Shown piece after piece: positions 1 to 64,000 of a DNA stretch of 64,000 nucleotides. Source of the DNA: Octopus vulgaris (taxonomy: Eukaryota); the NCBI GenBank assembly GCA_951406725.2, contig OX597815.1:67084001-67148000 (forward strand), read 5' to 3'. How positions within the stretch are numbered: position 1 is the stretch's first letter; every line of letters starts with the position of its first letter. Made by a program: the position numbers and the translations under genes. The notes beneath the pieces were generated by a model that searched no databases, was not told the DNA's origin, and saw nothing but the letters and a program-made list of their open reading frames with translations.

Positions 1-169
1 CGTCACTAGCAAGCGAATATGACCTAGTAGCTTGTTCCACGCTTTCACTAATTGTTTTAGGTGCCTGGATAGTCTTGAGCAGACATAGACAACCTCTCAA
101 TGCTCCCACCGTCGATCAGCAGAATATCAAGGTAGTAACATCTGAAGTAAGGCAGGGCTGTACCAGAAG

Positions 170-296
170 TTAACAGGTACTCATTTACAGCTGATTAGGC
201 TGAAGCAACGTGAAATAAAGTGTCTTGTCCATGAATAAGATGTGGTGTTCAGGAATCGAACTCATGATCATGAGCACAACAACCTAACCATTAGGC
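170..296 (-). mobile_element. tRNA-derived SINE, 5' part (degraded)
   Basis: Reverse complement has a tRNA-like head (box B GTTCGATTCC). The segment 'gcaacgtgaaataaagtgtctt' is shared with copies at 16570-16812 and 31226-31470. Confidence 0.7.
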
Positions 297-431
297 TGAG
301 ACGAAGAGAAGAAACAACGTGACTATGGTCTTAGGTTTGTAGCATGTTCCTAAGTTAATCTTTGTCAATTAGTTGGTTAGTCTTCGTTTGACTACTGCTG
401 CTAAGTACATTTATATGTATAGCAGCAGTAG

Positions 432-499
432 TCGTCATCGTGACCACCACCACCACCACCACCACCACCACATCATCATCACCATCGTCATCACCATCG

Positions 500-555
<56 letters not shown>

Positions 556-556
556 T
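432..556. repeat. (CAC)n/(CAT)n microsatellite
   Basis: Directly visible trinucleotide run. Confidence 0.95.
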
Positions 557-1164
557 ATGATATGTGACCAGTAAAAATGAGAATCACAAAAAAAGGTAAG
601 CAACTGATCAAAGTTAAATAGATTTCTGACAGTAAGCCTAGTCGTTGGAATGTAGTCAGCTACATCGATGTTATATAGATGTGTGGTTGATAAGGAATAT
701 AGCTCGAAACTATGAGACTTAGCATTTCTAATGGCTTATATTCACACGATAAAACATGCCGGTGGAAGACATGATATGATCGTACGCCTAAAATTTGTCG
801 ATAAAGATAGATAAAGAGACACGCATTTTGTTTACGATTCAGTGGTGGTAGGCAATTTGAATATCTCTCCCTTGCCGACACCTTCTTTTTCTTATTTTTC
901 CTTCTAATTTTTTCACCCTCATCACTTTTAACGATATTGGGTTCCATATGAGAAGAAAGCAAATAAATTCTTCCGTTAGATTTCAATATTCATATTTATG
1001 CGACCCTCTTTAGAAAACTGTTTCATGCCCAGATTCCAGTTTTGATTATTGATAATTTTTTTTTTTTTAGTTTTTCTGTCTTTAGGTATGAGAAGCTTTT
1101 TCTTTTCTTTTTCTTTTGCTATTTGTTTGTACTTTTGTTTGTAATTTTTTTTATCGTTTGGTTG

Positions 1165-1470
1165 TTTCAGTTAATGGATTGCAGCATTTTGAAGGGTTTT
1201 AGTCGACCAAATCACTGTCAGTACTTATGACTTTTTTAACGACTGGTACTTATTCACTTCAGTTTCTTTTGCCGTACTGCTAAATGATGTGGACGCAAAC
1301 AGACAAACATAGGTTGTCAAGCGTTATTCGTGGCTGACCAACACTGACACAAGAAAACACACAGACACATACATTCTACGGGTTTTCACACAGTTTCCAT
1401 CGGCAAATTCGTTCACAAGGCATTGGTCAGTCCGGGGTATAGTAGAAGACAATCGCCCAAGGTGCCATGC
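1165..1470 (-). mobile_element. tRNA/CORE-type SINE (degraded)
   Basis: Reverse complement matches the family 'gcaccttgggcaagtgtcttctactatagcc...' seen at 28925, 30990 and 54990. Confidence 0.7.
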
Positions 1471-2032
1471 ATTTTTTCCTTACAGTGTGGCTGAACATAG
1501 ATTTTTTTGTGTCTAACTATTGTTATATGAAAGCTCTGGATGGGAACTTATATTATCGTATATTATAAGTAAAATATTTTGTAATGTTTCCAGAGAAAAA
1601 GAAATTTCGATTTGCATAAGATTTCCACTGGTAACTAATTTAATTATTTACTAAACTATATACGAAGCAGACGAGATAAAGCACTAATGTTATGCAAATC
1701 AGAATCTCCAATCCGCTGTTACATTGCTATATTAGTTGTGATTATAATAATTGGTTACGTATTTCTCCGTAGACAGAATGAGGTGTGCACGGTCTCGGAA
1801 GGGAAAAAAAAGGAAAAAATTAAGTCAATGTTAAGACTAGTTCTTCCCACGCATAAATAAAAGTATATATATGTATATGTATATATATGTATATAGTGAA
1901 CAAGCTTATGAGTGTCGAGTGTGTCGGTGCTGTACAGAAAAAAATCAAGAAATTCTCGAACTCAAGAAGGCTATGAAGACAGCTTAGAAAATCGAAAGCC
2001 TTTTAGGACACGGAAAAAAAATGATGCTAGAA

Positions 2033-2106
2033 AGCTTCCACAGGGAATCGAATCCTGCACTTCTCAAATTCCAGATAGGCGCTCTGTACCATTAAGCTAA
2101 GAGACT
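2033..2106 (-). pseudogene. tRNA-like sequence (pseudo-tRNA or SINE head)
   Basis: Minus strand AGTCTCTTAGCTTAATGGTACAGAGCGCCTATCTGGAATTTGAGAAGTGCAGGATTCGATTCCCTGTGGAAGCT has a box A/D-arm and a box B/T-arm. Acceptor and anticodon stems are imperfect. Confidence 0.55.
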
Positions 2107-2384
2107 CCTGAAAGCAGATATCGCCTTCTGATAATGCTAAGTAATATCTTTTGGAATGTGAGAACAAACCTATCAGAGTCGAGTGTGTTGGTATTCTACA
2201 GAAAATAAAGGAATTCTCGAACGCAAAAAGGCTGTGGAAACACTTTTCCGAAAATTCTCTGCAGGGTTCGAATCCCCGTGGAGGCTTGCTGTCCACCTAT
2301 TTCTGACTTCTAAAGAGTATTTACTCGATTTTCTAATATTAATATTCCTACAAATCCAAAATGATATCAATGATGCAACATGTT

Positions 2385-2965
2385 AAGGCGGCGAGCTGGC
2401 AGAAACGTCTGTCGTTACGTTGTGAGTTCAAATTCCGCCGAGGTCGACTTTGCCTTTCATCCTTTCGGGGTCCATTAAATAAGTACCAGTTACGCACTGG
2501 GGTCGATATAATCGACTTAATCCGTTTGTCTGTCCTTATTTGTCCTCTCTGTGTTTAGCCCCTTGTGGGTAGTAAAGGAATAGGTATTTCGTCTGCCACT
2601 ACGTTCTGAGTTCAAATTCCGCCGAGGTCGACTTTGCCTTTCATTCTTTCGGGGTCGATTGAATAAGTACCAGTTACGCATTGGAGTCGATATAATCGAC
2701 TTAATCTGTTTGTCTGTCTTTGTTTGCCCCCTCTGTGTGTAGCCCCTTGTGGGCAATGAAGAAATAAGAAACGTTAGTACGCCGGGCGAAATGCTTAACG
2801 TTATTTCGTCTGTCTTTATGTTGTGAATCCAAATTAAGCCGAGGTCGACTTTGCTTTGCATCCTTTCGGGGTCAATAAATTAAGCGCCAGTCGCGTACTG
2901 GGGCCGATGTAATCGACTGGCCCCACATCCCCCAAAATTTCGGCCTTGTTCCTACAGTAGAAAGG
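2385..2965 (+). mobile_element. Trimeric tRNA-derived SINE with 16-bp target-site duplication
   Basis: Three tandem units of 'gagttcaaattccgccgaggtcgactttgcctttcatcctttcggggtc'. AATGATGCAACATGTT flanks both sides (2369-2384 and 2966-2981). Confidence 0.9.
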
Positions 2966-3249
2966 AATGATGCAACATGTTGCTTCATTGATATAGATAA
3001 GAGCTTTTACGTAATAACTAGAGCTACATATAGTTTAATAGAACAACCAGAAAACAAATACTTTGCATTTAAGATATTTCATGACGATCGTTTCAGTAAT
3101 CGATATGTATTAATTATTGATTATCGAATACTGAAACTTCGTAATGAAATATCTGAAATACCAACCAGCGATTTGTTTTATGCTTACTTTTTGCTATATA
3201 TGTTAAATATACTATCCTAAATTACACTATATTGTACTATAAAGCACAA

Positions 3250-3940
<691 letters not shown>

Positions 3941-4514
3941 AATCTTTGGAAACGTGTATTTTACTGCCGGAGCACCCCCATTTCCATAATAAATTGAATA
4001 TTATTACTGAACGAAATATCGTACATATAATCATCGGAGAAGCCAATAGACTATTTAATGTAAGGGGTTATATAGTTGAAAATGAAAACAAACAAACACC
4101 TTACCAAAACAAGCAAAATAATTACAGAAATATATAAATAAGTAAAGATAAGAGACTTAGTAATAGCGACGATAAAAGAAAGAATGTATAATGAAAATAA
4201 ATACAACAAAGAAAAAGGTGGAGAATAGATATAACAAAGGAAAAGAAGTTAACAATGAAAATACATACACTGAAGTTTTAATAATTTTTTTGAAACATCA
4301 CCCATTAAAACTGGAAATATTGAAAATACAAATAAGATATAATTACAATGGAAGAAAGTAAAAAAATACATCATTAAAATTCACTAAAAAACAAACATAA
4401 AGCAAAAAGAAGAAAAAAAGAAGGAGACATGAAACATCTGCAATATGAAACAAACTCATAAATATACGAGCCAATGTAGGAGCACTACCACCACCTCCAT
4501 CAACAGTATATACA

Positions 4515-4663
4515 GGATGCTGTGTGGTTAAGAGTTTCTCTTCGAACACACATGGTTCCGGATTCGGATTCCATTGGGTGACACTTCAAGTAGTTTTTTT
4601 ACTTTAGCCTCGGGTTGACCAACGATTTGTCAGACTGGTAGACAGAAATATTTTCGGAGCTCG

Positions 4664-4744
<81 letters not shown>

Positions 4745-4761
4745 GTCTGTCTGTCTGTCTA

Positions 4762-4792
<31 letters not shown>

Positions 4793-4822
4793 GCCTGTCT
4801 GCCTGTCTGTCTGTCTGTCTGT
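4515..4822 (+). mobile_element. SINE 5' part followed by (ATCT)n(GTCT)n
   Basis: 'gctgtgtggttaagagttt...catggttccggattc' head of the same family as 28925 and 54990. Confidence 0.65.
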
Positions 4823-5039
4823 TAGTTTGTTTAAATTGAACATGTTTCAAGCTATTGTGATCTTCAAGCGAGCATCATTTTCTTTCGGTATTCGAGCTGT
4901 TTTTTTATACAGTGAAGCGAGTTCATTCTCTTCTCTGTATTATACGACAGCGTTTTCAAATGTCGTATTATATAGATGTCAATACATACTCAATATATTG
5001 ATTTGTTCAACATAAGTAATGAAATGTGTAACTTTGCGG

Positions 5040-5487
5040 ACACCAGAATAAGTTTATTTTAAAAAATGAGTCTGAATTGCTAATAGGTGAACAGCCGCGG
5101 AAATAGGAAAGGAGACAGAACTCTAACATTAATGGAACAGTCAAAAAGAAATTATTTCAAAGGAAAGAACGACAGTTTAGACATATCGTATATAAATTAT
5201 CCTTCCTACAGATTATCAAAATTCTCCGCAACTTCAGATACAAAATAACAATTCAAGAAGTTGGCAGACAATTTGGACAAAACGGGATATAAGTTGCATT
5301 ATCATCCGGTAGATGCATGCAGCAGGACAAGTATTGAACTGACCAATGAATGAGAGACAAACTAATAAAGAAACTCTAGTTTAATAGTATACAGCTCAGA
5401 AAACAAGATGCAGTTATTCAGTTAGACAGGCAGCGATAGAACGACTACTGAATTATCTTAAGGTGAAAAAAAAAAAAAAAAAAAAAA
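5040..5487 (+). mobile_element. Possible heavily decayed LINE 3' end with poly(A)
   Basis: Ends in a long A tract at 5466-5487; only a weak resemblance to RTE-type C-terminal coding sequence. Confidence 0.3.
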
Positions 5488-5589
5488 TGATAAATAATTT
5501 CAGGAAAACAATTTCAGATAAATAGGATCTCATAAATGATAGACATATAAGCAAAAGTGAATCTGGCCAATGAAAAATTGAGCAGCCAC

Positions 5590-6463
5590 CGATTTGGCAA
5601 ATAAAATGACGGCGACCTTTTATTTAATTATCTTCGAAATACTCCTTTTGGGAGTTCACACACTTCTCCCAGCAGTTCTCTCACTGCTGCTAACACACCT
5701 GGAACGCCTTCTCTGGAATGCTATAGAGCTTCACCGTCACTTTTCTCATAATTTCCTCTCGCGACTCAAATCGCTTCCTTTTCAGCGTGGTTTTCAGTTT
5801 GCGGAAGAGCCTGAAGTCACATAAAATCAAATCGGGAATGTAGGGAGTCTGTCGAACAAGTAATGTGCTGTTCTTGACCAGGAAAGCATAGACTACCTGG
5901 TGCATTCAAAAAGTATTCAACTTTATTTTTTCGCCAACACTCTCCGCATGCAGTAATCCTGTTAACATGGAATGCACTGATCCTGTGTTTATTTCCACTT
6001 TGTGAGTAATTTCCTGGATCGTTTAACGACGGTCTTCTACGACTATTCGCCGAACCTTCTCAATCGGTTTGAGGATGGCCTTCCTGAGTGTACCTCGCTC
6101 TCCACTGAGGTGCAGTCATGTTTGAAGCGGCTGTGCCACTCTTTGATCCGAGTTTTGCTCATGGTGTCATCACCAAAGGCCTGTTGAAACTTCTGGATGG
6201 TTTGAACTTGAATATCATCAAGCTTTAGGCAAAACTTGATGTAATATCTCTGCTCTATCCGTTCGGTCATCTTAAGTGAAAACGAAAATTCGACGAGCGC
6301 GCTCTACACGACTGTACTGTATGCAAAACAGTCAGGAACTGACGCGGTTTATCGGCGTGAAAATTTTCATGCATGTGCAGGATGCACCCAAAGGATTTCA
6401 TCCGCGCGACATTAGTTTTTGCAAGAAAAAATATAGTCGGATACCTTTTAAACTCACCTCGTT
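5590..6463 (-). mobile_element. mariner transposon relic (internally deleted)
   Basis: HTH N-terminus MTERIEQRYYIKFC...GRPS (6043-6270) and C-terminal PYIPDLILCDFRLF (YSPDLAP-D motif, 5690-5905). Mariner-type TIR ACGAGGTGAGTTTAAAAGGTATCCGAC at the right end. Confidence 0.9.
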
Positions 6464-7304
6464 CACACACACACGCACGCATCCCCCCAACACACATTGC
6501 GTTTTTTTTTCAATATTTATTTTTGTTTGCAATAGCCGGTTCTTTAGGTCAAACTATTGTATCTCCAGCTGCTTCAGATGCCAAGATATCAAAAATTGTC
6601 AAAGTGTAGTACAACAGTTTTGCTATGGAATGGGAAAACTATTATTTCGGTTTCTGACAACTAGCAGTTGTCTAGTTGTCTAGAACTGCTGACATCCCTG
6701 TCAGCAGCACTGTATCCTGCCATGACCATTGTTGACACCCCCCTCTCTCTATCAACTGGTTACAGACGAACACACAGACACAGTCTTTTCTGTTGCTTGA
6801 CCATTAATACCAGCTATATCTCTCTCCCTTGCTGCCTTCTAAACACACTGCCACACATACATAGACGCACACACACATACATGAAAGCAATTTCTCACAC
6901 TCAAACACTCTAGCACTCATTCTTAAAACAATTCAAATATTAACACCAGTCATACAGAATACATTCACACTCTTTGATTTTCCTGTACTCCCCTTCTGTT
7001 AACCGGATTTTGACCTTGAATTATCTCAACGGACTTTCTCGTCGGCTTTCACCCAGCCTGACGTCAACGCATATTGATAGACAGTTTGTGCCATTTATTC
7101 CATGGGCTCCTCGTGAGCGTTTGTCGAAAAGCTTGCTGTGCATTTTGTTTGAGAATTAAGTTCCTGGATTTTCCTGAAGAGAAGGCTGCAAAATGGGCTC
7201 CTTATTCAATCCGAATTAGGGACTTTGCAGCCTTTGAAACATATATAGAAAATAATAAAAAGAAATTTTGTTAAATCTTCGTTCAGCTCCATTTCTTCCT
7301 ACAC

Positions 7305-7393
<89 letters not shown>

Positions 7394-7401
7394 CTCTCTC
7401 T

Positions 7402-7442
<41 letters not shown>

Positions 7443-7685
7443 AGATAAGAAAATGGAGAAATACATCTAAATCAAATATCAATTACCAGATAATACTCAA
7501 TTACATACTTTATTAAACCACCACATAAGAGACTGTAGGGTTAAATATAAAAAGCAAAACAAATCAGTGTACATAAAGGAGTGTACATAAAAAAGTGTAC
7601 ATAAAAGAGTAATGTTATATAATAATTAGAATATATATAAAAAAGAATATAAATACAAGTAAATATAAATATATGTATAAATTAG

Positions 7686-7812
7686 ATCTTACAGCTGTTT
7701 CGGCCATGTCGATAATTATGTCTCATTTTACCAATATTAGCCCTTTATGGTTGGTCAATATATAGATATAAATGAGACATTAACAAAAATATCACAAGGC
7801 CTCTTCGGAGAT
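7686..7812 (-). ncRNA. Type I hammerhead ribozyme motif (C4 core variant, long stem II)
   Basis: Inverted copy of 8350-8476. Confidence 0.7.
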
Positions 7813-8349
7813 TATGTAATATAACACAGTCTACACATATACCCACATGGGTGTGGGTGCGTACCCACAATACAACATATATATATACATATGAGTGCAT
7901 ATACTCACACTCCTATACATATAAAAAATATACATTTACATAATGATATAAATAAATAATATAAATTAGTAAACATATATATGTGTTCCACACCCAATGT
8001 CTCAGTTTTTCGACTTAATATTGTGATAATAAACATACACAAATTAATACCTAGATGTAAATATACATAGTCAATAGTACATTATATTATATCATAATAG
8101 TTTCCAAAGTGTCATTAAAGTTAGTATCATTATCGTTGTCAATACAATTAATGTTATCATTGTTATCATTCATAATATTATTAATAACTCTAATTTATAT
8201 TATTTATTTATATCATTATGTAAATGTATATTTTTTTATATGTATAGGAGTGTGAGTATATGCACTCATATGTATATATATATATGTTGTATTGTGGGTA
8301 CGCACCCACATCCATGTGGGTATATGTGTAGACTGTGTTATATTACATA

Positions 8350-8476
8350 ATCTCCGAAGAGGCCTTGTGATATTTTTGTTAATGTCTCATTTATATCTAC
8401 ATATTGACCAACTATAAAGGGCTAATATTGGTAAAATGAGACATAATTATCGACATGGCCGAAACAGCTGTAAGAT
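8350..8476 (+). ncRNA. Type I hammerhead ribozyme motif (C4 core variant, long stem II)
   Basis: ATCT-CCGAAGA-GGCC...GGCC-GAAA-C-AGCT-G-TA^AGAT. Stem I ATCT/AGAT; stem III is the palindrome ACAGCTGT; stem II is extended by ATGTCTCATTT/AAATGAGACAT. Confidence 0.72.
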
Positions 8477-8895
8477 CTAATTTATACATATATTTATATT
8501 TACTTGTATTTATATTCTTTTTTATATATATTCTAATTATTATATAACATTACTCTTTTATGTACACTTTTTTATGTACACTCCTTTATGTACACTGATT
8601 TGTTTTGCTTTTTATATTTAACCCTACAGTCTCTTATGTGGTGGTTTAATAAAGTATGTGATTGAGTATTATCTGGTAATTGATATTTGATTTAGATGTA
8701 TTTCTCCATTTTCTTATCTTGTATTAGTAATTTGTGGTAAATCATTTTACCTTTGCCCAAATAATACAGTAAATGAATTGATTGCATCGCAATCATTAAC
8801 ATTTATGTATTAACTTTGTTGGGTACCTCACTAGCAGTATATTGGATATACGTTATCCCATAGAGGGTTGCATTTACAACCCCTATCTCAATTTG

Positions 8896-8964
<69 letters not shown>

Positions 8965-8966
8965 GG

Positions 8967-9083
8967 AAAAATGAATAGAAATGACTTTTCTGATAAATTT
9001 TCCACTTTAATAATTAGATATTTACAAAACATCTAATTATCAAAGTGGAAAATGATCAGAAAAGCCATTTCTATTCATTTTTT
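8967..9083. repeat. ~55-bp-arm hairpin between (TA)n tracts
   Basis: aaaaatgaatagaaatgacttttctgat...aattagat pairs with atctaatt...atcagaaaagccatttctattcattttt. Confidence 0.8.
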
Positions 9084-11125
9084 TTCAAATATATAATACT
9101 GTACCAGGGATTTTCAATTTCATATTCTATGTATGTATATATATATATATATATATATATTAACGGGTGCATGGAACAAAAATTCATTTTTCTGTAGATT
9201 CATTCTTCTCTAGGTTCACATACATACCATTCTCAAGCTTACCATCAAAAATGTTGTGAAGCAGTGATAAACCCGTTGGAAACCTATGTAGTATTTTGTT
9301 TTGGAATAAAAGGATGCAAATCGAGAAAGTGATTTACAGTGGTTAACACAAGTACAATAACAGCAACTACAACAATATTTTGTTGTGCAAGGTCACTGAC
9401 GTAATGACACAGATTATCCATTTAAGATGTAATTAATCTGCCCTCCTCTTCCACCGAAAGAGTAATGGGTTACATTTATATATTTACAGTGACATTATTA
9501 TCAAGAATCAACAGTTAGTGGTAAAAGTGTGTGCACACAAAAAAGAGAGACAGATATATATAGAGAGAGAGCAAGAGAGGTTCAAACGAACAATACTGGC
9601 ACATACACCCACCCATCATACTTGCATTCACTCGCATACATGCACATACATATATACACGCAGACGACAATTATCACTCCGTGTGTGAGTGTGAGAGTGG
9701 GGATATGTGTATGTGTGCACGTGCACGTTATTAATGTTCGTATGGGAGTGAGTGTGTGTATGTTTATGTGTGCACGAAGATACGGAGTTTTCCATCAATC
9801 CATTATGTTAACTATCGTCTTCCTGACTTTCTTCATAAAAGATGTGTTACGGTATATTTTGAATGTAGTGTTACCAACTATATAATATCAAGTGCTTCTT
9901 TAATTATTTTATGATCGAAACGGAGTTTGATGTCTTTCGGCAGACAGTGAGAATTGAATCGAGAGAAGCAGAGAAGATACAGGGAAAAATTAGGAAAAGG
10001 TAAAGAGAAGAAATAAGAATTTGGAATGAGTAGAGGAGAATCAGGAATGATGAGAAGCATTAACTCAAGGGAAAAGGAATGAAATTAATGGGAAATGAAA
10101 CTAGAAGGTGTCGTATGACGAAGGCTAAGGCTGAATCTCATAGGGAAAGAATAAGAACTGTTAATCAAGAAAGATGACAAAATATGAACAATGATGATAG
10201 GCAAGAATATTTTGCATAAGCCAGAATAAGAAAACATGTTATAAGAGAAAACGTGACTGAACAAAAGAGGCAAGATATAAAAAAATAATCAAAGGCTTAT
10301 GGAGGAAATGACGGGATATTATTACTGAGTGGGGAGATGTTAATGGCTGACAATGTATTGCAAAATGGGCCGTGAAAATTCCACAGGAATTGCTAGTAAT
10401 AATAATTATGATATAGCTACATTGTTGTAACTGCTACAACTACATTGTTGTAAATGCACATGTTTGTATCAATATTACTTGTTTCACATAAAAGAAAGAA
10501 AAGATAATACTGCATTTCCAGACAGGTAGGTTTAAAGGCCAAACCCCGTTATTTTAGTGGCAGAAAAATTAACGACAATATAGTTTAATAGAATTACACC
10601 GATAGAAACTCAATGAAAAGCACTATCTAGATTTGGTATTTCTTGAACTTCGTTGATTCGATAAAACAAAATAAAAACCAGTCTGAAAATGTTTTTCTTT
10701 TTCTCTGAATGTATTTTATTATCATTTTGTGTTTTGCTTCTTCTCCAACTAAAATGTGCTTTCGGCCATAACTAGAATTCGGTATCGTCTGACATTTCAA
10801 AATCACTTGCCTTTATAATTTTTTTTATTGCAAATGTTTAAAAGTGTTGTTTAAAACTGATACTTTCTACTTGTATTTGCTTTCTACATCAAAATCAACG
10901 AAAGAGAAATAAAGCCAAAAGGTTGCAAAAACAAAATCAAAAGCAACAACCAAAAGCAAAAACAACAAATCAAAACAAAAGACGGCAAAATAAAAGGAAA
11001 AAATACATCTTCAAACCATTGAAATAATGCTTTTTAAAAAACATTCAGACATATACAGAGAGAAACATTATTTAAAACTTTCTGTCTGAATTCCATATAA
11101 ATAATAATTGTATTTGTTGTTGTTA

Positions 11126-11193
<68 letters not shown>

Positions 11194-11388
11194 GCGAGCT
11201 GGCAGAATTATCACTACACCAGGCAAAATACTTAGCAGCATTTCGTTCATTTCTACGTTCTGAGTTCAAATTCCATCGATGTCGACTTTGCATTTCATCC
11301 ATTTCGGGGTCGATAAAATAAGTACCAGTTGAACACTGGGGTCGATGTAATCGACTTACTCCTCTTCCGAAATTGCTGGCCTTGTGTT
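11194..11388 (+). mobile_element. tRNA-derived SINE after (ATT)n
   Basis: 'gcgagctggcagaa...ttctgagttcaaattcc...gtcgactttg', same family as 2385. Confidence 0.85.
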
Positions 11389-11539
11389 CAGATTATTTCC
11401 ATTTTACTTCTCAGAGATCTCGATTTTACTTGCTCCTCTTAATTCTGTAAGAGCGGACAGAAACCTGTTGGCAAAAGTTTCACAGAGTCTCTTTCCACGA
11501 TATTTAACATCCAAGTTCCAATCTCAAAATCCTCGCTGT

Positions 11540-13460
11540 CCCCAATAGAGTAGTTTTCTGAGCATGTTTTACCCTCATGTCAATTCCAATTTCGCCAACA
11601 TATTTCTCAAACCTGGCTGTTAATGTTCCCAGTGCCTCTACAACTACTTAAATTATAGTTACTCTCTTCATTGCCCACATTCATGCAATTTCGTCTTTTA
11701 GTAGTCTGTACTTCTCCATCATTTCCAGCTGTTTATCATTACGCGTGTGTCCCTATGTATGGCAATGTCTATGATTTCGGTTTCCTCTTTTCTTTTATCT
11801 ACCACAACAATGTCTGGTCTCCGAGCATCGATTAGGGAATCACATTGGATTGTAACGGTGACGCCTTCTGATTTATGTTTGTACCATTTCTATTCTCTTT
11901 CAAGACAGTGCTTCTCACACAATCTCTAGTGAATAAAATTAGCTATATTATCATGCCTCCTTTTGTATTCCTTTTGGGCCAGTATGTTACATTCACTTAT
12001 TCACAATATGTGAGATTGTTTCATTTTTGCTGCCATACATACTACAAATGGGCGATTAACTGATCTTATCTATTTGGAACTTGGTGTAATTAGTTTTCAG
12101 AGCTTGTTCCTGGGCGCTGCTTACCAAAGCACAGTGCATCCTTTCAGATCATTTTTCCTTAACCATTTCCAGATGCTGGTCTCTTAGATATCGCCTATGC
12201 ATCGTTTTCATTTACCAGTTGTTCTCCATTTTGTTTCTTAAACACTTTTGGGTGCGTCACATTTTCACTAGGTATGGTGTTGCTATTAGAAATAGGAACA
12301 AACAAAGGTTCAATCTACTGTTTGACGTACTATCCCAGACAGTTTTCCTCACTGACAATACAGACCTTGCATCCTATGAAACCTCCTTCTCACTTGTATC
12401 TAGGCACTTACAGTTTGTCGATATCCCTTTTAGGGTGCAGTTCCTTGTTCACTGTCATCATTTTCATGGTTTTTCTTTCCCTTTCCTTGTTAGTTCTTTG
12501 TCCACCTAACGACACCTAACGACACTTGCAACGTGAGACCGTCCATGTATTCATTACCATGTTATTGTTATTTCCATTGAGTCTACTATAATTAATTAAT
12601 TAGGTTCTTCTGAAATATTCTTGCCTAAAGCTTTCCTTCATCTAACTCTCCTTGATTTTGCCATACTCCAAAATACCCAAATTCTTATATCTATCAATCT
12701 CAAGATCCTTGATTCTCGCTGTTGGGTAGTTCTCCACCATCAGATGACACAACTTTGCTTTTTTGTATGATAAGCATTCCACACTTTTTAATCCCAAATT
12801 CCATCCCGATATCCTTACTGAATATCTGCACAGCTGAAACCAGACCATTTATTTCACGTTCACTCTGAACTTTTCTCCATTTTTCAAGGTGCACCCTGAT
12901 GTCACTTTCCGTAATATCTGTGTGATGGGTATCATACAAATCAAAAATAGCAATGGTGACAGACTATCTCTCTGAAATATGCTTCTCCTGATGTTAACCT
13001 TTGCCAAAAATTTTACATATGATGTTAACTCTGTGTTCCAGTTCTCCATTGACTTCCTGATAAAATTTAAAATGTTATCAGAACTCTGTATCAACCCCAA
13101 ACCTTCTGTGTCGATAAAACAAGTACGAGTTGAGCACTGGGATCGATGCAGTCGACTTTTGCCTACCCTCAAAATTGCTGACCTTGTACCAAAATTTGAA
13201 AGATTGTTATTGTTATCTTGTTTGGTACAGCGACTTCGCTGGAGGATGTAACAAGGCGTCAGCTGTCCACAACCAGTGGGCAAGATAACACTCCCCATTT
13301 AGATTTCAAGAACTCTGCGGAGGATTCGTTCAGTTCCAAGAAAACACTGTTTTCTGTAGATGATCTATCTTCACATTTACTCCTATCTTTTCAATCCAGT
13401 TTGTGAGCATGAGACTTATAGTATCCAAAGCTCCAACAGCAACAGGTATAGCACTCTATT
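11540..13460 (-). mobile_element. R4/Dong-clade non-LTR retrotransposon fragments
   Basis: RT motif SIFQRDSLSPLLFLICMIP (GIFQGDSLSP) and DIGMEFGIKKC; restriction-like endonuclease RPDIVVVD...IIDIAI; many stops and frameshifts; SINE fragment at ~13105-13205. Confidence 0.8.
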
Positions 13461-13510
13461 ATTATTATTATGATCTTTCTTTAACAACTTTGTCTTTCAT
13501 TATTCCATAA

Positions 13511-13893
13511 TCTCTCTCTATATAAACGGCAGTTTGTCTGTGCGTGTTTCTGTGTGTCTGTTTGCTTGTACCCTCACCCTGACCACGACTTTCAACCGAT
13601 TCTGATGAAACTTGACACACACATAGCCCAATGTCATAATTCAAAACTAACGCAGCGAAAATTTTGAAAAGTTCTCCCAGTTCTGAAAAAAATCGATAAA
13701 TTCGACATGGGGTCGAGAATCATAAACACAAACCATAACGTCTAGGGGACGCAAATCCACCTTTCTTAACTCTCAAAAAAAAATTTACCATAATTTTTTT
13801 CCATTTTTTTGCTATTTTTTGGCTATAACTCTCTAAAAATGCTTTATAGTTATTTCCCTTACAAACCTGAGCAACGCCGGGCGATACTGCTAG
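13511..13893 (+). mobile_element. Non-autonomous Helitron
   Basis: 5' TC...TATAAA start, GC-rich subterminal hairpin (cctgagcaacgccggg), CTAG 3' end, A|T insertion site; same 3' end as 40290 and 42376. Confidence 0.8.
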
Positions 13894-14004
13894 TCGATAA
13901 ATAAAATACCAGTCATATACTGGAGTCAATGTAATTAACTGTTCGCGTCTAATTTCTCGCTTTGTGCTTCATTCAGAAATAATTACCTAGAGCAAATCGT
14001 CTGA

Positions 14005-14205
14005 AAGGCGGCGCGCGGGTTGAAGCGTCAGCACGTCCGATAAAATGTTTAGCAGCATTTCTTCTGGTTCTTTACGCTGTGAGTTCAAAATCTAGCGTGA
14101 TCAACTTTGCTTTTCAGGCTTTGAGGGTCGATAAAATAGGGTATCAGTCAAGTACTTGGATCAACAGTACCGATAAAGCCCTCTCCTCAACATTTCTGGT
14201 CTTGG
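14005..14205 (+). mobile_element. tRNA-derived SINE (degraded)
   Basis: 'aaggcggcgcgc...gagttcaaaatc...caactttgcttttc' family match. Confidence 0.7.
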
Positions 14206-15175
14206 CCTCTGTAACGGACCAGTGTCTCCTTTCACGGGGATGTTGTGATGTCGGTCACTTATACGCTATGGAAACCGTATAACAGGCTTTAGCGTCCTAG
14301 GGCTCAAGAAAAATACAAAAATATCTTGAAACTAAATAATTATGAATGGTTTCTTTATGCTTTATAAATAGTTTGGTGTGAGATTCGATATTTTGACCTT
14401 CCAATCCCCAATTACTTATCATCATTCTCTTCCATATGTTCTCTAGGTTTGCTTCATACTCTGTTCCTTATTCGAAGAAATCCATTGCTCAAGTCGCAGG
14501 ATTCGAAAGCACAGTTTTGGATTGCAATTACTAATGTCATATCGTCCAGAGCTCCAGTGTTCTTTGTATGTTCTTTTCGATTACAGAGAGATTTTCATTG
14601 GTTTCTCATCTCCGTATTTTAATTTATTTTATCACAGTTCTTACCTGAAATATTTCACCAGAAAATGGCCAACTTCGCGTTTTATTTACAGAAGAAGAAA
14701 ATCAAAAATATCACAGATCAATGTTCGAAAAACAACGACAAACAACAGCAACAACAAAAACAACAACGGTAGCAGCGTAGCAGCAGCAACAACAACAATA
14801 ACAAAACAACAACAACAAGTACAACAACGTAATCATTCGAAAACGAAAGGAAATTAAAAGAAACCAATTTCAAACCAAACAGTATAATTACTGGGCGAAG
14901 ATATTTGTCTATTGAACAGTAAACGATAGATATCTTCAGCCAGTAATGAGACTACTATTGGAAATAGCTTTCTGGACGTTCACAAGAATTAGCAAGGATT
15001 TCCAATTTATCTGTAAGAAAACAGACGAAGAAATTTGTCGAGGACCTGTAGTTTCTTAAAGCCGTCATTTGAGGTGACAGATGTGTATTGAATGCTAGAT
15101 AAGAGTTTGTACAAGCAGATTTGTTTGTGCTATGTAAATATTCGCAAAAGCGTGTATATAATAATAATAATAATG

Positions 15176-15239
<64 letters not shown>

Positions 15240-15794
15240 TAAAAATAATAGTCGAGCAATCAGAAGGAAATGACGATGGAAAAGAATTGATAACGAAAGA
15301 AAGAACGAAGTTGAATCTATTAGCAGATTTAGACAAATTTCGATGTAATGCTTAAGTAAGTTTTCTCTTTCTTTCTCTAAATTTCATTTGTCTTTCTCTC
15401 TCTCTCTCACTTTCCTCTTTCCATTCTTTCTCTTTTACACACACACACACACACACACATACAATCTCTCTCTCTCTCTCTCGCTCTCTCTTTCACACAC
15501 ACACACACACACACACAAACCACACAAACATATATATATATATATATATATATCAACAATTATCCACTTTGTTTTCTCCAGTGAAAATATTTGACAGCTG
15601 AAAGTATTTTTTTCCTGCCTTTTATTAAGAAATCAGATTGTTAATCAAATAATGATTTTCTTTTGACTTGGCACAAAGTCAATTTTTGGAGTAAAATAGT
15701 TGACACGAAGAAAAATAGTAAAGTTCTTCTGTCTTCATAAAGTAATACAAATATTTCAAATTGAGGGGAAACTTTTATGTAAGAAAGAAGAAAA

Positions 15795-15830
15795 GTCTAA
15801 CGTTTCGGACGTCAGTCCTTCTTCGAGGAG
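15795..15830 (-). ncRNA. Degenerate minimal hammerhead at the 3' end of a probable Penelope-like remnant (~15740-16330)
   Basis: Minus strand CTCCTCGAAGA-A-GGAC-TGAC-GTCC-GAAACGTT-AGAC: perfect stem II and AACGTT palindrome, but the core is disrupted. Confidence 0.5.
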
Positions 15831-16569
15831 AGAGAGAGAGGGGGGAGGGAGGGAGGGAGAGTAAAGCTCAAGGAGACAGACAGAGTAAACAGATGGAAAG
15901 AGAGGGAGAAAAGCTGGTCTGAAATAATGTGAGTAGTGTGTAAGTTGTACGATGTAGGAGGAGGTAAATTGTGAGAGAAAAGTTATGTTTGATGTAGCAG
16001 CCAAATACAAACCAGTGATGGTTAGGTGAATGAAGTAGAAAATAAGGTCATAAGCTGAACAAGTCGGCAACTTATACATAAGTACGGTGAGTGGGAGACG
16101 AGGGAATGACCTGGGAGGATGATCGGAACCATGAATTGAAAAAGTTCGCCGAGAAAAATACACTTAAGGAATTTGTAAGTTGTGAAGAACAAGAATTGAT
16201 AGAGGTGGTCATTTCTGTAAGGATAAAATTGAAGAGAGAATGGCGACAGAAAAGTGTTGGGGTTTTTGATGAGAGGTGGAGATGGTGGCAAAAAGAGGTA
16301 TGAAATAATCCTTTTGACAGGGCCCATATATACGATCTTGTATCACAGTAGAGTGTAAGGAGTTAAGGACCGAAACACATAAGTGGGGTTTCTTCTATGG
16401 AGACCTTGTGCTGTTCACCTCTTCCCAGAGTTTCTTACTAACACGAGCAAAGAACAAAATGTATGAAATATTCCATTTCATAGAGGGCACACATATGGTC
16501 TTGGCCCTATATCACTAGGCAAAAACAATTTTGAACAAAAGATACTGCCTTCCTCAAGGAACATATATT

Positions 16570-16812
16570 AAAGTTAAAGTTTCCTTCTCGAGTCATACAG
16601 ACTCATAAAGGCTGATTTCCTGGTTTCCATGGCACATATATTCCCCTCCTAGACGGAACGCCGGTCCATCGCAGGATTACTCATTTCTGCCAACTGAGAG
16701 GACTGGAGCAACGTGAAATAAAGTATTTTGCTCAAGAACACAACGCGTCGCCCGGTCCAGGAATAGAAAGCACAATCTTACGATAATGAATTCAACACCC
16801 TTATCACTAAGC
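16570..16812 (-). mobile_element. tRNA-derived SINE
   Basis: Reverse complement matches the 31226-31470 copy. Confidence 0.8.
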
Positions 16813-16912
16813 GAGGGGGTGTTGAACTCACATATATGAGTATATATTAGTTAGAAGTTCATTTTAAGGTATAGATATTTTTGAAAATCAGTTTTCAGTT
16901 AAACATTTTGTT

Positions 16913-16914
<2 letters not shown>

Positions 16915-16999
<85 letters not shown>

Positions 17000-17022
17000 G
17001 TATATATGTATATATATGTATA

Positions 17023-17071
<49 letters not shown>

Positions 17072-17118
17072 ATATATATATGCGTGTGTGTATATACGTA
17101 CATATATTCACAAGTATG

Positions 17119-17149
<31 letters not shown>

Positions 17150-17260
17150 GTGTATATATATATATACATACATATAAACATATACTTATATATATGCATA
17201 CATATTTATATATGTATATATTTATATATATATACGTATATATATATGTGTGTGTATGTG

Positions 17261-17314
<54 letters not shown>

Positions 17315-17318
17315 ATAT
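16915..17318. repeat. (TA)n compound microsatellite
   Basis: Directly visible. Confidence 0.95.
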
Positions 17319-17319
17319 A

Positions 17320-17727
17320 CAGTGTGTTCAAAACGTCTCTCCGCAGTAAGTATTTTATTGCAAAATAAATATTTATAAGATAGTATAAGACTACAAAAGA
17401 ATATATTAGATTTTACAAGACTTTAAAAAACTTTATAAGAGGTGTTGAAAGTGTTGTGACTTCATTTTCAATACATAAGTTGACTTTTCTACACATATTT
17501 TGAAATACATCTTGGAGAGTGTGACGCAGTATGGACCATGTGAAGGTTATGATTGCGTCTTTTAGCTCATTAATGGTTTTTCGGGCGATTCTTGTACACT
17601 GATCCTTTACTTGCTTCCCAGAAAAAAGACTGGCGGTGTTAAATCAGGTGATTTTGGTGGCCAAAGTCCCTTCGAAATAATCCGTTCACCGAAAAATTCC
17701 CTGCGGAGAGACTTTTTGAACACCCTG
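17320..17727 (-). mobile_element. Tc1/mariner-superfamily deletion derivative (MITE-like) with both TIRs
   Basis: TIRs CAGTGTGTTCAAAACGTCTCTCCGCAG / CTGCGGAGAGACTTTTTGAACACCCTG; TA on the left; internal WPPKSPDLTP transposase C-terminus on the minus strand. Confidence 0.85.
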
Positions 17728-18329
17728 CATGTATATATGTATGTGTGTGTGTGTATCAATATATACAATGATGAATTGAAAACCAATTTTCAAAATATAT
17801 CTATAATACCTTAAAATAAAACAAATTTTTCATTAGTATATATGTATATGCAGAGAGGGATTGAAAGAAATATTATGTTACATGGACATGGAGGCGATAC
17901 ATAAGGTGTATATATATATATGTAAATGGAGCTAAATGCAGGTGTTATTCAAATCTTTTTACTTCCGACAGAAGGAATAAGATGGTGTAAAACAATCTTC
18001 CCATCAGGGAAAGAAAGAAACCAAACACAGCAACAAGACATTTTAATATAATGTAATGACTGCGTATATGATGAAGGGAACGCTGGCAATTAAAAAAAAA
18101 CAAACAAACCGTTAGTAGATATAACGTCAAAGGTAATTTATAGAAAGAGAAGAAGGAGACAGAAAGAAATTAGCAGGAAACTAATAGTAGAGAGATATAA
18201 AACGATAGGTGAATAGCAATAAAGTTTAAAGGCTTGGGAGTAGATATATTTAGTGGAAGTGAAATGTAAGAAGACAGTCAAAGGTCGAATTTTATAGAAT
18301 AGCAGAAATCACTTATAGGAACTATAGAT

Positions 18330-19575
18330 ATATTTTTGCCAATGATTGCAGCGATAAACACGTTTTATAAACCTGTTTACAAGAGGCTTCTCTGAGAACG
18401 ACAGGAAATACATTTCACTGTTACAAAGCGGACAAAAAGATTTACCTTTATCATATGGAAAAGATATAAATAGAATATTACATTCCAAATCAAATTGTTT
18501 ATTATGATTCTTTAGGTACCAAATTAATTTACTAAGCCCAGTATTGTTACGTTTATTAATATGTCTAAATGACTAAATATTCTTCTGGACAACTGAGATG
18601 AAGAGCTACCTATATAAAAAGGACCTATATAAAAAAGATATCTGATCCGGAAGTAATTTTACATTGATAAATAGAGTTCTAGTCTTAGAATTACTGCAAT
18701 TGGAATCAGCATAAGAAAAACTAACACCGCTGCTATTATTTAAAGACTGGTTAGTGTTAATAAAATCAACGTTACTATTTTCATTAAGTGGATTTGTATT
18801 TAGCAACTAATTATTATGCTAATTATGCGAAGAGATGATTTGTGAAAGATTTTTTATGCTAGAAAACCCTATCCTGATTCGTTGTGAATTAATAATCGAA
18901 TAGTATCTTGAATTTCTTGGGAAATTCTTTTTTGTATCTTCACGAAACTAGTAAGGGGGGTTGGATTTGATCTGCTTACAATATGGAATTATTAAGCAAA
19001 CAGTTTTGCTTGGAAATACCTTGTTATTGGGGTAATTATCTTTAAAAGTACTCGATGTACCTTTATAATGAAAATCGGGTCTTAAATAACGGTTATCTCC
19101 CTTACGCTGCAAAATTGCATTACTCGATTTGGTGTTATTATTCGAAATAAAATTAATATTGCTAACATCGTTATGACTTGATTTCATGTTCTGATTAATA
19201 GAGGTAGAATTAATGTCAATAGTGTTAATATAGGTAATTTTTTCTTTATAGCCTGCTTTAAGTAAGGCAGTTATAAAATTCAGCTTTATCGTTGAAGATA
19301 TCAACATTAGCAGATAATCTAGAAAGCCTAAGTGAAATATTTCTAACTAAATTCTTTGTAATAGCCTTAGACTAATTACTGAGCTAATTAACCGCTAATA
19401 TATTTAAAATTAGTTGAGGATTTATGGTATGAGAAATATGATCCATTATGCAAGTTAAGGGTAATATCCAAAATGTTAGCTTTAGTTATATCATCAAAAA
19501 TAATTCTTAAGCGCATGTTTCGGAAAAATTTAACTAAGCTATTCTTAACCCATTGTAATTTTTAACTAGAAGCAT
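18330..19575 (-). mobile_element. Penelope-like retroelement relic (RT thumb + GIY-YIG endonuclease)
   Basis: Minus-strand pieces ANILDITLNLHNGSYFSYHK, LKAGYKEKITY, FYIGSSSSQLSRRI and TGLSKLIWYLKNHNKQFDL...GKSFCPLCNSEMYF. Confidence 0.8.
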
Positions 19576-19576
19576 T

Positions 19577-19651
<75 letters not shown>

Positions 19652-19674
19652 GTGTGTGTGTGTGTGTGTGTGTG

Positions 19675-20070
19675 TGTAGGTAGAGATACAACAGGAGCCA
19701 CTCCTACTATAAATTCTTCCTATGACCTTAAACGATACTAAACCCAACCACACACACACAGACACACGTGCTATCGTTACACACACACACGTACACACAC
19801 ACACACAGACATGCGCGCACGCACACACGCACACACATACACACACACATACCTCCTTCTCTTGTCTTTGAAAGAACTTTTTCTTCACCCATTCCCTTCC
19901 GGTCATTCAATATGTGACCGCGTGTGTATCTTTCCTTTTTCTATGTTTCTGACGAAGAGCACTGCTCGAAACGTTAAATCCTCCTTCTTTCTTTCCTTTC
20001 CTGAACGTCCAATAACACTATACTTGTTCCACGTCCTCGTGTTGTTGTGTTTTCATGTTTAGATTAACAA
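19675..20070 (+). mobile_element. Short non-autonomous Penelope-type terminal repeat between microsatellites
   Basis: Carries a minimal HHR and is bounded by (TA)n/(TG)n. Confidence 0.6.
19945..19979 (+). ncRNA. Minimal type I hammerhead ribozyme (canonical core)
   Basis: TTT-CTGACGA-A-GAGC-ACT-GCTC-GAAA-CG-TT^AAA; palindromic AACGTT stem III typical of Penelope dimeric HHRs. Confidence 0.8.
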
Positions 20071-20157
20071 TATATATATATATATATATATGGACGTAGA
20101 AACGATATACAAGGAGTACACACACATATGGACATAGAAGCGATACATAAGGAATAT

Positions 20158-20206
<49 letters not shown>

Positions 20207-20210
<4 letters not shown>

Positions 20211-20428
20211 ATGTTGAGCCTCTTTAGTTCACGGTCAATGATGGCCGTTTTCCTTGTGTCTTCAATCCTGAGAAGATCATCAGATATTCCAGGACACATG
20301 GTCCTGACATTCCAGCTTGCCAACCGCAGAACTGGTGTTTTCTTGACTTTTAGTTGCTTGCCTGGTGCAGAGGTTGCAGGCCGCTTTTCGAGACATATTC
20401 TTAGCTCCAAGCACCCAATGGAGCACCA
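20207..20428 (-). mobile_element. RTE-clade LINE 5' fragment (start of APE endonuclease)
   Basis: LRLASWNVRTM...RKTAIIDRELKRLNIDI; flanked by (TA)n. Confidence 0.85.
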
Positions 20429-20639
20429 TATATATATATATATATACACACATAAATATATATATTTATTCCTTATGTGTCGTCTCTATATTTAGGTGAC
20501 GTAATTTTTTTTCATTCTCATCTGCAGCACCCACCAATTTTCTGTATTTCTTTCAACTTTAAACACTTTTTCTGTTTCTTCTATCTTGCTTTGTCTCGCA
20601 TTCTTTCAGCTCTTATAATCTAACTCTCCCTTTCCTATC

Positions 20640-20670
<31 letters not shown>

Positions 20671-21676
20671 ACTCTCTTTTGGCTGCGTTCTTTTTCTCTC
20701 CGTCATTTTCTGTTTATCCCAGCTTTCCTTTCATCTCCTTTCACATTTTCACTTTCTATACAACCTCCCTCATATTGAAACACATTTCAATATAAATATC
20801 AATATCAATATGTATATATGAATGTATGTATGTATGTATGTATGTATGTATGTATGTATGTATGTATGTATGTATGTATGCATGTATGCATGTATGCATG
20901 CATATACATATAGAATCATTTATCTACATTTATGCACACATATTTATACATGTATATGCACACCAATATATACATACATGCATATATGTACTCATTCATC
21001 CATACATCAATACATACATAGATGTACATACATGTATACATACTCACATACGCACATATACATTCATACCTACACACAATGACACACATATACATATATG
21101 CGTATATATATACCGTTCCTACACACACAGTTCTCCTCCATCACTATTATCTTCAAACTGCAGCCGTCATTACTTCTTTCCGTTGTCACTTCTAACTTAA
21201 TAATATAGATTTAACATACTATTACAATTATCTTTTATTATTAAATCATCATCATCGTCATCACCACCCTCCTTCTCGTCGTCGTCGTTGGCTTCGTCCT
21301 CCTCCTTTTCCTCCTCATCATTATCATCATCCCCTCTTTTTCATAAGCATTATCATCGGCGTCATCATCGTCACCATCACAACCACCACTACTTATATTC
21401 ATTCTTGCTATTGTTGTTGTTACTATTATTATTATTATAATAATAATTAGTTATTATCATTATTATCAATGATTATCATTATTCTTAATACTACTACTTA
21501 TATGACTACTGCATTATTACATCATGAACACATCACTGTGCTCATCGCGATTGCCGAAATCATTTACAAAATGTAAGGAATTGTATTACACACACATACA
21601 TACATTTGTATGTGCATAAAGATGTTATGCATATACACAGAAATCAGAAAGTTATGCATTTAAAGCAGAAATTACA

Positions 21677-21742
<66 letters not shown>

Positions 21743-21801
21743 ATATCCATATGTGCACATATACTCACACACACACACACATAAATATATATACATCCAT
21801 A

Positions 21802-21894
<93 letters not shown>

Positions 21895-22034
21895 ATGTTT
21901 TGTTTTAATATCTCATTAGAACAAGTAAAGAAAGGACTCAAAAACCAAAAAGTTTCCTCACTCACTTCCGTTCTAATTTAATGAAAACATTTATTAAATC
22001 ATCATCATCATCGTCGTCGTCGTTGTTGTTGTTG

Positions 22035-22143
<109 letters not shown>

Positions 22144-22499
22144 CGTTAGTGTTTTAATAATTACCATCAACATTACCATCGCCGCTATCATCAGATTGAT
22201 TTCATTTCAATTAAACATAGAATACTTCCAATATTGTCTCACAGTTTTCTCAAGGAAGTTCCACCAACCGAAATCGTGCTGCAAACGATTTCAGTCTTAA
22301 AAATTACCGTCAATTCTTTTAAAAGATTAATTACTTCTGCGTCGTTTTGTTTTTATGGAACTCTATCTTAGCTTCACAAAAAAAAAAAAAAATGTAGAAT
22401 ATGTTTTTATTGTTGTTGTTGCTGGTGGCGTTGGTGGTTGTGGTGATGTATTTAGTTAGTTATTTATTTCCGGTCTTTTAATTTGTTGCTGAAACCTTT

Positions 22500-22865
22500 T
22501 ATGTTATGACTTGTTTTAGTCATTAGACTGCGGCCATACTGGGGCCGCAATTTTAAAAAATTTGTTACTTAGTCTAACGGTCAGCTAAGTTACAGTGACT
22601 TAGAAAGAAACACTGGTTGTCAAGCGTTGATGGGCGACACAAACAAAGACATACATACACACACATGCATACATATATACATACATGCATACATTCATAC
22701 ATACATCTGTACACACACATGCACCCACACACGTATATGATGAGCTTCCACACACTCTCTGTCTACCAAATTCACTCACAAGGTAGGGGCTATAGTAGAT
22801 GACACTTGCCCAAGGGTTTGCGCAGTGGGAGTGAATCCGAAACCATGTGTTTACAAAGCGAACTT
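22500..22865 (-). mobile_element. tRNA/CORE-type SINE
   Basis: 'ctatagtagatgacacttgcccaagg...gcagtgggagtgaatccgaaaccatgtg' family match. Confidence 0.8.
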
Positions 22866-23305
22866 CGTCTTTAGCACTTAAGTAAGATATGATATATTTT
22901 GAATATTGATTTTTCTATTTATCTTATGCTCAATTCGAAACCTCAAGTTCTAAACGAAATTCTAAATTGTCAAACAAAAGGAATTGGCACGTATCGACAT
23001 TGATGCCGTTACCAGAAATGTCACTGGTGTCATTCAACCATAAACCAAAACGGAATGATGGAATTCTTGTTTATTCTTTATGGAATACACTAGTGAGTCG
23101 TATGACAGGTAACTTTGGAAGTATACTTTTACCACCAAGAGTAATAGCAGGGAATACGGCATGCATACAATAATTATAATTTAAATTTTATCAAATTTAT
23201 TAGTGCTTATACAAAATAATGAAATGAATATTAATTTCTGAAAGAAAAATATTTATCACATTAAAATAAAATTAAATAATACAAATTTCTAACTTATAGA
23301 TTTAG

Positions 23306-24572
23306 TATCAGGTCATCTCATAAGTTCTGTTCGATTTTACCTTTTCTAAAATTGAATGAAATTTAATAGTATTTTATAATGTCTAATGGAATTAAAAATT
23401 ATTTTTATGCATTTGTGTACATTTAAACTAATTAAATATTATTTTATAGAATAATAGAATTAAAATTTGATTAAAACTCTTTCTAACATGAAAGTATCCA
23501 AAGAGCATTTGAGGCACATAATGGAAATTCTGTAGCCGAAGCGACTCGAAACATACACTCAGTTTATGGGAAATAATGCTTGAATGAAAGAACTTGCAGA
23601 AGATGGTTTGCAAAATTCAGAAGTGGAGATTTCAGCCTTGAAGATGAAGATCGAACAGGACGTCCGGTTGAGTTTGATGATAAGCTCCTTGAGGCATTAC
23701 TTGAAGAAAATCCTGCATTATAAGTTGAAGACTTGGCAATAAAGCTTAGTTCAAACCATACAACTGTTTATCGTCACCTTCAACAACTTGGAAAGGTTCC
23801 TAAACTTGGAAAATGGATGCCTCATGAATTGTCCGAAAGCAACCGCAAATCCCGAGTTGACATCTGCTCTTCTCTCCATTCTCGTGAACTCATTTCACCC
23901 TTTCTGGATAGACTTGTGACTAGTGACGAAAAATGGATCTTCTATTGAAATGTTAAACATCGTAAACAGTGGCTTAGTAAAAAGGAAAAAAGCTCAACCA
24001 CAACCGAAAAGGGAACTTCATGGGGGAAAAGGTTCTTCTCTCTATCTGGTGGGATTGCAAAGGAGTAATTCACTTTGAATTGTTACCACCTAATGCAACA
24101 ATCAATACTTAAGTCTATTGTCAGCAATTAGAGCGTTTCAACCAAGCTTTGAAGAAAAAAAGACCCGCTTTAGTGAATCGAAAAGGAGTGATGTTTCATC
24201 AGGACAATGCGCGACCCCACACTGCAAAGATCACATCACAGAAGATCGAAGAGCTTGGTTGGGAAAAAAATTCCTCATCCACCTTATTCTCCCGAACTTG
24301 CTCCTTCAAACTACTATTTGTTTCGTAGTTTACAGAATCATTTGGAGGACATAACTTTCGCAAGCCAGGAGGAGGTCGAAACTGACATTTCAGAGTTCTT
24401 CACTTTGAAACCAAAAGAGTTTTACATTGATGGGATTGAAAAGCTTGTAAATAGATGGAAGGCAGTTATAGATAATCAGGGAAAGTACATTGATGATTAA
24501 ATTTCAATTAAATATAACATTTGATCACTTGTTTTCTTTATTCAGAATTCGGTCTTAGGAGATGACCTGATA
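23306..24572 (+). mobile_element. Full-length decayed mariner (Hsmar1/SETMAR-like DD34D)
   Basis: TA-flanked TIRs TCAGGTCATCTC / GAGATGACCTGA; WMPHEL, TSDEKW, HQDNARPH and YSPELAPSNY motifs; frameshifts and stops. Confidence 0.93.
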
Positions 24573-27500
24573 TATTATTATTTTTCTGACTTTTATAGAA
24601 TTGCAATCCACTACATCGAAAACCTACCCCAGTAAAATCTCGCAAAAGATATGCATTTTTTTTCTCCGAAAAGTTGTAAGACACCCGTCTCGCACCTCTT
24701 ATGCTAAGTTTCTCTGTGTCTCTCTGCTACTCTCTTTCATTCGATGTAAAAGTTTGACTGGAGAAACCAACCAACCAACCAGCCAACGTTTATATCGGCT
24801 GTTATTAAATAGAGATAAATTATTAATCAGGTTATTACCACCTTGTGAAATTACAGAGTCACCGATGTATTGGACTGCTAACTTGTGTGAGTAATTTTTA
24901 TTATTTGGTCCCAGGGCAACCATGATTGCACAGAGTTTACGATCAAAAGCTTTTCAGCTGTGACAATCTCATCTTTTTCCAGACACAGTGTAGCTATGAT
25001 GTGCATTTCCTTTTTATTTTTAGACAGTAGGGTCTAATTCGAGGGATATTTGCTTAGTATTCCAAATATCACTCGAATAACAACCTGCTGTCTTAAAAAG
25101 AAGTTCCTAAGTTAAATATACCCCAAACAAGGGTATGAAATATTTTGACACAACCGTTTGGCGCCACCAGTTTGGTGTTGTTGATTCGACGCTGACTTAT
25201 TTGACATCAGGCATTTTAATGTTTTTCTTGTTCTCCCACCTCTCTCTGTTTTGATGAGAGTGAACCCCTAGGTATGTTTGTGTGTATATGTAATGTCTTT
25301 CTCACTCTATCTCTCACTGTTTGTATTTGCAAATGTCTGTGTGCGCTAGCGTGCACGTGTGTGTGTGTGTTTGTGAATGTGTGAGTTGTTATTCTCCAGT
25401 GCCAAAGTGTGCTGTCACCAAAACATGTTGAATGTTCAGCCAGTCATGCTAAATCCTCAGCATTCAAGCAGTCCAACCAAATCATCTCATTTTGCTCCAC
25501 CCAAATACCCTACCGTCTTCAAAAGTGGTTATTTTAAACACCTCGAACGGTTGTGTAGAAGCTTCTACATTATTAGTTTAAATTCACTGTTGACATCACA
25601 TGATCTGTGAGCAAAGAGACATTATTTTATTATATATATTATACTTCCTCTAATTATTGGGAATAAACAGTGGCAGGCCCTCGGTTAAATTAACTGTTAT
25701 ATAACAGTGTCATATATAAGGAGATATTTCTGTTTCATCTTATTTAACGGTACAGAAATTAAAGTTACGGAAGTTACGTACAAAACCCTATAACATTGAG
25801 ATTCCACGTGATCCGTGAATGGATCGACAATTTTGTAACAATTTTATTAGTTTTGTCTTCTGACATCTAGCTTCTTGTTGCTGCCAATCCTCTTGTTCCT
25901 GTTCCTGTTGTTAATTTTGACGTTACCTAGAGTGATGAGTAAAGTGTTGAGAGAATATATATAGGCTACACCTCGCTACACACCCAGTTATTATATATTC
26001 ACCTTTCCTTTCATGAAGCTATGTTGAAGATAATCATAGCCATTCTTGCCTAAATATATTGTAACTACCTTCTTGAAATTCTTTGATTTTTGAGTTAATA
26101 TTAAAATGTAATTAGACTTTGAACATCCAACAGAATTGGGATTTCTTTCCACGATTCCACTCTAATTGAAATCTACACCATCTTCGACAGGAAAACTTCT
26201 CCTATAATCTGTTCGTTCCGGATCGGCTTTGCTAGATCGTGCTAAATCTGCATTTAATAATAGACAAGATCAATCGATTTGTTAAGTAAATGTAGCTATA
26301 TAGAGGATAAAACTGCATAAAAATGTTATGAAGTTCATGGTAGCATGAGAAGGTGGGTAAGAGGAAGAATGGTGAGAACTTTCCAGAAACCTGGCTACTT
26401 TAAGATCCTACTTTGAATTGAAGATATTAGAGACGATTATATATTCAACATGAAGACAGGCGCTGAGCATATAACTTGCTCAACTAGAACACTCTCTCAG
26501 GGAATATCTAGTTAAATGAAGGATTATAATCTCGACAATATGCATACTTATCAAACTGCTTGGTTGCAAATACTGACAAATATATAAAATATTTCATCTA
26601 AAGAATAAATTACAAGTATAATGTATAAAATCCGTTTGTCATGGGGGACTATGATCTCGACAAAATATGCACGGTATGCACACTTATCTACAAGTTTTCA
26701 TAACTATCTGGTTGAAAATTTTGATAAATGTATAAAATACTTTATTTAGTGTATAAATTACAAGTATAATGTATAAAATAATTTGTCTAATGTAGAAAAT
26801 ACAAGTTTTACGTAGTGAATACTATACCTTCAATGCATATTAATATTGGCGGAGTATTTCATCAGAAATAGTCATGAAAAGATTTATTGCCTTACATCCA
26901 CTTTTAGATGTGAATTTTAGAATTTTGTCCGTTTGCATATTTTTGGTTACCCTTTTTGCAAATATTCAAGTTGCACCCAACGGCATCCGCTGTACTCATC
27001 TCGAAGAGCCAACAGAAGTTATGAGGCTTGTTCCTTACTCAAATCATTAATTTAAAATTTTATTTAATTTCATTTTAAATCTAATGCCAAACTGGTACTA
27101 GACAGACCAGGAGATCACATGATATACTAAAATTGGGGGCGCCACAAGTAACTTACACAAAATTTCTTCATCCAATTAAAAACACGGACACTTAGTAATA
27201 GTGAGAGAGCAAGTCAGGTCACTTCCGAAACGAAAGATGGAGGGTATAAAGTGACATGGGCTGCGGGGCTTGTAGGATGTTATGACCTGTCACATGATTT
27301 AGCGTGAAATATTTTGAATTTGACCTTGTAACAAATTCACCAAGTTAAAACAATCTAAGGAAATTAGGTAGGTGGTCTGCATGGGCAAGATTTATATTAG
27401 TTACAAAAAAAGTAAGAAAGATTACACTGAAGTTACCGCGGAGAGTGGAATGTTCAAGGTTTATTCAGGGTAAAGTTGACAGGAAGATCAATTACAACCA

Positions 27501-28294
27501 CTTTCTCAAAAACAGATTTTGAAAACTCTGCCGTCTTTCTTTTATTTTCTTTCTCTCAACTAATCCCTGCACCCCCCACTAATCTCTGTCTGAAACACTG
27601 GTTATTTCACTCATTGCAGCAATTTCACTGTATTCTTTTTTTTCGCAAGTTAACTATAATTTTTCGACTGTGTTTTTCTAACCGTTGTGACGAGGGTGAT
27701 GACTGAAGGATGTTGTAGAAAAATATTGGAGAAGGAGGACCTCATTGCAGGACTGGGAGAGAGAGAGAAGCACACTGTAGGATCTGGGAAGAAGGACTCA
27801 AAAGCACACATTGTAGAGCCTGGGAAGAGGAGCTCAAATGGCACACATTGTAAGGCGGAAAGAGTGGGATTGCGCATTATGGGGATGACATAAGGAGGTG
27901 AAGATCCCTGGCATCTGTTCTGTTCAGATAGATGTTAGAAGAAAGAAATTTACGGTTCATATAGACGCCTTTAATAGGAATATCGGCACCTTGCGCATCG
28001 CAACAACTTTTAGCCATTAGACATTTGCAGCTACAAATCAACTGCTGCCATTAATGTACTGAACGTCAAAAGTTTGTATTATTTGAATATCACAAATCAC
28101 CCATCTTTTCACTCCGCCAGCACATTTCTGTGCGTGTCATAATGGATTTGGTGTTTAATGTTAAGTTTTCATTTTAACTTGTTCAGTTCATAAAATTTAT
28201 TTTTCTTTTTACATTGGCTTTCATTTTGGCAATGCTTTCAGTAATATTCAAAATATAATTCTTTAGAATCGTTTTAGAAACTTCGAGAGATACG

Positions 28295-28491
28295 AAGTAA
28301 ATTATTTTTAATGATGGAACTCATAGTAGATAAAGCTATAACTAATAGTGTGTAGAATATTGGGTTATAGTTTTGTGTCTCACCGACAGCATTTGACTTT
28401 TACCATCCTAGGGGTTTTTAACCCAATATTCTATACGCAATTATTTATAGATTTATCTACTTCGAGGTCCATCGTTAAAAATAATTTGCTT
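28295..28491. repeat. Imperfect inverted repeat (~70-bp arms), MITE-like
   Basis: aagtaaattatttttaatgatgga...tagaatattgggtta pairs with taacccaatattcta...tccatcgttaaaaataatttgctt. Confidence 0.75.
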
Positions 28492-28924
28492 GTAACTTTT
28501 TAGTATTTGGAAACCATATTTTGGAAGTTGCTTTAGATTACTAATCTAAACTAAATTGTGTCTTTTGTATCATCACTAAAATATTTTTTACCCAAATATG
28601 CATATTTGCTTGAAAACTTATGCATTGTACTGCTGTTTTAGAGAGAAAAAAAGTTACTTTTGTCATTCGACGATTCGTAGTTAAAGAGGGTAGGTATACC
28701 AACATAAATTAATGAGTAAATAAACAAAGTAATGTAAATTTCCTTGAAAATACCATGTACAACATAATTTTTCACTTGTGTAACGATAATTAAACATCGC
28801 TTTCAAAGTCTCCACAAATATGCGCAATCGCATGCCAATCTGAATTCTATATATACTGATATTAAATAGAATGTTAGAATATATATAAACCTACAACTAT
28901 GCCAGTGGCAAAGTCATCAGACAC

Positions 28925-29080
28925 AGGCATTGCCGTGTGGTTGAGAAGCTAACTTTGCAACCACGTGCTTTCGGGTTTAGTCCCACAGTGCGGCACCTTG
29001 GGCAAGTGTCTTCTACTATAGCCCCGAGTCGACCAATGCTTTGTGAGTAAATCTGGAAGGCGGAAACCGCGTGGAAGCAT
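28925..29080 (+). mobile_element. tRNA/CORE-type SINE 5' part
   Basis: 'gcaccttgggcaagtgtcttctactatagcc' core. Confidence 0.8.
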
Positions 29081-29154
29081 ATTTTATACATACATACATA
29101 CATACATACATACATACATACATACATACATACATACATACATACATACATACA

Positions 29155-30555
29155 TGATGGCTGCCCCCTCGTTATCGAGTATGGCCATTGTACGAAGTTT
29201 AACTGTTATTGGTGCTATGATCGAATGTCACTTTTTAGCCCAGCTAAAGATCTACAATGTCTTGTACAGAATTGGCAACTAAAACCTTTACTGGAAATAG
29301 CCGGCTGTAGTTGTAACTGGGATTCATGTACCTTTGCATGTCGTTTAAGTCCTCCTGCCAAATTACACTCTCTTCCACATGCCCGACAGATATGATTAGT
29401 ATGGTGTGTTACACCACCACCAGTGGCCAGGTTGTCACTCATCTGTTTCGCTTTATGACTACGAAGATGACTCTTGAGTCCAGCTTTATTGAGGCAGGGT
29501 CTTGCACAGACACTGGATGTCAGCATCATAGGAAGACCCTTCCCATCTGGAAGTGTAACAGCGATGCCCTTCCTGACGTCCCTCCTTACTTTCTCATGTG
29601 CAACTCGAGATTTCTCAAAAGTAGCTGTCCCCTCGTGCACAATCCTTCTCCACCTGCTACGATCAATAGCTATGCCTTCCCACGTGTCAGGAGAGATGCA
29701 AGCATCTCTTAAGGAAGCCTTCAGCAAGTCCTTATACCTCTTTTTTGGTTTATGTGGGGGTCGTTCTCCTTTAGCTAACTCTCCATAAAAGAGTTGTTTT
29801 GGCATCCTTGTATCCTTCATCCTGACCAGATGACCACTCCATCTGAGCCTTTGCTTTAACAAAAGAGCTTCTATACTTTCACACCGAGAGCCTTCCAATA
29901 TTTCAAGATCACTGATGCGGTCCTTCCACTTAATGCCATAGATCCGTCTGAGACACATCTGATGGAAACGTTCCAGTTGTTTAAGGTGGTATCAATATGT
30001 GACCCACGTCTCGCAGGCATAGAGATGAGAAGGGAGCACACATGCCTTGTACACCTTTACCTTTGTCTTTCTGCATATGTCTCGCCGACTCCAGAAGCGC
30101 TTTTCTAGCCTTCCGAAAGCAACACTTGCTTTCCTAATTCTATATGGCATTTCATCATCCAAATTGCTATATCTATTAATAGTAATTCCCAGGTAGACAA
30201 ACTGATCAACTACATCAAGTCGTTTACCATACACATAGATATTTGGTACACTATACTGCTTACCAGGGCCAGGTTGGTACATGACAACAGTTTTCTTGAG
30301 ATTGACTATCAATGCTAAGGCAGTGCAAGCATCAGAGAATGCATTCAAAATGTGTTGCATATCAATCTGTGTGTGTGCTACTAGCTCACAATCATATGCA
30401 TACAAAAGATCTCTTATGATAGAGGTAAATACCTTTGTTTTTGCAGCAAAGCGTCCGATATTAAATATGCTGCCAGAGGTTCGATAATGGATGTAAACAC
30501 CGTATCTGCAGTTTCTGAATGCAATACAGAACACCATCGCAAAATATATGGCAGT
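29155..30555 (-). mobile_element. RTE-clade LINE, 5'-truncated, with C-terminal C2H2-like fingers
   Basis: IRDLLYAYD (YADD), FVYLGITI, LYACETW, RLRWSGHLVRM..RMPKQLFYGEL; short 3' stem-loop; (TACA)n on both sides. Confidence 0.92.
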
Positions 30556-30582
30556 ACATACATACATACATACATACATACA

Positions 30583-30618
<36 letters not shown>

Positions 30619-30666
30619 TATTTAAATGTTGAAGTGAAAACTACAAACATCTTCCACGCTGCAATT

Positions 30667-30735
<69 letters not shown>

Positions 30736-30989
30736 GCTGACGTCATAAGAATGTATAAACTTTCGAAAATACGCGAAATAATCTTTAATTGGAACAGTGG
30801 ATCATGAAGGACACAAAGCCATAAATAATATCATGTAAATATTGGGTTGGAGAACACTCTTGGATAGAAAGAGTCGAAGGATGCCTGTGGGACACGAATT
30901 AGCATCTGCTCTAGACATGAGACATGATACGGGCAGCCTCCGACCTTTTCTATTCAACCCTATATTTACATGCTATTATTTATAGGTTT

Positions 30990-32050
<1,061 letters not shown>

Positions 32051-32319
32051 AAGGAAAGAAGATAAAATGGCACTAGACAAGTCAAACAATATTCCCTCTC
32101 CACGTGTGTGTCTGAATTTTGATAACTAAATAAACCATTTTCCTCTGCTTTATTCATTATCCAATCATCTGATGGGATCTAATTTGTGATTTTCTTTTAT
32201 CTTTCACCTTTGTGTTTCTTCAGTATAACACAAATAACTTCTTGTTTTTTGTAATGTTATATTTGTATTTTCTTTAGTCATTTGTACTGAACTATTATTA
32301 TCATCATTATCATTATTAG

Positions 32320-33146
32320 AGCGACGACATACTAGGAGAGGTCCTTTGCCTTGAGGGAGATCAACTGGCTGGTCTCTTCAAGAGGACTTTCGGACTGGGA
32401 ACTATGAACAACTTCCAGATATCCCTAGCCTGGCTGTGCTAACAGGGGACGCTGCTGGTTCGAGATAAGTTCTACAGGCACGGGTGTGCTGTCAGTTGGG
32501 CTTGTCCGAGATGCACGCGGAGCGATGAAACCGTTCTGCATGCTCTCGTACAGTGTCCGCGCATTGCTGACTTGTGGAGCTTTATTGAACAGCTATTGTC
32601 ACGTTATGACACATATCTGGCTACCGTCCGAGTCCGTTGTGAAGATCGCCCTGCCTCCTTTCTTTGGCCGGGAAGGGAGGGCAATTTTTCTCTGTCTAGT
32701 GGCTATAGCAAAAAAAGTTGTGTGGTGGACGCAATTGAAAAGGTTGAAGACGGGTACCTTCCTCTTTGGCCAAGTCCTTATTGACTTTTTCAGGTTCCAC
32801 CTTAAAAGGAAGGTGAGGCTGGAGAGGGAGGTACTGTTACCCAGTAAATTCGTTGAAAGGTGGTTGAATGTAACAAGAATGGCCCGCGTGAATGGGCCTT
32901 CTCTAAGTGTGCGCCTGTAGGCCTGATGGAAGGGAGAAGAGAGGGTGTCTTCCCGAGGAGCCGTTAGTGTTAAGAGGTCCAAAGTGTGAGAAGTTTCTTT
33001 GGTCACTTTGCGGTGGAGCTCACCCCTATTGGGAAAGTATATCGTTGATATAATTTCTTTGTTTACACGTTTAACCTCACTGTCCCTCGTCTGTGTATCG
33101 TCCTCTATATTCTGTGTTCGGCTCTGATGGCCAATGAATAAAGAAT
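32320..33146 (+). mobile_element. L1/Tx1-clade LINE 3' fragment
   Basis: CCHC zf-RVT motif CPRCTRSDETVLHALVQC; ORF end at 32920; 3' UTR with AATAAA then (ATT)n. Confidence 0.8.
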
Positions 33147-33148
33147 TA

Positions 33149-33216
<68 letters not shown>

Positions 33217-33355
33217 GACTTTGCCTTTTATCCTTTCGGGGTCGATTAAGTTAGTACCAATTCCGCACTAGGTCCTATGTAATCGACTGAATCCCTTTCC
33301 CCAAATTTGAAGCTTTGTGCTTCCAGTAGAAAGGATTATTATTATTATTATTATT

Positions 33356-33387
<32 letters not shown>

Positions 33388-34352
33388 CTGATAATAGTTT
33401 TGCAGCAGTTTTTATACTAGTTTTTATTTATTCTTTTTGCAGCTGCAATAAAATTTATCCTGTAGCTTTGATAATTATAATCTACTGGTGTTGCCTTTGG
33501 GTGATTTTCGAAAATTAAATCTAATTTCTCTGTCTAGTTTTATTACATCACATATCTTTAATTGAATCATTTAAAAACTTCTGTTTTTATTGGCCAAGCT
33601 AATTCACTCATTTCTACTACTTTGTTTTCCATGATTAATTCTTCAATGAGAATTTTATTTGTCTATAAATTAGATTCCCTCCTAATTTCGTTCATCATTT
33701 GTGAGTGCTGTAGTAGCCTAAATTGTGTTGTTCAGCATTTTCTTATATTCAAAGTGGATTTAGTTCATTTTTTCTAGCTTCATTTTCATTATTACTTTCA
33801 GTCGTTGCACATCGAGTTGCTTAACCATCATCTTATATTATATTAAAGTGCTAACGACAGATTCCTACGATGTAAACAATCAGTCACGCTAATCTGTACT
33901 CTGTGTAAAGATGATAAAAGTGTGCGTGCGATGGAGAGAGAGAGAGAGAGAGAAAGAGAAAGAAAGGAGGGGGAGACAGAAAGGGAGAGAGAAGGCGAAA
34001 GAAAGAGGGAAGATTTAAACGAATACTATTCGCACATACACATACCAGTACGAGCGGTAGTGGCGCGCACACATACATACATACATACACACAGACATCT
34101 TTTTAAATTGTGGAATAACCTCGGGGTGGCTAGTGTTGTTTTAAATTACTAACAAGACAATAGAGTGTAGCTTAGCGATTTATAACTGTCAACAATTTTG
34201 GTATAATAGCTATGAGTACCATCACTAAATAAATAAAAATCGGCGGCAGATGTTCTTAAGTAATTTCCTTCACTACGACGAAGGTGTTAGCTCATAGCAA
34301 CTTTTGACTATTTGTTTAAATGTGAGGCCTACTTATTAATTTTATGTTTCGT

Positions 34353-34400
<48 letters not shown>

Positions 34401-34434
34401 TTAATAATAACAATAATAATAATAATAATAATAA

Positions 34435-35100
34435 TCCTATCTACTAAAGGCACAAGGCCTGAAGTTGTAGGGAGGGAACTAGTCGATTATATCGACCCCA
34501 TTGTTTCACTGGTACTTAATTTATCAACCCCAAAAGATGAAAGGCAAAGTCGACTTCAGCAGAAATTGAACTCAGAACGTAGCAAATTTTTTAATAATAA
34601 TAATAACGACAATCCTTTCTACTAAAGGTACAAAACCTGAAATTTGTGGGGAGGGTTCTGGTCGATTCAAAAGGATGAAAGGCCAAGTCGCCCCCGGCGG
34701 TATTTGAACTCAGAACATGAAGGCAGACGGTGTTGCATTCACAATCGTATGATTGTGGTTTCGATTTCTGGACAAGGGGATGCGTTGTGTTCTTGAGCAA
34801 AACATTTTATTTCACATTGTTTCAGTTCACTTACCTACCTTCGATGGACCGGCATTCCTTCTAGGCCCATAACACCACTTTCTCAGATTCTGGCTTGGGA
34901 AAGGCTTTTTTTTTTTATTAACGAAGAAATGAAAGCGATGAGGTGACAGATTCGTTTACATACCGGATAAAATGCTTAGCGGCACGTCTTTTCGTTCTGA
35001 TTCAATTCCGCCGAAGTCGATTTTGCTTTTTGTCTGGGGTCGATGTAAGTGATTAAACCTTCCTCACCAAATTCCAGCCCGTGTGCTTATTGTAGAAAGA
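34435..35100. mobile_element. Cluster of tRNA-derived SINE fragments (both strands)
   Basis: Repeated 'gatgaaaggcaaagtcgac...tgaactcagaac' family matches. Confidence 0.75.
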
Positions 35101-35812
35101 ATTATTTATGAAGAAATGTAATTTTAAAATTTAATTTGCTTGTTTGTTCATGAGATATTGATAGATTCTAGAGAAATCTCTATGCCACAGGTTCGATTCT
35201 CAAACGTCGATAATGACATTGAAAAGGGTTTCTGGTGTAGACTCAAGGTCAACAGCTTTGGAAGGGAGGGGAAAGGTTATTTGATACAATCGACCCTGTA
35301 CTGGACAGTTACATTATTTTATTGACTCCGAAGGGATTATCGGCAAAGTCGATACCAGTGGGAAAGGGATGCAGAACGTAAAGAATCGGAAAAAAAGGCA
35401 TTTTATTCGATGTTTTAACGATTCTGACAGCTTAGTAATATCACTGACAAAAAATATTAACATAACAGTATCTATTTCTATCTATCTATCCTTGAAGTCA
35501 ATAGGGATTATTAAACAATGTAGCGTGAATGTAAATATGAATTCTTTCTCAATTTTGAGTACCTTTCAAGAGGTTTAGACTCTTTTGCTATAGAATACGT
35601 GAAGTAGCGCAGACAAGATTTGAACTTGTGACGTTTTCTGCCTCCACGTCACGATCTACTGATCAAGTCAGGTGTGTTTGGTGAAATTACGGAAATCAAA
35701 TAAACATACACCAAGTGCTATGCCAATAATACGCGAGTTATACGTACCATTATCTCTATTTATATTAGTTCTATTGTTTTGGATTATGATATGTCTATCC
35801 ACATATCGATAT

Positions 35813-36010
35813 AAAGGCGGCGAGCCGGAAGAATGTTTAGTACGCTGGGCAAAATGCTTAGCGGTATTTCGTACGTTTTAACATTCTGAGTTCAAATTCC
35901 GCTGTGGTCGACTTTGCTTTCCATCCTTTTGAGTTCGATAAATTAAGTACCAAAGTACCAGTTAAACACTTGGTCGATGTAATCGAACTTGCTGGCCTTG
36001 TGCCAAAATT
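35813..36010 (+). mobile_element. tRNA-derived SINE
   Basis: 'aaggcggcgagcc...ttctgagttcaaattccgctgtggtcgactttgc'. Confidence 0.85.
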
Positions 36011-36097
36011 TATCAGACGGGTAGTCATGATGGGTATACTGGGCTTCGTATATTTTACCCCAGTGTCACTTTGATGGCATGCTCTGCTCGCTCACTC

Positions 36098-36134
<37 letters not shown>

Positions 36135-38247
36135 TCCGCAGCCGCAATTCTAGGGATAGGATCCCAATGACCGATATTGAATCGGTGTTTAGCTGAAAAT
36201 GGTCATATACAAATGTACAATAATGACGGAAACTAATAACATCATTTACATTGGATGCTCTGTACATTTGAAAAAAACGCATAGATAACCATTTTTCGTC
36301 TTTTAAAGCCAACAGTACTTCATTATCTATGAAAACCAGGGAACTCAAGGATAGTAATAGTGAATTTAGCCTAAAATGGTAGAGCTCAACCATGCAAAAA
36401 TAGCCGATATGGATGTGAATTATGCTGTATGGAGATTTATGAAAATTTAAAATATAGAGATAAGCAAAACATAATAAATAATAAATTAGACCTTAGAGTA
36501 TCTTGTGTACATAAGATTACCCGTACCTTCAATTACTTTAGAAGCAGATAATAATAAGCACATCATACTATGATTTGGTAGTATGAGTTATCCGGGTTGT
36601 CATATTATTCATAACATACCCTCTATTATCTAAAAATATATGTAATATTGCTCTCTAGTAACCCCTAACCATTTTAATCTGCATTCCTTCAATATTTATA
36701 TTACATATATTCCCCTTCGGTACTAGGATTTTCTTCCCCTATAGTTATAATATATAAATTTGCAACGGATTACTAAATCTTGCGCCTCCCCTAAGTATAA
36801 GGTATACTCCCTAGGAATTGTTATTATCCTACATAAATTACTGTCTCTGATATATTTTACAAATATTTTATAAACCCATTTCCAAAGATATCTTTATCTT
36901 TATTTATTCTTTAATTAACATTTGTCATGCATACCTTGACTTATCCTAATTCTTCATGTCTCCCTTTCTTTTGTTTTATCTCGGTTATACCTTTTATATC
37001 ATTCGCAATGAAATATTTTATAAATTCTTTATAAAAAATTCTTATATAAAAATATTTTCTTTTATTTTTATATTTTTTATATCTTATATTATTAAATTTT
37101 TATATATATCTATATACCCTCCCATATACTTGTGTAGCTTTTACAGATTGTTGAAAGGTTTATAATTTCTTTAAAACTCACTGTATAATACAATATTATA
37201 TTTATATTTATAATTACACTTTATGCTTCATAAACTTTATAAATTTTCTATATAGATGTGATATTTTTATACTTTCTTATATCCTTTCATAATTTTTTCA
37301 TAGTGCCTGTAATCGATAAATAATTTTTTTTTACAAGATTTAGTATACCGCTAATTTAATTACTCCTTACATTCGATTTCATATTTTCAATATCTTATAC
37401 TGTAATGAGGATAATAATCCTTGTTTTGATTTAATATATACTATGTATTCCAATACAAATGATAACTTAGTTCATTTATAAATTCATTGTGGATTGGTTT
37501 CATCATGACCACCAGAAGAATATGTTTAGGAAAGGCCTTATGAACTTTCTCTTATATATCAAAGTACCCCATTATTAAGTTTTAAGTTTAATTTCTATCC
37601 TTTTCATATATATTGATCTAAAATTCTTTTCTAAATTTAATATAATAAATTTGCTAAGTTATGAATTACTACATCCCGTATCCTTCAGTTCTAATTCCCA
37701 CCCTTAGAGCTTATTTTTACCTATTTCATTTTTCACTATATTCCCCTTTTATTTAATAATCTAAATAAGTACTAGCTACCTCTATCCTTCCTTCTTCTAG
37801 TTATCACCTCTTCCCCATCAGTGATTCTCTCACTAGCAGCTCTGAGTCATATCCTTTTATGTAGTTAAAGCTAGATATATGATCCCTGTAAAATAAGTCT
37901 GGGAAGTTGTCTAAGATTAATTTATTTGTCACCATCAACTAGAAGATTGCTGACAACTCCCAATGGATTTAACTCTAAATGGTTGTAGATTATATGCTGC
38001 ATAAAATCATATAAATAAAAATAATAATAAATATAAATAACTATCTCACCACTCCTATATCTTGACCCCCACTATTTTCCTCTGCCACTCTCTAAATTAT
38101 TGTAGGCTTAATATGCGTTATTCTCTAAATTCATTTTGCCATAAATATAATATAAGGAAACACTGTAATCACTTTGGTTTCTAGTACTGATATAAATTTG
38201 CTAAAAGTTTGTTTATCCTTTATGTTGGTAATCTCTATGGCCATCTA

Positions 38248-38330
38248 CTTCCGAAGAGAGCGGTTTCTTTCAAATTGATGTAATGTTTTCATTCATCGAT
38301 TAAATGGAGCCGCTTGAAACGACCGCAATG
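38248..38330 (+). ncRNA. Degenerate hammerhead motif (C4 core, long stem II)
   Basis: CCGAAGA-GAGCGGTTTC...GGAGCCGCTT-GAAAC-GACC-GCA: 10-bp stem II including G-U pairs; cleavage triplet mutated. Confidence 0.5.
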
Positions 38331-38474
38331 CATTGATACCTGGACATCCTTGTTATTTATTTGCATTTTGTTTACCAAACTTCGAACTGTGCGCTACTAT
38401 AACGAACTGGCTTGGTGCCTCAATTTAAGTACCTAATTCAACTGAATCTTAATCATACATACATACACACACAC

Positions 38475-38518
<44 letters not shown>

Positions 38519-38520
<2 letters not shown>

Positions 38521-38710
38521 CGGAGATGTACTCGCATAGCAAGTGATTTGATCTGAGATCGTGCGCTGAAACGAAAACAATTGCAGTGTGGAAGGTGTTT
38601 GTAAGCCATTTAAGAAACACACAAAAGCCGTTCGATTCACTTCAACATTTAAGTTTAATTTGTCAAAATATTTTCGTCGCTAAAATCCGCGACCTGTTTA
38701 CTGACAAAAA
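38519..38710 (-). mobile_element. Penelope-type terminal repeat, second locus of the 41953-42275 family
   Basis: Near-identical to the reverse complement of 42093-42275; in (TA)n; HHR-like fold at 38659-38708 with core GTAAACA. Confidence 0.75.
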
Positions 38711-38732
38711 TATATATATGTATGTGTGTGTG

Positions 38733-38796
<64 letters not shown>

Positions 38797-38799
<3 letters not shown>

Positions 38800-39066
38800 T
38801 TATTATAAAAGGCAGATTTTATCTGCCTCCCTTTGGGAGTTATACAAATCTACAATATAGGATTTCTTCAATTACAATTTACCTAGCAATTTTAAGAGTA
38901 CAATGCATCGCGTCATGCCAGCTCCAGTTTTTTAAATTTAAACTCCAATTAAGCAAAATTTACAGAAAACTCACATTCTGGTGTGTGTGTCAAATGCTTT
39001 TCTTAGTCTGGTTTACATCACACGCAAACGCACACACACAGTGGGCAACGAATAAAATGAAAGTAA
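38797..39066 (+). mobile_element. Helitron-like 5' fragment, duplicated at 40927-41195
   Basis: TC...TATAAAA start; near-identical to 40927-41195. Confidence 0.6.
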
Positions 39067-39255
39067 ATAGTACAGAGTATTTGAGGAAGACTTATTCTGT
39101 CCATGAACGCTGATAGATACATGAGTAAAATGTATGGGAAGCTAACAGCTAAGAGTGAGTGAAAATGTTCTTGGAAGAGAGTAATTAGTAATAAAGTAAA
39201 CATACACTCATACATACATACATACATACATACATACATACATACATACATACAT

Positions 39256-39286
<31 letters not shown>

Positions 39287-39523
39287 TACACACACACATA
39301 CATACACACACACATACATACATACACACATACATACATACATACATATACATACATACATACATACATATACATACATACATACACACACACATACACA
39401 CACACATACACACACACACAGTATTGAAGCTTGAGAACAATCAGATACATTTGCAACACATCTGTTGAAAATATTGTTATTCACACACATACATATACAT
39501 ATATACAGACAGACAGACAGATA

Positions 39524-39557
<34 letters not shown>

Positions 39558-39684
39558 ATCCAGCATGGCCACAACCTCAAGGCTGAAACATATAAAAGAA
39601 TAACAGAATATAAATGTGTGCATGTGTGTGAGAGAGAGAGTGTGTGTGTATATGTATGTATGTATGTATGTATGTATATATATA

Positions 39685-40270
39685 TAATAAGCGGTTTTTC
39701 AACAGCTTGAACTAAAAGTCAGAGGGGAATGGGATAAACTACTTATATTAACTTGCTATAAAAGCAGGTAGTAATTTTATCTTGTCCTTATTCATAGTGC
39801 AAGTTTTGAAGAGTGCATTTCGATTTTAACAGCTATTTTTTTCAAAGCTATGTTGGAAGTAACAAAGCATATTTGGCATATTTTGCTTTATGAGTTCAAT
39901 AAAGACAACAACGCAACGGAAAGTACAAGAAATATTAATGCAGTATATGGGATTGGACAATAAGCGTAAGGCAGTGTCAATGGTGGTTCCAGAAATTCCG
40001 AGCCATAAACTACAGCCTAGAAGACGAGCCTCATCCTGAAAGATCTGTAGAACTCGACAAGGACATCCTGAAAACCCTGGTGGAACAAAATCTCATCGTA
40101 ACTGTTGAGGAACTAGCAGAGAAGCTTGGATTTGGTCATTCAACCATTCATTGACACCTGTGTGCTATCGGAAAAGTCAGCAAATTGGGTCAATGGGTTC
40201 CTCACGAACTTTCCGAGTCTAATTGCATGCAGAGAGTGAATGTATGCTTTTCTTTGCTGTCACATCTCAC
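39685..40270 (+). mobile_element. mariner 5' fragment
   Basis: HIWHILLYEFNK..NATES.RNINAVYG and GQWVPHELSESN; related to the 23306 element. Confidence 0.85.
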
Positions 40271-40289
40271 CACTACTGCGCTATGTATA

Positions 40290-40926
40290 TCTATATATAT
40301 AAAACTGTAGTTGTGTGAGTGTCTGTCCCCTTCGATTTAGATTCCTAACTACTCCCACATTTTGCGGTGCAGTTTAACCAAATTCGGGTAGCTTATAGTC
40401 GTGATTCATATCGAGCCCGTCTGAGTATTAGCGCGCGTCTACGATGAGTCTACGATTTTAAAAATAATTTAACATCATTTTTTATTCCATTTTAATGCAT
40501 AATTTTTCGTGTGTCGATGGCGGTGGAGTTGGCGTCCACGCTCACACCTGCACCTGTGGGGAAGGGAGTGTAAGGAAATCAACGTCGTAATGCGTTGTCA
40601 AGGAGACCAGCGTTCTTTTAGAACAACGACTTCATGGCTTGAAGACACCAAAACAGAAATGGCTAAGAAAGCGTCTACATGAGTCTACGATTTAAAAAAA
40701 AATTTACCATCGTTTTTTTTCCATTTTAATGCATTTTTTCGCTATTATATAAGGGAAGTAACTCTCTAAAAATGTCTACGATGAGTCAACGATTTAAAAA
40801 AAAATTTACCATCATATTTTTTCCATTTTTAATGCATTTTTTGCTATTTTTTGGCTATAACTCTCTAAAAATGCTTATATAGTTATTTCCCTTACAAACC
40901 CGAGCAACGCCGGGCGATGCTGCTAG
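40290..40926 (+). mobile_element. Non-autonomous Helitron with internal tandem repeats
   Basis: A|TC start; hairpin cccgagcaacgccggg; CTAG|T end; three 'tctacgatgagtctacgattt' units. Confidence 0.82.
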
Positions 40927-41195
40927 TCTTATTATAAAAGGCAGATTTTATCTGCCTCCCTTTGGGAGTTATACAAATCTACAATATAGGATTTCTTCAA
41001 TTACAATTTACCTAGCATTTTTAAGAGTACAATGCATCGCGTCATGCCAGGTCCAGTTTTTAAAATTTAAACTCCAATTAAGCAAAATTTACAGAAAACT
41101 CACATTCTGGTGTGTGTGTCAAATGCTTTTCTTAGTCTGGTTTACACCACACGCAAACGCACACACACAGTGGGCAACGAATAAAATGAAAGTAA
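40927..41195 (+). mobile_element. Helitron-like 5' fragment abutting the CTAG end of the preceding Helitron
   Basis: Starts TCTTATTATAAAAGG immediately after CTAG; copy of 38797-39066. Confidence 0.6.
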
Positions 41196-41304
41196 TTCAC
41201 TTACTGTAGTGAGTGATTCTTTCACTCTGCCTCCCACTTCCTCTTTCCACACATAGACACGCAAATATATAAAGAAAATTGTAAGCTAACGTGCGTGTGT
41301 GTGA

Positions 41305-41341
<37 letters not shown>

Positions 41342-41952
41342 TGAGGGTGCGTGTGTGTGTGTGTGTGTGTGCGTGTGCGTGAGTGTGTGACAGGAAAGTT
41401 TTTTACGACGAATATAACACCTATATCCAAGTAGCAGAAAGATAAGACAGTAAGGTGTGATTTGGGGGAAATTTGGCTGCTATTTCTACCAGGTCTAGCT
41501 ACCATGTAGAGGTCCCCCTCATTGGCTCATATATATATACATACATAAGACAGTAAGGTGTGATTTGAGGGAGATTTGGCTGCTGTTTCTACCAGGTCTG
41601 TTAGGCCTTCTCATGTAAACTCAAGCTTTCTCATGCCTTGAACATAAGACCAAAGCAGAGAATGTATTCTTTTATTCTTCTGCTTTTTCCAGCCATTGGT
41701 CTGTGGCCATGCTGGGGCAATGCCTTGAAGAATTGTAGTTTAATGAATCAACTCCAGTTTTATTTTTGTAAGCATTGTACTTATTCTATCTGTTTCCTTT
41801 GTCAAACCACTAGGTGACAGGGATGTAAACAAACCAACATTCGTTGTCAAGCAGTGGTGGAGGACAATCACAAGCACAGACACGCACACACACACACATA
41901 CATGCATACACACATACATACATACATATATATATATGTGTGTATATATATA

Positions 41953-42275
41953 TTGCAGCGTGGAAGGTGTTTGTAAGCCATTTAAGAAACACACAAAAAC
42001 CGTTACATTCACTTCAACATTTAAATTTAATTTGCCAAAATATTTTCGTCGCTTTGAGACCGCGACCTGTTCACTGACAAAAATATCGTGCTAACAGGTC
42101 GCGGTCTCAAAGCGACGAAAATATTTTGACAAATTAAATTTAAATGTTGAAGTGAATCTAACGGTTTTTGTGTGTTTCTTAAATGGCTTATAAACACCTT
42201 CAACGCTGCAACTGTTTTCGTTCCAGCACACGATCTCAGATCAAGTCACTTGCTATGCAAGTACATCTCTGTAAC
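41953..42275 (+). mobile_element. Penelope-type fold-back (arms ~41953-42071 / 42093-42211) plus 3' tail, in (TA)n
   Basis: Near-perfect inverted repeat with a short spacer; the right arm continues into a tail shared with 38519. Confidence 0.8.
42031..42081 (-). ncRNA. Type I hammerhead motif with swapped G3:C8 core
   Basis: Minus strand TTTGTCA-GTGAACA-G-GTCGC-GGTCTCAAA-GCGAC-GAAA-ATAT-TT^TGGCAAA: 7-bp stem I, 5-bp stem II, palindromic stem III. Confidence 0.65.
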
Positions 42276-42375
42276 TACATATATATTTATATATATATAT
42301 ATATATGTATATTGGTAAAAACAGTAAGATAACAAAAGAAAGAAAGAGACCTCAATATTATGTAAATAGAGGAAA

Positions 42376-42885
<510 letters not shown>

Positions 42886-43499
42886 GGTTTTTGATTATAT
42901 TACAAGGACAAGCAGTTTTTAAGGAGGGATTATCGATCGATGCTATCTCACTGTTCGACTGGTACTCTATTTTACCAACATCGAATGAATGAAAGGCAAT
43001 GTAGAGATCGGTTGGATTTGAACTTAGCATGTAAAGAACTGGAATAAATACCACAATGCATTTTCCCGAAGCACTAGACATTCTGGCAGTTCATCTTACA
43101 CATAGGCATACACGCACGCACGCACGCACGCACGCACACGTACACATATAACACATACGCACATATGTAATTTATATATTTGAATTATATTTCGCTTATT
43201 TCAACAAATCAAGTCCGAAATATATTTTGTTTTATATATATATTTTCGCGTCTTTCGAACTTTTATTTATTTTAATCATTTCATAAATTTGATTGTAGTC
43301 AACTTAATGTATTTTCGTTAGAGCAATATTGACAATAAAGTCTGCTAGGTATAATATCTTCAAAACATTAAGATGTTGCATATTAAGTAAAAAAAAGAAG
43401 AAACAGCTGTTGGGGAAAACAAAAACGACAAAGTAAAATGAAAAATAAAATGAAATAATTTGTTGGTAAGGAAGATTGAAGCGAGAAGAAACAGTGAAT

Positions 43500-43710
43500 G
43501 AGTGAGAGAGATGAAGAGAGAGAGAGAGAGAGAGAGAGAGACGCAGGGAGAGAGAGGGAGAGAGAGGGAGAGAGAGGGAGAGAGAGGGAGAGAGAGGGAG
43601 AGAGAGAGGGAGATGCAGAGAGAGAGAGAAAGAGAGAGAGGGAGACGCAGAGAGAGAGAGAGAGAGAGGGAGAGGGAGACGCAGAGAGAGAGAGAGAGAG
43701 AGAGAGAGAA
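43500..43710. repeat. (GA)n purine-rich microsatellite
   Basis: Directly visible. Confidence 0.95.
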
Positions 43711-43789
43711 AGTGAGATGTGAAATTGCTAATAAGCTAAATTCTAGACGGTACACAATCGTACATAAATTTGCAGGAAAGCAGATACGA

Positions 43790-44365
43790 AACCTAGCTGA
43801 ACTGTTAGCACGTCGCATAAAATGCTTAGCCGTATTTCTTTAGGGTTTTTACGTTCTGAGTTCGAATTTCGAACTCAGTAAAATAACTTATTACTAATCA
43901 CGGGGGAAAATCTTCATGAAATATATTGGATTCTAATTTTGGCACAAGGCTAGCAACTTGTGAGAGAGGGCTAGTTAATTACATCGACCCCATCAGTGCT
44001 CAACTGGTACTTATTATACTGAGCCCGAAAAGATGAAAGGCAAAGTCGATCCTGGCGGCATTTGAACTCAGAACGTAACGACGGATAAAATGCCGCTAAG
44101 TATTTAGCTTGGTGCACTAACGTTTCTGCCAGATCGCCACCTTCATCTTGATTAGATATATTGATTTCAAATTTTGGCACAAGACCAGCAGGTCTGGTAG
44201 AGGGGTAAGTCGGTTACTTCAATCCCAGTGTTCATCTGGTACTTATTTTATCGATCTCGAATGGATGAAAGGCAAAGTCAACCTTGGCGGAATTTAAATA
44301 CAGACGAAATGCTGCTAAGCACTTTGCCCGGCGTGCTAACAATTCTGCCGGGTCTCTGCCTTCAT
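43790..44365. mobile_element. Three tRNA-derived SINE copies
   Basis: One + head (43790-43875) and two - copies (43930-44145, 44165-44365). Confidence 0.75.
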
Positions 44366-44463
44366 CTTGAGACCAAAGAAGTGCTTTTTACTCTCCAATG
44401 TGAAAATGCGACAGGAATTATTTCCAACCTAATATATAACTCATGGCAGTGAAGAGTGAATTA

Positions 44464-46117
44464 CACTGGTCAACCGCCAATTTTCATCAGGGATATTATA
44501 TGGTGTTTTATATGTAGTTTTGTCCGCAGATTTCAAAAATGTAATCGGTTTCCTTCGATCAGGCACAGTTTTTCTGATGAGATAATGGCCTTCAGATGTC
44601 TGACGAAGATGTATTTCCCGAAGAAAATATTACTGCTGTCGAAAACACCGAAGTGGGTGCAGATTTCACGATTGAAAATGAAGACGTACCACAGAAATTT
44701 TCTCAAGGAGAGTTAAATGATTTAGTTAGAGACTTGTCATTGTCGAAGGATAAAGCTGAACTATTAGCCTACAAGAAAAGTGTCTGCTTAAGAAAGATGT
44801 TTGTATTGCTCATTTCAGGAAGAGAAATAGGGGTCTGACTTCATGCTTCTCTGTTGATGGACCACTTTGTTTCAGTAATAACACTGATGAGTTATTTCGC
44901 TGTTTGTTCCAGGAGCATGTTCCAGCTGAATGGCGCTTATTCATTGATTCATCTAAGAGAAACCTCAAAGCAGTACTACTACACAACGGCAATAAGAAAC
45001 CATCCATTCCCATGTGTACATGAAGGAGTGTTATGAATACATGCAAGTACTCTTCAATGCCATAAAGTATACAAACTACAGCTGGAAAATATGTGGAGAC
45101 TTGAAGGTGATTGGAATGTTGATGGGAATGCAATCTGGGTTCACCAAATATTGTTGCTGGTTATGCCTATAGGACAGTTGTGCAACTAACAAGCACTATA
45201 TGCAATCAGAGTGGCCTTTGCGAAAATCATATGAGCCAGGAGTTTCTATCGTCCAGAGTAAGCCACTTTTAAACCCAGAAAATGTTCTTCTTCTCCCTCT
45301 TCACATAAAGCTTGGCCTCATGAAAAAATTCATGAAGACACTTGTCAGGAAAAGCTCAAAAGGTTTTGAATATGTGAAGGCCAAATTTCCAAAAATCTCC
45401 GTGGCAAAACTGAAGGAGGGCGCATTCATAGGTCCGCAGATAAAAGAACTCCTGAAGGACAACCACTTCCTCACAGAACTGGATGAGATTGAGCTTAAAG
45501 CCTGGGAATCCTTTAAATGGCTCTGTGAAAATTTACCAGGCAACAAGAGATCTCTAGAATTTAGAAATGGAGTGAAATGTCTTCTAGACTCCCACGCTGC
45601 AATGGACTGTTGGATGTCGCTAAAAGTCCATTTCCTTGATTCACATCTGGACTTTTTTGCAGAGAACCTTGGAGCAGTGTTTGATGAACAAGGGGAACGC
45701 TTTCATCAAGATATTGCATCGATGGAACAACGTTATCAAGGATTTTGGAATGCAAGAATGTTAGCTGACTACTGTTGGATGTTATACAGGGATGAACCTG
45801 AGACAAAACACCATAGAAAGTCCAAATCCCAAAGATTTAAGTTGATATGCATTAGAGTGTTTTATAACTTATTTGTACACAACAATTTTAATTTTGTACA
45901 ATAAAAAGCCATGAAATGATCGTATCTTGTATTCAATATAATTTATATAGACATGCTTTACGTATCCTATAAGTGAAATCAACAGGTATCATTAACATGA
46001 AAATGTGACCTGATAGAGGAAATCGGACTTCAGATTCGTAATCAGCATCAAGAATTAACCCAGAAAAGTCAACCAGCAACTCTAATGATTAAAAAAGTTT
46101 CATTTTGTTGACCAGTG
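44464..46117 (+). mobile_element. Chapaev3-like (CMC) DNA transposon, decayed
   Basis: TIRs CACTGGTCAAC / GTTGACCAGTG, flanks TTA/TTT; transposase motifs WRLFIDSSKRNLKAVLLHNGN, ICGDLKV, LPLHIKLGLMK and DEQGERFHQDI. Confidence 0.85.
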
Positions 46118-46641
46118 TTTATGTGATTGTGTGACTGTGTGTGAGTGTGTAATCTAATCATAAGCCAATCATACAAACAAGTCACAATGCACAGTTTTCA
46201 TTCAAAAAGAAAGAATATACAAAAGAGAAAGAAACAGTTAACGGAGTGTAATATATACATCATAGATACTAACGAAAACCTGTATGAAACAGAACGACAT
46301 ATGAAACGAAACGAAATAGGAAACGAAACGAAATTTCAAATTTAATTAAGCCAAACAAATTCAGATAGAAATACAGTTTTATTTTTCAATATTCTTTATT
46401 TGCTTATGTAGGACTCTGTTCCATGATTGCCTGTAGCAACAGATATGCAATATAGACATAAAGCTTCACAGGACATAATGTACTTTACGTAAGTAATATA
46501 CACATACATACAAACACACACATACACATAGAGATATAGATATATATGTATGTATGTATTTATGTATATATATATATATATATATGCAAATACATACACA
46601 TATGGGTAGACATACACGCACTCGCGCGTATACACACACAT

Positions 46642-46692
<51 letters not shown>

Positions 46693-47099
46693 TATACATA
46701 TGTACATATACACATATATACATATAGACATGTATATGTACCTTCATACACTTATATCGTATTTTTATAAGAATAAGCTTCTTCCACGAAGTCTTCATTC
46801 GACAGTCCAATGAATGCTACATTACTACAATATTACTCTACTGAAAAGTATTGAGTGACCCATCAGATTAATCTTTGTCTTTGTATATAATTATAGTTGA
46901 ATAACAATCACACACACACACACGCCAGTCCCCCCTCCCCGGGCACACACACACACATTTATATAAGTATGTATATATGTATATATGTGTGTATGTATAG
47001 AAAGATAAAGTTGAATGTGACTTCAAAGTTTCGGTTTACGAGATGGTATCAGTCTGATGATAACTAGCAAGTCGAAACTTCGCTGTGAGTCAAACACAC

Positions 47100-47192
<93 letters not shown>

Positions 47193-47609
47193 TATCCATA
47201 ATAAAAGCTGAATTAAATATCTTGTGCTCATAAATAAGAAGACATTTTGGGACATTGGCCTAAAACCTAAATATCGAGACGTCCACGCCGAAGGTATAGA
47301 CATCTCGATATTAAAAATTGTAAATAATCTCCAGTGTTGCCTTGGGAAACCTCTCTTGATGACGCCTGTAATTCACGATAGCAACTCTCTATGTATTGTA
47401 TCTTATCAACTTCATGAAAATTAAAGTTCAAAATTGATCCCTCGTGGGACTTTCGAACGGCGGGATTTGAGGTCAGAAGAACAACAATAATGATGGTGAT
47501 GATTATAATGCCAATTATATTATTTATATACTGGTACGGTGATGATGGTGCAAACTGTGTGTGTGTGTATGTGTGTATGTATACATGTATATATATAAAA
47601 GCTATCAAA

Positions 47610-50600
47610 GGCAAAGAAGAACGAAGAGTCAAAGAAAAGAAAGAAAAACATTCGAAAATGCTGATATGAAATGAAGGATCCTCAATAGAAGCTACAGGAG
47701 TTGGAAGGGCAAAAGCAGGAGCACTTGCAAATTCTACGGTGATGATGGTGCAAACTGTCGCTTTGCACACCGGAAGCCCTGTCAAAACAACATGGGCCCC
47801 AGACAACACTCCCTTCCCCGAAGAGGACAAAAGAAAAGGTACCAAAGAAGTAAAAATAGCACACTGTCTACTTCCGAAAGACGGTATGCAGATGTAGTGC
47901 GCGGCCCAGCAAACGGCCGACTTTAGCCAGGTGTGAAAAGGGTGGCAGCTGAACTACAATCTTTTTTGTGCATAGCACAAAAGATTGTGCAGCAATTGAC
48001 CTGGCTTCAAACCCAAGCATGGAACTACACCCGCCACCACACAAGGCCACCACCAGCAACAGATACAGGATCGCCACCACTAACATCAACACACTCATCA
48101 CAAAGATATTTCTTCTGAATGTAGGAGGGCTGTTGCTTGGCAGCTGTAAATCAAAAATCTCATTCCTGAGAGACCTTGCAGCATGCAATCAAACTTTATG
48201 CATGGTACTTGTAGAAACGCATCTTAGACCTGATATAGGGGATGCTGAAATACATATACCACAATATGTTGTCATATGCTCAGATAGAAAGGAGAGGAGC
48301 CATGGTGAAGTTGCTGTGTACATCTGAGAGGACCTCACGCCCCAGGTCCTGTTGTCATATTCTAATTCAGTATGCGACACTCAAATTTTACGCATAAGAC
48401 AACTTAATATTGTTATATGTACTACATATTGCCCACCAGATGCTCCGAGTCATACAGACAAATTTGAAGACTGTCTAGCAAAGATAAGAGAAGTTATCAT
48501 CAAACTGAAACAACACATTAGTGTATTCCTTTTGGGCGAATTAAACTTCCCAAACATGGGATTCTCCCATGAATGACACACCAACAGCAAGCACATGTAG
48601 AGTCCCTGCTTTACCTTACCAATGCCTCTTTCATAGAACAAGTCATGCTGCAACCAACCAGGGTAAATAATATACTAGACCTCTGCTTCACAAACAATAT
48701 AGACATTAATAATGTTAGTGACACCGACTATGATCTCGGATCACAATATAATAGAGCTGTCTATATATGAACCAAAAGCTCCAGCAGACATACAGTCTAT
48801 ATGAAGCACCCAAAGTCCCTCCAAGCTAAACTTTCACAAAGCAAATTTGAAGCTGATTGGGAAAGAGATCCTCAAACAGGATTGGCCAAAATGTCTCCCC
48901 ACACCAGACATTGACATGAAACACTAACATTTCATGCCCATAATATAAACCATATGTGACAAATCTGTCCCATTGTGCAAGGCCAACATACACCAAAACA
49001 GGATCCTCAGGGAAAGGAAGATTCTTATGAGACGGACGAAGATTGCGAACCGTCTGAGCAAACATCCCAAAAGTGGCGAGAAGTCTCGTCTGGAGAGAGT
49101 GCTATTGAAAATTGAGAAACGTCTGCATCAGTCTCATGAAAAGGAGAGAGAAAATAAAGAAGCTTGGGTTATAGAAAATATCGAGTCAATCAAACCCTAA
49201 AACTTTCTTTAAGCTTGCCAAAGAAACAGCCTCAATGCGCCATAAGATAGGACCCCTCTTCCAAAAAGATGGCTCCCTTACAGGAAACCCCACGAGGGTA
49301 AGTGAAATACTGAACGAACAGTTCCAAAATGTGTTCACTACACCGCTGGAACACAGACAAGTGAACAAACCAGCGGATTTCTTTGCCACATTACCTAAAA
49401 CCAAAAAGGTTATAAAAATTGAACGCATAAACATTGAAAAAGATGTAATGCTGGCCATAGATGAGGTTGACACAAACTCAGCGGCTGGCCCGAATGGGTT
49501 TCCAGCGGTCCTACTCAAATCATGCAAGCGAACTCTTACAAATCCACTGTAGCTTCTCTTCCTTGCAAGTGGTAAGCTCCCAGACAAACCGATGGAAGGA
49601 ATAATATGCCCTATCAATGAAGGAAGAGGCATAGCAGATGCTAAAAATTATAGGCTTATCTCTCTGACCTCACACATCAGTAAAGTCATGGAACGAATAG
49701 TCTGCAAGAAACTAATCACGTTCCTAGAAGAAAATGACCTGCTGACTGACACCCAGCATGAATTTCGACCAGGTAGAAGCTGTCTGACACAGCTCCTGCA
49801 ACACTACGACTGGGTGTTAAAACAGCTGTTGAATGACTCAAGCGTGGATGTGATAAATCTCGACTTTGCAAAAGCCTTTAAAAAAGTTGACTATGGTTGG
49901 TATGATATGTCACAAACTGCACGATCTCGACATATGCAGAAACCTTGGAGAATGGCTGCACAACTTTCTAAAGCATAGACGTCAGGCAGTAGTAGCCAAT
50001 GAAGCCACCTATAAGGTAACGCAAATAGCAAGTGGTGTTCCACAGAGTACTGCCTTGGGGACACTGCTGTTCATTGTGGTCCTCTCAGACATGCCCTCTA
50101 CTGCACGGATAGCTACCCTTGCTAGCTATGCAGATGACACAAAAGTCTCTCAGACAATACAAAATCCTGGAATTATTGTACATCTGCAACGGGAGTTGGA
50201 CGCAATATGCAGGTGAGCTGAGGACAGCAACATGCTGTTTAATGCAGGTAAATTCCAGGCCCTACGCTATCAACACAAAGCTAAACGACATGCAGACAGG
50301 ATATACTGGCCCAGGAGGAATTGAAATCCCTGAATCAAAATCAGTGCGTGACCTGGGTATTGACATGAGCAATGATGCATCTTTCCAAGCGCATATTGCC
50401 AATTTGGTAATAAAATGCAGTTGACTGGCTGGATGGATCCTCCGTACTTTCAAAACAAGAGAAAAGGAGACATTAATGATCCTTTGGAGGACATATGTTC
50501 TCAGCTGATTAGACTATTGCTCCCAACTATGGTCATCACACAATAAAAAATCCACAGCAGAACTCGAAGCAATCCAACGAAGCTACACTAAGAAATTCGT

Positions 50601-51107
50601 CTCAATGCAACATGTCAGCTACTGGGAAAGACTTAAACAATTAAAACTCTTCTCCTTGGAATGAAGGCAGGAGAGATATGCAGTGATATACATCTGGAAA
50701 ATTATAGAAGGCCTTGTACCAAACTTTGGCATTGAAAGTTATTCAAACTGCAGAACGGGGCGCCACTACATAGTGCCAAAGATCCCAGCATCGCCATCAA
50801 AATACAGGACCAGATGCTGCAACAGCTTGGGCTTCTAAAGGCCCACAGCTCTTTAATATCCTTCCAAAATGCCTGAGAGACCTGCATGGTGTGGATGTAA
50901 GTCTCTTTAAAACAAAACTGGATCGCTTCCTGTTACGGGTTCCAGACGAGCCTACCTCATGGTAGGAAACATAGATGAGGGCAGCAGCATCAAACACCCT
51001 CATTGACCAAATGCCACATATTAGAGGAGGTAGCAAATAATGGTGTAGCTCAGTCAATGGTGATGCTCCAACATGACCGCAGCTTTGCAGCTGAGACATT
51101 AAAAAAA
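47610..51107 (+). mobile_element. Near full-length CR1/L2-group LINE, decayed
   Basis: APE domain (LNV.GL, ETHL, NNILDLCF), RT (YRLISLT, QHEFRPGRSC, LDFAKAF, SGVPQ, YADDTK), 3' A-run at ~51100; many stops. Confidence 0.92.
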
Positions 51108-51307
51108 ACACACACATATATATATACATAATGCGCATACACTAACATTCATATAGATAAAGTGTTGCGAACTCGGTATCATAAAGATATCGCTTTGTAC
51201 ACTGATATTGGGTTTTGTATATGGTAGTAAGTTAGAGCATGTATGCATACATGCAGATATATATGCGTAATATTACAATATATGTATGTAATGATACATA
51301 CACACAC

Positions 51308-51387
<80 letters not shown>

Positions 51388-51439
51388 TATAAATATATGA
51401 AAGAATGGAGTTGAACGACGAATTAACAAAATTCCTTTA

Positions 51440-51522
51440 TTTTCGACATATGTTTCGAAGGCTGCATATTCCTAATTGCGAAGGAATAAGGAGTATATTA
51501 TGCCGCTTTCTCATCAGGAAAA
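51440..51522 (-). ncRNA. Type I hammerhead ribozyme (canonical core)
   Basis: Inverted copy of 51664-51746. Confidence 0.82.
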
Positions 51523-51663
51523 GCAAGGAACTTATGTCAACATCAAGATGCACAAAAAACTTTTAGATGACTGGTCACAGGGAGCCCATTTTCACTATGG
51601 GCTCTGTGTGAGTAGTCATCTAAAAGTTTTTTGTGTATCTTGATGTTGACATAAGTTCCTTGC

Positions 51664-51746
51664 TTTTCCTGATGAGAAAGCAGCATAATATACTCCTTAT
51701 TCCTTCGCAATTAGGAATATGCAGCCTTCGAAACATATGTCGAAAA
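51664..51746 (+). ncRNA. Type I hammerhead ribozyme (canonical core)
   Basis: TTTTC-CTGATGA-GAAAGCAGCATA...TATGCAGCCTTC-GAAA-C-ATAT-G-TC^GAAAA; predicted cleavage after 51741; palindromic stem III ACATATGT. Confidence 0.85.
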
Positions 51747-51969
51747 TAAAGGAATTTTGTTAATTCGTCGTTCAACTCCATTCTTTCATATATTTATATT
51801 TAAAAAAAAACATACAAATTTCCACACGAAAGCACGTAACTTCAAACGTGTCTTCTCTGATGTGAATTTGCTACCCAGGTATCGGTTAACCGAATTATCC
51901 ATAACAAGATAATTCATTCAACTACTCAAATATTCATATATATATATATATATATGTATGTATATATAA

Positions 51970-52029
<60 letters not shown>

Positions 52030-52049
52030 AACACATGCACACACAATAG

Positions 52050-52245
52050 TAGAATAGTTATCGCACCGGAATAATGCTAGTAAGCATTTTTCCCGTTTTT
52101 GAGTTCAAATGCATCCGAGGTTCACCTTACCTTACCTTTCGTTCTTTCGGGTCGATAAAATAAGAACTAGTTGAATACTAGGGTCGATGTAGTCGATTTA
52201 TCCCTTCCCCGAAATTGCTGGCCTGTACCAAAATTTGAAACCAAT
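52050..52245 (+). mobile_element. tRNA-derived SINE (degraded)
   Basis: 'gagttcaaat...ggtcgataaaataag...ggtcgatgtagtcga...gctggcctgtaccaaaatttgaa'. Confidence 0.7.
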
Positions 52246-52321
52246 ATATATTTAAAAACATATGCATTTCCACATCCACACACGCGCATATGTATGCGTG
52301 TATATGTGTGCGTGTGTGTGT

Positions 52322-52392
<71 letters not shown>

Positions 52393-52829
52393 AATAATGA
52401 GAGAAATGGAAGATGGAAGATGGAAGTTATGAATATGTTTATTAATTTCCGTCTCTCTCATTAATCAAATACCCAACAAACACTGTGAGAGTGAACGTGC
52501 ATGTATGTATTGTGAAAAGTTGAATATTATTAGATTAATATCAATTTAAAACCAGTGGTTTAGCATAAAGAAAAATCTGAAGATTCAGAAAAATTGTATT
52601 ACATACATATAAGAGGGATGATTTCTAGCATATGGATGTCCACTTAGTGGTCATCCTTCTTATATGTATGTATGTAAGTATGTATGTATGTATGTATGTA
52701 TGTATGTATGTATGTATGTATGTATGTATGTATGTATGTATGTATGTATATTTTGATTGCTGGATATGAAGAAGTTATGTATTTTAAAGAAAGGAACGAA
52801 AACATATATGAAGTCGGAAAATGCACTTA

Positions 52830-53288
52830 ATAATAGCTTCAAATATCATTTGAAGAGGAAGATGGAGGTAGAGTGGGAGGTTCTGCCATCTAGTGTGTTT
52901 CTCAAAAAGCGTTCGACAGTGGCAAGACTGGTGAGACCGAATGGACCGACCTTGAGTATGCTTTTCTAAGCAGTAGGAAAGAAACTGGAAGAGGGCACTA
53001 TCCCATGCTTTGGAGATGCCAGAATAATCCAGGGTTTTTGCGTGGGATTTAACACAAATTACTCTAAGTGGACCACCCCGCTATTGGAACTTTTATTCAT
53101 TTATTTGTTTTTCTAATTTCTATTATATATCCACTGTTATATCCTTTAATCTGGTAGTATCTCCCTTTGATTGATGTAAACGTCACCTGTTTTTGTATTT
53201 TTTGTTTTTGTTTTGTTTTTGTGTGCTCTAACTCGTCCTTCGATATTGTCATCCATGTCTTGGGCCCTTAAAGCCAATAAAAGAAATT
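52830..53288 (+). mobile_element. L1/Tx1-clade LINE 3' end, related to 32320-33146
   Basis: FKYHLKRKMEVEWEVLPSS...VARLVRPNGPTL matches FRFHLKRKVRLEREVLLPS...NGPSL; AATAAA then (ATT)n. Confidence 0.75.
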
Positions 53289-53308
53289 ATTATTATTATT
53301 ATTATAAT

Positions 53309-53373
<65 letters not shown>

Positions 53374-53407
53374 TTATTATTAATAATAATAATAATTATT
53401 ATTATTA

Positions 53408-54030
53408 GGCGAGACTGCAGTACATGCCATCAAAGTGATGTTGGGTTACAAATGTGTGAAACCCAATATACCCATCATGACTGCCTCTCTGATAAGTGTA
53501 CGCCAAGTACATACATCACAACTATATGTGCGTGGCATGGTGACCTCATATCAAGAAAGACAGCACATGATCTTGCAGGTGGGGCTCAGTGAGAATTCTT
53601 TTCAAGTCGAGTAGCTCATATCGCACAAAAGGTCCCTCAATAAAGCTTGTTTAAAGGATGATGAGTAAAACATCCATGTTTTCAGAGGTGAATTATTCAA
53701 GCTCCAAAGAATCCTTTCCAACACATGGCTATGACGCTTCCCCACTATTCTTGCTTGTGATTAGAGATGCACTTATCGCCAGCTACTAAGGAACAGGCTC
53801 AGCTGGTTAAGGTCAAACAATTGACACGCATATCTGTGGTACTGAGTTGAATATTTGCTCTAGCCCATCTTTTATACCAAGACAAAACATGTATAGGATA
53901 ACGTTTCCAATCAGTTAAGATTAGAAGCAATGAGAACGACTACCTAGTATTACATCAGGACACTTACTAGTATTGCATCAGAGTATTGCCCAGTATTACA
54001 TCAGGGCATTGCCTAGTACTGCATCGGGGA
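53408..54030. repeat. Interspersed repeat with a terminal ~21-bp x4 tandem array
   Basis: Start is the reverse complement of 36010-36095; 'ctagtattacatcagg' repeated four times at 53940-54030. Confidence 0.6.
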
Positions 54031-54116
<86 letters not shown>

Positions 54117-54215
54117 TATTATTATTATCATCATCATCATCATAATTATTATTATTATTATTATTATTATCACCACCATTATCATCATCATTATTATGTG
54201 ATGAAAACCCACAGC

Positions 54216-54277
<62 letters not shown>

Positions 54278-54989
54278 TTGTGTCTAGAGAGAGTTATTAT
54301 GCTTAACGCATTTCATCCGTCTTTATGTTCGGAGTTCAAATCCCACCGAGATCGACTTCATTTTCATCCTTTCGAGGTTGATAAAATAAGTAACAGTTGA
54401 GAACTGGGTCGACTCAATGGATTAGGTCAAACTCTCAAACCCTCAAAATTTCAGGCCTTGTGCCTATAGCAGAAAACATTATTATAAAAAGCTTTTCTTC
54501 GGTAGTTTCAGGCGAGTTTCTGCTGCACCACCTTGTGTACCTTCATGTTCCTGAGGGGTATGCGGCAGTTTGTTCCTTTTTTTTTTAGTATTGGTGGAAA
54601 TATCGACTTCCGCTATTGGTGTGGTGAAACGGTTTGTTTTGTTATGGTGCTTAGTTTCTTGTTTCTTCTTATATCAAGATATGTTCTGTTGTGCGTAGTG
54701 TGTAATGCGAGTTGTATTTTTCCATTGGACCTTAAACTTGTATAGTTTACATTATGAGGTGCTTCTTGCATAAGGTGTGTATTGTGTGCAGAAGTTGTCC
54801 TATTTGAGCTATTCTGTTGAATTGATAGTGTCTTGCTCAAGATATGGCTGTTCCTAGTAGAGTTATTTTTGGTCAGTGTGTAGTGTTGTAAGTCACGGTA
54901 TTGCCTCTTTTGCAACTGAATAAGGGGTTTCTTGGTTTTGTGCTTGAATACAATTTTTAGCATTTGGTTAACAGATTTTTCAGATAAAT

Positions 54990-55360
54990 AGACGCAGGCG
55001 TGGCTGTGTGCATACGCACGAACGTGGCTGTGTAGTAAGAAGTTTGCTTCCCAACTGGTTTCACTCTCGCAGCGTGGAACCTTGGGCAAGTATTTTTTAC
55101 TATAGCCTCGAGCTGATCAAAGCCTTGTGAGAGGATTTGGATTTGGTAGACGGAAACTGAAAGAAGCCCGTTGTATGTATGTATGTATATCTATGTGTGT
55201 GTGTCTTTGTGTCCGTATTGGTCTCACCACCGCTTGACAACCTTTGTTGGTGTACTAAGCTTAAAAACAAAAACTTTAAGGGCGATTTGTTTGACTAAAA
55301 CCCTTCAGAGCGGTGCCCTAGCTTGGCTTCAGTCAAATCACTGAAACAAGTAAAAGATAA
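54990..55360 (+). mobile_element. tRNA/CORE-type SINE, near full length
   Basis: 'gcaggcgtggctgtgtg...ccttgggcaagt...gaaacaagtaaaagata'. Confidence 0.85.
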
Positions 55361-55671
55361 ATGTTTAGGCCAATTTTGACAATTTTCAGAATGTCGGATA
55401 AAAGGTTTTAATGGAATTAGTTATGTCCGTTTAAATAAGTTATGTCCGTTTAAATAAGTTCTAAATTCGAATAATGTGGAAGTACACTTGACTCCCATCA
55501 CACAGTGATTCAAATTTGTTGGATTTGTGCTTAAATTAGAATTATGTGATGGGATCAAAGTCCACTTCCAAGCTATTTGAACTTGTAACTTATTTCAATG
55601 ACTTTTGTAAAGCATTTTATCCGACATTCTATCATTTCTGCAATTAAGTAGATACTACTACTACTACTACA

Positions 55672-55723
<52 letters not shown>

Positions 55724-55749
55724 ATAATAATAATAATAATAATAATGAT

Positions 55750-55965
55750 AAACCTTTCTACTATAGGCATAAGGTCTGAAATTTTGGGGGAGAAGATAAG
55801 TCGATTACATCGACCCCTATGCATAACTGGTACTTATTTCATCGATCCCAAAAGGAAGAAAGGCAAAGTCGACCTCATTGGAATTTTGAACTCAGAATGT
55901 AAAGATGGATGAAATACCACTAAACATGTCGCCCGGTGTGCTAACGATTCTGCCAGTTCGCCTTA
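55750..55965 (-). mobile_element. tRNA-derived SINE
   Basis: Reverse complement of the 2385 family. Confidence 0.8.
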
Positions 55966-55993
55966 TTATTACTATTTATTTATTTATTTATTC

Positions 55994-56156
<163 letters not shown>

Positions 56157-56157
56157 G

Positions 56158-56236
<79 letters not shown>

Positions 56237-56299
56237 TCAATAATAATAATAATAACAACAACAACAACAATAATAATGACAAAAAAAAGAAGTGATGAG

Positions 56300-57415
56300 A
56301 ATGGAAAAAAAACGAGAAAATGGTGACAACAGACGGACCCTTCCACCCTAAGAGTGACACCGATAGGCTGTACTTGTCCAGAAGAAAGGGTGGGAGAGGT
56401 TTGATCAGTTGCCAGGACTGTATCGAAGCAGAGGAAAACAGTTTAGGGTGGTATATAAAAATGTCTTGGAGCCATTGTTGAAACACACGAAGGCTGGCGT
56501 CATCAAAACTGAGAATTATGTAATGAAAGAAAAAATTAAAGAAGAAATGAACACAAAAAAGAAACAGCATGGAAGGATAACAAAATGTGTGATCAGTTTG
56601 CAAGAGATGCGAACGCCAAGACAGATATAGAAGACCGGTGGCTATGGATGAGGAAGAATGACCTGAAAATAGAGACAGAAGCACTCATATGCACAGCTTA
56701 AGAACAAGCGTTTAGGACCAACTATGTGAAGTACAAGATAGACAACACTACTGACAGCGACAAATGCAGAATGTGTAGTGAGAGGGGTGGAACGGCATGG
56801 CACATCATTAGCGAATGCCCGAAATTGGCACAACGCGAATACAAAATACGTCATGATAATGTGGCAAGAATGATCCGTCGGGAGCTCTGTGGAAATCACG
56901 GCGTACAAAGAGCAAAGACGTGGTATGAGCAAACCCCAGAAGGAGTCACCGAGAATGAGAATTACAAAATCCTGTGGGATACAATGATTCAGTGCGATCA
57001 CCTGACCAAATATCGGAAACCGGACATTGTTGTGGTGAATAAAAAAGAAAGAACATGCATGATAATCGACATAGCATGTCCCGGTGACAACAGGATCAAT
57101 GAGAAAGAAGAAGAAAAAATAAACAACTATGACGATTTAAAGTGGGAAATACGAAGGCTGTGGTCATTGAGGAGAGTAGACGTGATAGCAATGGAGCATT
57201 TGGAAGTATCAGCACTCAACAACCTACATGGCTGAAAATGATTGGTGAAAGTATAGATAGAACACCTACAAAAATCAACATTGCTTGGAACTGCAAGAGT
57301 TCTTTTCAGGGTTCTTGAAGAATGACCAGTAAACAAGTGTCTCCTCAGCTGGCTGTGGACAGCTGACACTTTCCATCATACCCAGCAAAATAAGCTGTGA
57401 GTTTTCATCACATAA
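56300..57415 (+). mobile_element. R4/Dong-clade retrotransposon 3' part
   Basis: HPKSDTDRLYLSRRKGGRGL, CCHC motif CRMC...HIISEC, RHDNVA, REL endonuclease KPDIVVV...IIDIACPGD; inserted in (TAA)n. Confidence 0.9.
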
Positions 57416-57471
57416 TAATGATGATGATGATGATGATGGTGATGATGGTGATGATAATAATAATAATAATA

Positions 57472-57559
<88 letters not shown>

Positions 57560-57561
<2 letters not shown>

Positions 57562-59010
57562 TGGTATTTTCCTGGGTGAATATCTATCACCACTCCTCTT
57601 TTGTCTAGTCCAGGTAGCTCTTCCCAAATTGCTCAATGAAGCACAATGTGCCTATGATATTTCTAGTAAAATTGAAAATCATCGTTTCTACATGGATGAT
57701 TTAAAGCTCTTTGCGAAAAGTGACCACCAACTACAAGGCTTATAAGCAGTTGTCAGACAGTTTAGTCATGACATCAGGATGGAATTTGGCTTCTATAAAT
57801 GAGCAAAAGCTATCTTTATTTAGGGTAAGGGCAATACAGAGCTAAATGCAAGAAACAGGATCAAAGTAATTAATACTTAAGCCGTACCGGTCGTAACTTA
57901 TAGTTTCATTATCCTTAACAGGTTAAACACCGAAACCTATAAGCTTGATAGAAAAATCAGAAAATTGTTGATAGTAAATAAAATGCACTACCCTAAGGTA
58001 GATGTGGAAAGATTTTACCTGCAAAGAAAAGACGGTGACCGTGGACTCTTACAACTTGAATTGACACTGAAAGTTGCCACTATTGACCTGAACAATTATC
58101 TGGAGAATTCTGATGGCTGGATGCTAAAACTTGTCTTAAAGCACGAAAACAAGAAACCTTTATTCTGTAACAAAAGAAACAAGGAAATATCTAAGTGAAT
58201 TCCAGATGTAGCAAGTCCCAGAATTAGACGGATTGGGAACAAGCACAGAAAAAGCTAAACGTATGAAACCCTTGCTAAAAAAGCTGGCTTAAATATTCTT
58301 ACTGATAAATGGCAAGAAAACTCACACAATGTCAAATACCCAAAGAGAGCTAACAATACTGATTGTGACAAAGCTCTTACCGGTCGAGGGTTAGCGTCTT
58401 CTGGCTATCAGATTAACAACATTAATCCAACATGTCATGTATATAAACAACAGACTGAAACTATCGATCATACTGTCTCACTGTGGCTCCTTCTTGCGCC
58501 CTCAGAGTATCTCAACAAGCATGATAGAGCGGCACAATATATTCACTGGTAAATTTGCAAGGATCTGGACTTGTCCCAAGATAAAAACTGGTGAGAACAC
58601 AAAACATTTCCAAAACTTGAAAATGATCATATCTCACTTCTATGGAACTTTTCTGTTCAAACTGACAGAAAGATAGATGCAAATAGGCCAAGCATTATAT
58701 TGAAGGATTTCAGACAAAAGTCATGCCTCCTCATCAATATGACTCTCCGATCGACATAAACGTATCTGTGAAGACCTACCAAAATCCGAGTGAATATAAT
58801 AGAAATCGGCAAAATGGGGAAACTTCAATCAATACTAGAACAATACCTGTTGTCATAGGTGCTCTAGGAATGATAACAAAAGGGGTTGATAGTTACCTGA
58901 TTGTTACCTGTTTCAGATTTCAGGAAATTCAAAATGGAAGAAATTCAAAAAACAGTTCTCATGAGAACTGGTCATATCCTACGGAAATACCGACTATGCA
59001 ATTCTAAAGA
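57560..59010 (+). mobile_element. Second R4/Dong-clade retrotransposon, 5'-truncated and decayed
   Basis: YMDDLKLFAK, MHYPKVDVERFYLQRKDGDRGL and IPVVIGALG; begins right after (TAA)n. Confidence 0.85.
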
Positions 59011-59359
59011 TTAAAATGCATTTTAATATGTAAACGTAGCAAAACTACTTTTAAATGTACATAAAAGCTAACACTTTTTACTACCATCTTAAGATCACGC
59101 TATCATCTTATCACCAAACTACTTTTTAAACAAACTTTTAATTTTCTTATGGTTTGAAAGACATTCTCTAGAACAATCCTATGTGCAAATCTAAAAACAT
59201 GGCAGTTATCAACCACCCTAGCTATAATACTGACCTGAATTTCTAACTTGTTTATTGATGTCTCTCGATGAGACTTGGAGTCAACTTTTATAAGCACAAA
59301 GCAAAATCCGAACGTATGGCAGCAGCAGCGATGACAACAACGACAGCAACAACAACGAT

Positions 59360-60120
<761 letters not shown>

Positions 60121-60129
60121 ATAATTATA

Positions 60130-60209
<80 letters not shown>

Positions 60210-60914
60210 CATATTAATAATAACGAAGGTGATGATAGTGATGATGATGACGACAACAAAAACATAGTTACAATATGTATGCATGTATGCTGTATGTAAG
60301 TGCAGGCACACCACTAATTTACCAATTTGCCGGCATACTTGGTTACACACTTGTGTTGGATTATTTATTTCGCTGCATTGAAAGATGTCATGTGATAATA
60401 ATTCTGAGTAATAACTTTTCAGCTACTAAATCCTCATGACTGGTCTTTATTTATTCATTAGAAGCAGTATGCTATAAAGTTGAAAGCATTCTTCCATTCT
60501 TTCAATTATAATAATGCGAAGATGCAAGTGCTAACCTTCTAACCACTGGGCCTCTTCATTGGAAACATATCTCTTAGAGGCGTATATTCACTTTTTACTC
60601 CGTTATTCTGGGAGACTGTATCTATGCATTGCAGATAAGTTTTCCATTAACATACTCTGCTCTGTTACATTTGAGAGAGGATCTTTAGAATGTTAGTATG
60701 TGATGCTTTAGTTTTAGTTTTAAGCATTTACACTTTCATATTATCATAGTTAGGGCTAGAGAGAATATTTCTGCCTTCATTATAGGTTACTAGTGAATAA
60801 ACAAGTGTGTCATGAAGACTTTGTAGAAATAAAATTATTAATAATGAGCACAAGAAATTTAAGTGTCCTTACAAAACTATGTCTGGATCATGAGATGCCG
60901 GAAGATCGGAAGCG

Positions 60915-60970
<56 letters not shown>

Positions 60971-61033
60971 CATACACATAAATGAATTATTGAACATACA
61001 TATACATATATACATACATATATACAGATATAC

Positions 61034-61120
<87 letters not shown>

Positions 61121-62437
61121 CATACATACATAAATGAATTATTGAACGAGTGAAGCATATCTCACCAATGCTAAACAACAGTGTAAAAGTACAGTCTTTT
61201 TCTCTTCCTATTTGCTTTTGATATTTTTGTCTGTTTCTTATCTTTTTTTCTATTAAATAATTTTGTAGTCTTATGTCTTAAACTTAAATCTCACTCGAAA
61301 TCTTCAAAAGACAAATTTAGCTACATCTTGCAAGACTACAATTTAATAACAACGCAAATCTGTTAATTTTATTTGGAATTTCAATATATTTCATGAAGAC
61401 TCAAACAAAATACGCTCTTAGTTGCACAGTTCTGAACTGAACATTGACATACACCCACTGTATCGGCAGATCGTGCAAGTTGTGCAACGATAATCTTGTC
61501 TATCACTACATGAAATATATTTAAATATAAATAAATTTAACAGATTTGTGGGTTAGGAATCGACTCTTCCATGATGTATTCACTTCAGGTTTTAAAACAG
61601 TCTCAGACGAAGTCACTTGTGTGACAAGTAGGACTCTGGAATATAAGTTTAGTTTTTTTCTGCTCCAGTAGATTGGCAATAGCCATTATGTATTTTTCAA
61701 CTGTTTGGGCAATTAACTGAAGAATTCTGAATGACATATTGTTTTATTATGGTTTTAGAATATAAACAGCAACAATTGACATTAACCACAGAAAAAGCAT
61801 TTCCACGCAGAGAAACAAGCGAAGACGGAAACAAAAGCATAAACATTCGTTCACACACGCCATGAACATATACATATTTACATACAAATAAACCCAGTCC
61901 ACATGCATACATATATACATAAATATACACATGGATATATATTACACACATTCGTACATACCCACTGCATTATACACATACGCACACACACATATACGTT
62001 AGATGTCTTTTTCGCAATCAGTCATTCATGGTGTTCAGTACGTTAACACATTCATTACTCTTAAAAATAAGAACTCGTTTTAAATCATCCTAAACACAAG
62101 CATAACATGTTTACACACAACTTCGTATTTACAGATTTTCAATCAGATTCATACATTTTAAGCAGTGCTGTAAGTATGTATTTTTAGATATATATTCTAT
62201 ATCTTTTATTGTTGGAACAGGAAATTCACACATGCACTTTGTTTTTTGTTTCAATTAGTTATAGTCGTTGGACGGCAGCCATGTTGGAGTACCGTCATGA
62301 AAAGACTTAGTCGACTATAATGACTCACCACTACTTAATTTATTGATTTCGATTTGTCGAACCTTTGGATTACGGGTCATAAAGGGACAAATCATTAACA
62401 TCATTCCTCTGCTACACTTTTAAAGAGGGTCGCTAGT

Positions 62438-62680
62438 AAAAGAAAGAAAATATTTACATTTCCATCAAAACAACCTACTGGTTTTAATCGATTTAAAAAA
62501 AAATCATTTAATCATGCTGAAAGAGAAAGGAAAACAAATTGAAATAAATTAAATTAATCTTTCTTGGTATCTGATGCCACGAAAAATTAATTTAAAGATT
62601 AATTTAATGACTAAATTATTTCTAACAGGATTGAAACCAGTAGCATATTTTGATAAAAATGTAAATATTTTCTTTCTTTT
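62438..62680. repeat. Imperfect inverted repeat (~50-bp arms)
   Basis: aaaagaaagaaaatatttacatt...ctactggttttaatc pairs with gattgaaaccagtag...aatgtaaatattttctttctttt. Confidence 0.7.
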
Positions 62681-62722
62681 GTGCATGATAAAGTTCTCAA
62701 GGAATTTTCTTGTTTTTGTTTC

Positions 62723-62785
<63 letters not shown>

Positions 62786-63108
62786 ATATAGATATTTATA
62801 TATAATGAAGTGTAATATAAATAATATATCATATGTCACATATCCCAATTGGAGATGCATCATATCACAGACATGTGTACTTCATTTACCATACATGTAT
62901 ATATACCATATATCACACATTTTCCGCGTATTAATACACCGAAATATTTATGTTTTGAAATATATACACTCACAAAAACATACATATACACCCTGAAAAC
63001 GCACACAAACACACACATGGTATGTGTACATACTGCTTGTGTGAAAAAAGTATTTTAGGATTCCTACTGGAATTGAATAATTTAATTCTTATAGTAGTTC
63101 ATGGGACA

Positions 63109-63154
<46 letters not shown>

Positions 63155-63196
63155 GTATATATATATGCATATATATATGTGTCTGTGTGTATGTAC

Positions 63197-63235
<39 letters not shown>

Positions 63236-63415
63236 TTCTACATATGCATGTGCGCATGTACGTGTATATTTATAATATTTTTTGCACTTTGATCATAACT
63301 AAAAGACTAAAAAGCAATATATATATGTATATATATATATATAATACTGCTTCTTGGTATATATAATATATATGTATATATATGTGTAATACATATATTT
63401 TCATATATATATACA

Positions 63416-63466
<51 letters not shown>

Positions 63467-63794
63467 ATGTCACATCATACCACAGCTAACAAAATGTGAA
63501 TAAAATATCGACACATTCATACAGACACACATACACAGACATATACACACACGCATGCACGCATACAGACACATACACACACGCACGCACACTTGTAGCA
63601 ATATATTTGATTAAATTCTTCGCTTTTCTTTTTTTCTGTCTTTAATTTTCCTGATTTCTTCAGTTTTCAATTGTTTGTTTATTTTATTTTATTTATTCAT
63701 TTATTTAATTATTCATTTATATATTTATTCATTTATATATTCATCCATTTGTTTATCTGTTCATGTATTCATTTATTTATTCTGTGGAATGTCA

Positions 63795-64000
63795 TCACCT
63801 GTTGAATATCGTGGAACTTTTTATTGAGTTAAAAGAAAAAGTTGGAGCAACACATTTGGGAGGATCCGGCGTACCAAAGGTTTCCACGTTGAGTTTCTCG
63901 CTCTTCTTTTTAGAAGGGGTCAACCGAACTGCATTACGAGAACTAATGGACGGGTCTTCTGGGAAATAATTGAATGGCGTCAACAAAAACGAGAGTTCTG
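63795..64000 (-). CDS. Terminal coding exon (partial) of a copper-containing amine oxidase, AOC1/diamine oxidase-like
   Basis: ELSFLLTPFNYFPEDPSISSRNAVRLTP...PPKCVAPTFSFN* matches the AOC C-terminal signature FLLRPFNFFPEDPS. The frame is open to the window edge, stop TGA at 63795-63797, and several AATAAA lie downstream on the minus strand. Confidence 0.85.
   Translation of the reverse strand, partial: ELSFLLTPFNYFPEDPSISSRNAVRLTPSKKKSEKLNVETFGTPDPPKCVAPTFSFNSIKSSTIFNR

What the first reader, a model, noticed from the sequence alone, without database searches (positions are those of the whole stretch)
42031..42081. Natural hammerhead variant with a swapped G3:C8 catalytic-core pair
Seen (minus strand): 7-bp stem I, GTGAACA, one extra purine, 5-bp stem II (GTCGC/GCGAC), GAAA, palindromic AATATT and a UUU cleavage triplet. 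This is the same layout as the canonical minimal HHR at 19945, but with C3->G and G8->C together. Established: C3-G8 is a Watson-Crick tertiary pair in the active hammerhead, and compensatory swaps can retain activity. A second locus (38659-38708) keeps G3/C8 and both stems while changing loop II (GGATTTTA), although it has G5->A. Inference: a repeat family using a rare core that CUGANGA-based searches would not detect.
Basis: partly seen in the sequence, partly recalled or inferred. Interest (0 to 1): 0.88.

Follow-up and report, generated by a model that had tools for sequence, protein, structure and literature searches.

The report
Retroelement hammerhead with swapped G3:C8 pair
Thousands of copies of a young octopus jumping gene carry a miniature hammerhead RNA motif whose paired core letters are swapped (G3:C8 instead of C3:G8) while its closest relative keeps the usual pair, so it is likely a natural, weakly self-cutting variant known so far only as a lab-made mutant in the papers searched, although cutting has not been shown.

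Summary
The motif is the pseudo-LTR hammerhead of a young Penelope-like retroelement (Neptune/Nematis type): a 19-nt core pattern has 6,427 exact matches, and 93 of the first 100 are G3:C8. It lies 92 nt before the start codon of an RT/GIY-YIG ORF and again behind it. The sister family in the same genome (57% protein identity) has C3:G8 at the same place and a compensatory stem II change. Five more distant relatives have C3:G8 (3) or U3:A8 (2); 11 of 17 loci gave no hit. So the 3:8 pair covaries in nature. Cleavage is unproven: 56 of 99 copies start just upstream of the motif and only 4 near the cut site, but canonical-core families show no clear peak either. The window's copy is probably inert: a passenger in a Helitron-like repeat, buried in a 119-bp hairpin. 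The G5A in the second copy is a rare copy-level mutation. Natural U3:A8 is published; I found G3:C8 only as an engineered mutant, but could not read Lünse 2017. This scan noted G3:C8 earlier in protist elements and a phage.

The parts
42031..42081 (-). Minimal type I hammerhead motif with G3:C8 core pair (G3 42074, C8 42069, extra G 42067); predicted cut between 42038 and 42037
   Evidence: covariation with relatives
41953..42092 (-). pLTR copy of the Penelope-like element, from about 6 nt after the inferred transcription start to the first (short) 3' end, followed by (TA)n
41953..41981 (-). First nine codons of the element's ORF (ATG at 41981-41979); the frame runs on into the RT/EN protein in L125
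42093..42274 (+). Inverted, 5'-truncated second pLTR copy; starts inside the core (at A6), so it has no complete hammerhead; carries the roughly 60-nt tail; pairs with the other arm over 119 bp
40927..42769 (+). About 1.84-kb Helitron-like non-autonomous repeat (5' TC, 3' hairpin plus CTAG before T) that carries and has multiplied this insertion; Helitron label from recalled hallmarks
   Evidence: 30 of 30 loci share the flanks; ends
38518..38712 (-). Independent pLTR copy of the commoner subfamily (loop II GGATTTTA), G3:C8 kept, G5A copy-level mutation, full tail, (TA)n on both sides
19945..19979 (+). Canonical C3:G8 minimal hammerhead of an unrelated repeat family (used as control)

Best explanation
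The motif is the minimal hammerhead in the pseudo-LTR of a young Penelope-like retroelement family whose C3:G8 core pair has been replaced by G3:C8, and it likely still cuts RNA weakly, as a dimer and probably with help from the element's protein. Shown: the anatomy, its place 92 nt before the start codon and again behind the ORF, and pairing of positions 3 and 8 in every relative where a hammerhead was found. Inferred mechanism: transcription starts about 23 nt before G3 on a capped RNA; stems I and II fold at once; stem III can form only when two AAUAUU palindromes pair, for example the two pLTR copies of a read-through transcript; a cut after UUU would remove the capped first 59 nt or release unit-length RNA. 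Most insertions were copied from uncut RNA by internal priming, so cutting is a minor or late event and is not needed for insertion. The window copy itself is predicted to be inert.
For: RT motifs, CX3CxxC linker and GIY-YIG (PF01541, E 1.5e-5) lie about 1 kb upstream of the motif in the same orientation in 10 of 16 long loci; the pLTR runs into the ORF start in L124 and L125. The sister family has its hammerhead in both pLTRs, 135 nt before a homologous ATG, in 8 of 8 long copies, with C3:G8, the same extra G and stem II GTCAC/GTGAC against GTCGC/GCGAC. With positions 3 and 8 unscored, 6 of 17 related loci gave a hit, each beating 50 of 50 shuffles: C:G x4, U:A x2. In alignment A2 the 3:8 pair is Watson-Crick in 9 of 9 rows (CG 5, GC 2, UA 2). 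A quick tree puts the family next to the C3:G8 sister (SH-aLRT 99) and the two U3:A8 loci apart, which suggests three separate double changes. Stems I and II have probability 0.65-1.0 when folded from the inferred start. In a lizard PLE hammerhead the C3G/G8C double mutant partly restores cleavage that single mutants lose, and cleavage needs the protein (PMC11167929, section 3 read whole). Position 17 is U, not C, which suits G3 (PMC3884650, passages).
Against: No cleavage assay and no raw RNA reads. Only 4 of 99 copies chosen by sequence 3' of the cut site begin within positions -2 to +2 of it (1 exactly), whereas 56 begin 15-29 nt before G3. The controls are alike (sister 3 of 30 near the site, canonical family 0 of 30; Fisher p=0.35), so this does not single out G3:C8, but it gives no sign of cleavage. 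The AAUAUU duplex is worth only -0.2 kcal/mol and the cofold minimum is another pairing. The lab G3:C8 swap gives only partial rescue (PMC8495972 passage; PMC11167929). The route from C:G to G:C needs two transversions through an unpaired state. Some relatives have lost or damaged the motif: 11 of 17 gave no hit, and L205-L208 show AAAA for GAAA by eye. Inside the family, conservation does not beat the flanks (p=0.15). The rows of A2 were picked by a descriptor that demands stems, so only the 3:8 count is unbiased.
Confidence: 0.62

Rival explanations
1. A hammerhead descendant that no longer cuts at a useful rate. The fold, including the 3:8 pair, is kept for a structural job at the 5' end of the element's RNA (protein binding, translation control), or the swap is a relic fixed by hitch-hiking in a successful lineage.
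For: Copies derive from uncut RNA. Hammerhead mutants do not affect insertion in vitro (PMC11167929) and Naiad elements thrive without canonical hammerheads (PMC8557442, passages). Relatives tolerate other core changes: C9 in the sister and L197, U15.1-A16.1 in L200.
Against: U4, G5, A6, A13 and A14 are invariant in the aligned relatives while stems are freely exchanged, and the 3:8 pair forms only in the active fold (established knowledge, recalled; PMC3088659 section 8). Three separate compensatory changes are hard to get without selection on that fold.
Confidence: 0.28
2. The copy at 42031 is itself a working ribozyme that cuts a host transcript, kept or spread for that function.
For: All 40 scored of 874 candidates match its 138 nt at 100%, and its core is intact.
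Against: Those copies share the same flanks (30 of 30 examined) and are passengers of a 1.84-kb repeat. In read-through RNA the 119-bp hairpin (-216 kcal/mol) leaves the hammerhead stems a probability of 0.000. The opposite arm lacks G3-U4-G5 and lies on the other strand, so it cannot be the dimer partner.
Confidence: 0.05
3. Chance resemblance: short stems in an AT-rich palindromic repeat mimic a hammerhead.
For: No hammerhead family among the 150 listed of 197 Rfam matches in the window or the 4 matches on a typical copy; the window piece folds at z -1.3.
Against: Rfam also lists nothing for the canonical motif at 19945. There were no hits in shuffles. The motif sits where relatives carry canonical hammerheads.
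Confidence: 0.03

Closest known systems
Minimal type I hammerheads (min-HHR) of metazoan Penelope-like elements (Cervera and de la Pena 2014, PMC4209133; parts 1-2 of 4 read, supplement file 2 searched)
   Same: In pLTRs; extra nucleotide between 9 and 10.1; G10.1-C11.1; palindromic 15/16 region; predicted dimer; mostly lone truncated copies, some as close inverted pairs.
   Different: Their consensus is CUGANGA and the reported core covariation is U3:A8; here it is G3:C8, with a longer (7-bp) stem I.
Natural U3:A8 hammerheads (Perreault 2011, PMC3088659, section 8 and passages read)
   Same: Compensatory change of the 3:8 pair in nature.
   Different: U:A keeps pyrimidine at 3 and purine at 8 (two transitions); G:C inverts them (two transversions).
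Engineered C3G/G8C double mutant, including the PAc (Anolis Poseidon) hammerhead (PMC11167929, section 3 read; PMC8495972, one passage)
   Same: Same base swap; same two-ended 'tail' and internal priming signature of the host element.
   Different: Here the swap is the wild-type state of a family with thousands of copies; the hammerhead lies wholly in the 5' UTR rather than across the start codon.
EN+ Penelope-like elements of the Neptune/Nematis type (PMC8557442, passages and supplement searched)
   Same: RT then CX2-5CxxC linker then GIY-YIG; pLTR-ORF-pLTR; inverted 5'-truncated copy; one-sided tail; (TA)n targets.
   Different: Clade not placed against reference elements; the tail is about 60 nt rather than 30-40; this core 13-mer was not found in that paper's supplement (file cut when stored).

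Membership tests
Hammerhead ribozyme (minimal type I, PLE) | Stems I and II around the core in type I order | tested here: met
Hammerhead ribozyme (minimal type I, PLE) | Literal consensus C3 and G8 | tested here: not met
   G3 and C8 in 93 of first 100 matches, C3:G8 in none
Hammerhead ribozyme (minimal type I, PLE) | Watson-Crick pair between 3 and 8 | tested here: met
   G:C here; C:G or U:A in 6 of 6 related hits with the positions unscored
Hammerhead ribozyme (minimal type I, PLE) | U4 G5 A6 A9, G12 A13 A14, A15.1-U16.1, H17, G10.1-C11.1 | tested here: met
   the 38659 copy fails at G5
Hammerhead ribozyme (minimal type I, PLE) | Palindromic stem III and extra nucleotide after A9 | tested here: met
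   AATATT and G at 42067; dimer energetics marginal
Hammerhead ribozyme (minimal type I, PLE) | Match to an Rfam hammerhead model | tested here: inconclusive
   No listed hit, but none for the canonical 19945 motif either
Hammerhead ribozyme (minimal type I, PLE) | Site-specific self-cleavage | not testable with these tools
   Only assembled contigs available; genomic 5' ends show no peak in this or control families
EN+ Penelope-like element | Single ORF with RT and C-terminal GIY-YIG | tested here: met
   1025-aa open frame; GIY-YIG above Pfam cut-off; RT by motifs and homologs, no Pfam RT hit for this protein
EN+ Penelope-like element | pLTRs, inverted 5'-truncated copies, optional tail | tested here: met
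Neptune clade | CX2-5CxxC linker and phylogenetic placement | tested here: inconclusive
   Linker CQSNCAVC present, shared with Nematis; no tree with reference clades
Non-LTR retrozyme | Head-to-tail tandem non-coding units bounded by hammerheads (definition from abstracts) | tested here: not met
   Copies are dispersed single or inverted pLTR stubs of a coding element

The most novel reading that the evidence does not exclude
An active animal retroelement family runs on a fully inverted G3:C8 hammerhead that is a deliberately weak, protein-gated switch at the capped 5' end of its mRNA: uncut RNA serves as template and message, and a cut removes the cap. Penelope hammerheads would then be selected for 3:8 pairing and not base identity, and surveys built on CUGANGA would have missed whole families, including elements now scored as lacking a ribozyme.
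Probability: 0.3. Interest if true: 0.72.

Novelty: new variant of a known kind. Interest (0 to 1): 0.52.

Why it matters
It supplies natural comparative support for the C3-G8 tertiary pair in its most drastic form, with a sister family in the same genome as a built-in control. It shows that one of the commonest minimal hammerheads in this genome sample is invisible to standard descriptors. It also gives a testable handle on the open question of what Penelope hammerheads do: two young sister families with different cores, mapped RNA starts and thousands of insertions.

Tried and rejected
Rfam scans gave no hammerhead hit. The first DNA search returned only passenger copies, rejected as independent evidence. 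MITE reading rejected: arms are of variable length and the sequence continues into an RT ORF. A 3' splice-site reading of the CAG/ATG at the 5' cluster was considered; no shared upstream exon appears among short copies, so a transcription start is preferred, not proven. A DNA search with only the downstream 78 nt returned nothing because its words are too common. No RNA holder listed on record; runs were contigs only, so no start, end or strand. In 4 runs labelled as four organisms no other letter at 3% or more was listed at 42074 or 42069, but cover there is thin. Pfam found nothing useful on four ORF fragments. A search with P0001 returned only the two known families among the rows I could place (loci not inspected one by one). 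Within-family conservation test not significant. The careful tree did not finish; the quick tree was used. RNA cofold did not give the double-hammerhead as minimum. Not held: Lunse 2017, Przybilski and Hammann 2007, Martick and Scott 2006. Supplement file 1 of PMC4209133 was not searchable, and bioRxiv supplements are closed; either could list G3:C8.

Full report
Observation. The motif is present as described on the minus strand at 42081-42031. It is the only window hit of a descriptor with free positions 3 and 8 at stem I of 5 bp or more. A strict minimal descriptor on 600 kb of evenly spaced stretches plus the window gave 6 hits, 4 of them this G3:C8 family, and none in two shuffled sets. 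The second locus has G5A, which is rare in the family (G5 in 104 of 108 pieces, not de-duplicated). The hammerhead at 19945 is canonical but belongs to another family.

Local context. The motif is in one arm of a 119-bp inverted repeat. The other arm starts at A6 and lacks the 5' half. A read-through RNA folds into one long hairpin in which the hammerhead stems have probability 0.000. The 40 best-scored of 874 candidates are identical over 138 nt, but all 30 examined share the same flanks: the insertion rides in a 1.84-kb repeat, 40927-42769, with Helitron-like ends (label from recalled hallmarks). These copies are therefore one insertion event, and this copy is probably inert.

The family. 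The 38518-38712 copy leads to independent insertions with a fixed 3' end before (TA)n, variable 5' ends and frequent inverted partial copies, and with two 3' ends about 60 nt apart. These are the published marks of Penelope-like elements (PMC8557442, passages; PMC11167929, section 3 read whole). Longer copies run upstream through about 1 kb of microsatellite-rich UTR into an ORF with RT motifs, a CX3CxxC linker and GIY-YIG; 10 of 16 long loci show the RT or EN piece upstream of the pLTR in the same orientation. In L124 and L125 the pLTR runs on into the ORF, whose ATG lies 92 nt after G3. A 19-nt core pattern with N at 3 and 8 has 6,427 exact matches and none for the reversed control; the first 100 listed are 93 G:C, 2 G:G, 2 G:U, 1 G:A, 1 U:C, 1 C:C and no C:G. 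Among 219 distinct copies, 214 are G:C (sample biased by the searches). A homolog labelled Octopus vulgaris matches this genome at 100%, so the host is an octopus.

Covariation. That homolog defines a sister family (57% identity; 1,672 matches of a 39-mer). In 8 of 8 long copies it has a hammerhead in both pLTRs, 135 nt before a homologous ATG. Its core is CUGAUGC: C3:G8, C9, the same extra G, and stem II GUCAC/GUGAC against GUCGC/GCGAC. From 31 metagenome loci I scanned the 16 whose match reached the end of the ORF, plus one sister locus, with positions 3 and 8 unscored. Six of 17 gave a hit, each above 50 of 50 shuffles: C:G in L199, L200, L203 and the sister, U:A in L197 and L214. Of the 11 misses, three have under 130 nt of flank and four (one family) show C3:G8 with AAAA in place of GAAA by eye. 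In an untouched MAFFT alignment U4, G5, A6, A13 and A14 are invariant and the 3:8 pair is Watson-Crick in 9 of 9 rows; two rows are this family, and stem counts are biased by the descriptor. A quick tree of 13 proteins groups this family with the sister (99) and L199 (80), and separates the two U:A loci. G3:C8 is thus most likely derived from C3:G8, and about three independent compensatory changes are implied. Inside the family, shared changes fall in loop II (4 of 8 positions) but core and stems do not differ significantly from flanks (1 of 42 vs 8 of 72, p=0.15).

What the insertions say about the RNA. I took the first 100 of 2,836 exact matches to a 36-mer lying 3' of the cut site and recovered 99. 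Fifty-six start 15-29 nt before G3 (41 within four positions), 14 run on into the UTR, and 4 start within two positions of the cut site. Twelve of the 13 that start 23 nt before G3 are preceded by G where the template has C (p 6e-7). One of these is a duplicate, and in about seven the G could come from the inverted arm; 4 of the 5 remaining still have G. I infer a capped transcription start there, with the cap copied as an extra G (mechanism recalled from other retroelements). So most templates were uncut. Controls behave alike: the sister has 3 of 30 starts near its cut site and a cluster 63-69 nt before C3, and the 19945 family has 0 of 30 (p=0.35). This matches PAc, where uncut RNA is the main template (PMC11167929), and says nothing specific against G3:C8.

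Mechanism. Shown: anatomy, position, covariation. Inferred: folding of stems I and II from the start site (0.65-1.0); dimer formation through AAUAUU, which is energetically marginal (-0.2 kcal/mol) and would need tandem context or protein; weak cleavage after UUU, since the engineered swap gives partial rescue (PMC11167929; PMC8495972 passage) and U17 avoids the G3-C17 context reported as less active (PMC3884650 passage, data not shown there). I put weak real cleavage at about 0.6 and a non-cutting structural descendant at about 0.3.

Comparison and novelty. Minimal palindromic hammerheads with an extra nucleotide in pLTRs, and natural U3:A8, are published (PMC4209133, parts 1-2 of 4 and supplement file 2; PMC3088659, section 8). 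Searches for G3-C8, C3G with G8C, and GUGANCA-type strings found the swap only as an engineered mutant. Lunse 2017, which by its title covers numerous small PLE hammerhead variants, was not held, so prior report there cannot be excluded. Unchecked notes of this scan describe G3:C8 in three other PLE loci (two called protist) and a phage, and A3:U8 in another octopus family; they are leads, not support. Verdict: a real, new variant of a known kind with good comparative support, unproven activity, and an inert copy at the given coordinates. Interest 0.52.

Noticed in passing
L258-L265 (sister family pLTRs): Very young sister PLE family with 1310-1312-aa open frames; its hammerhead has C3:G8 but a fixed C9 and an imperfect palindrome (AGAACT).
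   Followed up: partly
L296-L378, about 23 nt before G3: Sharp cluster of 5' ends with an extra G, suggesting reverse transcription up to the cap of a Pol II transcript in a Penelope-like element.
   Followed up: partly
window 40927-42769: Helitron-like 1.84-kb repeat that captured a PLE inverted insertion and spread it (874 candidates); related pieces at 38800-39066 and 40289-40936.
   Followed up: partly
L200:4964-5018: Related PLE hammerhead with C3:G8 and an inverted U15.1-A16.1 pair, palindrome TAGCTA.
   Followed up: no
L204, about 130 nt after the ORF end: Possible A3:U8 core (ATGACTA, extra G, GCCC/GGGC stem, palindrome ATGCAT) with extra A's before GAAA and a weak stem I; not scored by the descriptor.
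   Followed up: no
L205-L208, about 150 nt after the ORF end: C3:G8 core with AAAA in place of GAAA in four near-identical contigs.
   Followed up: no
window 19945-20060: The canonical hammerhead is a copy that matches its family only from about 21 nt before C3; a 26-mer of it has 74 exact matches. L041 and L053 show this family's motif right next to G3:C8 copies.
   Followed up: partly
window, many places: All strong Rfam matches are microRNA models hitting (CA)n/(TA)n microsatellites, below gathering scores.
   Followed up: no

Follow-up and report, generated by a model that had tools for sequence, protein, structure and literature searches.

Positions 51387-51799 of the 64,000-nt stretch of Octopus vulgaris DNA analysed here (hereafter the window) form a palindrome with one hammerhead motif in each arm. 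Self-comparison aligns a left arm at 51387-51589 (-) with a right arm at 51597-51799 (+), with six mismatches over 203 positions and the 7-nt loop TTTCACT (51590-51596) in between. The longest exact self-complementary match measures 117 nt, compared to at most 16 nt in 200 shuffles. These data confirm the palindrome of about 410 bp with a 7-nt loop given in a preliminary description of this DNA; its extent requires amendment: the arms are as described, yet 51799 is not where the element stops, and the right copy runs on to ~51935. The additional ~135 nt (51800-51935, +) resemble a 'tail' and are present on the right copy only, whereas the left arm ends in (TA)n without such an extension. The insertion is framed by a (TA)n run on the left (51312-51381) and a (TA)n-rich run on the right (51936-52018), and TA sequence also lies beside the two related copies at 7.1 kb and 18 kb that are discussed below. 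Target-site duplications are unreadable within the flanking TA runs, a difficulty that has also been described for (TA)n targets of Penelope-like elements (PLEs; PMC8557442). No ORF of 100 aa and no match to a PLE protein profile are found inside 51387-51935, and the extension taken as the start of an ORF likewise gives no PLE-profile match (best E 0.64). At the centre, CAT-TTTCACT-ATG (51587-51599, +) constitutes a native micro inverted repeat, of which the loop and the CAT are the element's own. Both arms are 5'-truncated copies of the 3' end of an element, the right one in sense and the left one, a pLTR fragment, inverted.

The two type I hammerhead motifs face outward. On the right (51664-51746, +), the core CTGATGA occupies 51669-51675, GAAA 51730-51733, and helix III 51733-51740, with cleavage predicted after C51741. 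On the left (51440-51522, -), CTGATGA is located at 51517 and GAAA at 51456, helix III is formed by the palindrome ACAUAUGU, and cleavage is predicted after 51445. Both arms use GTC as cleavage triplet, and CTGATGA, GAAA, and GTC follow in hammerhead order on each strand, exactly as had been reported. The previously noted 5-bp stem I (TTTTC/GAAAA) is present as well and continues, past a 2x2 internal loop, with 7 bp more. Stem II is extended as stated, spanning 12 positions, but includes two non-pairs per arm: A.C, together with A.A on the right or G.A on the left. The possibility that helix II has decayed in this palindrome was considered and is not established, as A at 51679 is the majority letter in three and G at 51682 in all four of the sequencing runs compared below. 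Helix III comprises only 2 bp, closed by AUAU, within ACAUAUGU, which marks the motifs as dimer-type hammerheads rather than self-sufficient monomers. Rfam yields no family at gathering anywhere in the window, and its 13 matches at E<=10 within 51300-51900 include no hammerhead family. A candidate microRNA precursor, MIR172, scored 37.3 bits against a gathering threshold of 70 and was rejected, given that the hairpin alone accounts for the match.

Hammerheads of this kind are known from the pLTRs of metazoan PLEs (Cervera and De la Pena, 2014; PMC4209133), which share the type I topology, the 5-bp helix I, the long helix II, and the palindromic helix III of the motifs reported here. Helix II is however longer in the octopus motif, with 12 positions and a structured 30-nt loop when compared to 7-8 bp in schistosomes, and the unpaired base that precedes G10.1 in the described motifs is missing (PMC4209133). 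In the same work, pairs of minimal hammerheads were found on opposite strands at distances of 100-700 bp, and motifs lying scattered were assigned to truncated PLEs.

The arms belong to an abundant repeat family. A diverged solo copy (7091-7301, +; 74% identity) with the core CTGAAGA is followed by (TA)n; all 12 positions of its helix II pair, one of them through a compensatory change, while its cleavage triplet now reads AUA. At the place equivalent to the fold-back centre, this copy has CCAT-TTATTCC-ATGG. Part of the stretch is contained in 20 of the 24 listed sequencing runs (9 studies, 5 coded organisms), and four of the 24, namely X1, X2, X4, and X8, were compared. At 85% likeness, 51540-51930 is matched by 2736 contigs in X1, 1927 in X2, 1301 in X4, and 133 in X8, pointing to high copy number in each of the three large runs (1301-2736 contigs; organisms A, B, and C). 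In all four runs, contigs of other copies span 51799 with at least 31 letters on each side, which shows 51800-51935 to belong to the element; this part is present on the right copy only. As loose contig ends further indicate, other copies contain short stretches near 51837 and 51902 that are missing from the right copy. Towards the centre, similarity to contigs of other copies begins at 51587, upstream of which these contigs are non-palindromic (a loose end in X2, 5 contigs). Among the eight joints listed, three link the inverted arm with the sense copy at other breakpoints, four are strand changes, and one is a 41-nt skip, each being represented by one contig with 23-42 letters on its short side at 85% likeness; the joint at 51571-51644 could equally derive from a tip deletion of the 51387-51799 palindrome. 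A tandem relationship between the extension and DNA upstream of the 7.1-kb copy was rejected, as its score of 35 remains below that of an unrelated tile (38). Scans with the family's hammerhead pattern returned no match in viral contigs and none in metagenome contigs. We found no paper on the arm family in a search of mainly non-subscription literature, and the family may already be annotated.

Comparison with these copies also reveals the common origin of the two arms. At 51690, 51744, and 51790 both have A, a letter that is in the minority in all four runs, the others accounting for 59-94% of the summed contig depth, which is not copy number. Three minority alleles common to both arms argue for one template and one insertion. 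At 51636 and 51682, on the other hand, the family's majority letter is found in the left arm and a private transition in the right. Editing of A to I was tested as a source of the arm differences and is not supported, since A>G places in X8, which may be RNA in contig form, are the same as in the DNA runs, and the polarised changes are C>T and G>A.

Assembly and library preparation are well known to produce artefactual palindromes, and the locus could in principle be a chimera created when one solo copy was folded back. In line with this explanation, the centre is spanned with 31 letters on each side by none of the listed contigs, so that the exact centre is taken from the assembly alone. A chimera would, however, hardly be expected to differ at 6 of 203 positions between its arms, with the left arm holding the majority allele and the right arm a private transition at two of them. 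The asymmetry is moreover as in PLE insertions, and two other palindromes of the window have spacers or asymmetric centres. We therefore regard an artefact as highly improbable; the palindrome is real and correctly placed.

The high copy number, the lack of an ORF, and the presence of a hammerhead might also suggest a non-autonomous unit, of retrozyme-like or foldback/MITE-like character, in which the entire palindrome is mobilised. Retrozymes have been argued to derive from the pLTRs of PLEs, and non-LTR retrozymes resemble the sequence studied here in being non-coding, PLE-related, and equipped with a type I hammerhead (bioRxiv 10.64898/2026.07.22.740005). Yet, retrozymes are organised as head-to-tail tandems, whereas the palindrome is inverted and thus offers no second sense hammerhead in cis, and head-to-tail tandem units are missing at the locus. 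Other copies are solo (7091-7301) or non-palindromic upstream, and inverted joints occur at varied places, all of which indicates that what moves is something other than the palindrome. We consequently give this alternative hardly any weight.

Instead, the arm appears to represent the 3' end of a PLE encoding an ORF with reverse transcriptase (RT) plus a GIY-YIG endonuclease at the C-terminus, an assignment that is indirect and made through one remote homologue. This homologue (17930-18050, -), which is internally deleted, terminates a decayed PLE on its 3' side and is followed by TA repeats. Its core starts with CTGATGG at 18007, while its helix II has lost the 3' half and GAAA is gone as well. 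The alignment to the arm scores 52.5, a value reached by none of 1000 shuffles, and 56 in comparison to a background maximum of 41.5 over 614 tiles, 22 of the 636 tiles having been excluded for their proximity to known copies; nhmmer assigns it an E-value of 0.045 only. The 7.1-kb copy, in turn, gives no alignment to 17930-18050 above chance (115/1000 shuffles as high). The homologue sits ~270 nt behind the stop of a broken, 5'-truncated Hydra-type PLE ORF (18312-19582, -), which extends from the end of the RT through the C-terminal endonuclease and abuts (TA)n at 19579.

The assignment of this ORF is based on a profile of 119 full-length relatives, which matches 18312-19582 in order with its segments 356-419, 416-459, and 496-707 (E-values of 1.4e-8, 1.4e-5, and 3.6e-20, respectively). 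Among the 119 relatives, RW[KR] is present in 117, DK[TS] in 118, CxCx(4-6)C in 116, RDD in 119, CxxC..E in 118, and CxH in 116; features of this type are characteristic of Hydra-clade PLEs (Craig et al., 2021; PMC8557442), whose protein motifs the relatives of the 18-kb remnant thus share. An exhaustive homologue search with an 87-aa piece of the ORF recovered 319 matches at E<=0.001, and a word-index search with the same piece gave nine candidates, none of which was confirmed. Pfam names neither the 18-kb remnant nor 12 relatives, none of which is called RT, and Atlas provides matches of 0.96-0.99 to clusters in which some members have HTH_animal, DUF8422, or GIY-YIG. In metagenomes, 465 pattern matches to relatives of the ORF were obtained and none was confirmed; scans of viral and metagenome contigs did not return the parent element of the arm's exact subfamily. 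Most likely, this parent element belongs to the Hydra clade. The C-terminus of a Hydra-type endonuclease has left another remnant at 36196-36542 (+; tblastn to E 1.2e-7, profile E 0.002), and no match to the arm lies behind it.

Hydra-clade PLEs have a hammerhead near the 3' end, associate with (TA)n, and occur with an inverted copy (PMC8557442), as seen at the octopus locus. Inverted 5'-truncated copies, one-sided tails, and (TA)n targets have all been described for PLEs, and Penelope-13_HM carries a hammerhead on both strands (PMC8557442 and its supplement). The extension reported here is longer, with ~135 nt compared to 30-40 bp for the PLE tail, and by eye the helices of the Hydra-1_oBim motif differ from those of the arm motif (PMC8557442). 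The sequence GAAACATATGT has no match in the text of the PMC8557442 supplement, in which line breaks can hide matches.

The layout of the palindrome recurs in the window. Three unrelated families with hammerhead motifs form head-to-head units within 64 kb (51387-51935, 7438-8900, and 41953-42290), each with outward arms, a one-sided extension, and TA flanks. In the second family, the palindrome at 7438-8724 has arms of 535 bp that are 98.7% alike, with motifs at 7808 (-) and 8354 (+). Their core reads CCGAAGA, U4 being changed in both arms, and is combined with the helix III palindrome CAGCTG and a helix II domain of 100 nt. The unit has a spacer of ~220 nt, and its right side is ~175 nt longer before (TA)n is reached; it constitutes a younger head-to-head pair of another family. 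The third palindrome (41953-42211) combines arms bearing a hammerhead motif, the helix III of which is AAATATTT, with a right side longer by ~65 nt. The core of its left arm, at 42074 (-), is GTGAACA, in which G3-C8 replaces the usual C3-G8, whereas the right arm starts inside the core. The left motif further consists of a 5-bp helix II, the AAATATTT palindrome, and helix I TTTGTCA/TG(A/G)CAAA. Given that a solo copy of this family (38483-38716, -; core GTAAACA at 38701) is also available, the right extension of ~65 nt can be attributed to the third-family element. A swap to U3-A8 has been described in hammerheads (PMC4209133), and C3G/G8C has been used as a partial rescue (PMC11167929). The motif at 41953-42290 is possibly the more unusual ribozyme of the window.

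The preliminary description had further proposed that a transcript from either direction contains one sense hammerhead plus its antisense, and that hairpin formation competes with self-cleavage. Nearest-neighbour folding, in which tertiary contacts are not considered, agrees with the first statement: read-through RNA is predicted to form a long hairpin of -345 (+) or -335 (-) kcal/mol. Competition, on the contrary, is not what the predictions suggest. Owing to the outward orientation of the motifs, polymerase coming from either side would copy the antisense arm before the sense arm, and in predictions for growing transcripts 22/24 up to 161/164 right-arm bases are paired to their mirror. Folding of the ribozyme within the full palindrome is predicted to cost 123-127 kcal/mol, which together with the order of transcription implies that read-through RNA has no 'on' state. 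According to these models, the ribozyme is permanently off, rather than switched, in a hairpin of 203 bp.

For the arm alone, the predictions are different in kind. Helix III comprises 2 bp, helix I forms with a probability of 0.02-0.05, and the active fold lies 5-6 kcal/mol above the ensemble, so an active monomer with a stable helix III is not the dominant predicted species. The arm alone is hence predicted to be mostly misfolded and to need a partner for helix III. The self-duplex of ACAUAUGU is predicted at -7.0 kcal/mol, and by a rough estimate an active dimer is favoured over two monomers by ~4 kcal/mol (standard state), which makes weak, concentration-dependent cleavage of the isolated arm plausible. 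In an earlier assay of PLE motifs, a monomer remained uncleaved and dimers were cleaved weakly (PMC4209133); dimers were likewise studied by Lunse et al., 2016, as summarised in a review (PMC6765202). One PLE hammerhead required its protein, and RNA-seq yielded no reads ending at its site (PMC11167929). Among the hammerhead motifs detected in the window by pattern scans, the two arms are the only ones to combine an unchanged core with the GUC triplet. The isolated arm is therefore the best motif to assay, in line with the earlier ranking of this palindrome as the window's best candidate for demonstrable activity.

The same data bear on the claim of a 'built-in off switch', and more generally on the possibility that the palindrome has been selected as a regulatory device, either by keeping the ribozyme off in a hairpin RNA or by providing double-stranded RNA (dsRNA) that silences the family. 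The stability of the predicted read-through hairpin would fit such a function, and small RNAs from PLEs exist in a rotifer (PMC3846280). None of the 24 variable arm positions falls on the 19 positions of the core and helix III, but this is not significant (P=0.08), and core invariance would bear on the parent family and not on the palindrome locus. Against this function, the folding models give read-through RNA no 'on' state, and unrelated families display the same layout with one core changed in both arms and one right arm that starts within the core. Differences between the arms are uncompensated, and the two whose direction family depth reveals (51636 and 51682) are ordinary right-arm transitions. 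The idea of a dsRNA trigger is weakened by a mollusc survey in which no dedicated endo-siRNA pathway was found (PMC12479628), and a search of mainly non-subscription literature produced no paper on PLE palindromes as siRNA triggers. Selection for regulation is thus very unlikely in our view; the recurrence of the layout in two unrelated families, along with its description as a PLE insertion product, makes a regulatory explanation unnecessary.

A more speculative scenario would have transcription start at the centre or close to it, giving rise to two outward, near-identical sense hammerheads that could dimerise in trans via ACAUAUGU and cleave, with the choice of start site acting as a switch and the many palindromes of the genome serving as a self-made source of dsRNA against their own PLE families. 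If so, read-through from outside would yield a dead 203-bp hairpin and start-site choice would be the real switch, yet we see very little prospect of this being the case. The loop (51590-51596) contains TCACT, five letters that have been called initiator-like in an Adineta pLTR (PMC3846280) and are too short to count as evidence. A decayed LINE-like element on the plus strand (47950-50980), with endonuclease-like and RT frames (RVT_1, E 1.5e-10 at 49553-49978), ends ~400 nt to the left of the palindrome and is a possible source of read-through.

Taken together, the locus is an ordinary head-to-head PLE end fragment and a further copy of a published type. Very probably, it arose by a single insertion of the pLTR of an abundant EN+ PLE, likely of the Hydra clade, into (TA)n, with fold-back generating the head-to-head arrangement as a neutral by-product. 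In such a process, the protein of the element would nick TA-rich DNA and reverse transcription would begin close to the RNA's 3' terminus, two activities that have been demonstrated in vitro for a lizard PLE (PMC11167929). Synthesis would halt after ~350 nt at the native CAT-N7-ATG micro-hairpin, and the 3' end of the cDNA might fold back and copy itself for ~200 nt to produce the palindrome. The second arm would stop short of the extension, which would leave the latter on one side, and the ~3% difference between the arms would have accumulated after insertion. The hammerhead would be inherited cargo of the element's 3' end, presumably working as a dimer via ACAUAUGU in tandem element RNA. The palindromic arrangement itself would thus be an insertion by-product that is now neutral.

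A precedent is provided by Penelope of Adineta vaga, in which head-to-head palindromes have been read as products of self-priming (Arkhipova et al., 2013; PMC3846280). Its inverted pLTRs are likewise arranged head-to-head with the tail on one pLTR; however, the inverted pLTR flanks a whole ORF in A. vaga, whereas both copies in the octopus comprise the last 200-350 nt. The locus alone matters little, being a further copy of a published PLE insertion product, and its importance would rise only if palindromes were transcribed, processed, and conserved. Since 64 kb contain clean centres of three families, this is nevertheless a good genome for studying head-to-head inversions of PLEs, and the arm offers an intact dimer-type hammerhead suited to assay.

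Several additional repeats were noted in the window. Older imperfect palindromes with arms that are 67-74% alike are located at 28295-28491, 62438-62680, and 3045-3185; they contain no convincing hammerhead and may be decayed PLE fold-backs or MITE-like. On the minus strand, a frame at 15756-16163 has an ending that resembles a PLE end by eye, with GAAAC at ~15806 and no Pfam match, and a transposon-like frame with weak C2H2 zinc-finger matches occupies 29215-30621, which we take to be an RTE-like LINE end. A transposon-like frame of 243 aa without Pfam match is present at 45173-45904 (+). Finally, a SINE-like repeat of ~200 nt occurs in many copies (70-88%) on both strands, including those at 2406-2965, 11129-11386, 34357-34667, 43910-44370, 52097-52249, 55674-55974, and 59359-59971.
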